A stretch of 63,986 nucleotides of DNA from Octopus bimaculoides. Its lineage: Eukaryota. This document shows positions 1 through 63,986 of the stretch, in pieces; positions within the stretch are counted from its first letter, which is position 1; every line of letters starts with the position of its first letter. The position numbers were made by a program, and so were the translations under genes. The notes below the pieces were generated by a model. The model was not told where the DNA came from, did no database searches, and was given only the letters and a program-made list of their open reading frames with translations. The stretch is from assembly GCF_001194135.2 (NCBI RefSeq), contig NC_068992.1, positions 36,707,702-36,771,687 on the forward strand, read 5' to 3'.

Positions 1-35
<35 letters not shown>
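1..35. repeat. (TA)n microsatellite
   Basis: Pure TA dinucleotide run at window start. Confidence 0.95.
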
Positions 36-37
<2 letters not shown>

Positions 38-702
38 CACACAGAAGCCCAAGGTACTTCAATGCGAAACCAAGTTTCTGAACCGAACAACCATTCCTAT
101 GCCCCCCAAACCGCCAACTCAGAGCAGTTCAAGAGTTTACATATATAGGATAATGTACATTTATGAAAATCCATTCGATGAAAGTATATCGGTGAGGTGG
201 AAATCGTTCGAAAAATATTGTTGAAATTAAAACTAATTTCCACTATTTTTTCCATGTGTACATGCGTGTATTCGTTACGAATACCTTTCAATGAATTTGA
301 ATGTTTTCAACTCCTTTATGTTGATAGTAATAATATTGATTTTTAACGTAGACACACACCTACAACCTTTACAGCCGGGATGTAGTCGATTACATTTACC
401 CCAACATTCGGGCTCATTTAAGTACTATATGCAGGACCGTTTTAACAACATTGTAGGCCCCCAGGAAAATCAGTCCACTGGGCCCCATAGTATTTACTTA
501 TTTGCAGAATTCCACAGTATACAGTGATCAGAACCGGACTCCTAGACATGTGAAGCCCCTGAGCAACAATCTAGGATGCCATGCTTAAGACGACATTGAC
601 TGTGTTTGCACCATATCTGCTTGTAGAATGCAAACGCTTTTGAAACGTCGTTTTACGTTGCATTGTTATCGCAAGTAACGAGACATCAAACTTTATATAC
701 TA

Positions 703-734
703 CTAGACTACCCGAGACCCGTTGAGTAACCGGG
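703..734 (-). mobile_element. Probable Helitron 3' terminus (hairpin + CTAG|T), body not traceable
   Basis: Minus strand reads CCCGGTTACTCAACGGG (imperfect hairpin) TCTCGGGTAGT CTAG T; same layout as the terminus at 53715. Confidence 0.45.
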
Positions 735-865
735 AAAGTCTGAGTTTCCCAGCAGAAGAGTTTTGTTTTGTGGGTTTTTTTGTTTCCTCTCCAGGTTATT
801 TCACATACTTTCAAAGAATATGGCATCAAAATCACACGTAAACGGCTACTTCCCCCAGAAAAAGA

Positions 866-982
866 AAGATTTGGCTGCTATTTCTTGCACACCCTCCCAC
901 CACATAACAGGTATTTCGGGTCCTTTATCGCAAATAGCTCTTACGTGGTAGCAGGGGGTGGTAGAAATAGCAGCTAAATCTT
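866..982. repeat. Short inverted repeat (MITE-like or paired SINE-tail motif)
   Basis: AAGATTTGGCTGCTATTTCT (866-885) vs AGAAATAGCAGCTAAATCTT (963-982): 19/20 complementary. Confidence 0.7.
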
Positions 983-1258
983 TGGAGGTGAGATACGTTG
1001 AATGCACTTGAGAAAAACCTATGGAAAAAAATTACTTCACACCGAGGTTACGGACGGGTCTTTTACGAAATATTTACCGTATTTTTAAAGTCATTTTCAT
1101 TTTAAAATATTTTTTAAATATGCCAAAAAAACATTTGTGATGGTATTCAGCTGAAAATAATTTTAAAAACATTAAAATATTGTCTGTTTAAAGAAAGCTA
1201 AAATATAAATATTTACTGTATATATATTTGTGTGTATGTGTGCGCGCGCGCGCCCGCA

Positions 1259-1289
<31 letters not shown>

Positions 1290-1916
1290 GCGCGCCCGCA
1301 TGTGTGTGTGTTTGTGAAAGTTAATATAGCTGTATATTAACGATGTGAACATCGTTAATAATGCATGTGCATTTAAGAATAGATGTCTGTTCCACAACAT
1401 ATACATCGGGTTAATATTAAGATTGAATTTAATATCTATACATCATAAAACGGTTTGTGAGGGTGTTTGTATTTAAAACTGAATTTATTGACTATAAGAC
1501 ATTTTTAATAAGTAGAATTCTTCTTGAGACAGTTATTCTGCATGTAAACACAACTTTCTCTCTTCCATCAATTTCTTAATTACTAAAGTTCTACGACGAA
1601 AAGAAAAAAAAAGCACTCTCCATGAATTATTTTAATCTCTAATGAAATACCCCAGTTCATAAGATGCATAATAAGTCACTGATTATGTTATGGTGACATT
1701 TGTTAAAAGAATGAACTAGTGATAAACATGATTACCACCGACTAGAATTTTGAAGAACTTCGTAATAACAAGAAAAGAAGAGAGAAAGAAATATGTGTCG
1801 CCTGCATCGTTTTCGTTATAATTCCTTAATTTCCATTTCAAAATTCTAATTCGCTCTCATCTTTTGCAGAAATTATTATCACCTTTGTAATAGCAGCAAC
1901 GACTAGGGGAAACCAC

Positions 1917-1920
1917 GTGT

Positions 1921-1965
<45 letters not shown>

Positions 1966-2016
1966 TGTGCGTGTGTGTGTGTGTGTGTGTGTGCGTGTGT
2001 GTGTGTGTGTGTGTGT
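1917..2016. repeat. (TG)n microsatellite
   Basis: Near-perfect TG array; source of the CV/HT pseudo-ORFs. Confidence 0.95.
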
Positions 2017-2487
2017 CCTATTTATTGATCCTGGATACCATAGAAAACTTCACTTTTGAGGATATGCAGCCCACATTATATCCAATTCTAAATATAGACT
2101 ACCAATATCCCAAAGAGTAATTCGCAGTAAAACTATTTTCGATGCCATCTACTCTGATATAAGGATCTTATAATTGATATAACAGACTGCTGCCTCTGGG
2201 TCACTGGTGCACTGCTTCATCCTTTTGAATTTTCTACCCTTTTTATAGTAACTTCTACGCCTCCAAGCTTGCTGGAGCCACCTTCACTGAAGCATTCTCA
2301 GCCTACTTACCTCTCCGCCTCTCATCAATCCTTAGAACTCTCATTAGTATATCCAATACTTCCCGGCTCTCTGAATTTCTCTACCGCAAGTGACGACTTG
2401 CAAATATTCAGCAATAATATTCTTGTTACCAGTGTCACCGGTCTCGGTGAACATGCGAAGGCCATAGTATTTTGTCTTGTTCTAGAC

Positions 2488-2540
2488 CAGCGTTTCTCAA
2501 CCGGGGTTCCGCAAAAGATTCCTAGGGGTTCCCCGGGAAA
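2488..2540 (+). mobile_element. hAT (Charlie-like) terminal inverted repeat, single end
   Basis: CAGCGTTTCTCAACCGGGGTTCC preceded by TTCTAGAC (2480-2487), fitting the NTCTAGAN Charlie-type target preference; partner end not seen. Confidence 0.6.
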
Positions 2541-2661
2541 GTGTGATCGTAATATTACTATACATGTACATGATATGGGTTGTTGTAATATTGTAATATA
2601 GACATCATTCTATCTAACCTATTATGTTATCAAAAAATATAACAACCATTGGGATATGCAT

Positions 2662-2787
<126 letters not shown>

Positions 2788-3429
2788 TATTTATGATGTG
2801 AACTACTATCAAAAAAATATGGGCAAGATATAGTATATATTTTCTTTTGTGCAGGAGTTCCTTGAGACATGTAATTTCTTTTAAGGTTTACGCAAGGGTA
2901 AGAGGTTAAGAAACACTACTCTAGACACTACATATAAAATATATATAGCAGCACGTGTGTTCTTGTGCTTATACGTGTATTCATATAATCATTATATATA
3001 TATATATAATAGAAATATGTTACGAAAACAAAATAGAAAATACACGTGGAAATGTAAGGGGAAAGTAAGAAGAAAAATAAGCGAAAATGCACATTAGAAA
3101 TAAAAAAAAGTAAAGGCTTTTTATGAAAAGTAACGATAGATATATACAAGTAGATGAACTGAGGTAGGAATAAAAGTCATTATTGTGAATTGTTAAAGAG
3201 ATTCAAAAGCATACTGGTTTTGTAAATGCACACCGCTTACTGAATGGTGTCAAGTCTACTAGCCCCTGAGTAAAAAGATTATGTGTAAGGGAGGTAAGTA
3301 GTTCTGGATTTGGTGCAATTAGGGTAGATAAAAATCTGTAATGTGAATGGTGTATGGGATGTATGGGGGTTAATGGTATTAATTGAAAGGTTAGTAAGTA
3401 GTCTGTATTATGTTATGTGTTCATATTTA

Positions 3430-4015
3430 GTTATGGAAGATATTTATTGATGAAAGTTACCTCTTTATTCATTCTTTGTTGTACTGAGGTGTTCTGTGAA
3501 CATTGGTAGAAGGAGAAAATTAGGAAATTAGGATTAAGATTTCTAATACACCTTTCTATGTGTCCACTAACCTGTATCTGTCTGTATTGTGGGTAGTGGA
3601 TTTATTCTTTGCGGAGAGTGGTTCTTCGACGGAGTGATATTCCTGTTTGGCCAATATAATTATTACCGCACCCTAAGCATGTAATGGCATAGATTAGATT
3701 TTCCGAAGCACAGGTGAAATTTGATTTATTCTTAAATATTTCACCTTGTTTAAAGCGGAACTCTGAACCCTCCAAAAGGTGGGGGGCATGTACCACAATT
3801 AGGTCGACCACATTTTTTCACTTTTGGTTCTGTTGTTAATGGATATAGCCTTGCGCTGGTTAATATATTTTTTAATGATTTAGATTGCATTTTGCTTTTG
3901 ATAATTTTGTGTGAGCCTAAAATTTTGTTCATTGTTTTATCTCCTGTGAGGATGGGTAGATTTTGGATGATAATGTTAAAGGCTTCGTTGTTTCTAGGGT
4001 TATGTGCGGAGATGT
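3430..4015 (-). mobile_element. Penelope-like element (Neptune-type), 5'-truncated, linker + GIY-YIG endonuclease
   Basis: ORFs 3750-3932 and 3602-3811 join across a frameshift: KCGRPNCGTC (Cys linker motif) then NLIYAITCLGCGNNYIGQTG (GIY-YIG). Same family as 39013-40430 and 63265-63986. Confidence 0.9.
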
Positions 4016-4616
4016 ATGGGAATAATTTTAAGTATATATATTAGTGTGTCTTTATATATATTTATATTTATATATATGTGTGTGTGTGCGTGTGTGTGTA
4101 TGTGTATGCGCGCGTGTGTGTGTATGTACAATATGAAGGAAAAGAGAAATAAGGAAAGCTTCTAACAATGCAGAAAGTTTTACAAAAAAATAATAATTTA
4201 CATTTCAGGCGCAAAGCCCTATCTTCAGAAGAAAGCAGTCAAAATATGTGTCGTTATTTTAAAATGCTCGGTGTTTGGGTTAGAACAACAATATCTGTCC
4301 AACTGTTGGGCGTGGTCGTTGTAGCGCATTTTCACGTAGTGGTGGCGGTGGAAAATGGTAAATACCGTAAGTTTCAACCGGTCTTATTAAGTAATGGTGA
4401 GCAGCCTTTCAGACTGGTAAACTACGCTATTCGCAGCACAAGCATGTCCTTCCGTACATACGTAGTAGTGCTGCAAATGCTACAGCTATTACATCAGCAG
4501 TACAGTTCGACCACGCCACGTCCGAAAGAAGTACATCACTACCAACAGCTTCTGTACAGCAATGCTACTAGCGAAATACAACGCTCTAATGTGTGTATAT
4601 ATATATATATATATAT

Positions 4617-4811
4617 NNNNNNNNNNNNNNNNNNNNNNNNNNNNNNNNNNNNNNNNNNNNNNNNNNNNNNNNNNNNNNNNNNNNNNNNNNNNNNNNNNNN
4701 NNNNNNNNNNNNNNNNNNNNNNNNNNNNNNNNNNNNNNNNNNNNNNNNNNNNNNNNNNNNNNNNNNNNNNNNNNNNNNNNNNNNNNNNNNNNNNNNNNNN
4801 NNNNNNNNNNN
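4617..4811. other. Assembly gap (first of eight: also 16048-16518, 20732-21441, 22966-23399, 28396-28714, 42065-42355, 48632-49420, 59777-60465)
   Basis: N runs, adjacent to microsatellites or inside multicopy elements. Confidence 0.99.
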
Positions 4812-4958
4812 GGACAAATGTCTTCTACTATAGCCTCGGGCCGACCAAAGCCTCGTGAGTAGATTGGGTAGACGGAAACTGAAAGAAGCCCGTCGTATAT
4901 ATGTATATTTATTGTGTGTATATGTTTGTGTGTCTGTGTTTGTCCCCCCACCATCGCT
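4812..4958 (+). mobile_element. tRNA-derived SINE body (head lost in N gap)
   Basis: GGACAAATGTCTTCTACTATAGCCTCGGGCCGACCAAAGCC is homologous to the body of the SINE at 40633-40808. Confidence 0.75.
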
Positions 4959-5046
<88 letters not shown>

Positions 5047-5759
5047 TATATATATGTATGTAGATACCTATATATACATTAGTATATATGTACATTTTTT
5101 CACCTGTATTTGTATATGTGTGTAGGTATGTACCATCGTTTGTATGTTTAGTGTATATATGTATGTATAGGGTTTTGGTATGTGTATGTATAAGTAACTG
5201 TATATGTATTTTTATGATGTTAGTTATTTGTAAGTGAATATTTTTATAATAAACGGACATAAATTTTAATTTATATTACCATTAATTAATTTACCCTGGG
5301 TATGCAGGTATTTTTCCTGCTATTAAAGCTAATTTTTTTTATTTAAGGTCTTTTTTTTCGATCTTAAATAATATGATTTTAAATCGTAATTTTAATTTTA
5401 ATTTCATATAACCGGTTATTGGAAAGACCGTTAGTTGAAAGGACCAATGAAAAAACCCAATTTCAAATGTGTATCTATCAATGTAATTGTATATTTATAC
5501 ATATAACCTTATTTTTTGTTCCATTCTCAATCAAAACTGTCCGACGAACGGGAACGTGAAACTGAGTAACAATTTTTGTGATGTCTTTGCAGCTTTATCA
5601 ATAAAGCATATTACTCTACCTCCGGTATTTGAGTACTATTTTTCCACCTTGTTTCACATTTATGTGCTTACTCTGGTGTAACCCGCACCTTTTTAAGAAA
5701 GTATGAGCGACTCTCCACAAGTAGGAAGAAGAAATAGCTGAAAGAAACGGAACCCTACC

Positions 5760-6270
5760 CATTGGATTTTTCTCTAAAAAGAACATGCCTACCCCGGGGC
5801 AGAAGCAATACCTCTTATTGAGAAAACGGAAGAGTTTATCCGAAGAATGAGATAGAAAGTTTCTTTCTTTGACACGAAACAACAGAATAACAGAAACAAA
5901 TACGGTCTTCTAAAAGCTCACCACCTATTTCAGAATTAGAAGCATTTGAAAAAGGCCCTTCAAGCTTATTAGAAGGATAAAATTCTGTAAATTTAGCAAT
6001 CCGCTCCAGAGAGATATGAAGGAAAAACATTTTAAATATAAAGAACTCCTATAAGATTTTCGTAAACTCCGATAAAATAAAAAAACCTATAAAAGATCTT
6101 TACAAACGTATTGTTTCAGATAGCATTACAGACACCTACAAAAAAAAAAAAATACAACACGAATTTATATAAAGAGGTTAATATAGAAGCAAAAAGGATT
6201 GCTAACAACCTTAAAGTTAGTGATAGGATAGAATACCTCCCCCCGCGCCAACCCTTTATTACCCTTAAGG
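5760..6270 (+). mobile_element. Penelope-like element, N-terminal ORF region (pre-RT), degenerate
   Basis: Translations ...IEKTEEFIRRMR*KVSFF..., ELEAFEK..., NIEAKRIANNLKVSDRIEYLPPRQPFITLK match the PLE N-terminal consensus; stops at a hAT end. Confidence 0.75.
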
Positions 6271-6910
6271 AAGCGGTTCCCAACCTTTTTGTGATCGCGT
6301 ACCATTTGGAGGTTTCGTACAGCCGCCGCGTACCACCTGGTTTGATTTAATCACAATTAGAAAACACAAATGAACTAACAACAAAGAACACAACTCAGTT
6401 TAATACGTGGGCTTTATCTGTTTCTTCTCCACCAGCTGGTCCATGCGCGGCATAACTTTGCTCACAGCGCATCAGAAACCATGGCTGGGCGCAGAAAGAG
6501 TTCCGGCTCTTCGACTTTATGGCCAGTAAGGTTGAGAACCCCTGCTCAGATTCCCACATAGAGGGGGAAATTAGTAGCTGGGGAACTGCGTAACGGAGTG
6601 GTGTCGGGTGCGAGAAGGCCATATTTAGCCAGAAGTTTACAGGAGAGCATTCTTTGTACTTCGTCTTTGCTGTCTCGTCAACCTGGATACCTATGAGTTC
6701 CTCTTGTTCCCCGGTCCCGACAAGCAACTTGGCTGGATCAATGGAGAATGGATTGGCGATGGATTGGTGAGTGTCTCACACTGAGGATGGATAACATCCA
6801 GAAACCTATGTCTGTGAGTATCACGTAAGGCTATAGATGGGAGCGATGACCTCCCTTGCAAGTACTATATACGGACACAAACTGTGTCGGTAGCCAACTG
6901 GAAAAGATTT
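6271..6910 (-). mobile_element. hAT (Charlie/Buster-like) transposon 3' part: transposase C-terminal dimerization region + TIR
   Basis: ORF 6395-6727: GEQEELI..Q.DETAK...FW...LL..PS.WESEQGFSTLLAIKSKSRN; upstream ANPFSIDP; TIR AAGCGGTTCCCAACCTTTTT at 6271-6290 after palindromic CCTTAAGG. Left boundary (~6910) is approximate. Confidence 0.85.
6775..6818 (+). ncRNA. Minimal type I hammerhead ribozyme fold
   Basis: Stem I CUCACA/UGUGAG (6 bp), core CUGAGGA (6781-6787), stem II UGGAU-aac-AUCCA, GAAA (6801-6804), stem III AC-cuau-GU, GUC triplet (predicted cut after 6812). Confidence 0.75.
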
Positions 6911-6959
6911 TTCTTGGGGCTAAAACAACAGTAACATCGTCCTTTAGAGGACTACCACA

Positions 6960-7775
6960 ATCTTTTGGCATATAAACATTAAAAGATATTTACTATTTTT
7001 TGGAAAATATTTATCCAGTGCCGAATAGAACAATTTAGGAATGCTGGAAAGAATTTGCTTTCCGAAGGGAATTATATACCACTTGTCATTACTATTTATA
7101 TTTTTACTAGAGAAACTTTTATTATGGTTTTCTGCAGTTTTAGCTAACTACCTAGTAAAGGCATTTAACCTGTTTTTCTGTTTTTTATATTTAGTCCGTT
7201 TGGCGTCAGAATTGCTGTCTATTTGTGTAGTTCTCGTGGAGTGCTTTTCATAGCGGTTATCTCTTTTACCCGAGTGCGGCCTATTAATATTTCGGTTATT
7301 GTCTGAGTTACATAATATCTTATGCGGCCCTAATTCCTTAAAATAATCTTCATATTATCTGGTATTCCATGATTATTTTCCAATTGTTCGAACTTCCTAT
7401 CCTTATCACTCACTTTAATCCTAAGGTGGCTATTACTTGTCTTTTTTATCAAGATTATTGTTATTGTCCATCGTGTTCATTCCCGTTCGTAGTACAGGTG
7501 ACTATAAGGCCATTATTCCTATATAATCATGTATCTATAGAAAGAAATTCTAGATGCAAGTTGTGCAAAATGTAAGTTCCTATTAGCATGCTTAGTTTTG
7601 CTCCCTCGTACGTATCCATCGGCACATCGAATAAAGAATCTTCACTCTTTGTGACACAGGTGGAATCGTCGAAAAAATGTAGAGATTTCCTAGCATTCAA
7701 GATAATATCGATGGACTCAAGGAGAATCTTATCACTTTTTTGCAAATCTTATCACTTTCTTACAACTCACAATAG
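6960..7775 (-). mobile_element. Penelope-like element fragment: RT core plus post-RT linker, thumb region missing
   Basis: IILNARKSL...FDVPMDTYEGAKLS.LIGTYILH...LYRNNGL (YRDDG motif); near 6960-7090 WYIIPFGKQILSSIPKLFYSALDKYFPKNSKY, homologous to the PLE at ~57170-57250. Confidence 0.8.
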
Positions 7776-7777
7776 AT

Positions 7778-8675
7778 ATGAACGTGACTAGCGTAAACTT
7801 CTTAGACATTTGCTTAGATTTACAATTAAATAAATTTAAACCCTACCGTAAACCTAACGAAAAGCTATGCTATATCAATAAAGAGTCCAATCACCCACCT
7901 GTAATTCTAAATAATATAGTTGGCAATATAAGAAGGCACATATCATCAAGACCATCGGACGAGACATCGTTTCGAAATGCCGCGCCCTACAATATTAAGA
8001 AACATTGAATTCTCGAATATCCAATATAGCCATAACGAAACTAAACTTAATAAACCACGCTGGATTAGAACCAGGAAAGTTCTGTGGTTTAATCCAACTT
8101 TCAATATCGCCATAAAAGCTAATATAGGTAAAAGATTTTTAAACCTAGGAGAACGCTTAAAGGGAGCTATTCTTGTATGAACTTCACCTCTTTAATCAAC
8201 CAACATAACACAAAGACTATTAGTAAAGCCAACAATGCTGAAATAAATAACCAACCTAAATGCAACAGCAAAGACCAAAGTTAACGCCTCTAAGAAGGGA
8301 ATTGTCTAATGAAAGGCTAAAGTTCAAATGGACAATGCAGGTGCATATAAAACATACACAGGTGCTATGGAAAATTCCTTCAAAAACAGACTATATTCTC
8401 ATTGAAATTCCTTCAGATATCCAGAGAATAGAACTGTGATGAGTCTGGCCAAACATATATGGCAGTTAAGGGAAGGAGAGTCTTCTTTTAAAAGACTCTG
8501 GTCTACTCTGGAAAAAGCAGTCCCATACAGACACGGAGAGCACAGATTTTCAATGAGGCGTGGTTTATGCTTGAGCGAGAATTTTTTTATTCTCTTTCAG
8601 GAGAAAAACGTCTTAAATGAGAGATCAGAACTCTTGAACTGCTGTAGACACGCTTCCAAATATAAGATTAGTTGA
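7778..8675 (+). mobile_element. Penelope-like element (Poseidon-type) 3' half: thumb, linker, GIY-YIG region
   Basis: VNFLDICLDL...KPYRKPN...YINKESNHPP; RKVLWFNPTF...NIGKRFL; SLAKHIWQL...LCLSE..FILF...LNERSELLNCCRHASKY. 3' UTR probably extends to ~9340. Confidence 0.9.
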
Positions 8676-10149
8676 CAACAAAAATCCATACGAGTAAGAA
8701 ACATTGGTCTTTGGGTTTACTAAATTCGCTCAAATCTACCTACATCTATCGCATTTCACCTCGTATAACTTTTATTTTAATTCATTTTATTTCACCAACA
8801 AACAAACCCACGAAAAACCCTTCAACTATCTAGAAACTAATTCGTTAATACTTTTAGATGCATTCTACCGCCAACTACACTGAATTTTATCTGTGGCCTT
8901 TTGCCTACTGAATCTTTTAATTATAATTTAAGCGTATGTTCAGTAAAGAAAATCCATCATTTGTCCATTGTCCATGTAATTTTAAAGATAGCCAAAGTTT
9001 TCATTATTGCTATTCATTTATTTAATGGTTTTGTTGCATTGTTTTATTGATTTGCGTAACTTACCTAATCAAACACATGTAGTTAGACTTACAAGGCTTT
9101 AAAAAACCCACTGATTTATATTACGTAAAATAATGCATTTTTATTCTAATTTTATAATTTTATAATCTTAATTTAAATTTCATTTTGATTCCACTTATTT
9201 TAAAGTTTAATAACCGACACATTTTCTCTCCTAATTGCAAGCCTTTTTCGTTAACGAATGTTTTATTCCTTTATTTATAATGCCCTTATATAAATACTAG
9301 TGACGAAAGCACTCTCCTCTCGCAAATACTATATATCTTTTTTGAACATCACACAGTCGCTAATCTAGCTATGTATATTGTGTGGGCATGCGTATGTGTA
9401 CGTGCGTGCGCGCGCGTGTGTATGTGTGTGCTCGCGCGCGCGCATGCACGTGAAAATGCGTGTGTAGTTCTCGAAAGACATCCGAGAACACAACTCAAAG
9501 AAGAACTGTGTATATGGAAAAGTATATTTTTAAATGTTTATACATATGACTTATTAAAATAAGTCATATGGATTTTACTCACCCACACTAGAATGCAAAA
9601 GGATTGCTGGAAAACATTGTTAATAATAATAATGATAATAATAATAATATGACAATTCCCAATAATAACATAAAGAAAACAATTCAAGTGGCAACGAATT
9701 GCAAAATAACTAAAATCCAGAACAAGTGTAGCAACAGCAAAACCCAACAACTGCAAAACAACACGACAAACGAATGTGATATTAACAATAAATAAGCTAA
9801 CAATAAAAGCAGCTACAACAGAAGAGAAAAAAATCTGCCTCAGCAACACTGAATGCAAAAACAGAGTAACATCATCAACAACAAAAACTAAGGCTACAAG
9901 GGCAACAAAAGCATTATGGTGGCATGTTCCATTCCGGAAGACGATGACAGATAAGTCTAGAAAGTTCAACTGGTTTCCTGGTGGCTGGAAGCCCGAGGAA
10001 ATAATATTCAGACTTCAGGTTAAAACAAAGAAAAAATTATTTTCTTTTCTGGTTCTTTTATCAACTTACTTTTCAAACTGTAAGTTTACATGAAGTAAAG
10101 TTTAGAAACATTGGTTATGCATGTAATACTTATAAACTATGAAACACAA

Positions 10150-10345
10150 TGAGTTGGCAAGATAGGATGAAAAGCCACCAGAATGCCCTGTGGTGTTTAG
10201 TTGCGGCTTTCTGAGTTCAAGTCCTATCGAAATCATCTTAGACTTTTATCATTTAGTGCTTGATAAAATATGTGCCAACAAGTGCTAAGTTGTTATAATC
10301 AACTACCCATTTCTCTCTTTCCTCTTTAGATCCCCTCGCCAAAAG
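10150..10345 (+). mobile_element. Degenerate tRNA-derived SINE
   Basis: B-box-like TTCTGAGTTCAAGTCC and downstream similarity to the SINE at 51565-51750. Confidence 0.45.
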
Positions 10346-10989
10346 ATTGCAGGTTTCGAAATCACTATTAAAACTATGGAGAGACGCAATTAGCAAGGCG
10401 ATAAGAAGAAATACTACTGAATAAATTTACTACGGTTCGTACCTTATTGTCAGCTGTATGCTATGCCTGTAACAAAAAAGGTTATCTCTAGATTCATCGG
10501 AGAGAGAGATACAAAATACATATAGTTCAGTCCATCTACCAAGCAAATGGTCTTAAAGAACTAGAGGGTGAATTAACCCAATGTCACATTAATAATATTG
10601 CAACTTATTTTATAAACTACTGTATTTACAGGGGCAAAGTTTCCACTTTGAGCTTTAATAATCTGAATGTATTCAGTGGTGCCTGCGCCAACGAATAAAG
10701 TATACGCTATAAAATAAAGATGTGTGAATGTCGAGACTACAAAATTAGTTAGAGTCTACAGAAAACTATTGATTGACTTATTTCATTTGATTCAGTGCAG
10801 TAAGAATCAATATTTTCCTGAATGGTACGGCGTCAGATATTTCTGGAGAAGTATAGTCTATTCATTCTATCGGAATACCGATAGTTTATCGCCTCCTAAG
10901 GGAGATGATAAAGTTGAACTCAGAATGGAATCTGAACCCAGAATGTACAGAATCATTACTAAATTATCTGAAATACAGTCTTCCTAACT

Positions 10990-12420
10990 GCCGACTGTCA
11001 TCAATGCAATAGTAGTAACAATGATTTTCACAACTTTTCATTGGATGTTGGCCTTAGTGGATTCGAATTTATTTTAACAATCCTAAAATGTGAAAGATCT
11101 TTGAACTCAGAAAGTGGTAGTTGTCATTACACTTTACCAATTCTATCGGCCACTTTCATTTCAATAACAAATGGTGCCCAATCCCACTCACTGCCAAAGA
11201 AATGTTAGATATATCGTATTTTCAACGCATATCTGCACATCAATTAGCCACTGCATGTCTAGGTCTTCATGCAACAGATGTTGGCAGTAAATGGAAAATG
11301 TAACCAGAAGAACACGTCCCTCTATAGAAAGCGTAAGAACAAACTCTCCATTCTGTTCAATCATGAAGTCACTAGGGTCAGATGGCATTAGATGACGGAT
11401 GCAAAGTAAGTATTCGACCTACCGCTTGACTTCCAAGCATAGTATATCTATACTTGAAAATCAGGTTATGCTTGAGACTAGGCACTTCTCGTTATCGCTG
11501 CCCAATTTTGACCACCTAGAGGTCTGGACCAAATCAAACCCCGAGCAACTTAACTGGTTCGTCCGTCTAGCACCAAGTGATGCTGTTAGCTGGCATAGAC
11601 CTGCCTCTCCGGGTGCAAATATGCAGGCCCGACCTTCACCTTGATTAATTTTTGCTCATGTCACTGCCTCATATTCCCTTAAAGTAGTGCCGATCCCCTT
11701 CGTTTGCATGACGTCTAGCACTATTACTAAGATGTCGTTCATATAAGCAAACACGGATCTTCTGCATCATAGCTCTCACGGAATACCTCCTCAAAATCTC
11801 CACCTTCTTCCGTTGTGACTCTAGAGTCAGAACGTACAGAAGTAGAAAGAAAAGGCACAGCTGGTGAACTTAACGCAAGATACTTATTCCGATAGTCGGT
11901 CATTTACTCTCATCACCGATCAAATATCTATGCGTATTACAGCGATCCAGTTTCTGAAGTAACCAGACACCATGAGGACAGTCACAAAGTATTGATGGTC
12001 AATCCCATGGAAAGTTTTCGAATGATCGAAAGTGATCATAGTTCCACCTATGACATGATTTGTACCCATTCTTTCTATGATGCATTGCGTGAGAAGCTGG
12101 TTGGTTTAAGTCTATTTGGTATGGAGTATGACAGTACCTCACCTACTAGAGGCCACTGAATAAGTCTGACATGTGAAAATGATGCTCGTACGGCAGACCT
12201 TACGGACTCGGTGCCATCCTTCACATGCAACCAGCAAAAGCTTCCCTATTTTCGTCAGCTGTTATCGGCCCATCGCAGAACTCCGGGTCTTTATCCGAGA
12301 ACAGAGTTAGGCGATTCAAATCATCCCCATCTCCGGTCCACCGCCCACTCCAACCGGTTAAACGAACTACCACTGAAAGATTGCAATGACACATCTTCTA
12401 GGAATCGAGCGTTGAGTCTT
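10990..12420 (-). mobile_element. L1/Tx1-clade LINE ORF2 RT region, heavily degenerate
   Basis: Minus-strand pieces FCDGPITADE..EA..GC...GLPYE; SVFAYMNDILVIV (YADD motif); WTDEPVKLLGV*FGPDL; same family as 42655-43185. Confidence 0.75.
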
Positions 12421-12602
12421 GTGTAATAGTAATGGTAGTGTATCATGTATATACTTTCATCCCCCCTGCTTCGTTATATTATATATCCAACTAGGATATA
12501 AAAGTGGTGACGAGTTGTTCGAAGCTTGCGTTGGACGTTTAAATTTTTTTATCGTACGAAACCAAAGAAAAAGTTGTTCAATATGGAGAACTTATTGGTC
12601 TC

Positions 12603-12740
12603 CGTAGTGCAGTTGCAACAGTAGCAGCAGCAGCAACAACAACAACAACAGCAACTATAGCAGCTGCAACAGCAGTTACAGCAGCAATTTCAGCATCAGC
12701 AGCAACAGCTACAACAGCAACAACAACAAAACCAACAGTC
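12603..12740 (+). repeat. (CAG/CAA)n polyglutamine-type array in Gypsy gag N-terminus
   Basis: Mixed GCA/ACA trinucleotide run just after MENLL. Confidence 0.8.
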
Positions 12741-13538
12741 GCTGGAATTAACGCTGAAGGAGTCTGAAAATATTTCAGGTTCGTAATCACCAGACAGCGT
12801 AGCAAACTCAATTGAAGAATTCAACTATAAACCAGAAGAAAGGATTACCTTCTCTGCTTATTTTTGTAGATACGAAAAATCTTCAAAGAATATAAAAGTT
12901 GGTCCGACGAGAAAAAAGTACGATTATTTTTAAGAAAGTAAAGTTATCCCCTGCCGAACATGAAAAATATAGTAATTATATTCTGCCAAAGAAACCAGGG
13001 GAGTTTTTTTCAATGAAACAATCGATATTTCATCGAAATTTTTCAATGAGAGAAGTACCCTGTTTAATACTCGCTGGCAATGTTTAAATTTGGTCAAAAA
13101 AAAAATGATGAAAATTTCATCTAAGCCAGAGTGGTTAACAGAGAGTGTGAGAAATGCAAATTGAATACGTTGACCCTGGACATGTTCGCGTGTTTAATTT
13201 TTGTTCAATGGCTTACTGCAAGCAAAGATGCAGGTATGTGTTCCTGGATATTAACAAAATTAGCTCAGGATCAAAATTTAACTTTATACGCAGTAGCAGA
13301 AGAATGTCAGAGGATTATAAATCTATGACATGATGCAAATAAAACTGAAGAGAAAGATTGCTCTCAGATTCAAGTGTGTCCACCGGTAACGAATAAGAAA
13401 CAAGAAAAAATGTCAAGGCCGAATCTATGTTAAGGGTGCGGCGATCTACATTTTAAATATAAATGTCCGTTTAAAAATCTAAAATGCTTCAAGTGTGGTA
13501 AAATAGGCCATAAAATGTCACGCTGTAGGACAGAACCT

Positions 13539-13916
13539 GTTGTTGTCGGCACTCCGTCGCTTACGACGTCCGATGAACGGAACAGCCTGCTCGTCAAATT
13601 AACGTGCAAGTGGCAACTGGCTAAGCACTCCACAGACACGTGTACTCTTAATGTAGTTCTTGGGGGGGATTCAGCGTGACACAGTGTGACAAGGTTGACC
13701 CTTTGAATTACAGGCACAGCAGAAACAGGAAGTAAGAGTGAGAGAAAGTTGTGGTGAAAGAGTACAGCAGGCTTCGCCACCATCCCCTGCCGGTGCCTCG
13801 TGGAGCTTTAGGTGTTTTCGCTCAATAAACACTCGCAACGCCCGGTCTGGGAATCGAAATCGCGATCCTATGACCGCGAGTCCGCTGCCATAACCACTGG
13901 GCCATTGCGCCTCCAC
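13539..13916 (-). mobile_element. tRNA-derived SINE inserted in Gypsy gag with 12-bp target-site duplication
   Basis: Head GGAGGCGCAATGGCCCAGTGG (A box) ... GATTTCGATTCCC (B-box-like); short (CAA) tail; AGGACAGAACCT duplicated at 13527-13538 and 13917-13928. Confidence 0.92.
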
Positions 13917-15721
13917 AGGACAGAACCTATAGGGAGGTTTAACAGAAAAAATCGCGTAAACGGATTATCGGTAAGAAAAAGTACGAACAAACCTCAAAGA
14001 AAATTTGTGTATGTAAAAATTAATAACACAAACGTAAAGTTACAATTGGATTCAGGCAGTGACATCTTAATAACTAACTAAATTAGATGAAACTTCGAAA
14101 ATTGCCTGTGGTGTTTCAGGAAAAAAATTATATTTTAAGGGCGAATTGATAACTAACATCAGATTTCGTGAAAAAACTTAAAAGCCAAAGCTTTTGTGTT
14201 AAACAATACCACAAATTTATTCGGTACTGACTGGATGGAATTACTTAACCTATGGGACCTCTCCATAAATCTTTTCTGTAAAAATGTGAATGGTTTTTCC
14301 TCCAGCAAAAAAAATGTCGTCAAACGAATTGAAAAGAAAAATTTTAAAGTCCTGTCTGATAAATTAGGACTGTGTACCAAAACGAAAGCGTGGTTTCAGA
14401 TTAAAGAAAACTTCATACCAGTATTTAAATAAAATACGAACTGTATCATTCGCAGCGTTATAACAGATAGATAGAGAGAGAGATTAGAAAAAATTGAAGC
14501 TATCCAAAAAGTGGAATATAGTCAATGGGCATCACCAACTGTGTACATTAATAAAAAAAGATAATAAAATCAGAGTGTGTGCTGATTTCTCCACTGGTTT
14601 AAACGAATGTCTTAAAACGTGCCACTATCTGCTACCTACTCCAGATGATATTTTTGCGAAATTAAACGGCAGCAAGATATTTTCTAAATTGGATCTCTCT
14701 GTCGCGTACCTAAAAATTAGAGTAGACGATGAATGCTCTAAATATCTAACAATTAACAAACATATAGGATTGTATAAATACAACAGGTTATCATTTGGCT
14801 TAAAAGTCGCACCAACGTCTTTTCAACAGATTATGGATGCAATGTTAGCGGACTGAATTCGCAATTCCATATCATTAAAAGCGAATGTGTATTCGAAAAA
14901 ATTAGGGACTACGGCTTTACTTTGAGTGAAGAAAAGTGTGAACTTTTCTTACCGAAATAAGATATTTAAGACAAATCATTGACAGAAATGGACGTCGTGC
15001 ATCCCCGTTGAGGGAAGACGCAATTAAAAATATGCCCCCTCCGACAAATATAGCGATTTTACAAGCATTTTTGGGAGTGTCACATTATTACCGAAATTAT
15101 ATTTTAAATATGCACAATGTGAGGGTTCCACTGAATAATCTGCTCAAAAAAGGTATGAAATGGAATTGGTCGGAAAATTGTCAAAAGGCCTTTGAAGAAA
15201 TAAAAAAAATATTAATATCTGATTTGTCGTTATCACACTTTGATCCTGCAGCGGAGGTTGTAATAGCTTTAGACGCGTCTGAGTACGGTATAGGAGCAGT
15301 AATGCTACATAAATATAAAGATGGTAACATGAAAGCGATGGTTCATGCCTCACTTTCTCTGATATCAGCTGAGAAAAATTATAGCCAAATTGAAAAAGAA
15401 GCTTTAGCGATCATTTTTGCCATAAAAAGATTTCACAGATTTTTACACGGAAGAAGTTTTCGTCTACAGACTAATCATCATCCGTTATTATCGATATTTG
15501 GGTCGAAAAGGGAATCCCTTCCATACTGCTAATCGATTGCAACACTGGATATTATTAAACTATGATTTCAAGATGGAGTATATATCATCCAAGAAGTTTA
15601 GCTCATGCTGATTGTCTATCATGATTGATTTTAAGAAATGCTGAACTATTGGGAGATACTGTGATTGATGTTTTGCGAGCGGAAGATGAAATTTAAAATG
15701 TTTTGTGTAACGTCATTCGTG

Positions 15722-15845
15722 AATAAAAAAAGGTACTGAAACCTATTTGAAAATGATACCAGGCTTACCATCCCTACAAGTAGTGCAAAAAATCGTGTTA
15801 ACTGGAACGACTCATGTACTGAGAAGAGCATTATCGCTGTGAAAA
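15722..15845 (+). mobile_element. R4/Dong-like LINE 3' stub
   Basis: KKGTETYLKMIPGLPSLQVVQKIVLTGTTHVLRRALSL* matches the C-terminus of the restriction-like endonuclease (RLE) domain. Confidence 0.7.
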
Positions 15846-16015
15846 CAACATCCATTAATGAATTATTCATTAATTATTTTTTTTTTAAAATACATATTTT
15901 ACCTGTGAATTTGCGTGTGAAAACTGGGAATGCATACAATGAGCTTCTTCTGCCCTAGGTGTACAGAAAACACTCGGCAAGAAATGAAAGAAATTTTGAA
16001 GAAAGAAGAAAAAAC

Positions 16016-16047
<32 letters not shown>

Positions 16048-16518
16048 NNNNNNNNNNNNNNNNNNNNNNNNNNNNNNNNNNNNNNNNNNNNNNNNNNNNN
16101 NNNNNNNNNNNNNNNNNNNNNNNNNNNNNNNNNNNNNNNNNNNNNNNNNNNNNNNNNNNNNNNNNNNNNNNNNNNNNNNNNNNNNNNNNNNNNNNNNNNN
16201 NNNNNNNNNNNNNNNNNNNNNNNNNNNNNNNNNNNNNNNNNNNNNNNNNNNNNNNNNNNNNNNNNNNNNNNNNNNNNNNNNNNNNNNNNNNNNNNNNNNN
16301 NNNNNNNNNNNNNNNNNNNNNNNNNNNNNNNNNNNNNNNNNNNNNNNNNNNNNNNNNNNNNNNNNNNNNNNNNNNNNNNNNNNNNNNNNNNNNNNNNNNN
16401 NNNNNNNNNNNNNNNNNNNNNNNNNNNNNNNNNNNNNNNNNNNNNNNNNNNNNNNNNNNNNNNNNNNNNNNNNNNNNNNNNNNNNNNNNNNNNNNNNNNN
16501 NNNNNNNNNNNNNNNNNN

Positions 16519-17886
<1,368 letters not shown>

Positions 17887-17989
17887 ATGGAAAGTAGAAA
17901 ATAGAAATAATACTTCTCCAATAGGTAACGTCTCCAGCGAGGACAGAAATGACGCAAGCTCAAAGTTGAAACCGAAAGTATCGATTCGG

Positions 17990-19570
17990 TCCTTGGGCTA
18001 TTTCAGACGTGAAATATAACTGAAACTAACAACATTATTTGAGCTGCAGCTATGGTTGCTGCAGATAGGGTTGGATACAAAAGAAGTGAACAAACAGAAC
18101 GTAAAGAATCATACTAGCGAAGACGAATTTTTGAGAAACAAAGTTAAAAATTCATTTAGGACATGTTGATAGATTGAGTAAAGGATAATTGCAGTACGAA
18201 AGCATAAGAATAGTGAAACAAAGAGTAGTAGCATTGAAGGTAAAACTGGAAAGATATGACAATAGAACAACACAATTCAGGCAAAACATTGTTTGAAGGA
18301 AATCAGAAGAAACTGTTTCAGGAATTAGATGGGCAATTACACGTAACAATGAGACCAGATGTAGAGGAAAACAAGGCATTCTGGAGAGGGATCTGGGACC
18401 AACCTGTAGAGCAGAGTGGCTGCATGAACTCACAGAGAGGTTAAGAAATATAGAAGGCCAAGTTCACATTAGAATCACTGCAGAAATGATAAAAAAGCAG
18501 TTAAGAAAATTCCCAAATTGGAAGAGTCCAGGACCGGATGGGTCCAAGGATATTGGACAAAGAGCTGAGGGGACTCCATGAAAGGAGCTAGATGAGTGTT
18601 TGCAGGAAGACGCAGTGTCCAACTGGATGACAAATGGTAAGACATTGTTATGTACCTAGGATCCTGAAAAGGGAAGTGTTGCATCCAACTTTCGACCAGC
18701 GTATGTCGAAACTTATGTCAGGTGCTTTAGCCGATGAACTGTATAGTACTTAGAAAAACGTGGGCTGTTATCTATTGAACAGAAAGGGTACCGAAAGAGA
18801 AGCTGGGCAACGAAGGATCAGCTCTTAATCGATAATCTAGAAACTGCAAGAGACAAACGGATTTGACAGCAGAGAATCAAGTATTAGGAGAGGTGAAAAT
18901 CAAGAGAGGAATCTTCCAGTAGGAAAGTATGTCCCCAGTAATCTTTGTGTTGGGAATGATCCCCTTAAGTAAAATACTACAGAAAACAAAGCTGGGGTAT
19001 GATCTGGGAAGAGGTAATGGAAAATTGAACCACTTGCTATTCATGGTCGATTTGAAGTTATTTCACAAAAGGTGAGGCAGAACTGGACAGCCTAATCCAG
19101 TCTGTGTGGATTTTCTCCAATTATATTATGATGGAATTTAGTCTCTCAAAATGTGCTACGACGGTTATGAGACTAGGAAAGCTTGCCAGGACAGAAGGCA
19201 TATGTCTGCCAAGTGGGAAGATGACGAAGGTAATTCAATCTCGATCAAGCTAAAAATACTTGGAAATACTTGAGGCAGATCGAATTAAACAACGACATGA
19301 AGGAAAAGACAAAAAGAGAGTACTTGCGGAGAGTGAGGAAAATATTGACTTCAAAGCTGAATGCCAGAAACATAATTTCGGCAATAGACTCACGTGCAGT
19401 CGCAGTAGTACGGTATGGTGCTGGCATCCTGAAGTGGACAGAGGAAGAGCTAAAGGAGATGGACAGGAAGTAAAGAATGCTACTAATGAGGCAGACATTG
19501 ATCGCTTATGCATGAAGAAAGCAAATAGAGGAAGAGGACTGATAAGTATTGAAGACACACAAGATGTCGA
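17990..19570 (+). mobile_element. R4/Dong-like LINE (second family), degenerate RT region
   Basis: NQKKLFQELDG...FWRGIWD; NWKSPGPDGVQGYW; EYLRRVRKILTSKLNARNIISAID..AV.VVRYGAGIL; RGRGLISIED. Confidence 0.85.
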
Positions 19571-19809
19571 AATATCGTTCACTAGATAACAATGGCACCC
19601 TTCTTTTAATTTTGGCTCTATATCTTCAGGAGGAGTTACCTCAATCCTTTCTATATTAACCAAAATGAAGTAGATTGACAAATATCCTTTCTGAACCCGT
19701 TGAAGACACACAAGATGTCGAAATATCGTTCACTAGATAACAATGGCACTCTTCTTTTAATTTTGACTCTCTATCTTCAGGAGGAGTTACCTCAATCCTT
19801 TCTATATTA
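19549..19809 (+). repeat. ~110-bp direct duplication, 151-bp period
   Basis: 19549-19658 recurs nearly identically at 19700-19809. Confidence 0.9.
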
Positions 19810-19824
19810 TTATTATTATTATTA

Positions 19825-19863
<39 letters not shown>

Positions 19864-19944
19864 GTAGTAGTAGTAGTAGTATTAGTATTATTATTATTAT
19901 TATCATTAATAATGATAATAATAAAAATAATGGTTATCTTACAT

Positions 19945-20050
19945 GTGCCTAGTTTACACTTATCAGATTGTTTGTCATGCTGCGTATATTGGGCTTCGCA
20001 TATTTGTATCCCAGTGTCATTTTCATGGCATGAACTGCTCTCTCACTCAA
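19945..20050 (+). mobile_element. 3' stub of a (TAA)n-tailed non-coding repeat
   Basis: ...ATATTGGGCTTCGCATATTTGTATCCCAGTGTCA...CTGCTCTCTCACTCA(ATA)n is the reverse complement of the ends of the 43548 and 51755 copies. Confidence 0.75.
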
Positions 20051-20079
20051 TAATAATAATAATGATGATGATGATGATG

Positions 20080-20159
<80 letters not shown>

Positions 20160-20674
20160 GCCATTATATACATACTGCATAACTATAAAAACTGTAAACA
20201 ACAGCAAAACGTTTAAAAAAAAGAAAAATTCCAATAGCAAAACAACTTTAGAAATTCAAAAATTCAACAGGCTTAACATCTCTTACTCCCCCTATTCCCA
20301 AAGACTAGAATATTTACAATTTCCAGTGAATATATAAGATCTCATCAAAATAAGTTACGAAACTTACATACCTACAACTTTCGAATACACATACGATCAG
20401 TTTTTAAAAAAAACTTTAATATCTACAACTTCTGTGAATACCTATCATTTCCTTCCCCGAGTATTCGAAAATGTAAACATTCCTTTCATTGAAAAAATAC
20501 TATTGCATTCTCCAACAGGATAGACAAACGAACATCTCAAGAAAACTTTAAAACTTTAATATATTAAATTTTGTATAAAACGTATCACTGACTACATAAA
20601 TATGTAAACATACCTTTTATTGCAACAAAACAATTGAATGCAGAAACGGACAGATTCAACGACGTGAATATCCG

Positions 20675-20731
<57 letters not shown>

Positions 20732-21441
20732 NNNNNNNNNNNNNNNNNNNNNNNNNNNNNNNNNNNNNNNNNNNNNNNNNNNNNNNNNNNNNNNNNNNNN
20801 NNNNNNNNNNNNNNNNNNNNNNNNNNNNNNNNNNNNNNNNNNNNNNNNNNNNNNNNNNNNNNNNNNNNNNNNNNNNNNNNNNNNNNNNNNNNNNNNNNNN
20901 NNNNNNNNNNNNNNNNNNNNNNNNNNNNNNNNNNNNNNNNNNNNNNNNNNNNNNNNNNNNNNNNNNNNNNNNNNNNNNNNNNNNNNNNNNNNNNNNNNNN
21001 NNNNNNNNNNNNNNNNNNNNNNNNNNNNNNNNNNNNNNNNNNNNNNNNNNNNNNNNNNNNNNNNNNNNNNNNNNNNNNNNNNNNNNNNNNNNNNNNNNNN
21101 NNNNNNNNNNNNNNNNNNNNNNNNNNNNNNNNNNNNNNNNNNNNNNNNNNNNNNNNNNNNNNNNNNNNNNNNNNNNNNNNNNNNNNNNNNNNNNNNNNNN
21201 NNNNNNNNNNNNNNNNNNNNNNNNNNNNNNNNNNNNNNNNNNNNNNNNNNNNNNNNNNNNNNNNNNNNNNNNNNNNNNNNNNNNNNNNNNNNNNNNNNNN
21301 NNNNNNNNNNNNNNNNNNNNNNNNNNNNNNNNNNNNNNNNNNNNNNNNNNNNNNNNNNNNNNNNNNNNNNNNNNNNNNNNNNNNNNNNNNNNNNNNNNNN
21401 NNNNNNNNNNNNNNNNNNNNNNNNNNNNNNNNNNNNNNNNN

Positions 21442-24400
21442 TGGGGTCGGTTAGACTGAGGGTGGGAGTAGAGGTGGGTATGTGGGTTAGGCTGAGGGTG
21501 TGGGCAGAGGTGGGGTATGTGGGAATGGGGGTAAGGGATGGGATAGGGTGGTATGGATAGCGAAGGTGGGGTTGGATTGTGTAGGAGTAGGGTTACGAGG
21601 GTGGGGTGATGATAAAGGGAGAGGGGAAGGGAGAATGTGGGTAAGAGTGAAGAGAAGAGAGAAGGAGAGTAGGCGTGAAGAGAGGAAATAGGAGTCGGAG
21701 CAAGAGAGGAGAGGTGGGAGGGAGCAAGTAGGTGTGAGAGGGAGAAAGGAGAGGGAAGGAGGAGAGTTGAGCCCATGTGGCGCAAAAGAGCGAAGAGACG
21801 ATTAATCCCTGTTCACGCGAAAACGGGAGTGCAGATGGGCCCTGTGCAAGGACATTCCGAACAAAGACAGGTGTTGCAAAGAGTTACCGGTAGAGCGGAA
21901 ATGGCGCGAGACCGGGGTGTCATTGCCGAGTCGGATGTCTCGGTTTTCTGCGAACAGGTCAGCCAAGCGGCGTCCCGTTTGCCCTATGTATAGAGAAGGG
22001 CAGAGAGAGCAAGAGATGCAGTAGATGACACTGGTAGAAGTGCGGGTGAAGGAGTCGGTGATATGATAGGGTTGATGATGGGTGCCGGTGAGAAGGGTGG
22101 TGTTGGAGAGGTAAGGGCAAGTGCGGAATCGTGGGAGGGAGCAAGGGAACGAGCCGGGTTGGGAGGTTGGGTTAGGGAAGAAGCTGCTGACCAAGAGGTC
22201 TTGTGGGTTTTGGGCTCGTTTGAAGGAAGAGAGGGGTCGGACTGGAGTCGCTAGAAGGTTCGGAGAATGGGGTGTTGGAGAGGTAGAGTGGTGGTGTGGT
22301 AGCTGAGGGGAAACGGAGAGTGAGACGGTGGGACGGGTGTGGGGGAGATAGCAGATGCACAGTCCACGGAACGTGCTCTGGCAAGGGCGGTGTGGATAGT
22401 GGTGAAGAGATATCCACGTAGGATGAAGTGGTGAGCCATGAATTTCGACTGTCTCAAAGTCATGATCGTCACTGCAGAATCTGTATAGACAGAGGAATTG
22501 GAAATAGGGGATGGAAAGCTTAGTGTGTTTAGTGTGGAAGGAGGAGAAGTTGAGGTATGAATGTGAGTCTGTGTGTTTATAGTGGATGGAGGTGGTGAGA
22601 GTGGAGTGATGAATGCTGACCGAAAGGTCAAGAAAGGAGACAGAGGTGTCAGAGATAGTGCAGAAGAAGCAGAGGGCAGGATGGAAAGATTTGACAAAAG
22701 AGAGGAAGGCTTCTAGATGGTCACGGGAGAGTGAGGTCGCACCGATACATTCGTCAATAAAATGGCCATATAGTTCGGGAGTGGGACCAGTGAAACTTGA
22801 GAATATTTGGGCCTCAACGTAACCAACGAACAGGTTCGCATAGTTGGGGCCCAGTTCTCTTTCCCATGGCCACTCCCGCGAACTGCTGGTAAATATTACC
22901 AGAGAACGAGAAGCAGTGGAGTGAAAGGACAAGTTCGGCCAGAGGAACGAATGTGGATGTGTCGGNNNNNNNNNNNNNNNNNNNNNNNNNNNNNNNNNNN
23001 NNNNNNNNNNNNNNNNNNNNNNNNNNNNNNNNNNNNNNNNNNNNNNNNNNNNNNNNNNNNNNNNNNNNNNNNNNNNNNNNNNNNNNNNNNNNNNNNNNNN
23101 NNNNNNNNNNNNNNNNNNNNNNNNNNNNNNNNNNNNNNNNNNNNNNNNNNNNNNNNNNNNNNNNNNNNNNNNNNNNNNNNNNNNNNNNNNNNNNNNNNNN
23201 NNNNNNNNNNNNNNNNNNNNNNNNNNNNNNNNNNNNNNNNNNNNNNNNNNNNNNNNNNNNNNNNNNNNNNNNNNNNNNNNNNNNNNNNNNNNNNNNNNNN
23301 NNNNNNNNNNNNNNNNNNNNNNNNNNNNNNNNNNNNNNNNNNNNNNNNNNNNNNNNNNNNNNNNNNNNNNNNNNNNNNNNNNNNNNNNNNNNNNNNNNNG
23401 AGGAGATGAGGTCATGGATAGTGGGGGACACAGTTTGTTGGTAGCTGGGCGTGGGGTCAGAGGGCAGAGGGCAGCAGAAGGAGGTGTCTTGAAGTTAGCG
23501 GAGAGTTTCCGCCCTGTAGAGGTCTGCGCGCCACACTACCATGGCACCACCCTTGTCGGCCAGTTTTATGATGATGTCAGTGCGACGTCGGAGACATCAA
23601 AGGGCCGACAGCTTGGCTGGAGAGATGTTCATTGACGGGGACGCCTGGAAAAGTTAAACCGGTCCACTGGGATGGTCGGCGGCCCTCGTCGATAAAGCAG
23701 TCCTCCTCATTAGACGCAGGAGGAGTGTTGCGAAAAAGCGCACACAACCTAACACGGCGCACAAAGCTGTGGATATCCGCACGAGTCTGAAATATGTTGC
23801 TGGATGGAGTGAGGGTGATGAAGAGCAGGCCCCTACTGAGGAGGGAGCGCTCAGCCTCAGAGAAGGGAAGATCTGGAGAAATGGTAACAGACTGAAGTGG
23901 AGAAGGCGTGGATGGGAAAGAAATAGAAGGGGTGGATGGGATAGAAGTAGGAGAGGTGGACAGGATAGAAGTCGGAGGGGTGGTGGGGATGGTGGAAGGC
24001 TGGAAGGGACGGGGGCGTTGGTGAGGGTAGGATGAGCGTATCAGGGAGGGAGAGGGGTAGTGGAGGAGTCGGGGTAGTGACAACGGGTGTGATGGAATGA
24101 AGGAGTGAATGGAGTTTACGTTGTTTGGTGTGAGTGAGAAATTGATGAAAGAGATGATTAAAATGAATTATGTAACGTAACGTAGTGTTTGCATGGGAGG
24201 GCGACTGAGAAGAGAAGAAGATGGAAAAAGCAAGAGGGAGAAGACAGTCGATGGTGTGTATTTTAGAGAGATTAGAACGAATGGTGGCGCCCATAAGCCG
24301 GTAGAATGTAGAACGGAGTATGGGTAGGAGTGTTGTAGCAGAGTGGTGTGTGGGGTGGAAATGGAGGCGGAAACCTTTAGGAATGAGGCGGTGATGCAAG

Positions 24401-25250
24401 TAGTGGCTGAGAAACGAAATGTGACTACAGAAACGAGATTTTTGAAAATTAGTAGCGAAAGGCTAATAGAAGGCTGAAAGCTGCGGAAAGGAAGTGTCGA
24501 AAGGTGTTGAGGCTTTGGTCTTGTGCAGCAAGACCAAAGGAAGGTGGAAGAGGAAAGGATTGTAATCGGGTATGATTGTAAAAGGAGAAGAAAAGAAAAA
24601 GAAAGGAGAAAAAGGGAAAAAAGAGGGAGAGAGAGAAGGTTATTAAAGATGTGATGTGGAAAAATTCAAAAGGTGTTAGGGAGAAAAAAAGCAAAAAGCG
24701 CGAGGAGAAAAATGCAAAAGGCGTGAGGAAAAAAGAATATATATGAGAGGTGGGAGAAGAGAATAAAAACAACGAAAGAAAGGACGAAGGCGGAAGAAAC
24801 AGAGAAAAAGGGGAAGAAGGGGAGAAGAGAAGACGAAAGGGAAAAAGGAAGGGAGGGAGAGAGAGGCAAGGTAACAGGTGCGGATTAGAGAAAACAGAGT
24901 AAGAACAACCAAAATAGGACGAAACAACGATAGGAAAGAGCAGAAAGTACAAAAAAAGTTTAGAAAGTACAAAACGTTTTAAAAAGTTCAAAAGGTCTAA
25001 AAGCTTCGAACGTCATGGTGTATTGGAACGATTTCTCATCAACAGAAGAGTCTAGTGTAATCCATGGGAAGGAGAGGTGCAGCTGAAGTGTACGAGAGTA
25101 GAAAGTCCAGGTAAAGAATCCATGTAGAATAGTCCAGTGTAGACGGTGTAAAAATTCGTTGGGTAATGAGAGGAAACAGGATCGACTGGTGCGACCACGT
25201 GAGCGTGTAATACATGGGAAAAATTCACTAAAAAATAAAAGACGAAGAAC
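21442..25250 (-). mobile_element. Near full-length Penelope-like element (Neptune-type), GC-rich, frameshifted, central gap
   Basis: N-terminus HHRLIPKGFRLHFHP; LSRGLLF...FVRRVRL; RT GPNYANLFVG...GHFIDECIG (YIDD-like), VSFLDL, HYKHTDSH; linker FPCSLPRFRTC; GIY-YIG VIYCISCSLCPSLYIGQTGR. UTR limits approximate. Confidence 0.9.
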
Positions 25251-25254
25251 TAGT

Positions 25255-27810
25255 CATTTCAGTTAGGGAAGTGATGGAAATCAACAAAAAAATGAACAAC
25301 TGGAAGGCTTCGGGACCAGATGGAGTTCAAGGCTACTGGATCAAAAGATTTGGTGAATGTCATGCACGAATAGCTGCACAACTCATAACCTTGTTCAATG
25401 CCGACCAAGTAACACCAGAGTGGTTTACATTGTGTAGGACAGTGCTGTGCTTGAAGAATATCGAAAAAGTCAATACGGTAGACAATTACAGGTCAAGATC
25501 CTGTTTGCCACTTATGTGGAAATTATTGACTGGAGTACTTGCAGAGTCAATGTACGAACATTTGGAAAACAATGGAGTCCTGCCACATGCGCAGAAGGGC
25601 TGCAAGCGCAAGTGCAGAGGTACCGAGGATTAACTCCTGATAGACAAAACTATACTTAGAGACTGCAAGAGGAGGACAAGTAACTCAGCCATGTCATGGA
25701 TCGATTATCGTAAGGCGTATGATATGATTCCACACTCTTGTATAATGGAATTTATGAACCTATTTGGTATTGCATTGAATGTTGAGCGATTGCTTGGAAA
25801 AATATGGAACTGACACCATACGGAATAAGTTTAGAGACGGTAGAAATAAGGAGGGACATCTTCCAAGGACACTACCTGTCCCCACTGATCTTTGTTCTGG
25901 GCTTGATACCACTAACACTAATACTGAGGAAAGAAAAAGCTTGGTATCTATTCAGAAGCCGTCAAGAAAAAGTCAACCATAAGTCTTTCATGGATGGCCT
26001 CAAATTTTATGGTAAAGATAAATCCCAAGTCAGTTCCCTCGTTGATTCAGTGCTGATATCAGAAAGTAGTTCGAACTGAGGAAGTGTCGTGTGTTAGTCT
26101 TGAAGGGAAGCAAAATGAAATCTATGGACGGGCTATCGAGACCGTCGTGGGAGGTTATGAAGCAGATAGAAGAGACGGGCTATAAATACTTGGGAAATTT
26201 GGAAATGGATAAATTGATGAATAAAGAAACGACAGAAAAAATTAAGGTGGAGTACTTGCGCAGACTGAGACTGATTCTTAAGACGGAATTAAACGGAGAC
26301 GGAATAAGGTTGAAGCTATCAACACCTGGGCAGTTTCACTCCTTAGATATGAGCAGGGGTAATCGCGTAAACAGTAGACGAACGAAACAGCTTAGACAGA
26401 AAGATAAGGACGTTGCTAATTAGATACGGGACACTCCACCCAAAAAGTAACACAGACAGACTATATGTACCGAGAAAAATAGGGGCAAGATGACTTATTG
26501 AATGCGAATACAGCAATAGAGCAGAAGAAAACAACATAGCATGGTATGTAAGAAATGTCACAGAACCGCAATTATTAGAAGTAAGGTCAGGCTTGTGTAA
26601 GATGAAAGACTGCAAAGATAAATCACTGTACAAGCAATTGAAAACGAATGTAACTGAAGATAGGTGGGTAAAGAGAAGAATGCTTGGACAATTTCATTGG
26701 GACGTTGAAGATAAGACAGACAGAGAAAAAAAGATGGCTGTGGATGACTAAAAGTGATTGAAAGCCGGAAACGGAGGTTCTAATCTCTGCTGCCTAAGAG
26801 CAAGCACTAAGAACAAACTACATAAAATACAGAATAGACAACACATCAGAAAGTGATAAGTGCAGAATCTGTTGACGAAATGTTGAAACCGTATGGCATA
26901 TTGCCAGCCAATGTACGTCACTAGCCCAAAGGGAATATAAGAGACGCCACGACAATATAGCAAGGCTTGTCTATTGGACACTTTGCAACAAGTATGGACC
27001 TGACAGAGCAAAAAATTCGTACGACCACAAAGATCCGGTGGGATTTTATGAGTCAGTGCGACCATGAGATAGAAAATAGGAAGCCAGACATAGTCTTAAT
27101 TGAGAAGGAAGCAAACTATGCTGGATCATAGATATAGCATGCGCAGCTGACAACAAGGTATGCGATAAGGAAGAAAGAAAAGTCGACAGGTATGAGCAAA
27201 AAGGGTGCAAAGGTGGGTCCTATAGTTAAAAAGATCAACTACTCATCAATACGATGATCTTGGAAAGTTGTCACAAACAACACAAGAATTTGTCGATAAC
27301 CTGCATAGACTATAAAAAGCTTTTGATAGATTACCACATAGCTGGATTAAGAAATGTCTGGAAATTTATAAAATAACACCTATTCTGCGAAACATCCTGT
27401 CTGCGAAACTTATAAAATATCGCAAGTGACAAAGAAATCGAAAAGATGGGAAAGTACAAACTAGAATAAGACGAAATTGCAAGAATGTGGATTATGAGGA
27501 GAGTTTCTGTTATTACAGTAGTTGTAGTAGCTCTCGGAGCAATAACAACGAAGTTCGAGAAATATGTCAGAGCAATCGGAATCGACATTAGTGCAGAGCA
27601 AGTAAAAAAAAACTGCTCTTCTGGGAACAGCTCGGATTTTGAGAATGGTACTTGGGTGTTGAATGTCTCCCACGATAATTAACAAACAAGTATCAAAGCT
27701 TATAATTTGCGGAAAGAGACCCCGTGGGACTTCTGACAACTGGCTGCTGTTCGTTCTCCATACAGTCAAACAAAGCAAACAAAACTGAGCACTCCGAGAA
27801 GTAAAGCAAT
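25255..27810 (+). mobile_element. R4/Dong-like LINE (third family), 5'-truncated, RT to 3' UTR, interrupted at ~27220-27420
   Basis: NWKASGPDGVQGYWIK; RRDIFQG..LSPL.F; FMDGLKFY (YxDD motif); YKYLG; RKPDIV; 3' UTR ending in (ATA)n at ~27807. An RT fragment of another R4-like copy (CIDYKK) sits at ~27220-27420. Confidence 0.85.
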
Positions 27811-27973
27811 AATAATAATGATATCTAAGAAGATTTGAAGAAGGAATCGTATTCCGAAATATCATCGGACTATAGATAACTAAATTACAACAAGTATATA
27901 GTCCATTTTTTATATTATAGTGCATTGTTGTACCATTCAAAACTTTTTATTCTTTACAATAATAATAATAATG

Positions 27974-28027
<54 letters not shown>

Positions 28028-28030
<3 letters not shown>

Positions 28031-29027
28031 CCTACTCCAGAAGCAAAGAAAACTGATACAAATAGCCACAAAACACAAGCAAAACAAAAAACTGTTTTCA
28101 GTATTTAAGGAAGCTGACAAATACAAACAAGAAATCAATCCTAACAAATACGAAGAAGAAGAAGAAACAACAAAAGCTATAAAACAAATGAAATCCAAAC
28201 TAAAATTAGAACAGCAACGGACCATGATAAAACGATGGTAAGAAAAGCCCCTACATGGTAAATACTGGGCTAAACTAAATGCAAAAGAAATAGACAGAGA
28301 AAAATCCCAGCAATGGTTGAGAAGCTCAGGACTCAAAGCAGAGACTGAAGGATTTTTAATTGCTGCACAAGACCAAAGCCTCCCCACCAGAAATTNNNNN
28401 NNNNNNNNNNNNNNNNNNNNNNNNNNNNNNNNNNNNNNNNNNNNNNNNNNNNNNNNNNNNNNNNNNNNNNNNNNNNNNNNNNNNNNNNNNNNNNNNNNNN
28501 NNNNNNNNNNNNNNNNNNNNNNNNNNNNNNNNNNNNNNNNNNNNNNNNNNNNNNNNNNNNNNNNNNNNNNNNNNNNNNNNNNNNNNNNNNNNNNNNNNNN
28601 NNNNNNNNNNNNNNNNNNNNNNNNNNNNNNNNNNNNNNNNNNNNNNNNNNNNNNNNNNNNNNNNNNNNNNNNNNNNNNNNNNNNNNNNNNNNNNNNNNNN
28701 NNNNNNNNNNNNNNAAAATACAAAGACCTGGAAATAGAGGTAACTCGAATGTGGAATCTAAAAACAGAAACAATTCCTATCATAGTAGGTGCCTTAGGTA
28801 TAATAAAAAAAATATTCAGACAAATACATAACAAAAACATCAGGACTTACAAATATATATAACATACAGAAAATTGCACTACTGGGCACTGCACACATCC
28901 TACGCAAAACACTTTCAATACAGTAACCATAAGAGCACCACAGCAAACCACAGCACATACCCAAGGGGCACAGAGCTGCGCTCGGTAGTGAAGTCAAAGC
29001 ACGTTATAAAAATAAAACTACTGAACA
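28028..29027 (+). mobile_element. R4/Dong-like LINE, family A copy 2, 5'-truncated, between (TAA)n runs
   Basis: Very similar to 16720-17780 (RSSGLKAETEGFLIAAQDQSL; KYKDLEIEVTRMW; same 3' UTR ...ACTGAACA(ATA)n). Confidence 0.92.
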
Positions 29028-29079
29028 ATAATAATAATAGGACTACAAAAATATCTACTTCAGCAGCAAGGAAAATTAA

Positions 29080-29900
29080 TAAAGATATCCACAAATTACG
29101 AACAAAACAACATATTCTAGAACGGCATTAGCCCGAAATGTCGTGTATGTAAACAACAAAATGAAACCATTGATCATGTTGTCTCCATGTGCGATCTTCT
29201 TGTGCCTGCAGAGTATCTCAACAGGCATAATAGAGCAGCACTGTATATACACTGGGTAATTTTTAAAAACCTGGACCTGCCCCGTGGTAAAAACTGGTAG
29301 GAACACAAACCACCTCCAGTACTTGAAAATGATCACATCTCACTTCTCTGGAACGTCACCATTCAAACGGACAGAAAGATAGATGCGAATAGTCCAGACA
29401 TTATATAGAAAGACTTCAGACAAAAATCGTGCCTCCTCATTGATATCACTGTCCCAATCGACATAAATGCGTCTGTGAAGACCTACCAAAAATTGAGCAA
29501 GTATAAAGACCTTGAAATAGAAATTTGCAAAATGTGGAACCTCAAGACTAAAAGAATACCTGTTGTCATAGGTGCCCTAGTAATGATAGCATAAGGGGCT
29601 GATTCCTACCTAGCTAAGATACCAGGAAACCCCAAAATAGCAGAAATTCAAAAGATAGTGCTCATGGGAACTGCCCATATCCTACGTTAAAATACTGTCT
29701 ATGTAATCTCAAATGTAAAATAAACTTATAATTTTCTTAAATGTTTCCTTAAACATTCCCTAGAACAATACTATGTGCAAAACCAAATATATGACACCCT
29801 AGGCAAAACAATAACTTGAACTTCTAATTGTTGTCTCTTGAGATCTCTGGGCGTGACTTGGAGTAAACTTGTACAAATGCAAAGCAAAAGTCAAGCATAT
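29080..29900 (+). mobile_element. R4/Dong-like LINE (fourth family) 3' end
   Basis: DANSPDI...LIDITVPID...KLSKYKDLEIEICKMWNLKT..IPVVIGAL...IQKIVLMGTAHILR; followed by (AAT)n. Confidence 0.85.
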
Positions 29901-29913
29901 AATGATAATAATA

Positions 29914-29971
<58 letters not shown>

Positions 29972-30045
29972 TGATGATGATGATGATGATGATGATGGTG
30001 GTGATAATAATAATAATAATAATAGTAATAACAATAATAATAATG
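29900..30045. repeat. Compound (AAT)n/(GAT)n microsatellite
   Basis: Direct reading. Confidence 0.95.
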
Positions 30046-30089
30046 GCAGAATTGGATAAATGATTGAATGACAGAATTGAAGGTAGAAT

Positions 30090-32990
30090 TGATCACAAAG
30101 GAATTAAAAAAGACCAAGAAGTAAAACAGCCAAGCAAGACAAACCTGGATGAAAAAGATACCGAAGTGCTACAGTGCAAGGCAAGGAGGAACCTAGAAGG
30201 AAGAATAATAGAGCTACAATCAGGAATGGAAAACTGAAACCAGCAACTCAAATGAGGAAGATCAGAAGATTTTAGATGAGTTGAAGGACCTAATGAATAG
30301 AAAAGAAATAAAGAAAGGATTACCAACATTAAAAGGTGTTAATAGAAGAAAATTGTCATAAGTGACAAGGAAAGTAGATTCTGTTATCAGTAAGATTGAT
30401 ACTAAAATTATAGGTGACACTAACTTATGTTAGGAGGGTTAGTAGTTATAAGTAGTTATTAGCAGACTAGGCACTCTTTGAGGAAAGAAAAGGAAGGAGT
30501 ATATGTGGAAAAGAAGATTAGAAAATAAAGTGAAGACTTTAAGACAAGATCTCAATAGAATAGAAGCCTTGAATCAGGAAAAGTTAGGAAACACAAGATT
30601 TAGATCTTCTTTTGAGAAAAAAATACTAAGTCAGGGAGAAAGGATTAGGGACAGTCATGGAGGAGTTGAAAGAGCGTATCATAGCAATAACAGGTAAGCT
30701 TTCCAGATATCACTAAAATATAGACCAGTATCAACAAAACAAGTTGCTTGAGACAGACCAGAGAATATTTTCGCGCCAAATACATAGAGTTGAAGAAACT
30801 CCTCAAGATAAGAACCCTAATGCACAAGAAACTAGAAAGGTAAGTTCTGCATTGATATCAGGTAATCATAACGGAGATGCAGCGTGGTTAAAGAAAGTGA
30901 GAGAAGTAGTTAGTGGTGAGCAGCAAAATCTAAAACTAACTAAGTTTAGCAAGAATGCCCAGTTGGAAGGTCCCGGGACATGATTTAGTTCAACAGTACT
31001 AGTTAAAGAACTTTAGTAGCTACACAGGAGACTAGATTATATGACTAGATGGAGAACTGTGCATGTTATGAGAGACAAAAGCAAGGCCCATATAGCCAGT
31101 AATTATAGAACGATCACTTGCTTACTATTGGTGCGAAACCTGCTGGCAAGAATGCTCTCAGAAAGCATTTATGAGCATTCTTGGCAGCCAGTGTGTGCTG
31201 TCAGAAGAACATAAATGTTGGAGGAAGAAGGCTAGAGGAACGCATGAAATATTATACATAAACAAAGCAGTCCCAAATGAAGTGAAATCTAGAAAGAAAA
31301 TTTCAACAATAGCATGGATAGATTATAAGAAAGCCTATGACATGATTCCACACACATCGATAAGTGAATGTTTGAGAATCGTCAGTATTGCTAGACAACG
31401 TAAAAGAGTTAATTAACTATCGCATAAAGAAATGATAAGTAGATCTCTAACCAAGTGATAGATCAGTAGGGAGAGTTAATATCCAGAGGTATTTTCCAGG
31501 AAGTCTTGTTATCCCCTTTAATATTTGCGTTATGTTTAATCCCCTTCAGGTTAGCATTAAGAAAGGCAAAGGCAGGGTATCAGTTTAGAGATTGTAAAGG
31601 AAGAGTTAACCATCTTCTCTACATAGATGATATGACGCTTTGTAGTAAGACTTAAGATGAGCTAGATTCCTTAATATAAGGAAGATTCTTCAGCAAAGAT
31701 ATATGTGGAATTTGGCATAGATAAGTGCGCAATATTAGTTATAAACAAGGGAGAGGTAATCGGCATTGAAGGTATTCAGTCACCAGATGGCTAGAAATTA
31801 GGATCACTGAAAGGACAAAGTTATAAATATCTAGGAATATTAGAATCTGACAGAGAATTAACTATAGTAATGAAAGCAAAAACTGAGGAGTACATCAGAA
31901 GGCTGTGGAAGTTAATGAAGTTGAACCTAAATTGTCCGAACCTACTGAAAGCTGTAAATACTTGGGCAGTATCGTTACTTAGATATACAGTACCTTTTGT
32001 ACATTGAAGAAAATCTGAATTAGCAAATCTAGACAGAAGAACTAGGAAAGAATTCGTCCAAGAGCAGGAGTATCAAGATTATACTTGCGTAGAAAGGAAG
32101 GCGGTAGAGTGCTTATAGCAGTAAAAGACTGTGTGGAGTTAGCTAGAGTATACATAGCCTCCTATGCAGGTGATAGTGAAGAAATTTTCATAAGAGCTGT
32201 TAGAGTAACAGTAGAAGATTGGGAAACCAAAAAGACAAATTAAGTTAAAAACCAGAAAATAGAAGCAAGATTATTTGACTGGCAAGAGAAGGCTCTTCAC
32301 GATAGATTTCCAATGGTTGCGGTTTCGGAAAAGAAGGCTTAAAATAGAGACAGAAAGTTTGTTAGTAGCAGTATTGAGGACTAATTGGATACAAGCATTG
32401 GAAACTAATTGGATACAAGCCAAGATAGACAAAAATCAGGTAGATTCCCAATGTAGTTTATGTAAATCAAAGGAGAGTGTTACTCATATAGTTACTGAAT
32501 ATAGTACGGTGGTACGAAAAGAATACAAGACTTGACAATTTAGGAAGAGTGATCCAGTGGAAGCTGTATGGAAAGCTAGGATTTGACCATATAAATAAGT
32601 GCTATGGACAAGTAAGAAAGTCAGAAAGTAAGAAAGTCAGAAAGTAAGAAATGCTGTCGGATTTTCACATTCAAACTAACAGAATAGAAGCTAGAAGTTC
32701 TGATATAATAGAATAGTATGTGACAGTAATTGACTTTGATGAGAAAGTCAATATGAGAGGCATAAAGAAAGTAGGAAAATATCAAGATCCAGCCTCTGAA
32801 TTATAGAGGCTATGGAATATTCGCGTAAAATGTACCCTTGTAGTTATAGGTGCATTAGGAACTCTCTCTAAAGATTTGAACAGGTAGACTGAGGAAATAG
32901 GTAAAAAAAACCCTAGTTTAGTGCAGCTCCAGAAAACAAATTTACTAGGGATAATTAGGATACTTAAAGAGGTTCTTGACATCTAAGACT
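30090..32990 (+). mobile_element. R4/Dong-like LINE (fifth family), long and heavily degenerate
   Basis: WKRRLENKVKTLRQDLNR; NYRTITCLLL; AWIDYKKAYDMIPH; VNHLLYIDD; YKYLG; LKIETESLLVA; CSLCKSKESVTHIVTE; IPVVIGALG-like C-terminus. Confidence 0.85.
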
Positions 32991-33019
32991 ATTGTTTGGA
33001 ATTTTTTCCAACAGTCTCA

Positions 33020-33900
33020 TCTGTTGTGTGTGAATAAATTAGTTGGCAAATTGGAATCAGTCGGTTTGAGAAGATCATGATACTGCACCTGAAGAGTTTT
33101 GTGTCAGCTGCAAGTGGTGGTGCAGTGCCTGCTGTGTCTACACAGGCCGACACGGGCGTGGCAGTGTTGCATGCAGCAACCGCATTTGAAGAAGCTTTAT
33201 GTTGGTGATACTGACGTTTCCTTTCTTCGAGTGAGCTTTTCTTCGGTAGCAAGTTCCAGTTTCTCTTCCCATCGCTCCATCCCCTTTCATTAAACTTATT
33301 TTCAGCGCGGACGATTACTTACGACATCAAACCATCTCAGGGCGTCCAGATCTATTGAGGTTGCTCTTGTTCCCATGCAGGAGGTCTTTTAGGATCCTTC
33401 CGTCTGGCTTACAATATACGTGACCGAGCCAGCGCAGACGACGCTGTTGGGACAGGGTGAATATTCTGGGTATCTTGGTGCGGTTGAGGACTTCAGTGTT
33501 GGTGATTCGGTCAGATGCGAATCCAAGATGCGTCTCAGGCTACGAAGGTGAAAGACGTTGAGACATCACTCCTGTCTGGACTAGAGCCTCCATGTCTCGC
33601 TGCCCTAAAGTAGTGTATTAAGGACACACGCCTTATAGAAACAATCTTGGTGTTTGTGGTAAGTTTTCTTTGTCATCCTCGTAAATGTGGAGGATGTTCG
33701 TCCAACTTGTCTACTGATCTTAGGGTCCAAGGAGAAGTTATCAGTGATGGTAGAGCCGAGGTAGGTGAGTTCACGGACTACCCTCAGCTCGTAGTTGATG
33801 ATGGTAATGGTGGAGGAGTGCTTGATACTTTGACCAAGCACCTTGGTTTTCTTTAGACTAGTAGCCAGGCCTAAATTCGTAGCAGGCCTTTGGGGCGTTG
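33020..33900 (-). mobile_element. RTE-clade LINE 3' fragment
   Basis: LTYLGSTITDNFSLDPKISRQVGRTSSTF...YKACVLNTLL, followed by FHLRSLRRIL-type thumb sequence and a C-terminal Cys-rich remnant. Confidence 0.8.
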
Positions 33901-33959
33901 CACTTGCTCCTCAGAGTGTGCTGGAGAGAACACTTCAACGTCGTCACATGGAAATGAAA

Positions 33960-33960
33960 T

Positions 33961-33992
<32 letters not shown>

Positions 33993-34050
33993 CGACGACG
34001 ACGACGACGACGACGTCGTCGATGATGATGATGATGATGATGATGTTGAT
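33960..34050. repeat. Compound (AAC)n-(GAC)n-(GAT)n microsatellite
   Basis: Direct reading. Confidence 0.95.
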
Positions 34051-34648
34051 GATGTTGGTGATTATAATCACAAGAACCACAACAGTATTATTAGCAAATA
34101 AACTAGTATTTGTTTATGTTGATATCAGCATATTATTAGCATTTTACAAATATTGGCATTTGCTATGTTTTCTTTATAGTTTTTCATTATTTTATAGCAT
34201 AAGGACACTTCTAGGTTTTCTTCCTGCATGACATTTGAAAATGAGGTACTTAGGAGGTGAGCGCGATACTTCCGCAATCAATAAAAATCCAAGCTAAATT
34301 TGTTACAACGTGTCAGCCACTTCAGTGAGTAGTGTGATTGGCTAAAACAAAAATATGAAAGATATGACTCTATGAAATGAAACGGAAAAATTGCTGTATG
34401 TGAAAGACAGTATTTGATCACAATAACAATTCTATAAACGGCATGGTATTTTTTTTAAGAAGTTAAAGATTGCATTATTATAAAACAACGTTACAAAACA
34501 AAAATACAATGAAATGGCTATATAAGTAGAAAAATCAAAGTAAATATATTAATAGGGTTGATGTAGGAACGATATATTTACAAAACAAAAGATAAAAGAT
34601 TGGTTATCATAACAGCTATCCCCACAGCATGAATATAGAAATATATAC

Positions 34649-34698
<50 letters not shown>

Positions 34699-34700
<2 letters not shown>

Positions 34701-34923
34701 TTTAATTTCTTGCCATGATGTAGGTTCATTTGGAAATTTGGGCAGCGGGAGATCAAGTTGTTCCTTGAAAACATCTACCCCTACACCATGTAGATCCCCT
34801 AGATCTTTTGGCAAGGTATTGCATTGCCGTGAGCCCTTGAATCACAGACTATTGCAGTACATGGCCTTCACTCTATACAGGACAGCTGGGACCTTTGGAA
34901 CAGTGCAGAGGTCCCAGCTATCC
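34699..34923 (-). mobile_element. CR1/L2-group LINE 3' coding stub
   Basis: CTVPKVPAVLYRVKAMYCNSL*FKG...LPKDLGDLHGVGVDVFKEQLDL...PNEP, recognised as a CR1-like ORF2 C-terminus; shorter copy at 37408-37479. Confidence 0.65.
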
Positions 34924-34948
34924 ATATATATGTATATATATGTATGTA

Positions 34949-36191
34949 TTGGGTTGGCAACTGAGTACACGCCATTTTTTTTTAATTTAAATTTTTTAAA
35001 CGGCTTAATAAAAAATAACAACTAATTAATCAATAATGTATTCACCCTTGTTGTTTACAACTTCTTCCCAACGTTTAACAAGATCTTCAATACTCGTTGG
35101 TAGAAATCACCCGATTTCGACACGAAAAATTGATCCAACCTAGCTCTCAATTCTGCATCAGTATTGAACGAAACTCCGCGCATAGCATTTGAAGAGATCG
35201 AAAGAGGTGGAAATCCGATGGTGCAAAATCAGGAGAGTACGGCGGGTGTAGCTGCACTTCCCAGCCATACGTTTGAATAGCTTCCTTGGTCATATTGGCG
35301 ATATGAGGGCGGACGTTGTCGTACAGCAGAAGAACTCCATGCTGCCGATTAGGTCTTTTCTCTTGAATAGCCATGTTGAGTCGTTCCATCTGTTGAACAT
35401 AGAGTTCAGTGTTGACCGTTTGGTTCCATTCAAGCAATTCGTAATGGATAATCCCTTCCCAGTTCCATCATACGCACAACATCGTTTTACGCGGATGAAG
35501 ATCTTGTTTCAATGCGCAGTGTCACTTGTTTACCGGGGCTAAGCCATTCCTTACGCTGCTTTATATTGAAGTACAGGCACCATTTTTCGTCACCAGTAAT
35601 GATTCGGTAAAGAAATCTTTGCTTGTGTCCATGGGTTGAGCGGTGACGAGTAAGCAAACCAGCGGAGATTGTGGCTCGTTGATTTTTGTTGTTGTCACTT
35701 AAAGCATGCGGAATCCATACTCTATGCTTCTGAACCTTTCCCATCGAGTGAAGATGCTTCTCTGTGACAGTGTGGGAGCATTCCATTTTCTCTGCCAGTT
35801 CCTTTGTCGTGCAAAAGTTGGTTTAATCGCTCTTCCTCGAACTCAACTGCAAGGCCAGAACGAAGTGCGTCTTTGAGGTCAAAATTTCCATTTTTGAACT
35901 TGGCATACCAAGTTTCTTTCAGCTATGGCACCCTCTCCATACACAGCAAAAATGTTACGAACAGCTTTTGCGGCGTTAGAACCTTCATTAAAAACAAATA
36001 CTCGTTTTTCTTAACTTGACAGTCCTTTTTAATGATCTGAAAATAAAAAATTAACTAAAATTAACTAGAAAAAAAAATAGATTCCAAAACGATTCAAAAA
36101 TAGAATTCTCGAAAAAAATAGTTTCCAAAATTTAAAACTCAATAAATACCAAAATTTAAAAAAAAGGGCGGGAACTTAGCTGCCAATCCAA
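34949..36191 (-). mobile_element. Mariner (DD34D) transposon, full length, frameshifted transposase
   Basis: Imperfect TIRs TTGGGTTGGCAACTGAGT... and ...ACTTAGCTGCCAATCCAA flanked by TA (34947-48, 36192-93); motifs WIPHAL, ITGDEKW, LLYDNVRPH, YSPDFAPSDFHLFRSL. Confidence 0.95.
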
Positions 36192-36329
36192 TAAATTTTA
36201 AGATTTCTTTGCAAACAACTTGCAGATGAAAGTGCTACCAGTTGAAAGCTTTGCATACCGGATACCAGCAAGTTTATGGAGTCATCAGCAGAGAATGCAC
36301 GCCGTTTTGGGCATCATTGCACACCTATC

Positions 36330-37400
36330 CCCCTCACTAAAATGAGACCCCACTTGCGAGATCAACTGGTTATCAGGTTTCGCTCAATATTCTTCTAACC
36401 ATTACTCATCGTCTCATTTTAACCAAACACAGTGGTCTGCCTTTTCCACGGTAGTCTGGATATCACTCATAGTGGTATTTGCTTTACGATAACAACAATC
36501 GCCTCACACTGTGCCCAACGAATCCTCTACATCCGACTTCGATTGGAAAATACTCCACTTTCCAGCCTGCGTCTTCACATTCCTCCAGGAAGTTTTTATA
36601 ACGGTCAATCATTCGAGCCCGAGAGGCGTCCATGCTATCTTCATGAGGAACCGTTAACTCCGCTAGATTAACTACTTTTTTTCACACCATATTATGATAT
36701 CCGGTTTCTTCCCAACTGGAATGTGAAAAAAATCCTTGGCACCCTGGTAAATCTGCAGCCACCTCTTAATAGCTGTTCCACTTTTAATCGCTCACCGAAA
36801 GTTTCTTCTTCTTCAAACGGATTTGCTGTCCTGAGCGCACGAAGGTAATGACATCCCTGCTTGGTTCTTTCAGTGGATTTTTGCCACTGTCCACGAGAGC
36901 AATTTGGTTCTTATAGCGTTGAAGATAACCTTAAGGACCAGATTGTGTCTCCATGTATACTTATTCAATGCCAGTGAACAGTTGGAGATAACATGTTTCA
37001 GTGTTCCAACTTTTTCGCATCTGCACATATCATTTTCTGATACGTTCCACCTTAATAGGTTTGTAGGCATCGTAGAATGAACCAGAAAATTTAGACGTGG
37101 CGTCGTCCACTTCCATATTTCATTCCAACTTATTTTTCTTGAAACAACGTGTTCTTCCATTTCGTGATTCTGTCCTTGTTGGGAGCATTGAATCAAATGA
37201 AGCGGTCTTCTCTCTGATTCCCTTCTTTTGACGCTATTACTAACAACAGATCTGCATTGTTTTGACATCATGCTTGCAAACGGTTGAGTCGATCTGAGCC
37301 AACTCCAAGTCCCTTCCAACGAATTTGCGTTGCACCCACCATATCTCGGTGTGTAAGTGAAGACAGAATGACATCAGGGTCTGTTTCAGCTTTCCAGTTA
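36330..37400 (-). mobile_element. HERO-like (RLE-type) LINE 3' part
   Basis: CRCEKVGTLKHVISNC...YTWRHNLVL (CCHC); KPDIIIW...ELTVPHED...YK...EC...GW...FPI(E)VGCRGFVG (RLE). Confidence 0.8.
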
Positions 37401-37407
37401 CCAAATT

Positions 37408-37479
37408 ATTGCAGTACATGGTTCTCACTCTAAACAGGACAGCAGGGGCCTACGGAACAATGCAGAGCCCTAGCTATCC
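37408..37479 (-). mobile_element. Second CR1-like stub
   Basis: Homologous to 34851-34923; shares the same boundary (…CTATCC) next to an (AT)/(GT) microsatellite. Confidence 0.65.
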
Positions 37480-37546
<67 letters not shown>

Positions 37547-38184
37547 CGCGCGCGCGTGTGTATACATATGTATATGTATACACACACACACACATATACA
37601 TAAATATGTGTGTGCATGTATATGCATGTATATATCCGAATGTGCGTGTGTGTATGTGTGTGTGTTTGTGTGTGTACGCGCGCACGATCGTCGGGGAGAT
37701 TATTTGTGAGTGTATATAGACAGATAGATTGACGGGCAGATTATATATAAATTTGTATGTAAATATATACGTAATTTGTATAGACTTAATTTTCTGAAGC
37801 GTGTTAGATAAATAACATTATGAAATATTGAATGTTTCTTAGTGAACGTGGCGTATATATAGTTTCTATATTTTGTTTGTCGTGTTTTTCTTTTTCGTAA
37901 GAAGTCTCTTATTAAAGCGTATAAAACAAAATCCGACATAAATACGCGCATGTTATTTTTACATATCCTCTATTAGAAACGGTGCAGTTTATATTTGCAC
38001 ATTTATATACATATTTGTATATATCTGTGTGCGCATATTAGATAGATACATACATATGTGTACACATACGCACAAACACACTCGCACGTACACACACATA
38101 TACATCAAAAACAAGAAATTGTAAAACTTTTTTGTTATTATCTATTCACCATTACACATGTACACACGTATATCTATCTATCTA

Positions 38185-38315
38185 CGTGTGTGTATGTATG
38201 TATGTATGTATGTATGTATGTATATATGTATGTATATATGTATGTATGTATGTACGTACGCACGTATGTATGTATGTATGTATGTATGTATGTATGTATG
38301 TATGTATGTATGTGT
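38185..38315. repeat. (TATG)n tetranucleotide microsatellite; (TCTA)n follows at ~38715-38780
   Basis: Direct reading. Confidence 0.95.
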
Positions 38316-38715
38316 ATACGTCCTATGGACGTACATATATATATACTCGCAGATCTCTCTTTAGATATACAATAAATAAACATATATGCATAAATATATA
38401 TCTGTATGTGTAGTTATTCGGGTTTTTTCCCTTATGTTTCCTAATAATCGATGTGAAATCGAGGATGCGAATGATAGAAAAAACGTAGTATTCGAAAAAC
38501 TCTTTGTTCTGAATGCAATACATGCCGCGTGTTTGTAAAGGTATATTTGTTGTTATTTTAAGTCTCAAGAGAACGATGGTTAAGTATATTGCACATAGCC
38601 TTTAATTGGAATTCGATTTACTAAAGGAACGTTTTTGTTTTGGAAAACATTGAATATATGATATTTTGTTTGAGTATTCAGAACATTTATCAAGTCTTTA
38701 GAATCACACACATGC

Positions 38716-38780
<65 letters not shown>

Positions 38781-38819
38781 ATTCTTTCTTTCTAGTTTAC
38801 ACAAATTTATATATATTCT

Positions 38820-39012
38820 GTTATTCTTTTACTTGTTTCAGTCATTTTAACTGTGTCCATGCTGGAGCACCGCCTTTAATCGAACAAGACTTATTCTTTG
38901 TAAGCCTAGTACTTATTCTAACGCATTTCATGTCGAACCGCTAAGTTACGGGTACATAAACGCACCAAGATCTATTGTCAAGCGATGGCGGTAGGACAAA
39001 TACAGACACACA
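38820..39012 (-). mobile_element. SINE 3' half
   Basis: Minus strand ...CCATCGCTTGACAA...CTTAGCGGTTCG...AATAAGTACTAGGCTTACAAAGAATAAG...AAAGGCGGTGCTCCAGCATGG...GACTGAAACAAGTAAAAGAATAA; its start overlaps the end of the 4812-4958 fragment. Confidence 0.75.
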
Positions 39013-40430
39013 AGGCAATTACTTCCTATTCGATGCAACATACTATCGCCAAAAATGCGTTATTGCAATGGGAACGAAAGCAGCGCCTGTCCTTGCGAAC
39101 CTAACAATGGGTTTCTTTGAATCTACCCTATATGAACTTTCGCTCCAAAAATTTGGACCCCCATTCCACCAGTATATAAGAGAAAACTGGAAAAGGTACC
39201 CAGAGGATTGTTTTATTATCTGGAATGAAACCTATGATAAACTCCTGGATTTCAAATCCACACTAAACAATATAAACTCCAATATTCAATTTACAATGGA
39301 ATATAGCAAGGAACAGCTCTCATTTCTAGACATTTTGATTATAAAAACTACAACAACCAAATTGCAACTGACATTTACTACAAACCAACAGACTCGAAGC
39401 AGTATCTCCTTTTCAGTTCATGCCATCCTAAACACACCAAAATAAATATCCCATTCAATCTAGCAAAAAGGATCTGTACAATTGTATCTGACACAATCAC
39501 TCGGGAACTTCGCCTACAAGACCTCAAAATAACACTCCTTGAACGTCAATACCCACCCGCACTTATAGACCATGGAATTACACGTGCCAAGAAATTGGAC
39601 ACGAACACACTAAGGACAAAAAACAAAACACCACACCTCACTTTAAATCACTCCCATACATATCAACCCACAACCCCAGAAACAATGAAGCATACAACAC
39701 AATTATACAAAATCTCCTTCTGCTTAATCAAGACCCGAAAATGAACAACATCATAAATGCAAAAGACAACACAAATCACTCAAGAGACTCCTAACAAATG
39801 CAAAACTATACTCAATACATACGATACCAACAGTTAAAAAATGCAGACGACCTAATTGTGGTTCATGCCCATACCTAACTGAAGGCTCGGAGTTCACATT
39901 CCAGCAAGGAGAAAAATTCTCAATTAAGACCAAATTCACATGTGCTTCCCAGAACTTTATCTCTCTTCTAACCTGCTCAGGTTGTGGCCACAATTATGTG
40001 GGCCAAACGAGTCTTACTTTGAGACGCAGAGTCACGCTGCATAAAGAACAGATTCGTTTTCCTTAAAACAGGCAGATAGCCCTGAGCGAACATATCGACA
40101 GATGCCCAAGAAACAAAACGCCGAATTTTCATATCTTTCCATTATACCAATGCAAAGATTCAATCTCCTTATAAGAACGCCTAAACAAGGAAAATTTGTT
40201 CATACAAAGGTACAGACCACACCTTAATATACAAACTTGACCACTACAAAAATTATTCTGAGGAGTTAGTTGTTCCCCTCGCCACCTGTTGCCTCCCTTG
40301 GTCCACTCTTTAGACTCATTCTTATTTTTCAAGCGTCCAAAATGGAGATACCCCTTTGTCACAAGGATTGATTACGTCACAATGTCCATTGAAAAGCTAA
40401 TTTAAATAGCGAAAACCGGTTGGATATCTC
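39013..40430 (+). mobile_element. Penelope-like element (Neptune-type), 5'-truncated: RT core, linker, GIY-YIG, 3' end
   Basis: YRQKCVIAMGTKAAPVLANL; WKRYPEDCF (YIDD decayed); SFLDI; KCRRPNCGSC; NFISLLTCSGCGHNYVGQT. Confidence 0.92.
40382..40427 (+). ncRNA. Degenerate minimal hammerhead-like motif at PLE 3' end
   Basis: AUGUCCA-UUGAAAA-GCUA(auuuaaa)UAGC-GAAA-ACCGGU-UGGAUAU; stems I and II intact, core altered, one-nucleotide register anomaly. Confidence 0.45.
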
Positions 40431-40632
40431 GACATCCATAAAATATGTATATATATTTTTTAAATTCTTTATAAAAAGATATTAAACTATGTGAAACGAA
40501 GGCATTTCTATTCCACTTTTTATGTTTTCCACATATTTTCAACTCATAATTTTGCCACGTGGTTTATACTGAATGTCCAGTATTTTCGCTCCTTTTATAT
40601 TTTTATATTTATATACATATATATATATATAT

Positions 40633-40808
40633 ATACGCACACACGTGACAAGTTTCTTTCAATCTACTTATGCCAAATCCACTCACAAGGCTTTGGTCGG
40701 CCCAAGACCATAGTAAAAGGCACTTGCCCAAGGTGACATGCAGTGGGACTGAACTCAGAACCATATGACTGGGAAGCAAGCTTCTTACCACACAGCCACG
40801 CCTCCGCC
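40633..40808 (-). mobile_element. tRNA-derived SINE (head + body)
   Basis: GGCGGAGGCGTGGCTGTGTGGTAAG (A box) ... GAGTTCAGTCCC (B box) ... CACCTTGGGCAAG ... GGGCCGACCAAAGCC. Confidence 0.88.
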
Positions 40809-40816
40809 TATATATA

Positions 40817-41069
40817 AATTTATAATCAGGGTACAAGATAGTACACAGCATTGCTAGAAATAAGAGTCAAAACTGCTCAAGATCACAGTTATCACTAATA
40901 CAAACTCGTGAATGCGAGGAAACGAGTAAATATAATGCCAACTTACCAAATAGCGATTAAAATCTCAAATAAATAAATTTGCAGACATACTCGTATCAAG
41001 TGATTTCGAACCATGTGATAAACACCTAATTCTCATCAGCGAATATTACTGCCGTGGGCTAAAGATACT
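40817..41069 (-). repeat. Hammerhead-bearing ~250-bp repeat, copy 1
   Basis: Aligns by eye along its length with 41347-41582 and, inverted, with 41722-41954. Confidence 0.9.
40981..41052 (-). ncRNA. Type I hammerhead ribozyme fold (copy 1)
   Basis: Stem I AUAUUCG/CGAGUAU plus distal GCAG/CUGC; CUGAUGA (41039-41033); stem II GAA..GUG-uuuau-CAC..UUC; GAAA (41007-41004); stem III AUC-acuu-GAU; AUA triplet, predicted cut between 40994 and 40993. Confidence 0.85.
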
Positions 41070-41307
41070 TTGACCATTTTTAAAGTTTTCTATGTAAATA
41101 TAGAAACCTCACTCAGTGATTTCCTTCCCAATAATTTTGTACCATTTTATGTGAGCCCTTGTGGTTGCCGGACAAAAAGCTTAGCGGTATTTTGTCTGTC
41201 TTCACTTAGGCTCACTTCAATTCGGTCAAGCCTTGCATTCACTTCTGTCAAGTCTTGCATTCTCTTCTGTCAAGCGTGTATCCACCTACATTTATCCACC
41301 TTTCGGA

Positions 41308-41590
41308 GCTAGTAAGCATAAAATAACCATAAAGGTAACAATTATTAATTTATAATCAGAGTACAACATAGAACACAGCATTGTTAGAAATAAAAATCAA
41401 ACGGCTCAAAATCAGTTATCACTAATGCACGCTGGTGAATTCGAGGAAACGAATAAATATAAAGCCAATTTACCAAATAGCGATTGGAATGACAAATAAA
41501 TAAATTTACAGCCGTATTCGTATCACGGGATTTCGAACCCTGATATAAACAGTTCTCATCAGCGAATATTACTGCCGTGTGCTTGCTAGC
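41308..41590 (-). repeat. Hammerhead-bearing repeat, copy 2 (bounded by 10-bp inverted repeats)
   Basis: Core homology 41347-41582; GCTAGTAAGC (41308-41317) and GCTTGCTAGC (41581-41590) are 9/10 complementary. Confidence 0.88.
41508..41575 (-). ncRNA. Type I hammerhead ribozyme fold (copy 2)
   Basis: Stem I UAUUCG/CGAAUA; CUGAUGA (41562-41556); stem II GAAC..GUUC; GAAA (41534-41531); stem III AUC-ccgu-GAU; AUA triplet, predicted cut between 41521 and 41520. Confidence 0.85.
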
Positions 41591-41721
41591 CACTTATACT
41601 ATTGTTATTATTTCTTTTATTAATGATAATATATTTTATATATTTTAATAATTTTATTGACTTCCATCATTTTTTGAATTTGCCGCGGTATTCAAATGAT
41701 CAATACACACATGGTGACACG

Positions 41722-41992
41722 AGTATCTTTAGCTCACGTCAGTAATATTCGCTGATGAGAACGAAGTGTTTATCACAGGGTTCGAAATCACATGATATAA
41801 GTACGTCTGAAAATTTATGTATTTGCGATTTCAATCGTTATTTGGTAAGATGTCTATATATTTACCTCGTTTCCTCGAGTTCACGAGTGTGTATTAGTGA
41901 TAACTGTGGTCTTGAGCCGTTTTGACTCTTAATTCTTATACCCTCATTATAAATAAATATTTTTAAAATTCATGGTTAATTTAAGCTTGCTA
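41722..41992 (+). repeat. Hammerhead-bearing repeat, copy 3 (inverted, internal deletion)
   Basis: Reverse complement of copies 1 and 2; homology to the copy-2 flank extends to GGTTAATTTAAGCTTGCTAGC at ~41992. Confidence 0.88.
41739..41810 (+). ncRNA. Type I hammerhead fold (copy 3), stem I weakened
   Basis: CUGAUGA 41752-41758; GAAC..GUG-uuuau-CAC..GUUC; GAAA 41784-41787; AUC-acau-GAU-A (predicted cut after 41797); the 3' strand of stem I (UAAGUAC) has mismatches next to the core. Confidence 0.7.
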
Positions 41993-42018
41993 GCCACTTA
42001 TATTATTATTATTTTTAT

Positions 42019-42064
<46 letters not shown>

Positions 42065-42370
42065 NNNNNNNNNNNNNNNNNNNNNNNNNNNNNNNNNNNN
42101 NNNNNNNNNNNNNNNNNNNNNNNNNNNNNNNNNNNNNNNNNNNNNNNNNNNNNNNNNNNNNNNNNNNNNNNNNNNNNNNNNNNNNNNNNNNNNNNNNNNN
42201 NNNNNNNNNNNNNNNNNNNNNNNNNNNNNNNNNNNNNNNNNNNNNNNNNNNNNNNNNNNNNNNNNNNNNNNNNNNNNNNNNNNNNNNNNNNNNNNNNNNN
42301 NNNNNNNNNNNNNNNNNNNNNNNNNNNNNNNNNNNNNNNNNNNNNNNNNNNNNNNGTATCCGACAGAGTA

Positions 42371-42652
42371 AAGGGAATGAAGTTTATCTGTATATATCTT
42401 CATCAAAGAAGCGGGAAATACTATATTCTTGGGAATAGAAATTTCCCTTATGAATTTTTTTTACACACTGGCTTCTTGATAAAATTCTTGTAAAAGAGTT
42501 TTATCCATTTTTGAATTTATTTATCAAATATATACACGGAATATATTCAATGTTGAATTTTTATTCCTGTCTCCACATGGGTACCCAAAAACAACCGGGA
42601 AGTATTTCCCGCTTCTTTGATGGAGATATATACAGATAAACTTCATTCCCTT
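42371..42652. mobile_element. MITE with 52-bp terminal inverted repeats
   Basis: 42371-42422 vs reverse complement of 42601-42652: 51/52 identical; ~180-bp AT-rich non-coding spacer; target-site duplication unclear. Confidence 0.85.
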
Positions 42653-42654
42653 AG

Positions 42655-43185
42655 GGCATCCCTAACCTACCTTTTAACGGTTCTTGGCAGCAGACAAGTG
42701 GCTTTCCTTCTTTCCACAATAAGCGGAAGACGAGGTGCTCCAACTTGTTTAGTCACGAGTCGGGGCAAGGGACAACGGTTAGGTGGTAGGTGATTATAGA
42801 TGCAATAAACACCTGAACCACCTCTGCCCTTCCTTTCAGAGACAGATCCCGTCCGGACCAAGTCAGGACTAGGGCCTGCACCCTGATTGTCACCTCGCTC
42901 CAATTTTTCTCTGTCTGGGAGTCCGGTCCAAACCGAGCTCCAAGCAACTTAACAGGACCATATGTCCAGTGACCAACGACACTGGATGATATAGACTTGC
43001 TCGTCCAGGCGGAATACTGTAAAGGACCGATTATACCAACGGAGGTCAAAGAGGTGTTGGCCGAGTGCGCCGGGGAGACGTCGCCGGGGCTGGATGGTCT
43101 TCCCTATGAGTTTTATCGTAGCATGCCAGACTTGTTCGGGGACCTGCTAGCAGGCGTCTACACAAACTGGCAACAGAATGGGAGT
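42655..43185. mobile_element. L1/Tx1-clade LINE fragments in back-to-back orientation
   Basis: Minus: GHWTYGPVKLLGARFGPD...LSLKGRAEV (thumb). Plus: CKGPIIPTEV...SPGLDGLPYEFY (pre-RT). Switch near 42965-42995. Confidence 0.8.
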
Positions 43186-43204
43186 GATGACGCTGATCTA
43201 GAAG

Positions 43205-43466
43205 GGCCCGAGCAAGGGGGACATAACTTTATGGCTATGATGCTCCCCCACTACTTCTGCTCGTGATCAGAAATGCATACATCGTCAGCCACCAAGGGAC
43301 ATGCTCAACTGGTTACGGTCAAACAACTAACAAGCAAAATCTGTGGAATTAAGCAGAATATTTGTTGTAGCCCATCTTTTTAAACCAAGACAAAACAATG
43401 TGCATGATAATACTTCCAATCAATTAAGATCAGAAGCCATGAGAGCCACTGCCCTGTACTGCATCA
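43205..43466 (-). mobile_element. (TAA)n-associated non-coding repeat, 5' part
   Basis: Homologous to 43945-44105 and 52020-52240; starts immediately after the (AAT)n run at 43467-43547. Confidence 0.8.
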
Positions 43467-43470
43467 GGGC

Positions 43471-43513
<43 letters not shown>

Positions 43514-43547
43514 GTTATTATTATTATTAATATTAATATTATTATTG

Positions 43548-44105
43548 AATGAGAGAGCAGCATACGCCATCAAAGTGACCTTATGTTACAAATATACGAA
43601 ACCCAATATACCCATCATGACTACCGGTCTGGTCAGGGTACACCAGGGATGTGTATGATAACGATATGTACGTGATATGATGACCTCATAAACAACCAAT
43701 ATCAAGATCAACAAGTGTCACCTCAGTCTGCTGGCTTGTGGGTATGGCCCAGTTAGAATTTTCTTCAGGTCGAGTAGCCCACCCCGCTCGAAAGGGTTGT
43801 TTAAGGATTATGAACGAAACACCTATGTTTCCAGAAGTGAATTATTCAAACCCCAAAGAACTCCTTCTCACCATATGTACCCATATATTGAGAGGAAACA
43901 TCGTAAATTCTCAACATATGGGTGTGTTTTTCGCTGACTATTCCGCTCGAGATCAGCGATGCACATATCGTCAGCCACTAAGGAACATGCTAAACTGGTT
44001 AAGATCAAGCAACTGACAATCAAATCTATGGTCGTGAGCAGAATATGTTTTGTAGCTCATCTTGTACACTAATACAAAACATGTACATGTTAACACTTCT
44101 AGAAT
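43548..44105 (-). mobile_element. (TAA)n-tailed non-coding repeat, ~550 bp
   Basis: Collinear with 51755-52240 and 19945-20050; ends ...CTCTCTCATTCA(ATA)n on the minus strand. Confidence 0.8.
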
Positions 44106-44129
44106 TCATCAAACGCAAGCCTCCTGAAA

Positions 44130-45500
44130 CTATGCACAAAAGATACGAGGCATAGATCTTAAACAAAAACTCACTATCATTTATATCCTTATACTTTTCG
44201 TCTAAGAAAATTGCTCAGAAGAAATTGCTTGAGATGAATAATACTTGGTGGGCAAATTAGGCGCTAGAATTGGATTTGGCTACTAACTCCCAGAACTTGA
44301 AAGCCTTGTATAATCATCTGGAAGGTATATTTTGTCAAGAAAGGTGGGGCTGTACGAAACTTCCTCTTCCTGATAACGGGTCAAAAACAAAGGTGAAATT
44401 CTGAAAAGATGGGCTGAACACTTTAAATCAAGAATCCAGTACCGATCCTGCAGAATCCTTCAGAGGCCTATAATTGAAGAACTTCCAGAAGATCTTTCTT
44501 TGGAAGAGATAAGTACTGCTGTTAAAAAACTTTCCAGTGGTAAACCTCCTGAAAAAAAAAATGGAATTCTCACAGAAGTGTTCAGGCATAATGGTATACA
44601 ACTAGTTAAAAAGCTGCGCAAACTCATTTGTTTATTTTAGAAACTGGATCTGTTCCCCAACAATTCAAAGATGTATCTATAACGGACTAGTACAAAAACA
44701 AAAATAGAAGAAGAGTGATAATCACAGGGAAATAAGTTTGTTGTGCATAGCCGGAATAATTCTTTGAGTGCTCATAAATTTGAGGGTATTCATGAAATAG
44801 TTGACAGATTTGCTGCGGCAACTCGTGCATTTGGGCTCATTATCAGCATTAAAATTGAAGTTTTATTCCAACCAAAGATTGGAATATACTCAGGTTTCAG
44901 ATGTGATGATTGATAATAAGCCACTTAAATGGGTCAGATCCTTTAAATAACTTGGAAGTGTAGTAAACTTTAAGAGTACTCTTGATGACGAAATTAATTT
45001 TAGAATATCTAAGGCTACGAGTGCTTTTGGAAAAAGCTTTCCATCATTTGTGGGATAAACACGGTGTCAATTTGAAATCTAAAATAAGTGTATACAAACC
45101 TTGTATCTTGAGTACACTTTTTTACGAGGCAGAAACATCAACTTCCTACAACAGATGTATAAAGCAACTTGAAATTTTTCACACGTGTTGTCTGCACAAT
45201 AAATTTTATGTTGTCCTCTACATAAAAAGGCAAGATAAGCTACTAAAATGTCAATGTTTAAGATAAATGTTATATCTCCAGTACCGAAAGCATGCTGTTG
45301 AGAATTCAGTGCAGATGGGCATGACATGTTATTGGAATTGAAGATGATCGCATTCCGAGAATTCTTTTGTCTGGGCAACATTCGGCGGTGAAGGATAAGT
45401 TGAAACAATCATTAAAATCCTTACAGCTTAATTTAACATCTAAGGAAAGTTATTGCCTAGATCGGTCTGAGTGGAGTAAAATATGCCATGATGCATCAAA
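44130..45500 (+). mobile_element. RTE-clade LINE, degenerate with internal deletion
   Basis: EILKRWAEHF; AVKKLSSGKPP...EVF; NHREISLLCIAG; LDDEINFRISKATSAFG; KISVYKPCILSTLFYEAET. Confidence 0.8.
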
Positions 45501-46067
45501 AGAAAATTTGAATTGAAAAAATAGTTAAATAAAAAAATTACATTCTATAATCAACAGACAAAATGAAAATCATCACTATCCTCATTATGATTCATACCTG
45601 GACTCAAATGACACACGTATCCATCGCAAATAGATGCAGCTTCTTTTATTTTTAATCCATTTATTTTAAAATCCTTCCCTTCAACCTCTTATACGTCAAA
45701 ATCGATTGTAGTGACCATCATTTTCTTTATTATTACTGTGATTATTGTCATTATTATCATTATTAATTCGTTGAACAATGAAGAAATAAAATACAGTTCA
45801 CCTTGTTTTTTCTTTCTTACTAACTTTCAAGACTTTGGCAGACAGTACCTTAATAAGGAATGAGAAAAGTTTACAAATATAAACTCGGAACCACGGCACT
45901 GACAGATATTAATAAATATTTTATTCCTCCAAATCATTCATCACCTTCTAATACGATACTCCCGACTTTATCCTTAGCCTTCCTTTCAGCATTCGTTTAT
46001 CTGTTGAACTTTATATTTCTCTCCTTTATCTATCACTTAGTTTCTATCCGTCATAACACAGTCAGTG

Positions 46068-46600
46068 CTGGCTATAATTTCTATAGAAAATCAGTAGAGA
46101 TAACCTTAACAAGTGATTTAATAGCACTGCTAACACAGCAGAACACAATATTGGCTTATAAACCGTTTAATACTCTTTGTAGTATATTATGGTTGCATAA
46201 CGAAATACATTATCCCTATGAGTAATAAATATGCTCCTACCAGCTACCAGAAATGTGTTTAATTTGTAAAATTGCTATAGCCAATAGTGTTACACCGTTA
46301 TATTTAGTAACTATTTAAGCAATGAGCTCGTGGATGGCTCGTGTACTGCATGTGGTGCTGAAGAAAGAAGAAGAGCTCCTGAAATATGTATATACACCCA
46401 TTACCTATATTTTTCCATTTACGATTGCATTGTTTACGTTAGAATTATTCGGATACGAAACATCGTAACGAATCAGGACTGGCTATAATTCCTATAGAGA
46501 TTCTGTAGAGATAACCTTAAAAAGTTATTTACTAGCACTGCTAACACGGTAGGATACAGTATTAACTTATAAGTGTTTAATATACTTCGTAGTTGATTAT
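46068..46600 (+). repeat. Diverged ~120-bp direct repeat pair (46068-46190 and 46479-46600)
   Basis: Shared CTGGCTATAATT.CTATAGA...GTAGAGATAACCTTAA...TAGCACTGCTAACAC...TTTAATA. Confidence 0.8.
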
Positions 46601-46649
46601 TATAAAGAAATATGGTGTCCTTACAAGTAACTGATTCCTCTGTATATAT

Positions 46650-48520
46650 ATTCTTGTTGTTATGCATGATTTGAAAAGTATTGCTAAGAATCCATCGGAG
46701 CCAGCAGCTGAGTTTGCGTCTCCCTCATCTATAGCCAGTATTACATCCTCTTCTTTGATGTTGATGAATTTAATTGTTACTGCCTCCATTTTTACATCTG
46801 TAGTGACAAAGGGTTCTATAGGTCCGCTGATTGCATGTGCCGTATGTGTGGTGTAAAGACACAAAGGCAGTTTCTTTGGCATACTTAAAGAAGGCTTTAA
46901 CATGTGATTTTAATTTATTGTAACCCAGGCTTCTTTTCCTGTAGAGCTTTCTCTTCTTTTTCATGGGAGCATTTCGGATGTTTCTCCATCTCCCGCAGTG
47001 CTGTTTCCAGGCAGGATTTTCCACTGCCATTTAATTCTTTGTTGACACAGTTTACAATTCTTTGTACACCGTATCAATTAAACTTTTCTCTCCCTGAGAG
47101 TCTTGCTCTTTTATACAGTAGCCTTTCTCATTGGGACAATCTTGTAGCATATGGCTTGCATTACCAACATGAATTCTTTGAATTTCATGTCCGTGTCAGG
47201 TGTAGACAGACATCGGCGCCAATCCTGTTTCATAATCTCTATCTCAATTGATTTCCAGTATGCTTTATGGAAGTTCAGGCTGCATGTCTGCTGGTTCATT
47301 TGGTCCATACATGGTAGAGTCTACTATATTGTCATCCGAGACTAGTGTCAGTGTCACTTTCACATTATGGATGAGATCCATATTGTTTGTGAAGCAGAGA
47401 TCAAATATATTGCTTGTCCTGGTTGGTTAGAGTAGTACTTGTTTCATGTATAACTTGGTGAGGTTCAGCGGGGATTTCCCCTGACTTTGTTCACATCGAT
47501 TCATTTCTGAGACGAAGATGCCCCCAGGCCATCCTAACTGGGCAGGTTGATGTCTCTCATGAGAAGTACACAGATGTATTGCTGTATCTTGGTTAAGATT
47601 TCTTCTACTCTTGCAAGGCAGTCTTCCAATAGGCCCGGGTGATCTGCAACACCCAGTGGGTGATAAGTAGTACATATAACTATATCGAGTGGTCTTATAT
47701 GTACAATTAGTGCGTCACACATCGAGTTTGAGTGGGCAAGGATCTGGGGCGTAAGACCTTCACGGATGTACATTGCAACTCCACCATGACTAATGTCTTT
47801 TCTATCGCTTCGCAGTACAATATACTCTGGTTCGTGTATTTCTGCATCTGCGATGTCGGGTTCTAGATGCCTTTCAGTGAGCGCTATGCATAAAGCTTGA
47901 TTGCATGCTGCGAGGGATTTCAGGGAGGGAATTTTGGTTCTGTTACTGAGTTGTAAGAGGCCTCTGATGTTCACAAAGTATATTGATGTGACATCTGTGC
48001 TGATGCCAGTGATGGCCTGCCTGAGTCCATTGGTTGTGACGGTCTTGTATGTTGGCGGGGATAGTTCCAACGCTGAAATCGATGTAGTCAGGTTATTTGC
48101 TGTACAATCTTTTGCGCCATGCATAAAAAAGATTGTCAGCCCTTATGATGGCATCTAGATAGGGCTGGCTGTTGGAGGTAATGCGCACTACATCGACATA
48201 TTTTCGTTTGGTTGCAGGCGATGCGCGACTTTTTCCCCTTTGAAGTCTTTCTTTATCTTTTGCTCCCTATCGAGGTAAGCTTTTGTCCTGCCTGTGGCAT
48301 GGTTTTGGGTGTAGGAAGCAGCAGTTTGTGCCGTCATCTCCATACCAGCAGACACTGCACAGGTAGAATTTACACTTGTGTGCGCTCCTTAACTATTTGT
48401 ACCTTCACGTATGGGCTGTCTAACTTGTTTCTTTTCTTAGTTGTTTTACTCGGGGCCTGTCTTTTGCTTTTTCTTCATTTACTGTTCCTTTTACGTTTTT
48501 TTCCTTTTTTAGCGCTTTAA
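46650..48520 (-). mobile_element. CR1/L2/Jockey-group LINE 5' part: Cys/His-rich ORF1 remnant, APE endonuclease, start of RT
   Basis: IYFVNIRGL...CIALTE.HL...RSDR...GGVAMYI...DINLP (APE); DVILAIDE...SAAGSDG (pre-RT SPGPDG motif); CKFY..C.YG....C.FLHPKPC upstream. Confidence 0.82.
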
Positions 48521-48581
48521 TCTTTGGTTGTTCACATTGGTGATGGTAAGGTCATTAATGCTGATGTTCCCTCGTGGGCCA

Positions 48582-48631
<50 letters not shown>

Positions 48632-49420
48632 NNNNNNNNNNNNNNNNNNNNNNNNNNNNNNNNNNNNNNNNNNNNNNNNNNNNNNNNNNNNNNNNNNNNN
48701 NNNNNNNNNNNNNNNNNNNNNNNNNNNNNNNNNNNNNNNNNNNNNNNNNNNNNNNNNNNNNNNNNNNNNNNNNNNNNNNNNNNNNNNNNNNNNNNNNNNN
48801 NNNNNNNNNNNNNNNNNNNNNNNNNNNNNNNNNNNNNNNNNNNNNNNNNNNNNNNNNNNNNNNNNNNNNNNNNNNNNNNNNNNNNNNNNNNNNNNNNNNN
48901 NNNNNNNNNNNNNNNNNNNNNNNNNNNNNNNNNNNNNNNNNNNNNNNNNNNNNNNNNNNNNNNNNNNNNNNNNNNNNNNNNNNNNNNNNNNNNNNNNNNN
49001 NNNNNNNNNNNNNNNNNNNNNNNNNNNNNNNNNNNNNNNNNNNNNNNNNNNNNNNNNNNNNNNNNNNNNNNNNNNNNNNNNNNNNNNNNNNNNNNNNNNN
49101 NNNNNNNNNNNNNNNNNNNNNNNNNNNNNNNNNNNNNNNNNNNNNNNNNNNNNNNNNNNNNNNNNNNNNNNNNNNNNNNNNNNNNNNNNNNNNNNNNNNN
49201 NNNNNNNNNNNNNNNNNNNNNNNNNNNNNNNNNNNNNNNNNNNNNNNNNNNNNNNNNNNNNNNNNNNNNNNNNNNNNNNNNNNNNNNNNNNNNNNNNNNN
49301 NNNNNNNNNNNNNNNNNNNNNNNNNNNNNNNNNNNNNNNNNNNNNNNNNNNNNNNNNNNNNNNNNNNNNNNNNNNNNNNNNNNNNNNNNNNNNNNNNNNN
49401 NNNNNNNNNNNNNNNNNNNN

Positions 49421-50050
49421 GGGGGGGGGGCACTATCGTTTCGAAATAAACTCTACAGGCATGAGTCTGACCGAGGTTCGCACAGAGCGACGAAACCATT
49501 CTACATGTACTCTTTCAGTGTCCAGGAATTGCTAACTTTTGGAGTTATGACGAACAGCTGCTGTCGCGTTCAGGTCCATAATGATGAGTGCCCCGTCGTC
49601 CTCTTTTAATCGGGTGGGCAAGGCAGTTTTCCTTTGCCTGGTTGCTATGACGAAAGAAGTTGTCTAGTGGACGAGACTGAAAGGAATGAGAACAGAGACA
49701 TTCCTCTTAGGTAAAGCCCTCATCGACTTTTTCAAGTTTCATTTGAAAAGGAAAGTGAGAGTGGAGAAAGAGGTGCTGTCCTCGAGTGAATTTATCAAAA
49801 TGTGGGTGAAAGTTGCGAAAATGGCAAGAGTGGGTGGCACCACTCTCGGTGTAGACTTGTGAGTCGGAAGAAGGTAGTTCGAAAAAACACTTGTCCTTGT
49901 TATTCAGGGTGATCTTAAATGGTGGAATCCTCGATCATCTCTAGAGGTCCTCCTGTATTAGGGGCCGTATACTATGCATGCTTCCCTTCTTTTAATGTTT
50001 ACTGTGTAGACTTCTTTTTTATCATTCCATTATATGTAAATCCCAACACT
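49421..50050 (+). mobile_element. L1/Tx1-clade LINE 3' end
   Basis: RNKLYRH...ETILH.LFQCP (CCHC remnant); FFKFHLKRKVRVEKEVLSSSEFIKMWVKVA; followed by a T-rich UTR. Confidence 0.65.
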
Positions 50051-50152
50051 TTATGTCAGTCTTTGTATTGTCTTTCTCATCCTTCCCCCTGATAACAAAT
50101 AAAAGAAATTCTTCTTCTCCTCCTTCTTCTTCTTCTTCTTCTTCTTCTTCTT

Positions 50153-50217
<65 letters not shown>

Positions 50218-50289
50218 CATCATGATTATTGTTGTTGTTATTATTATTACTATCATTATTATTATCAGAGTTTTTGGTCTAACTTCTCA

Positions 50290-51450
50290 GAACTCTCGGT
50301 ATTACTTGCAATCATATATCCCTTTCCGACATCCCTTTTGTTTTTCTGGTAAAACATCATCGTTTGCAAACCGATTTTAGATAACTAATGGGAGCAGCTT
50401 ATAGGTTGTTGTTAAGCCTGTTACTGGCCTATAATTTTGTAAGTGTATGATGTTGTGGCTTTTTGCAATTAGAATGGTTTGTTCTTCACAACATCCAGTT
50501 TGGTGCTGATTCTGGCTTGTTTCTTATCAAGTTAAGTGCTGCTGCTGCTATGTGTGTATGGGTACTGTGAAGTATTTCAGACAAAATTTTGGGGCTTTGC
50601 CTATCCTTAATGTTTTTCAGTTACCGGTAGTCCTTTGTGTGTCTTCTCTTGGCTTTTGATGATGGGCTATTTTGCTCATCCTTTTCTTTTCTCAATTTAT
50701 CCATCGAGCATTTTTGATTCGTTGTCTTTGTTTGCTCCATATTCTTCCCAGCATGACTGAATTTCTGATACTGTTGACATGTTACCTGTTGGCATGCACT
50801 TTTTGTTTAAGTTTATGTTCAATCTCTTTGTGTTTATTCTAAATTCTGAATTTTCTCGGAAGAAGCATTCGCGTTTTTCATACCGTTGTATGCGGCAACC
50901 TTTTGCTGCTATGCCCTGCTTAAAATTTCTTTTGCATCCCAGGTATCTTTTTTATTTCTTAGATTGTACTGTTTTGTTATATGGGTCCTATTTCTTGTTT
51001 GATCCTTCTTCCCCAAATTCACAAAAGTAGGTGTAAGCCTTTTGTATTTTCACTTTATTTATTATGTTCTCTTTCCATTTTGGGGTTTGGAATTTGGCCT
51101 TTATTTATGTTTGTATGGGTCAAGTCCAGTTTCCCTGGATATCACTACAACTGTTGAACAGATCAGGTCGTTTAGTCTGTTGACATTTCTTTTGGTGCTT
51201 TGTTGTGTCTATTTATTCTTTCAAAGAACGGTTTATTTATTTACTTATTTTTGGTGTGATGTTTATGCTGATTCGTATTTATCGACTTTGTGATGCATTC
51301 TTCTATTTATGTTATTGCTTCAACCAGTTCGTTTTCAGCATCGATGTGTGTTTGTTGGTCACGAGGTGTGCTTTGTTTGTTACCGTTTTGTGTTTCAGAA
51401 TTTTCTTGTCTGTGTGTTGATTTGCTGTGGTGTGTGTAACTGTGTAAAGA
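50290..51450 (-). mobile_element. R4/Dong-like LINE fragment (N-terminal region to RT start)
   Basis: Minus-strand pieces RIQRYEKR..F.EN..F..N.K; QTILIAK...LQNYRPVTGLTTTYKLL; abuts (AAT)n(AAG)n at ~50120-50270. Confidence 0.65.
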
Positions 51451-51564
51451 TTTAAATTTGATTTAGCATTTTATTTACTGTATTCATGGTCACCTCTGTT
51501 GTTTTTTTGTTGTTTTTTTTGGCGGGGTCTTATGTGTTTTGGGAGATATAATGTCTGATGTGCT

Positions 51565-51750
51565 ATTTTTGTTTGACTGTTGTCCATTTCGTCCGTCTTC
51601 ACGTTCTGAGTTCAAATTCCATCGAGGTCGACTTTGCCTTTCATCCTTTCGGGATCGGTAAATTAAGAACCATTGAAACACTGGGGTCGATGTAATTAAC
51701 TTGTCCCCTTCCACCAAATTTCAGGCCTTGTGTAGAAAAGATTATTATTA
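51565..51750 (+). mobile_element. tRNA-derived SINE (head truncated)
   Basis: TTCTGAGTTCAAATTCC (B box), GAGGTCGACTTTGCCTTTCATCCTTTCGGG, ends GAAAAGATTATTATT. Confidence 0.8.
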
Positions 51751-51754
51751 CGAA

Positions 51755-52240
51755 TGAGAGAGCAGTGCTGGAGTACAAATATACGAAGCCCAATATACCC
51801 ATTATGAATACCTGTCTTGATAAGGGTAAATCAGGCACATGCATCACAACCATATGTGCGCGACATGGTAATCTCAGATCAAGATAAACAGCGCATGACC
51901 TTAAGGGTGAGGCCCAGTTAGAATTTTCTTTGGCCCGCGAATAGAAGGATGATGATGAAGGAAACAGCTGTGTTTCCAGAGATTGATTATTCAAACCTCA
52001 AAGAATTACTCTCAACACATGGCTATGATGTTACCCCACTATTTCTGCTCATGATCAGAGATGCACTTATCGTCAGCCACTAAGGGACATGCTCAACTGG
52101 TTAAGATCAAGGAACGGACAAGCAAATCTGTAGAATTGAGCAGACTATTTGCTGTAGCTCATTTTTACACAATGACGAAATATGTACATATTAACACTTC
52201 CAATGAGCTAAAATCAGCAGCTATGAGAGCCATTCAGTGT
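51755..52240 (-). mobile_element. (TAA)n-tailed non-coding repeat, further copy
   Basis: Collinear with 43548-44105 and 43205-43466. Confidence 0.8.
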
Positions 52241-52499
52241 AGACTGAGGAGTAATCCTGGAGTTCCGATGGAACTCCTTCAAAATTGGATTCCGATAATA
52301 ATAAAAATCGAGCCGATAAAGGTTTTCTTATGAGATGCCCTCTTTTTTCCCTAAGGTTCTTGATGAAAGTATCAAGTTTCATGAAGTTTCATCAAGTAGC
52401 GTCTGGACTTAATATTTGCAAGCCCGTCCCTCCGGCGGGTTTCTGTTAATCGAACCTGGAGTGTGTGTGTTTATATTACAGAGACAGTGTGTATGTTTA

Positions 52500-52545
52500 T
52501 AGTAGAGAGATAGTGTGTGTGTATGTGTGTGAGAGAGAGAGAGAC

Positions 52546-52584
<39 letters not shown>

Positions 52585-52670
52585 CAGACAGACAGACAGA
52601 GAGAGAGAGACAGACAGACAGATAGACAGACAGATAGACAGACAGATAGACAGACAGACAGACAGACAAA
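52500..52670. repeat. Compound (GT)n/(GA)n/(GACA)n/(GATA)n microsatellite
   Basis: Direct reading. Confidence 0.9.
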
Positions 52671-53714
52671 CAGAGTAGGAAAGAAAACATTGAAAACAAT
52701 GATTGAAATAAACATGAAATGAAAAAATAGTATAAATAAAAGCTCGTTTAAAATTATCGGCATTCTTTGGGTTGAACCCTCAGAAATGCCAAAATGAACA
52801 GCTGGCTTCGTTCGTTAATTTCCGTAGCATGTTTTATTTGTTTTAAAGTGAAAGAGAGGAGAAAGTGAAAGTATGTATGTGTATACGAAATGGACGTGTG
52901 TCTGAGTGTGTATGTGTGTGTGTGTGTGTGTTTGTGTGTGTGTGAAAGAGAGAGAGGGGGATGCCACTTAGACATAACTCACTCTCTCTGTCTCACTCTC
53001 TCACACACATGCGCACACATACATACAAAAAAGATGTATGCATATGTATGTATGTATGTATGTATATATACATGAAAACACACTTCTTCACTCACTCTCC
53101 CCCGCCACACACCATACACAAACACATAAACATACATAAATGTTTACAAACGTACATACAAAAACACACGTGTGCGTGTGTGACTGACTACAAATACATA
53201 GAGCTGAACATGGCGCGCAAAAAGTAAATAAGTAGAAAAATTCACAGAAAACAACGAAGTGTGCGGGTTCAAGCGAAAGAATGCCTAACTATCTTGTACC
53301 GAAAATTCAAATTTCTAAATTTGAAATATTCAACAATAAAAGGAAGTTCAGAAGGTAACTTGTCATGAAAAATCTCACCTGCTTAGTAAATATTTCTTTC
53401 GGTAATTTATCGTAGTTGTAATATATCTGTAATTTAAAGAAACTTCAAGATGACCCTAGCACGTTTAGCATGGATCACATAGTTATTATTGCAAGGCTTA
53501 CAGCGTTCCATACAACTATACCAACAAAGTCACTTCTTTTTTTTTTTAATTATACTGCCATACTATATCATGGAAACTTCACAGTTATACAGCTATTTTG
53601 TCTAATAGCATTCATTCATTCGATAAATAGTTTAAATAGATAAATAGAATAAACTATGGATTTTTTCAAATAGCAAATTAAAACTTGAAATCAAAACATT
53701 CAATATATATTAAA

Positions 53715-55293
53715 CTAGCAGAGATACCCGGCATTGCCCGTGTTACATGCAATTGAAGGATGAGACTTTTCTCTTATATTTTCTGTAAGGAACTGGAAAA
53801 CATATGATTCGAATTTCATCAAAATTGCACATGAGGGTTCTTTCCCTCTTTACATACCCTAAAAAATTCTAATCATGAGGCATGTATCCCATACTATTGA
53901 TCTTTATGCGCATATTCCAAAATTTCAGTCTTCTGGAACCAGTAAAAAGGCTTTTGCTCCTGAAAAATGGAGCTCATGGAGCTGTAAAATGTGGAAATGA
54001 AGGCCCCTATTGAGGGTGGGGTGTTAATGTCAACCAGAGAAGTTGAATTGTTGGGAATGTTTTTAACTTGGGTCTTATAGTATGCCTGTATATATGTGAG
54101 AGTATAGTTTCACTTTAATAGTTTCAGTATGAAATTGAAAGTATTAAAGTGAAAGTATTTGAAATTACAGTAGCGACATGTTATTGTTTCACTTTTGACA
54201 TGTAATACTGAAATAGTGGAATAGTTTCAGTGTTAAAGTGAAAGTAACTGACTTTACAGTAGAGTGATGTTGTTGTTTCACTTTTGACACGTAATAGTGA
54301 AATAGTGGAGGAGATATGATATTGCTATGGGCTCGAACTATGCAAAAAGTTAAAAATTGTTTTGGCCTAAGACACTACATGGACCTTAAGTAAGGCATAT
54401 GTTAATTTGGAATGAAATTGGTTGTGTAGTTCTGGAGTTTTAGGGATTCACACAGACACACATTCTCATCTTTATAAATGTGATATTTATGTGCATATTC
54501 GAAAATTATAGTGTCATGGACCCTGTAAAACGGATTTTGCTCCTGAAAAATGGAGCTCTTGGAGCTGAAAAATGTGGGAGTTAAGGCCCCAATTGGGGGT
54601 GGGTATGTTAATGTCAATCAGAGAAGTTGAATTGTTGGGAATGTTTTTAACTTGGGTTTAATATGTATTGTTTGAATTTCACAATTTATGCACCACATAG
54701 CAGAAATCACAATGTAAGTATATCTGAAAGGATAGTCTTACACTCTTGTACCGTTGAATTACAAATAATGTTCATCTGTTACGTTCAGGTGACCCTATAG
54801 GTTCCAATAGTACAACTGTTTTCGTCTTTGCTTAGGAAAAATAACTAAATTGTGGGAGTGAAGTCCCCATGAAGGGGTCTTTGTAACTTCTAAGAAGAAA
54901 TTTTAGAAATATTACTTTATTTGTGTGTAATATGTATGGTTAAAATTTCACCAACATCAAAAATATATGAATTTTCATGGGGGTTATGGCCGTTATGCAT
55001 AGAATATAATTTCTAAATTTAATAAAGATCCATTCAGTACTTTTGAGGTAGTTTTGGATAAAAAACAAATGAGTAATGTGTGTGTTTGTGTGCATGTGTA
55101 TGTGTGTGTGCGTGGGGGTGTATGTATAGATATCTGTATGCATGTATATATGTGTATATATGTGTACATATTACATGTACATCTATATATATACATCTAC
55201 ACATATGTATACATATACATGTATGCATATAGATCTATATCTATATATATATATATACATATACGTGTACATATACATGTATACATATACATA

Positions 55294-55344
<51 letters not shown>

Positions 55345-55714
55345 ATATATACATGCATATGGATACATTTGTGCATATATATATGCATGTATGTATATAT
55401 GTATGTATGCCTGTATATATGTGAGAGTATAGTTTCACTGTAGTAGATTCAGTATGAAAATGAAACCATTAAAGTGAAAGTATTTGATATCAGTGTTTTT
55501 GTTTAACTTTTGACACGTAATACTTAAATAGTGGAGGAGATATTATGTTGCTGTGGGCTCGAACTATGCAACCAGTTAAAAATATTTTCGGACTAAAACA
55601 CAACCGGGACCCTAAGTAAGGCATGTGTAAAATTTTAATAAAATTGGTCGTGTAGTTCTGGAGTTTTAGGGATTCACACAGACACACACACAGACATACA
55701 TTCTCAATTTTATA

Positions 55715-55746
<32 letters not shown>

Positions 55747-55748
55747 GA
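53715..55748 (-). mobile_element. Composite non-autonomous Helitron
   Basis: 5' A|TCTATATA at 55749/55748; 3' imperfect hairpin CGGGCAATGCCGGG then CTAG|T at 53715/53714; second internal 5' end A|TC at 54483; internal duplicated blocks; no Rep/helicase coding. Confidence 0.8.
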
Positions 55749-56070
55749 TTATCATTAATGAAAATAGAAGTGAGGGAAAGTGAGAGACTATTGCAAATGA
55801 AAATGGAAAATTCCACCTGCAACGAGTTGATAGTGTTTATTAAATCTATTCCGCAGTGAATGCAACGAATATTTAAATTAGAGAAAAACTTATTGTTGAA
55901 ATATTCAATAACCATCAGAAATCGAAATTACAGAAAATTTCTAGGAACATGAATTTATAAAAGATTTTCCAGACCGTTAAGCCTTTAGTAATTGCTTTCT
56001 TTTAGTAACTGTTATATACCTAATTAATAAGTAGCTTTCCCCATATATTATAGATATACATATATATTAC

Positions 56071-58305
56071 ATAATTCCAAGGAGAAGTGAAACGTGTTTT
56101 GGAGGATATAAGAGAAATAGAAAATGGAGACAAACGCGCAAGATATTATTTAAATCATTTATATCACTATCATATATGTTTTGATGGATACATTAGTATA
56201 AATCCGGGAGGAAAAATAAAGTGGAACAATGCGTCAATCTCATCAGGATGGAAATTATAAATAACAGAGTCCATTAATAAGTACATTCCTTTTTTAAAGA
56301 AAAAAACTTAATTTATGGTCTAACTCATCCCAGGTAGTAGATTAGTTGCTAGAAAATCTATTGTTAAATTTGGTAATAAATTATGGGTGCGAAAAGATAG
56401 ACCTGATTGCTTTGATATAACAATCAGAACTCTGGGTGTAATCGGTAAGCCGATTACACCCAGAGTTCTGATATGGTCGGTTTTTATATCCTATCCGAGA
56501 TGGCTGATCAATTCCCTGAAATCATCGGTGGATTATATCGCGACGATGGACTTATTTACCTCCAAAATATCTCTAATCAAAAATTACAAAATGTTAAAGA
56601 TAATCTAGTTAAATTATTCAGTAATATGGGCTTAAGTATAACTTTTGATGATGAAAGAACAAAAGTTAATTTCCTTGACCTTATACTCAACTTAAACACA
56701 GCTTTGTATTACCCATACTATAAACCTTCAACCACTCTAAAATACATAAGTTTTTTTTAACAATCATCCTGTAACTATATCAAAAAATCTAGTTCAAAGC
56801 ATATCGCTTAGACTCTCCAGACTATTAGCTAATGTAAGCATTTTTAATAATAATGCAGGTTTCTATAATTCATCTTTGTCAAAAGCAGGGTATAATGAGC
56901 AAATTAAGTATTACATCTTTCTTGGTTCTAGTTTAACCTTTAATAATCATGGTGATAGTAGTTATGCTACTGCTAATAATAATAGTAATACTCAATGTAT
57001 CTGCCATAGGTAATAATTCAAGCAATAATTCCTTGTATCCAAATATTCAAAAAGCTAATCATAGTAAATTTAAGAATAAACAGTCAAAGGGAGGTAACTA
57101 TATTTCCTTAATCTTTCTGTAAAAATAAAAACAACTTCAGATTTCTTTGGCTTGTTATTCCATACGGCAAACAAATTATAAGTAATTTTCCTTACTTGTT
57201 TCGTAAATATATCGAAAGGAACTTCCCCAAAAATTCGAGGTACCATTCAATTCTTAATTCACCTCGTATTAAAATTGGTTTTTGCAGCACTAATAATCTC
57301 CTGCAGACGATCTCCTCACATAACAATTATATTCTAAACGGTAAAAGTGATTCCCTTAATAGCTATAATGACAATAATAATAATAATCATTCCTTAAATA
57401 ATAATATAAATAGTAATATTACTTGTAATTGTGATCCAAATGGGAAATTGCAAGTTTAAAAAAGTATTCTACGAATGCAAGGTCACTTCCCAAAGTTAGG
57501 AATTTTTCTATGTTGGTCTTTGCTCCACTGAGATAAAGAACAAAAACGCATAGCTAATCACCTTTCTACATTATAATATATTAGTAAACGTAATATTACT
57601 CGTCTTAGCAAACTAATATATCATCTCAAAGACTGTAATAAACAATTTACTTTAGACTAGAGAATTTTGTCAAGATCGTTCCCCCATGAAATATTTTGCC
57701 CTTTTTGTATGGATGAACAACTGTTTATCATTTTTCCTAACACACGACCCTTGTCAACACCTATAAAGAACGTGTTTACAGGTGTTTACATTAGAAAAAA
57801 ACACACTTTCAACAATTTCAAATAATTACTCTGTTTTGCCTAATAATATCTGTAATTTTCATTTTATTCTTTTTAATCTACACATCCTATTCTTTTTTTA
57901 TCGTTTCTATCCCTTGGTCATTCACTTTTCTATTTACTCGGACCTCCATTTCTTTTAATTTTCTTTCTTTCTTCCTTCTTTTCCTTTCTCGATTTATGAC
58001 GTCAAATTTCTTAACAGTATTTTAAAAATTACTAGCGTTTCCTATCCACTTTTTGTTTTTATACGTTATATATTATAATTTATTACATTTGTAAACATGG
58101 CTTATTAATGAACACTGTTATTTATAATTTTCAGCCTGATGAGATTGATACATTATTCCTCCTTATACTTCATCCCGGACTAATACTAATGTATCCTTCA
58201 ACACATATATGTCGGTGATATAAATGTTTTGAATAACATTTTGTGCATTTGATTCCGTTTTCCATTTCACTTACATGATCCAAAATACGTTTCACTTGGA
58301 ATTAT
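56071..58305 (+). mobile_element. Penelope-like element (Poseidon-type), 5'-truncated, flanked by inverted pseudo-LTRs
   Basis: GLYRDDGL, KVNFLDL, WLVIPYGKQI, GIY-YIG-like VFYECKV...YVGLCST; 56071-56280 is an inverted homolog of 58100-58305. Confidence 0.9.
58131..58220 (+). ncRNA. Decayed hammerhead in PLE pseudo-LTR (mirror copy at ~56165-56250, minus strand)
   Basis: CUGAUGA 58136-58142; 9-bp stem GAUACAUUA/UAAUGUAUC; AACAC in place of GAAAC; GUC at 58211-58213. Confidence 0.5.
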
Positions 58306-58430
58306 CACCCATACACGTAGAAGTGCTTATGTGACATTTAGCGACACTAGTAACTATTTCTACGAATCTTTGCTTGAAAATTAAACATATATATACATAT
58401 GTACTTATATTTATTATTATTATTATTATT

Positions 58431-61400
58431 GTTGTTGTTCAGTAGTTTTATTTTTATAACGTGCTTTCACTTCACTATCGAGCGCAGCTTTGTGCGCCTT
58501 GGGTATGTGCTGTGGTTTGCTGTGATGCTCTTATGGTTACTGTATTGAAAGTGTTTTGCGTAGGATGTGTGCGTAGGGTGTGTGCAATTTTCTGTATGTT
58601 ATATATATTTGTAAGTTCTGGTGTCTTTGTTATGTATTTGTCTGAATATTTTTTTATTATACCTAAGGCACCTACTATGATAGGAATTGTTTCTGTTTTT
58701 AGATTCCACATTCGAGTTACCTCTATTTCCAGGTCTGTGTATTTTGAAAGTTCCTCCATTTCTTTTAGGGAAACGTTGTCATCTGCTGGTATTGATACGT
58801 CAATTAGAAAGCATTTTTTTCTTCATGATCTTTAACAACTATATCTGGTCTATTGGCCTTAATTTCTCTATCTGTGTGTATTGGCATATCCCAGAGTATG
58901 GTTGCTTTCTCGTTTTCTGTGACCTTCTCTGGCGTGTGTTTATACCATCTTGTTTCTGTTGTTATTTCATAGTGTTGGCATAGCTTCCAGTGTATATAGG
59001 TCCCAGTATTGTCGTGTCTGTAAATATATTCCTTCTTAGCCAGAGATAATATGATTTATTATTTCTTGTCCATCGCCACATATTCTGCAGTTACTTGTTA
59101 TGTTTCTTTTCATTATTTGGTCTTGTGCAGCAATTAAAAATCCTTCAGTCTCTGCTTTGAATCCTGAGCTTCTCAACCATTGCTGGGATTTTTCTCTGTC
59201 TATTTCTTTTGCATTTAGTTTAGCCCAGTATTTACCATGTAGGGGCTTTTCTTGCCATCGTTTTATCATGGTCCGTTGCTGTTGGAGTTTTAGTTTGGAT
59301 TTCATTTGTCTTCTTCTTCTTCTTCTTCTTCTTCTTCTTCTTCTTCTTCTTGAGGTAGTATGATTTCTTGTTTGTATTTGTCAGCTTCCTTAAATACTGA
59401 AAATAGTTTTTTTGTTTTTTCTCGTGTTTTGTGGCTATTTGTATTAGTTTTTCTTGCTTCTGCAGTAGGTATTTTTGCAGTCCTATGGTGGTTATTTTAT
59501 AATAGTTTTCCAGCTGTATAAGACCCCTGTCACCTTCTGTGCGTTGTATACATAGCCTTTCTAAGTCAGATTTTGGGTGGTGCATCGTATATCCTGTCAT
59601 TATTTTTCTTGTTTTTCTATCTATTTTAGATAGTTCGTTTAGTGTCCAGTTAAGGATATTGTAGCTGTAGCTTATAACTGGGACAGCTAAAGTGTTAATA
59701 CCTATTATCTTGTTTTTAGCATTGAGCTCTGTTTTTAGTATTGATCTAACTCGTCTATAGTACTCTTTCTTTATTTNNNNNNNNNNNNNNNNNNNNNNNN
59801 NNNNNNNNNNNNNNNNNNNNNNNNNNNNNNNNNNNNNNNNNNNNNNNNNNNNNNNNNNNNNNNNNNNNNNNNNNNNNNNNNNNNNNNNNNNNNNNNNNNN
59901 NNNNNNNNNNNNNNNNNNNNNNNNNNNNNNNNNNNNNNNNNNNNNNNNNNNNNNNNNNNNNNNNNNNNNNNNNNNNNNNNNNNNNNNNNNNNNNNNNNNN
60001 NNNNNNNNNNNNNNNNNNNNNNNNNNNNNNNNNNNNNNNNNNNNNNNNNNNNNNNNNNNNNNNNNNNNNNNNNNNNNNNNNNNNNNNNNNNNNNNNNNNN
60101 NNNNNNNNNNNNNNNNNNNNNNNNNNNNNNNNNNNNNNNNNNNNNNNNNNNNNNNNNNNNNNNNNNNNNNNNNNNNNNNNNNNNNNNNNNNNNNNNNNNN
60201 NNNNNNNNNNNNNNNNNNNNNNNNNNNNNNNNNNNNNNNNNNNNNNNNNNNNNNNNNNNNNNNNNNNNNNNNNNNNNNNNNNNNNNNNNNNNNNNNNNNN
60301 NNNNNNNNNNNNNNNNNNNNNNNNNNNNNNNNNNNNNNNNNNNNNNNNNNNNNNNNNNNNNNNNNNNNNNNNNNNNNNNNNNNNNNNNNNNNNNNNNNNN
60401 NNNNNNNNNNNNNNNNNNNNNNNNNNNNNNNNNNNNNNNNNNNNNNNNNNNNNNNNNNNNNNNNNTATTGCAGTAAAGGCTTTGTAGATAGTAGGGAGAC
60501 AGGTTATAGTAGTTTTGTGGTTTCTCCGTTTCCGTGGATTTGGGAATTAAGATGGTTTTCCCTTTCGTGAGCCATTCAGGCATTGTCTCTGGCTCTGCTA
60601 GTATGTTGTTAAAGTTTTCAGCCAGCTTTTTGTGCATTCCTGTCAGGTATTTTAACCAAAAGTTGGGGATCTTGTCGTGCCCATGTGCTTTCCAGTTGCT
60701 TAGTCTTTGCAGTGTCTGGGTGACCTCTTCAGTTGTTATAAGGGTCCAGAGTTGCGCAGGTACTAAGTTCGTTGTTTTAATGATCCTTTTCTGGGGTTGT
60801 TGCTTCACCGACCATATTGTTTCCAAAATTCTTCCAGTTCTTCTGCTGTTGGTGCTGCAGTAATGTCTATTTTATTTTTACCCAGTTCTTGGTAGAATTT
60901 TTGGGGGTTGGATTTGAACTGTTTGTTTTGTTCAAAGAAATGTTGGCGTTTCTCAAACCGGCGGATCCTTTGTGCTTTGGCAAGAATATCTTGCTTTAGC
61001 TTTTCTTTTGCCTCAGGTAAATCATTTTTCTGTAATGTTGTATGTGTACAGTATTTCAGTTTTCTTCTTGTTACTTAGTTGTGTTGATTGTCTACTAATT
61101 TCGTTGAGAATCAATAGATCTTTTCTCTTTTTTTAAATTTTGTTTTGGATATTATTTATCCACAAGGTCTGTTTGGGTGGTAGAACTCCTGTTCAGATGG
61201 GTTTGAGTTAGTATCCTGCTTCTTTTGTGGCTGAAGTGGCTGCCGCATATATTATGTCATTTAGCTCAGTGATATTGCCAGCTGTTTCTGTGGCTATTAG
61301 TTCCGTGACGGCCAGGTTTATGCTATTTATTATTGATGTTGTTTTATTGTCTATTTTGATTTTTGGGAGGTATAATCTGTGGTCCATTCTAAGATCTGTG

Positions 61401-62342
61401 CTTTTCAGTTCTTTGGTTATTCTCATTTTTATAGTATCATAATTACTAGGTTCCCCTACGCTGTTTCCAGATTTTAGATTTGTTTCGCCTTTCTTTTCAT
61501 TCATACGTTTGTCTGTGGTGTTCTGGATTGGTGCTTTTTGTACATTATTATACATTTCTACGGTCTGGGTTTGTTGTTTTTTGTTTATTTCGTTTTTGGC
61601 GGAAATGTTACGTTTGTCTTCGTGTTTTACTATCTCAGTGTTTATATTATTATTTGGCATTGTTGTGTGGCTACTATCTAGATTTTTCTGATGTATTTTT
61701 CCTTTCAATTGTTCTATTTCTTCGTATGTTAGCTAGTTTATTAGGGTTCATTGTTGTATCTAGGTCTTTATTTAGATTATTTTTCTTCCATATTTTATAT
61801 GTATGTGTTGTTGCGTTTTCGTTCTTTGGGTAGAGCACTGCTGCAAAATAAGCGTGTAGGATCGAAATGTATTCCTCCGTGTCCATGTATGCCGTTTTGG
61901 TTTTATTTGCGGGACATGAGGAACAACGTCCGGCTCTTTATTTTGACGGTCATCATTTTCGTAGGGTACCGGTCCGTTCATTTCGGTTGTCAGATTGTTT
62001 TGCACGTGCAGCTCTTCGTACATTTTGCGTAAGAAGTTTAAAGTACGCACTTCCCGGTTGTTATTCTTGAGTGGAATAATACCGGTATTATTTAATCTGT
62101 TTGTAATTTTTTTGCACATGGTGTTTGAGTCCGGAGATGGTCTGGTGTTGATGTAACAAGCGTGTTTACGTTTGCTGTGCGAGTAGTGGAGATGATATCC
62201 AGTTAAAATACATCATTATATTTGGAAAAATAGAAATAAATTTCAATGAGTATTACTTACTCGGATATAGTCCAACCCTTTGTCAGGTATTTTTGGCTCC
62301 ATGCGATGTCTTTATTTCCGATGTTTTTGGATAAATTTCGGA

Positions 62343-62343
<1 letters not shown>
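58431..62343 (-). mobile_element. R4/Dong-like LINE, family A copy 3, apparently full length (~3.9 kb, gap over RT core)
   Basis: N-terminus WT.EEY.SILHAYF...KLANIRR; NWKAHGHDKIPNFWLK; WQEKPLHGK; CRICGDGQEIINHIISG; KYTDLEIEVTRMW; (TAA)n at both ends. Confidence 0.92.
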
Positions 62344-62376
<33 letters not shown>

Positions 62377-62465
62377 GTTGTTGTTGTTGTTATTATTATT
62401 ATCATTCAATTAATAATAAAATGACAACAATAGAAACGAGAACTCGATATTTTGAAAATAGAGGA

Positions 62466-62499
<34 letters not shown>

Positions 62500-62783
62500 T
62501 AGGACAATCACTAAGTTGTCATAACAGAACTCAGAGTTTTAAATGCCCGAGCTAAAAGCTCCGGGGCATTTCCATCGGGTATTTTTGACGATGGACGCTA
62601 TGACAAAAACCGTTGAATAAAAGGAAGTTTTTCTAATAGGTATGAAAAATATAAAAGATATAAAATATAAAAAAAATTAAAATACACGCAACCACATTCT
62701 CACAATAGAAAATGCATACGTACACACACTCACACACACACACACACAAACACGCGCGCGCGCGCACATACACACACACACAA

Positions 62784-62817
<34 letters not shown>

Positions 62818-63209
62818 GCCCATACACACATTATTACATGCTCATATACACATCTCTCTCTCTACACACACACATATACAAACACAAGCATATATATATA
62901 TGAATAATGCCATTTCATCCTCGCAGAGATATATGCCTTCACTTATGGATGACATTTATACAAATAAATATACTCATGCACAAATGTAAACATATCTATA
63001 TATGTACACTTGTACAGGCATATATTCACACTCACCGCATATATGAATGTACACATATGTGCATACACACACGCATACGCATATATATGTATAAATATAT
63101 ACACATACGTATACATGCATACGGAACATCATCATCACAAAGTTCTGTATTTATACATATATACGTGTGTGTAGAGAGATGTGTATATGAGCATGTAATA
63201 ATGTGTATG

Positions 63210-63249
<40 letters not shown>

Positions 63250-63264
63250 TAAATGAAAAATAAT

Positions 63265-63986
63265 AATAAGGCAGAATGCTAAACTGAAAGCATATTTTAA
63301 TATAGATTTCAAAACACACCAAGATAAATATCCCCTTCAATTTAGCTAAATGGATTTGCACCATTGTCTCTGACCCAACCACTCGAGAAATACGCTTACA
63401 ACACCTCAAAAAAACACTATTACAACGCCAATATCCCTCCACATTCATAGACTTTGGAATAAAACGTTCCAAGGAACTTGACATAAACACACTAAAAACC
63501 AACCAACACAATAACACACCCAACCCCAAAATACTTCCATACATCTCCATCCACAACCCCAAAAACATCGAAGCACACACCACAATCAAACAAAACCTCC
63601 CCTTACTCACCACAGACCCGAAAATGAACAATATCATCAATACACACAAAGTCCTTAAATGCAAAAGGCAACACAAATCTTTGGAAAAACTCTTAGCGAA
63701 TGCCAAACTACATACACCAATTCCACCCCCATCAGTTAAAAAATGTTCACGCCCTAATTGTGGTACCTGCCCCTACCTACTTGAACGCTCTGAATTTACC
63801 TTCAAACGAGGAACAAAGTTTAAAATTAAAACCAATTTCTCTTGTTCCTCTGGGAACCTCATTTATGTCCTCACATGCGCAGGTTGCCAACACTATTATA
63901 TCTGACAGACGAGCCTCCCGTTGCGTAGAAGAGTAGCAGTCCATAAAGATCAAATAAATCTCCCTCAACACCGCCAAATTCCACTC
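63265..63986 (+). mobile_element. Penelope-like element (Neptune-type), 5'-truncated, runs off window end
   Basis: HTKINIPFNLA; KCSRPNCGTC; NLIYVLTCAGCQHYYI*QT; same family as 3430-4015 and 39013-40430. Confidence 0.9.

What the first reader, a model, noticed from the sequence alone, without database searches (positions are those of the whole stretch)
40817..41590. Retrozyme-like element: two direct ~250-bp repeats, each with a canonical type I hammerhead, 527 nt apart
Seen: copies 1 and 2 both fold into complete hammerheads (CUGAUGA, GAAA, AUC/GAU stem III, AUA triplet). Differences between copies fall in loops or keep pairing (U-G in copy 1 versus U-A in copy 2 of stem I), which suggests selection on structure. 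The repeats flank a ~275-bp unique non-coding spacer. Cleavage at both sites on a minus-strand transcript would release exactly 41520-40994 (527 nt). Established: hammerhead-bearing repeats in animals (schistosome Sm-alpha, newt satellite 2, metazoan retrozymes) self-process into monomers that can circularise. Inference: this may be an undescribed cephalopod ribozyme retroelement; the repeat-spacer-repeat layout resembles plant LTR retrozymes more than the simple tandem animal type. A Penelope element, a proposed mobiliser of animal retrozymes, ends ~400 bp away.
Basis: partly seen in the sequence, partly recalled or inferred. Interest (0 to 1): 0.88.

Follow-up and report, generated by a model that had tools for sequence, protein, structure and literature searches.

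The report
Decayed hammerhead-ribozyme retroelement cluster, Penelope-style insertion

Summary
Copy 1 (40813-41077) and copy 2 (41308-41580) are about 85% identical. Each carries a complete type I hammerhead (HHR) on the minus strand. The predicted cuts are exactly 527 nt apart (41521/41520 and 40994/40993). A strict descriptor finds both; about 0.003 hits per window are expected by chance.

It lies head-to-head with copy 2, and its helix I is damaged. The layout is a head-to-tail partial tandem, an inverted 5'-truncated copy, a 32-nt repeated "tail", and (TA)n on both sides. This is the published insertion signature of Penelope-like elements (PLEs), not of LTR elements. There is no PBS, PPT, type III HHR or high GC.

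The cluster has no coding remnant, so it best fits an animal non-LTR retrozyme, that is, a non-autonomous PLE derivative.

The HHR is no better conserved than the rest of the repeat, and covariation is not significant with three copies. Copies differ by 12-16%, so this locus looks like a relic.

Rfam models do not reach threshold. No other copy was found in the window or in any searchable collection, so copy number, tandemness and expression stay untested. Verdict: a new member of a known kind, of modest interest.

The parts
40813..41077 (-). Copy 1 of the repeat, the downstream unit on the sense (minus) strand. 40813-41060 aligns with copy 2 and 40856-41077 with copy 3. It lacks the last ~45 nt of the unit and abuts the SINE-like sequence.
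40981..41056 (-). Hammerhead 1, the best preserved. Helix I is 7 bp + 2x2 internal loop + 4 bp. Core CUGAUGA. Helix II is 6 bp + mismatch + 3 bp. GAAA. Helix III is 3 bp + ACUU loop. AUA triplet. Predicted cut between 40994 and 40993.
   Evidence: The HHR fold is -17.7 kcal/mol against an MFE of -20.4. The MFE keeps helices I and II.
41078..41307 (-). Spacer seen only once. No coding similarity. Contains a 22-nt tandem duplication at 41216-41259. It is either the 5' part of a ~530-545-nt unit or unrelated filler.
41308..41580 (-). Copy 2, the upstream unit. It is 5'-truncated exactly at the outer edge of HHR helix I and runs to the unit's 3' end (GCTAGC at 41308), as shown by homology with copy 3.
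41508..41579 (-). Hammerhead 2. The core is intact. Helix I is 6 bp + loop + 5 bp. Helix II is shortened by a 4-nt deletion. Loop 3 is CCGU. Predicted cut between 41521 and 41520. The HHR fold is thermodynamically disfavoured.
   Evidence: The HHR fold is -9.4 kcal/mol against an MFE of -16.3.
41581..41612 (+). 32-nt 'tail': a second copy of the junction found at the 3' end of copy 3 (GCTTGCTAGC + CACTTATAYTATT...). It lies against the 5' end of copy 2.
   Evidence: family D8, 91% identity with 41985-42016
41613..41710 (.). AT-rich linker between the two head-to-head copies. No homology to the unit.
41711..41994 (+). Copy 3, inverted relative to copies 1 and 2, head-to-head with copy 2. It starts ~22 nt upstream of the HHR and runs to the unit's 3' end (GCTAGC, 41994). 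It has a 20-nt internal deletion.
   Evidence: (I1-I3, I5)
41735..41810 (+). Hammerhead 3. The core is intact (CTGATGA at 41752, GAAA at 41784). The two helix I pairs next to the cleavage site are damaged (G.U and C.A, a CG-to-TA change). It fails the strict descriptor.
   Evidence: The HHR fold is -6.9 kcal/mol against an MFE of -13.8.
41985..42016 (+). Right-hand copy of the 32-nt junction repeat: the last 10 nt of copy 3 plus 22 nt of flank.
   Evidence: D8
42017..42064 (.). (TA)n microsatellite on the right flank. It runs into an assembly gap (N, 42065-42355).
40596..40640 (.). (TA)n-rich microsatellite on the left, separated from copy 1 by the SINE-like sequence.
40641..40812 (-). tRNA-derived SINE-like sequence, with box A-like TGGCTGTGTGGT and box B-like GGTTCTGAGTTCAGTCC. 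It is not part of the repeated unit. The assignment is by eye only.
   Evidence: sequence. ARAGORN finds no tRNA.
38975..40240 (+). Degraded, 5'-truncated Penelope-like element: RT C-terminal half, CX4CXXC linker and GIY-YIG, with a frameshift and stops. It is on the opposite strand to HHR 1 and 2 and shares no sequence with the repeat.
   Evidence: RT is 57% identical to a Mytilus RT protein. GIY-YIG PF01541 scores 20.3 bits, E 7e-4, below the 22.6 cut-off. control.

Best explanation
The locus is a cluster of three partial copies of one non-coding retroelement that carries a hammerhead ribozyme. That is an animal 'non-LTR retrozyme', meaning a non-autonomous derivative of Penelope-like elements (PLEs). 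It was inserted into a (TA)n microsatellite by PLE-type machinery (RT plus GIY-YIG nickase) and has been decaying since.

On the sense (minus) strand the order is: inverted 5'-truncated copy 3, a 32-nt tail, 5'-truncated copy 2 (a pseudo-LTR), then spacer plus copy 1.

The working cycle of an active family member is inferred from established retrozyme work, not shown here:
1. Read-through transcription of at least two head-to-tail units.
2. HHR self-cleavage after the AUA triplet. The weak 3-bp helix III probably needs help from pairing between two HHRs. The three-copy consensus of helix III, AUCACGUGAU, is a perfect palindrome.
3. [quoted passage not shown]
4. Circularisation by a host RtcB-type ligase.
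5. Reverse transcription and nick-primed integration by a PLE enzyme. This step produces tandem and inverted partial copies.

At this locus, HHR 1 looks competent, HHR 2 is weakened and HHR 3 is probably dead. Release of the 527-nt RNA is therefore possible but likely inefficient.
For: - The HHR motif is far beyond chance: two strict hits against 0.003 expected per window.
- All core positions are intact in all three copies. The geometry matches the published canonical metazoan type I HHR: helix I 6-7 bp then a loop, helix II 4 bp then a loop, G10.1-C11.1, GAAAY/RUH (PMC4209133; supplement of PMC7229834).
- The architecture has a head-to-tail offset of 527 nt, a head-to-head inverted copy, a 32-nt junction repeat, and (TA)n on both sides. 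This equals the PLE signature in PMC8557442: 5' truncation, partial tandems forming pLTRs, an adjacent inverted 5'-truncated copy, a 30-40-bp tail and (TA)n targets.
- A real PLE fetched here (L003) shows the same head-to-head layout, with an HHR in each arm.
- There is no coding remnant. Pfam finds nothing. tblastn with 124 PLE proteins finds nothing better than E~0.09, while PLE1-3 in the same window are hit down to 1e-80.
- GC is low, 0.34-0.38.
- The window holds at least three PLE remnants.
- Published work places animal retrozymes as PLE-mobilised or PLE-derived (PMC7229834, PMC7761336, bioRxiv 10.64898/2026.07.22.740005).
Against: - Only one locus is available. There is no other copy in the window or in the metagenome, prokaryote-genome or viral collections, so 'family', copy number and true unit length are unproven.
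- The spacer is seen once, so a 527-nt monomer is not demonstrated.
- Rfam hammerhead models do not reach threshold.
- There is no statistical sign of selection on the HHR.
- The 527-nt RNA folds no better than shuffles, z = -0.5, whereas published retrozyme circles are described as highly self-paired.
- The repeat shares no sequence with any PLE remnant in the window.
- The assembly is gapped next to the cluster.
Confidence: 0.65

Rival explanations
1. The three copies are 5'-truncated 3' ends (pseudo-LTR fragments) of an autonomous Penelope-like element family, not a separate non-autonomous retrozyme. The 'spacer' would then be the PLE 3' UTR upstream of the HHR.
For: The same tandem/inverted/tail/(TA)n architecture applies. 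PMC4209133 reports dual HHRs 100-700 bp apart on opposite strands as probable truncated PLEs. The window is PLE-rich. PLE HHRs lie near the 3' end, about 100 nt after the ORF in L003.
Against: The HHR is the canonical type, with helix III and no bulged base between A9 and G10.1. It is not the minimal HHR typical of animal PLEs, such as the L003 example CUGACGA-A-GGGC...GAAACGUC (PMC4209133, PMC7229834). The 230 nt upstream of HHR 1 show no GIY-YIG or RT similarity. There is no sequence similarity to the 3' regions of PLE1-3 in the window.
Confidence: 0.2
2. Local DNA-level duplication and inversion (replication slippage or template switching in an AT-rich microsatellite) of a single old hammerhead-bearing insertion. 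On this reading the repeat layout says nothing about retrotransposition.
For: All three copies are adjacent, with none elsewhere in 64 kb. The pairwise distances are roughly star-like, at 12-16%. Private changes number 8, 16 and 14 in copies 1, 2 and 3, counted by hand from the variable columns listed, and are compatible with one origin (my chi-square on those counts gives p about 0.25). Microsatellite surroundings favour slippage.
Against: The junctions are specific. Copy 2 ends at the same 3' terminus (GCTAGC) as copy 3. The 32-nt tail duplicates an element-end/flank junction. The combination is the documented PLE pattern and is reproduced in L003.
Confidence: 0.1
3. A plant-type LTR retrozyme layout (LTR-spacer-LTR).
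For: Two ~250-bp direct repeats with HHRs flank a ~270-bp non-coding stretch.
Against: The HHR is type I, not type III. There is no tRNA-Met PBS after the upstream repeat and no polypurine tract before the downstream repeat; the only purine runs are 9-10 nt and lie internally. GC is 0.36, against >0.55. There is no 4-bp TSD and no TG..CA termini (definitions in PMC7761336). The third inverted copy and the tail do not fit an LTR element.
Confidence: 0.02
4. The motif is a hammerhead look-alike with no ribozyme activity, conserved only because the copies are related by descent.
For: No Rfam hammerhead model reaches threshold. There is no excess conservation or significant covariation. Single-copy MFE z-scores are unremarkable, -1.4 to +0.5.
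Against: The chance expectation for the full descriptor is 0.003 per window. The helix lengths and core match the published canonical type I geometry, including G10.1-C11.1, GAAAY/RUH and a palindromic helix III. The context is exactly where such ribozymes are known to live.
Confidence: 0.05

Closest known systems
Metazoan non-LTR retrozymes (Cervera & de la Pena 2020, PMC7229834; for example the Mytilus galloprovincialis ~350-390-bp repeats)
   Same: Canonical type I HHR with a weak, palindromic helix III. One HHR per head-to-tail unit. Non-coding, with low GC. No LTR, PBS or PPT. Co-occurs with PLEs. The best PLE-RT protein match in the window is also a mollusc.
   Different: Only 1.5 head-to-tail units plus an inverted copy are visible. 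The 527-nt HHR spacing is above the 150-450 bp first described, though inside the 51-972 bp range of the 2026 preprint. Helix II is unusually long at 21-25 nt, with an internal loop. The predicted monomer is not unusually self-paired. Expression and circles are untested.
Pseudo-LTRs of Penelope-like elements with hammerheads (PMC4209133, PMC8557442)
   Same: Partial tandem, adjacent inverted 5'-truncated copy, ~30-nt tail, (TA)n target, and an HHR within a few hundred nt of the 3' end.
   Different: There is no RT/GIY-YIG ORF or remnant between or beside the repeats. The HHR is canonical, not the minimal PLE variant. There is no sequence similarity to the PLE remnants in the window.
Schistosome Sm-alpha and newt satellite 2 hammerhead repeats
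   Same: Type I HHR in a short non-coding interspersed or tandem repeat. A short helix III favours double-hammerhead action.
   Different: No sequence similarity beyond the core was looked for or found. Copy number here is unknown. Sm-alpha is SINE-like with Pol III features, which were not seen in this unit.
Plant LTR retrozymes (PMC4918200)
   Same: Two HHR-bearing direct repeats flank a non-coding stretch, and double cleavage would give a ~0.5-kb RNA.
   Different: Plant elements have type III HHRs, PBS, PPT, 4-bp TSDs and high GC, and are mobilised by Ty3/Gypsy. None of these features was found here.

Membership tests
Hammerhead ribozyme, type I | Conserved core CUGANGA ... GAAA, A15.1-U16.1 pair, H17 not G | tested here: met
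   Invariant in all three copies. The cleavage triplet is AUA.
Hammerhead ribozyme, type I | Three helices around the core, with helix I open (5' and 3' ends in helix I) | tested here: met
   Copies 1 and 2 pass a strict descriptor. 92% of pair cells are standard pairs. Copy 3 fails in helix I (G.U plus C.A next to the cleavage site).
Hammerhead ribozyme, type I | Score at or above the gathering threshold of a curated Rfam hammerhead covariance model | tested here: not met
   No hit at gathering or at E<=10 on 1.5 kb. There is only RAGATH-1-hammerhead at 17.0 and 18.2 bits against a 56.3-bit gathering score. The long helix II probably costs score, which is inference.
Hammerhead ribozyme, type I | Site-specific self-cleavage in Mg2+ | not testable with these tools
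   Needs in vitro transcription.
Metazoan non-LTR retrozyme | Canonical type I HHR (helix I ~6 bp, helix II ~4 bp before the loops, short palindromic helix III) | tested here: met
   Definition in PMC4209133.
Metazoan non-LTR retrozyme | Head-to-tail tandem units, one HHR each, from dimers to multimers | tested here: inconclusive
   Two HHRs lie 527 nt apart in direct orientation. The 230-nt spacer is seen only once, so a true 527-nt monomer is unproven.
Metazoan non-LTR retrozyme | Non-coding, GC below ~45-50%, no LTR/PBS/PPT | tested here: met
   GC is 0.34-0.38 and no PBS or PPT was found. No Pfam or PLE-protein similarity.
Metazoan non-LTR retrozyme | Multi-copy family dispersed in the host genome | not testable with these tools
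   No host-genome collection is available. None found elsewhere in the window or in the metagenome, prokaryote or viral collections. Spurious-ORF search was empty.
Metazoan non-LTR retrozyme | Expressed as unit-length linear and circular RNA | not testable with these tools
   Needs RNA data.
Penelope-like element (autonomous) | Single ORF with RT and GIY-YIG endonuclease inside the element | tested here: not met
   No coding similarity in 40600-42064. The positive controls PLE1-3 were hit.
Penelope-like element (insertion architecture) | 5' truncation, partial tandem (pLTR), adjacent inverted 5'-truncated copy, 30-40-bp tail, microsatellite target | tested here: met
   Definitions in PMC8557442. 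The comparator L003 has 604-nt inverted arms, each with an HHR.
Penelope-like element (HHR type) | Minimal HHR: helix III absent or minimal, extra nucleotide between A9 and G10.1, short helix I | tested here: not met
   Here helix III is 3 bp plus a tetraloop, there is no bulge, and helix I is 6-7 bp plus 4 bp.
Plant LTR retrozyme | Type III HHR in ~350-bp LTRs; tRNA-Met PBS; PPT; 4-bp TSD; GC >55% | tested here: not met
   Type I HHR, no PBS or PPT, GC 0.36, and flanks are a 32-nt repeat and (TA)n.

The most novel reading that the evidence does not exclude
The cluster is a relic of a still-active retrozyme family in this (reportedly cephalopod) genome. The family would have an unusually long ~0.5-kb monomer and a hammerhead with an extended helix II. 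It would make abundant circular RNAs and be inserted by Neptune-like PLE enzymes at (TA)n sites. This locus would then be direct architectural evidence that PLE machinery integrates retrozymes. Separately, the 687-bp copy 2/copy 3 palindrome could feed a small-RNA pathway when transcribed.
Probability: 0.15. Interest if true: 0.5.

Novelty: new member of a known kind. Interest (0 to 1): 0.3.

Why it matters
Hammerhead-bearing repeats are a known and widespread source of small circular RNAs in animals, including molluscs, so one more instance is not surprising. This locus adds an insertion architecture: tandem plus inverted partial copies, a tail, and a (TA)n target. That architecture ties a canonical-type hammerhead repeat with no coding capacity to Penelope-style integration. 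It supports the current view that animal retrozymes are non-autonomous riders or derivatives of PLEs. If the family proved abundant and expressed in the host, it would extend retrozyme circRNA biology to that lineage.

Tried and rejected
- Rfam at gathering and at permissive E-values, on the whole window and on short pieces, gave no hammerhead family above threshold. It also gave nothing for the second candidate at 6773-6818.
- I looked for other copies by self-BLAST of the window. I also ran an exact-pattern scan of the metagenome, prokaryote-genome and viral collections. The single hit, L001, is a chance match inside a 64%-GC bacterial coding region.
- I tried to reach host or transcriptome contigs through a spurious 69-aa ORF across copy 2. 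There were no candidates.
- An exact look-up of a 196-aa window ORF to identify the source contig returned nothing on record.
- The PLE1 RT query returned 4 proteins, none from a cephalopod.
- The PLE2 query returned 349 PLE proteins. The two loci fetched (L002, L003) come from unrelated organisms and share nothing with the repeat. They served only as a PLE architecture comparator.
- The covariation and conservation tests lack power with three related copies and came out non-significant. Zero changes in ~13 core columns is expected about 6% of the time at the observed 19% column variability, which is my calculation.
- Folding of the 527-nt RNA showed no excess stability.
- A PBS/PPT/LTR-terminus check was negative.
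- ARAGORN did not support the SINE head as a tRNA.
- A supplement search of PMC7229834 for cephalopod names found none.

Full report
**1. The observation**

The region was read directly. Two direct repeats are present, 40813-41060 and 41343-41583. They are 84% identical over 248 nt, with register offsets of 523-530 nt caused by small indels. The pattern CTGATGA-N10-40-GAAA occurs three times in the 64-kb window, and all three matches lie in this cluster.

I wrote a strict type I hammerhead descriptor. It requires:
- helix I of at least 5 consecutive pairs next to the core;
- CUGANGA;
- a helix II hairpin of at least 3 bp;
- GAAA;
- helix III of at least 3 bp including A15.1-U16.1;
- H17 not G.

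It returns exactly two hits, both on the minus strand, with H17 at 41521 and 40994. 300 simulated windows with the same dinucleotide statistics gave a mean of 0.003 hits.

**2.

A third copy lies at 41711-41994 on the + strand. It is inverted relative to the other two and 88% identical to copy 1. It changes how the layout reads.

- Copy 3 shares about 22 nt upstream of the hammerhead with copy 1 (ATGGTSA..AGTATCTTTAGC).
- It shares 35 nt past the old repeat border with copy 2, up to GCTAGC at 41994 and 41308.
- Only 41078-41307 (230 nt) is therefore truly seen once.
- Copy 2 starts at 41580, exactly at the outer edge of its hammerhead helix I.
- Directly against that edge lies a 32-nt segment (41581-41612). 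It repeats the junction at the 3' end of copy 3 (41985-42016, 91% identity, family D8).
- Copies 2 and 3 lie head-to-head and form a 687-bp imperfect palindrome (41308-41994). This explains the weak plant-miRNA-precursor matches in Rfam.
- The cluster is bounded on the right by (TA)n (42017-42064) and then an assembly gap.
- On the left is a tRNA-SINE-like sequence (40641-40812, by eye only; ARAGORN is negative), followed by (TA)n (40596-40640).

**3. Hammerhead anatomy**

All three copies keep CUGAUGA, G10.1-C11.1, GAAA, A15.1-U16.1 and the AUA triplet.

| Feature | Shared design |
|---|---|
| Helix I | 6-7 bp, then an internal loop, then a 4-5-bp closing stem |
| Helix II | 4 bp, then an internal loop or bulge, then 2-3 bp (21-25 nt in all) |
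| Helix III | 3 bp with a tetraloop |

This is the canonical metazoan type I geometry of PMC4209133 (helix I ~6 bp, helix II ~4 bp before the loops, short palindromic helix III). It also meets the CUGANGA / GAAAY / RUH rule used in PMC7229834.

The consensus of helix III plus its loop is AUCACNUGAU. With G at N, as in copy 2, it is a perfect palindrome, and two such sequences would pair at -12.9 kcal/mol. The present copies pair at only -3 to -5. Double-hammerhead action is the likely original design and has decayed at this locus; this is inference.

| Copy | HHR fold (kcal/mol) | MFE (kcal/mol) | Note |
|---|---|---|---|
| 1 | -17.7 | -20.4 | MFE keeps helices I and II |
| 2 | -9.4 | -16.3 | A-to-C change in loop 3 creates a competing helix with the GGG of helix II |
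| 3 | -6.9 | -13.8 | G.U and C.A at the two helix I pairs next to the cleavage site (CG to TA) |

Rfam does not recognise any copy at its thresholds. The only hammerhead match is RAGATH-1-hammerhead at 17-18 bits, which aligns the same helices.

**4. Selection**

- Between copies the hammerhead is 86-87% identical, against 84-88% for the rest of the repeat.
- On the hammerhead structure, 92% of cells pair. There is one double-sided change (pair 5-76: G-C, G-U, U-A) and a few one-sided ones.
- 163 of 500 shuffles do as well.
- With 19% of columns variable, no change in about 13 core columns is expected roughly 6% of the time (my calculation).
- Several differences are CpG-type transitions.
- Private changes number 8, 16 and 14 in copies 1, 2 and 3 (counted by hand from the variable columns). 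This is compatible with a single origin followed by neutral decay.

It is not excluded either.

**5. Coding capacity and LTR features**

- No ORF in the cluster hits Pfam.
- tblastn with 124 PLE proteins gives nothing better than E~0.09 on 40600-42064. The same proteins hit the three PLE remnants in the window at E down to 1e-80.
- GC is 0.34-0.38.
- There is no tRNA-complementary PBS after copy 2, no polypurine tract before copy 1, no TG..CA termini and no 4-bp TSD.

**6. Surroundings**

- PLE1 (38975-40240, + strand) is a degraded, 5'-truncated Penelope-like element.
  - Its RT half is 57% identical to a Mytilus RT protein.
  - It has a CX4CXXC linker.
  - It has a GIY-YIG domain at 20.3 bits.
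  - It lies on the opposite strand to hammerheads 1 and 2, shares no sequence with the repeat, and ends towards the same (TA)n tract.
- PLE2 (21802-24400, minus strand) has 349 homologues with RT, HTH_animal and GIY-YIG domains.
- PLE3 remnants lie near 7400-8700.
- One fetched PLE locus, L003, shows a minimal hammerhead about 100 nt after the ORF. It also has a perfectly inverted 604-nt 5'-truncated copy carrying the same hammerhead. That is the same head-to-head layout as copies 2 and 3 here, but with the PLE-type minimal ribozyme rather than the canonical type.

**7. Interpretation**

Four features occur together: a head-to-tail partial tandem, an adjacent inverted 5'-truncated copy, a ~30-nt tail and a (TA)n target. 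This is the published signature of PLE integration (PMC8557442). A canonical type I hammerhead in a non-coding, low-GC unit is the published signature of animal non-LTR retrozymes (PMC7229834, PMC7761336). A 2026 preprint argues that these retrozymes are non-autonomous PLE derivatives.

The best reading is a decayed retrozyme-type element integrated by PLE machinery. The main rival cannot be excluded without the host genome: that these are 5'-truncated 3' ends of an autonomous PLE. The plant-LTR-retrozyme comparison fails on every defining feature tested.

**8. Limits**

- No collection available here contains the host genome or transcriptome.
- Copy number, true monomer length, association with a particular PLE, expression, cleavage and circularisation are all untested.
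- In the held literature, 'retrozyme' and a cephalopod term co-occur only in passing in PMC8557442. 'Hammerhead ribozyme' with 'octopus' returned five papers, none describing a cephalopod hammerhead.

Noticed in passing
window 6773-6818 (+): A second, unrelated solitary type I hammerhead candidate: GTCTCACA CTGAGGA TGGAT-AAC-ATCCA GAAA CCTATGT C|TGTGAGT. Helix I is 6 bp, helix II is 5 bp plus a triloop, helix III is 2 bp plus CUAU, with a GUC triplet and a cut after 6811. None of 150 simulated windows gave a hit at these stem lengths, but Rfam gives nothing at E<=10. It lies next to an ORF that looks hAT-like by eye (6395-6727, minus) and ~600 nt upstream of a PLE-like remnant.
   Followed up: partly
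window 21802-24400 (-): A second Penelope-like element with a long ORF interrupted by an assembly gap: RT C-terminal half plus GIY-YIG (VIYCISCSLCPSLYIGQTGRRL). It has 349 homologues, the best at 43% identity over 99% of the query. No hammerhead was found downstream, but a 710-nt N gap begins ~360 nt after the ORF.
   Followed up: partly
window ~7400-8700 (+): A third, weak PLE-like remnant. tblastn hits to PLE proteins reach E 7e-6, and the ORF fragments resemble the RT thumb and EN C-terminus.
   Followed up: partly
window 40641-40812 (-): A tRNA-derived SINE-like sequence with box A/B-like motifs and a GT/TA-rich tail. It sits between copy 1 and the left (TA)n tract and may have removed the last ~45 nt of copy 1. 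ARAGORN finds no tRNA, so the assignment is by eye only.
   Followed up: partly
window 42371-42422 and 42601-42652: 52-nt inverted repeat arms, 98% complementary and 178 nt apart, just right of the assembly gap. This may be a MITE-like or hairpin element (I4).
   Followed up: no
window 41308-41994: Copies 2 and 3 form a 687-bp imperfect palindrome. A read-through transcript would fold into a long hairpin. Rfam plant-miRNA-precursor models match it weakly (MIR2655, 38 bits against a 122-bit gathering score), which reflects the hairpin and is not a miRNA assignment.
   Followed up: partly
window 35147-35786 (-), 36870-37319 (-), 42997-43266 (+), 47534-48124 (-), 15008-15532 (+): Other transposon remnants, judged by eye from ORF translations: mariner-like transposase, LINE RT C-terminus, LINE RT N-terminus, LINE endonuclease-like ORF, and Ty3/gypsy RT-RNase H. 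The window is almost entirely repeats, with eight N gaps.
   Followed up: no
L003 9197-9800 and 10709-11312: In an unrelated ENA contig, a PLE has a 604-nt, 100% identical inverted 5'-truncated copy. Each arm carries a minimal hammerhead (CUGACGA-A-GGGCUAACGCUC-GAAACGUC). This is a recent insertion and a clean example of the PLE architecture.
   Followed up: partly
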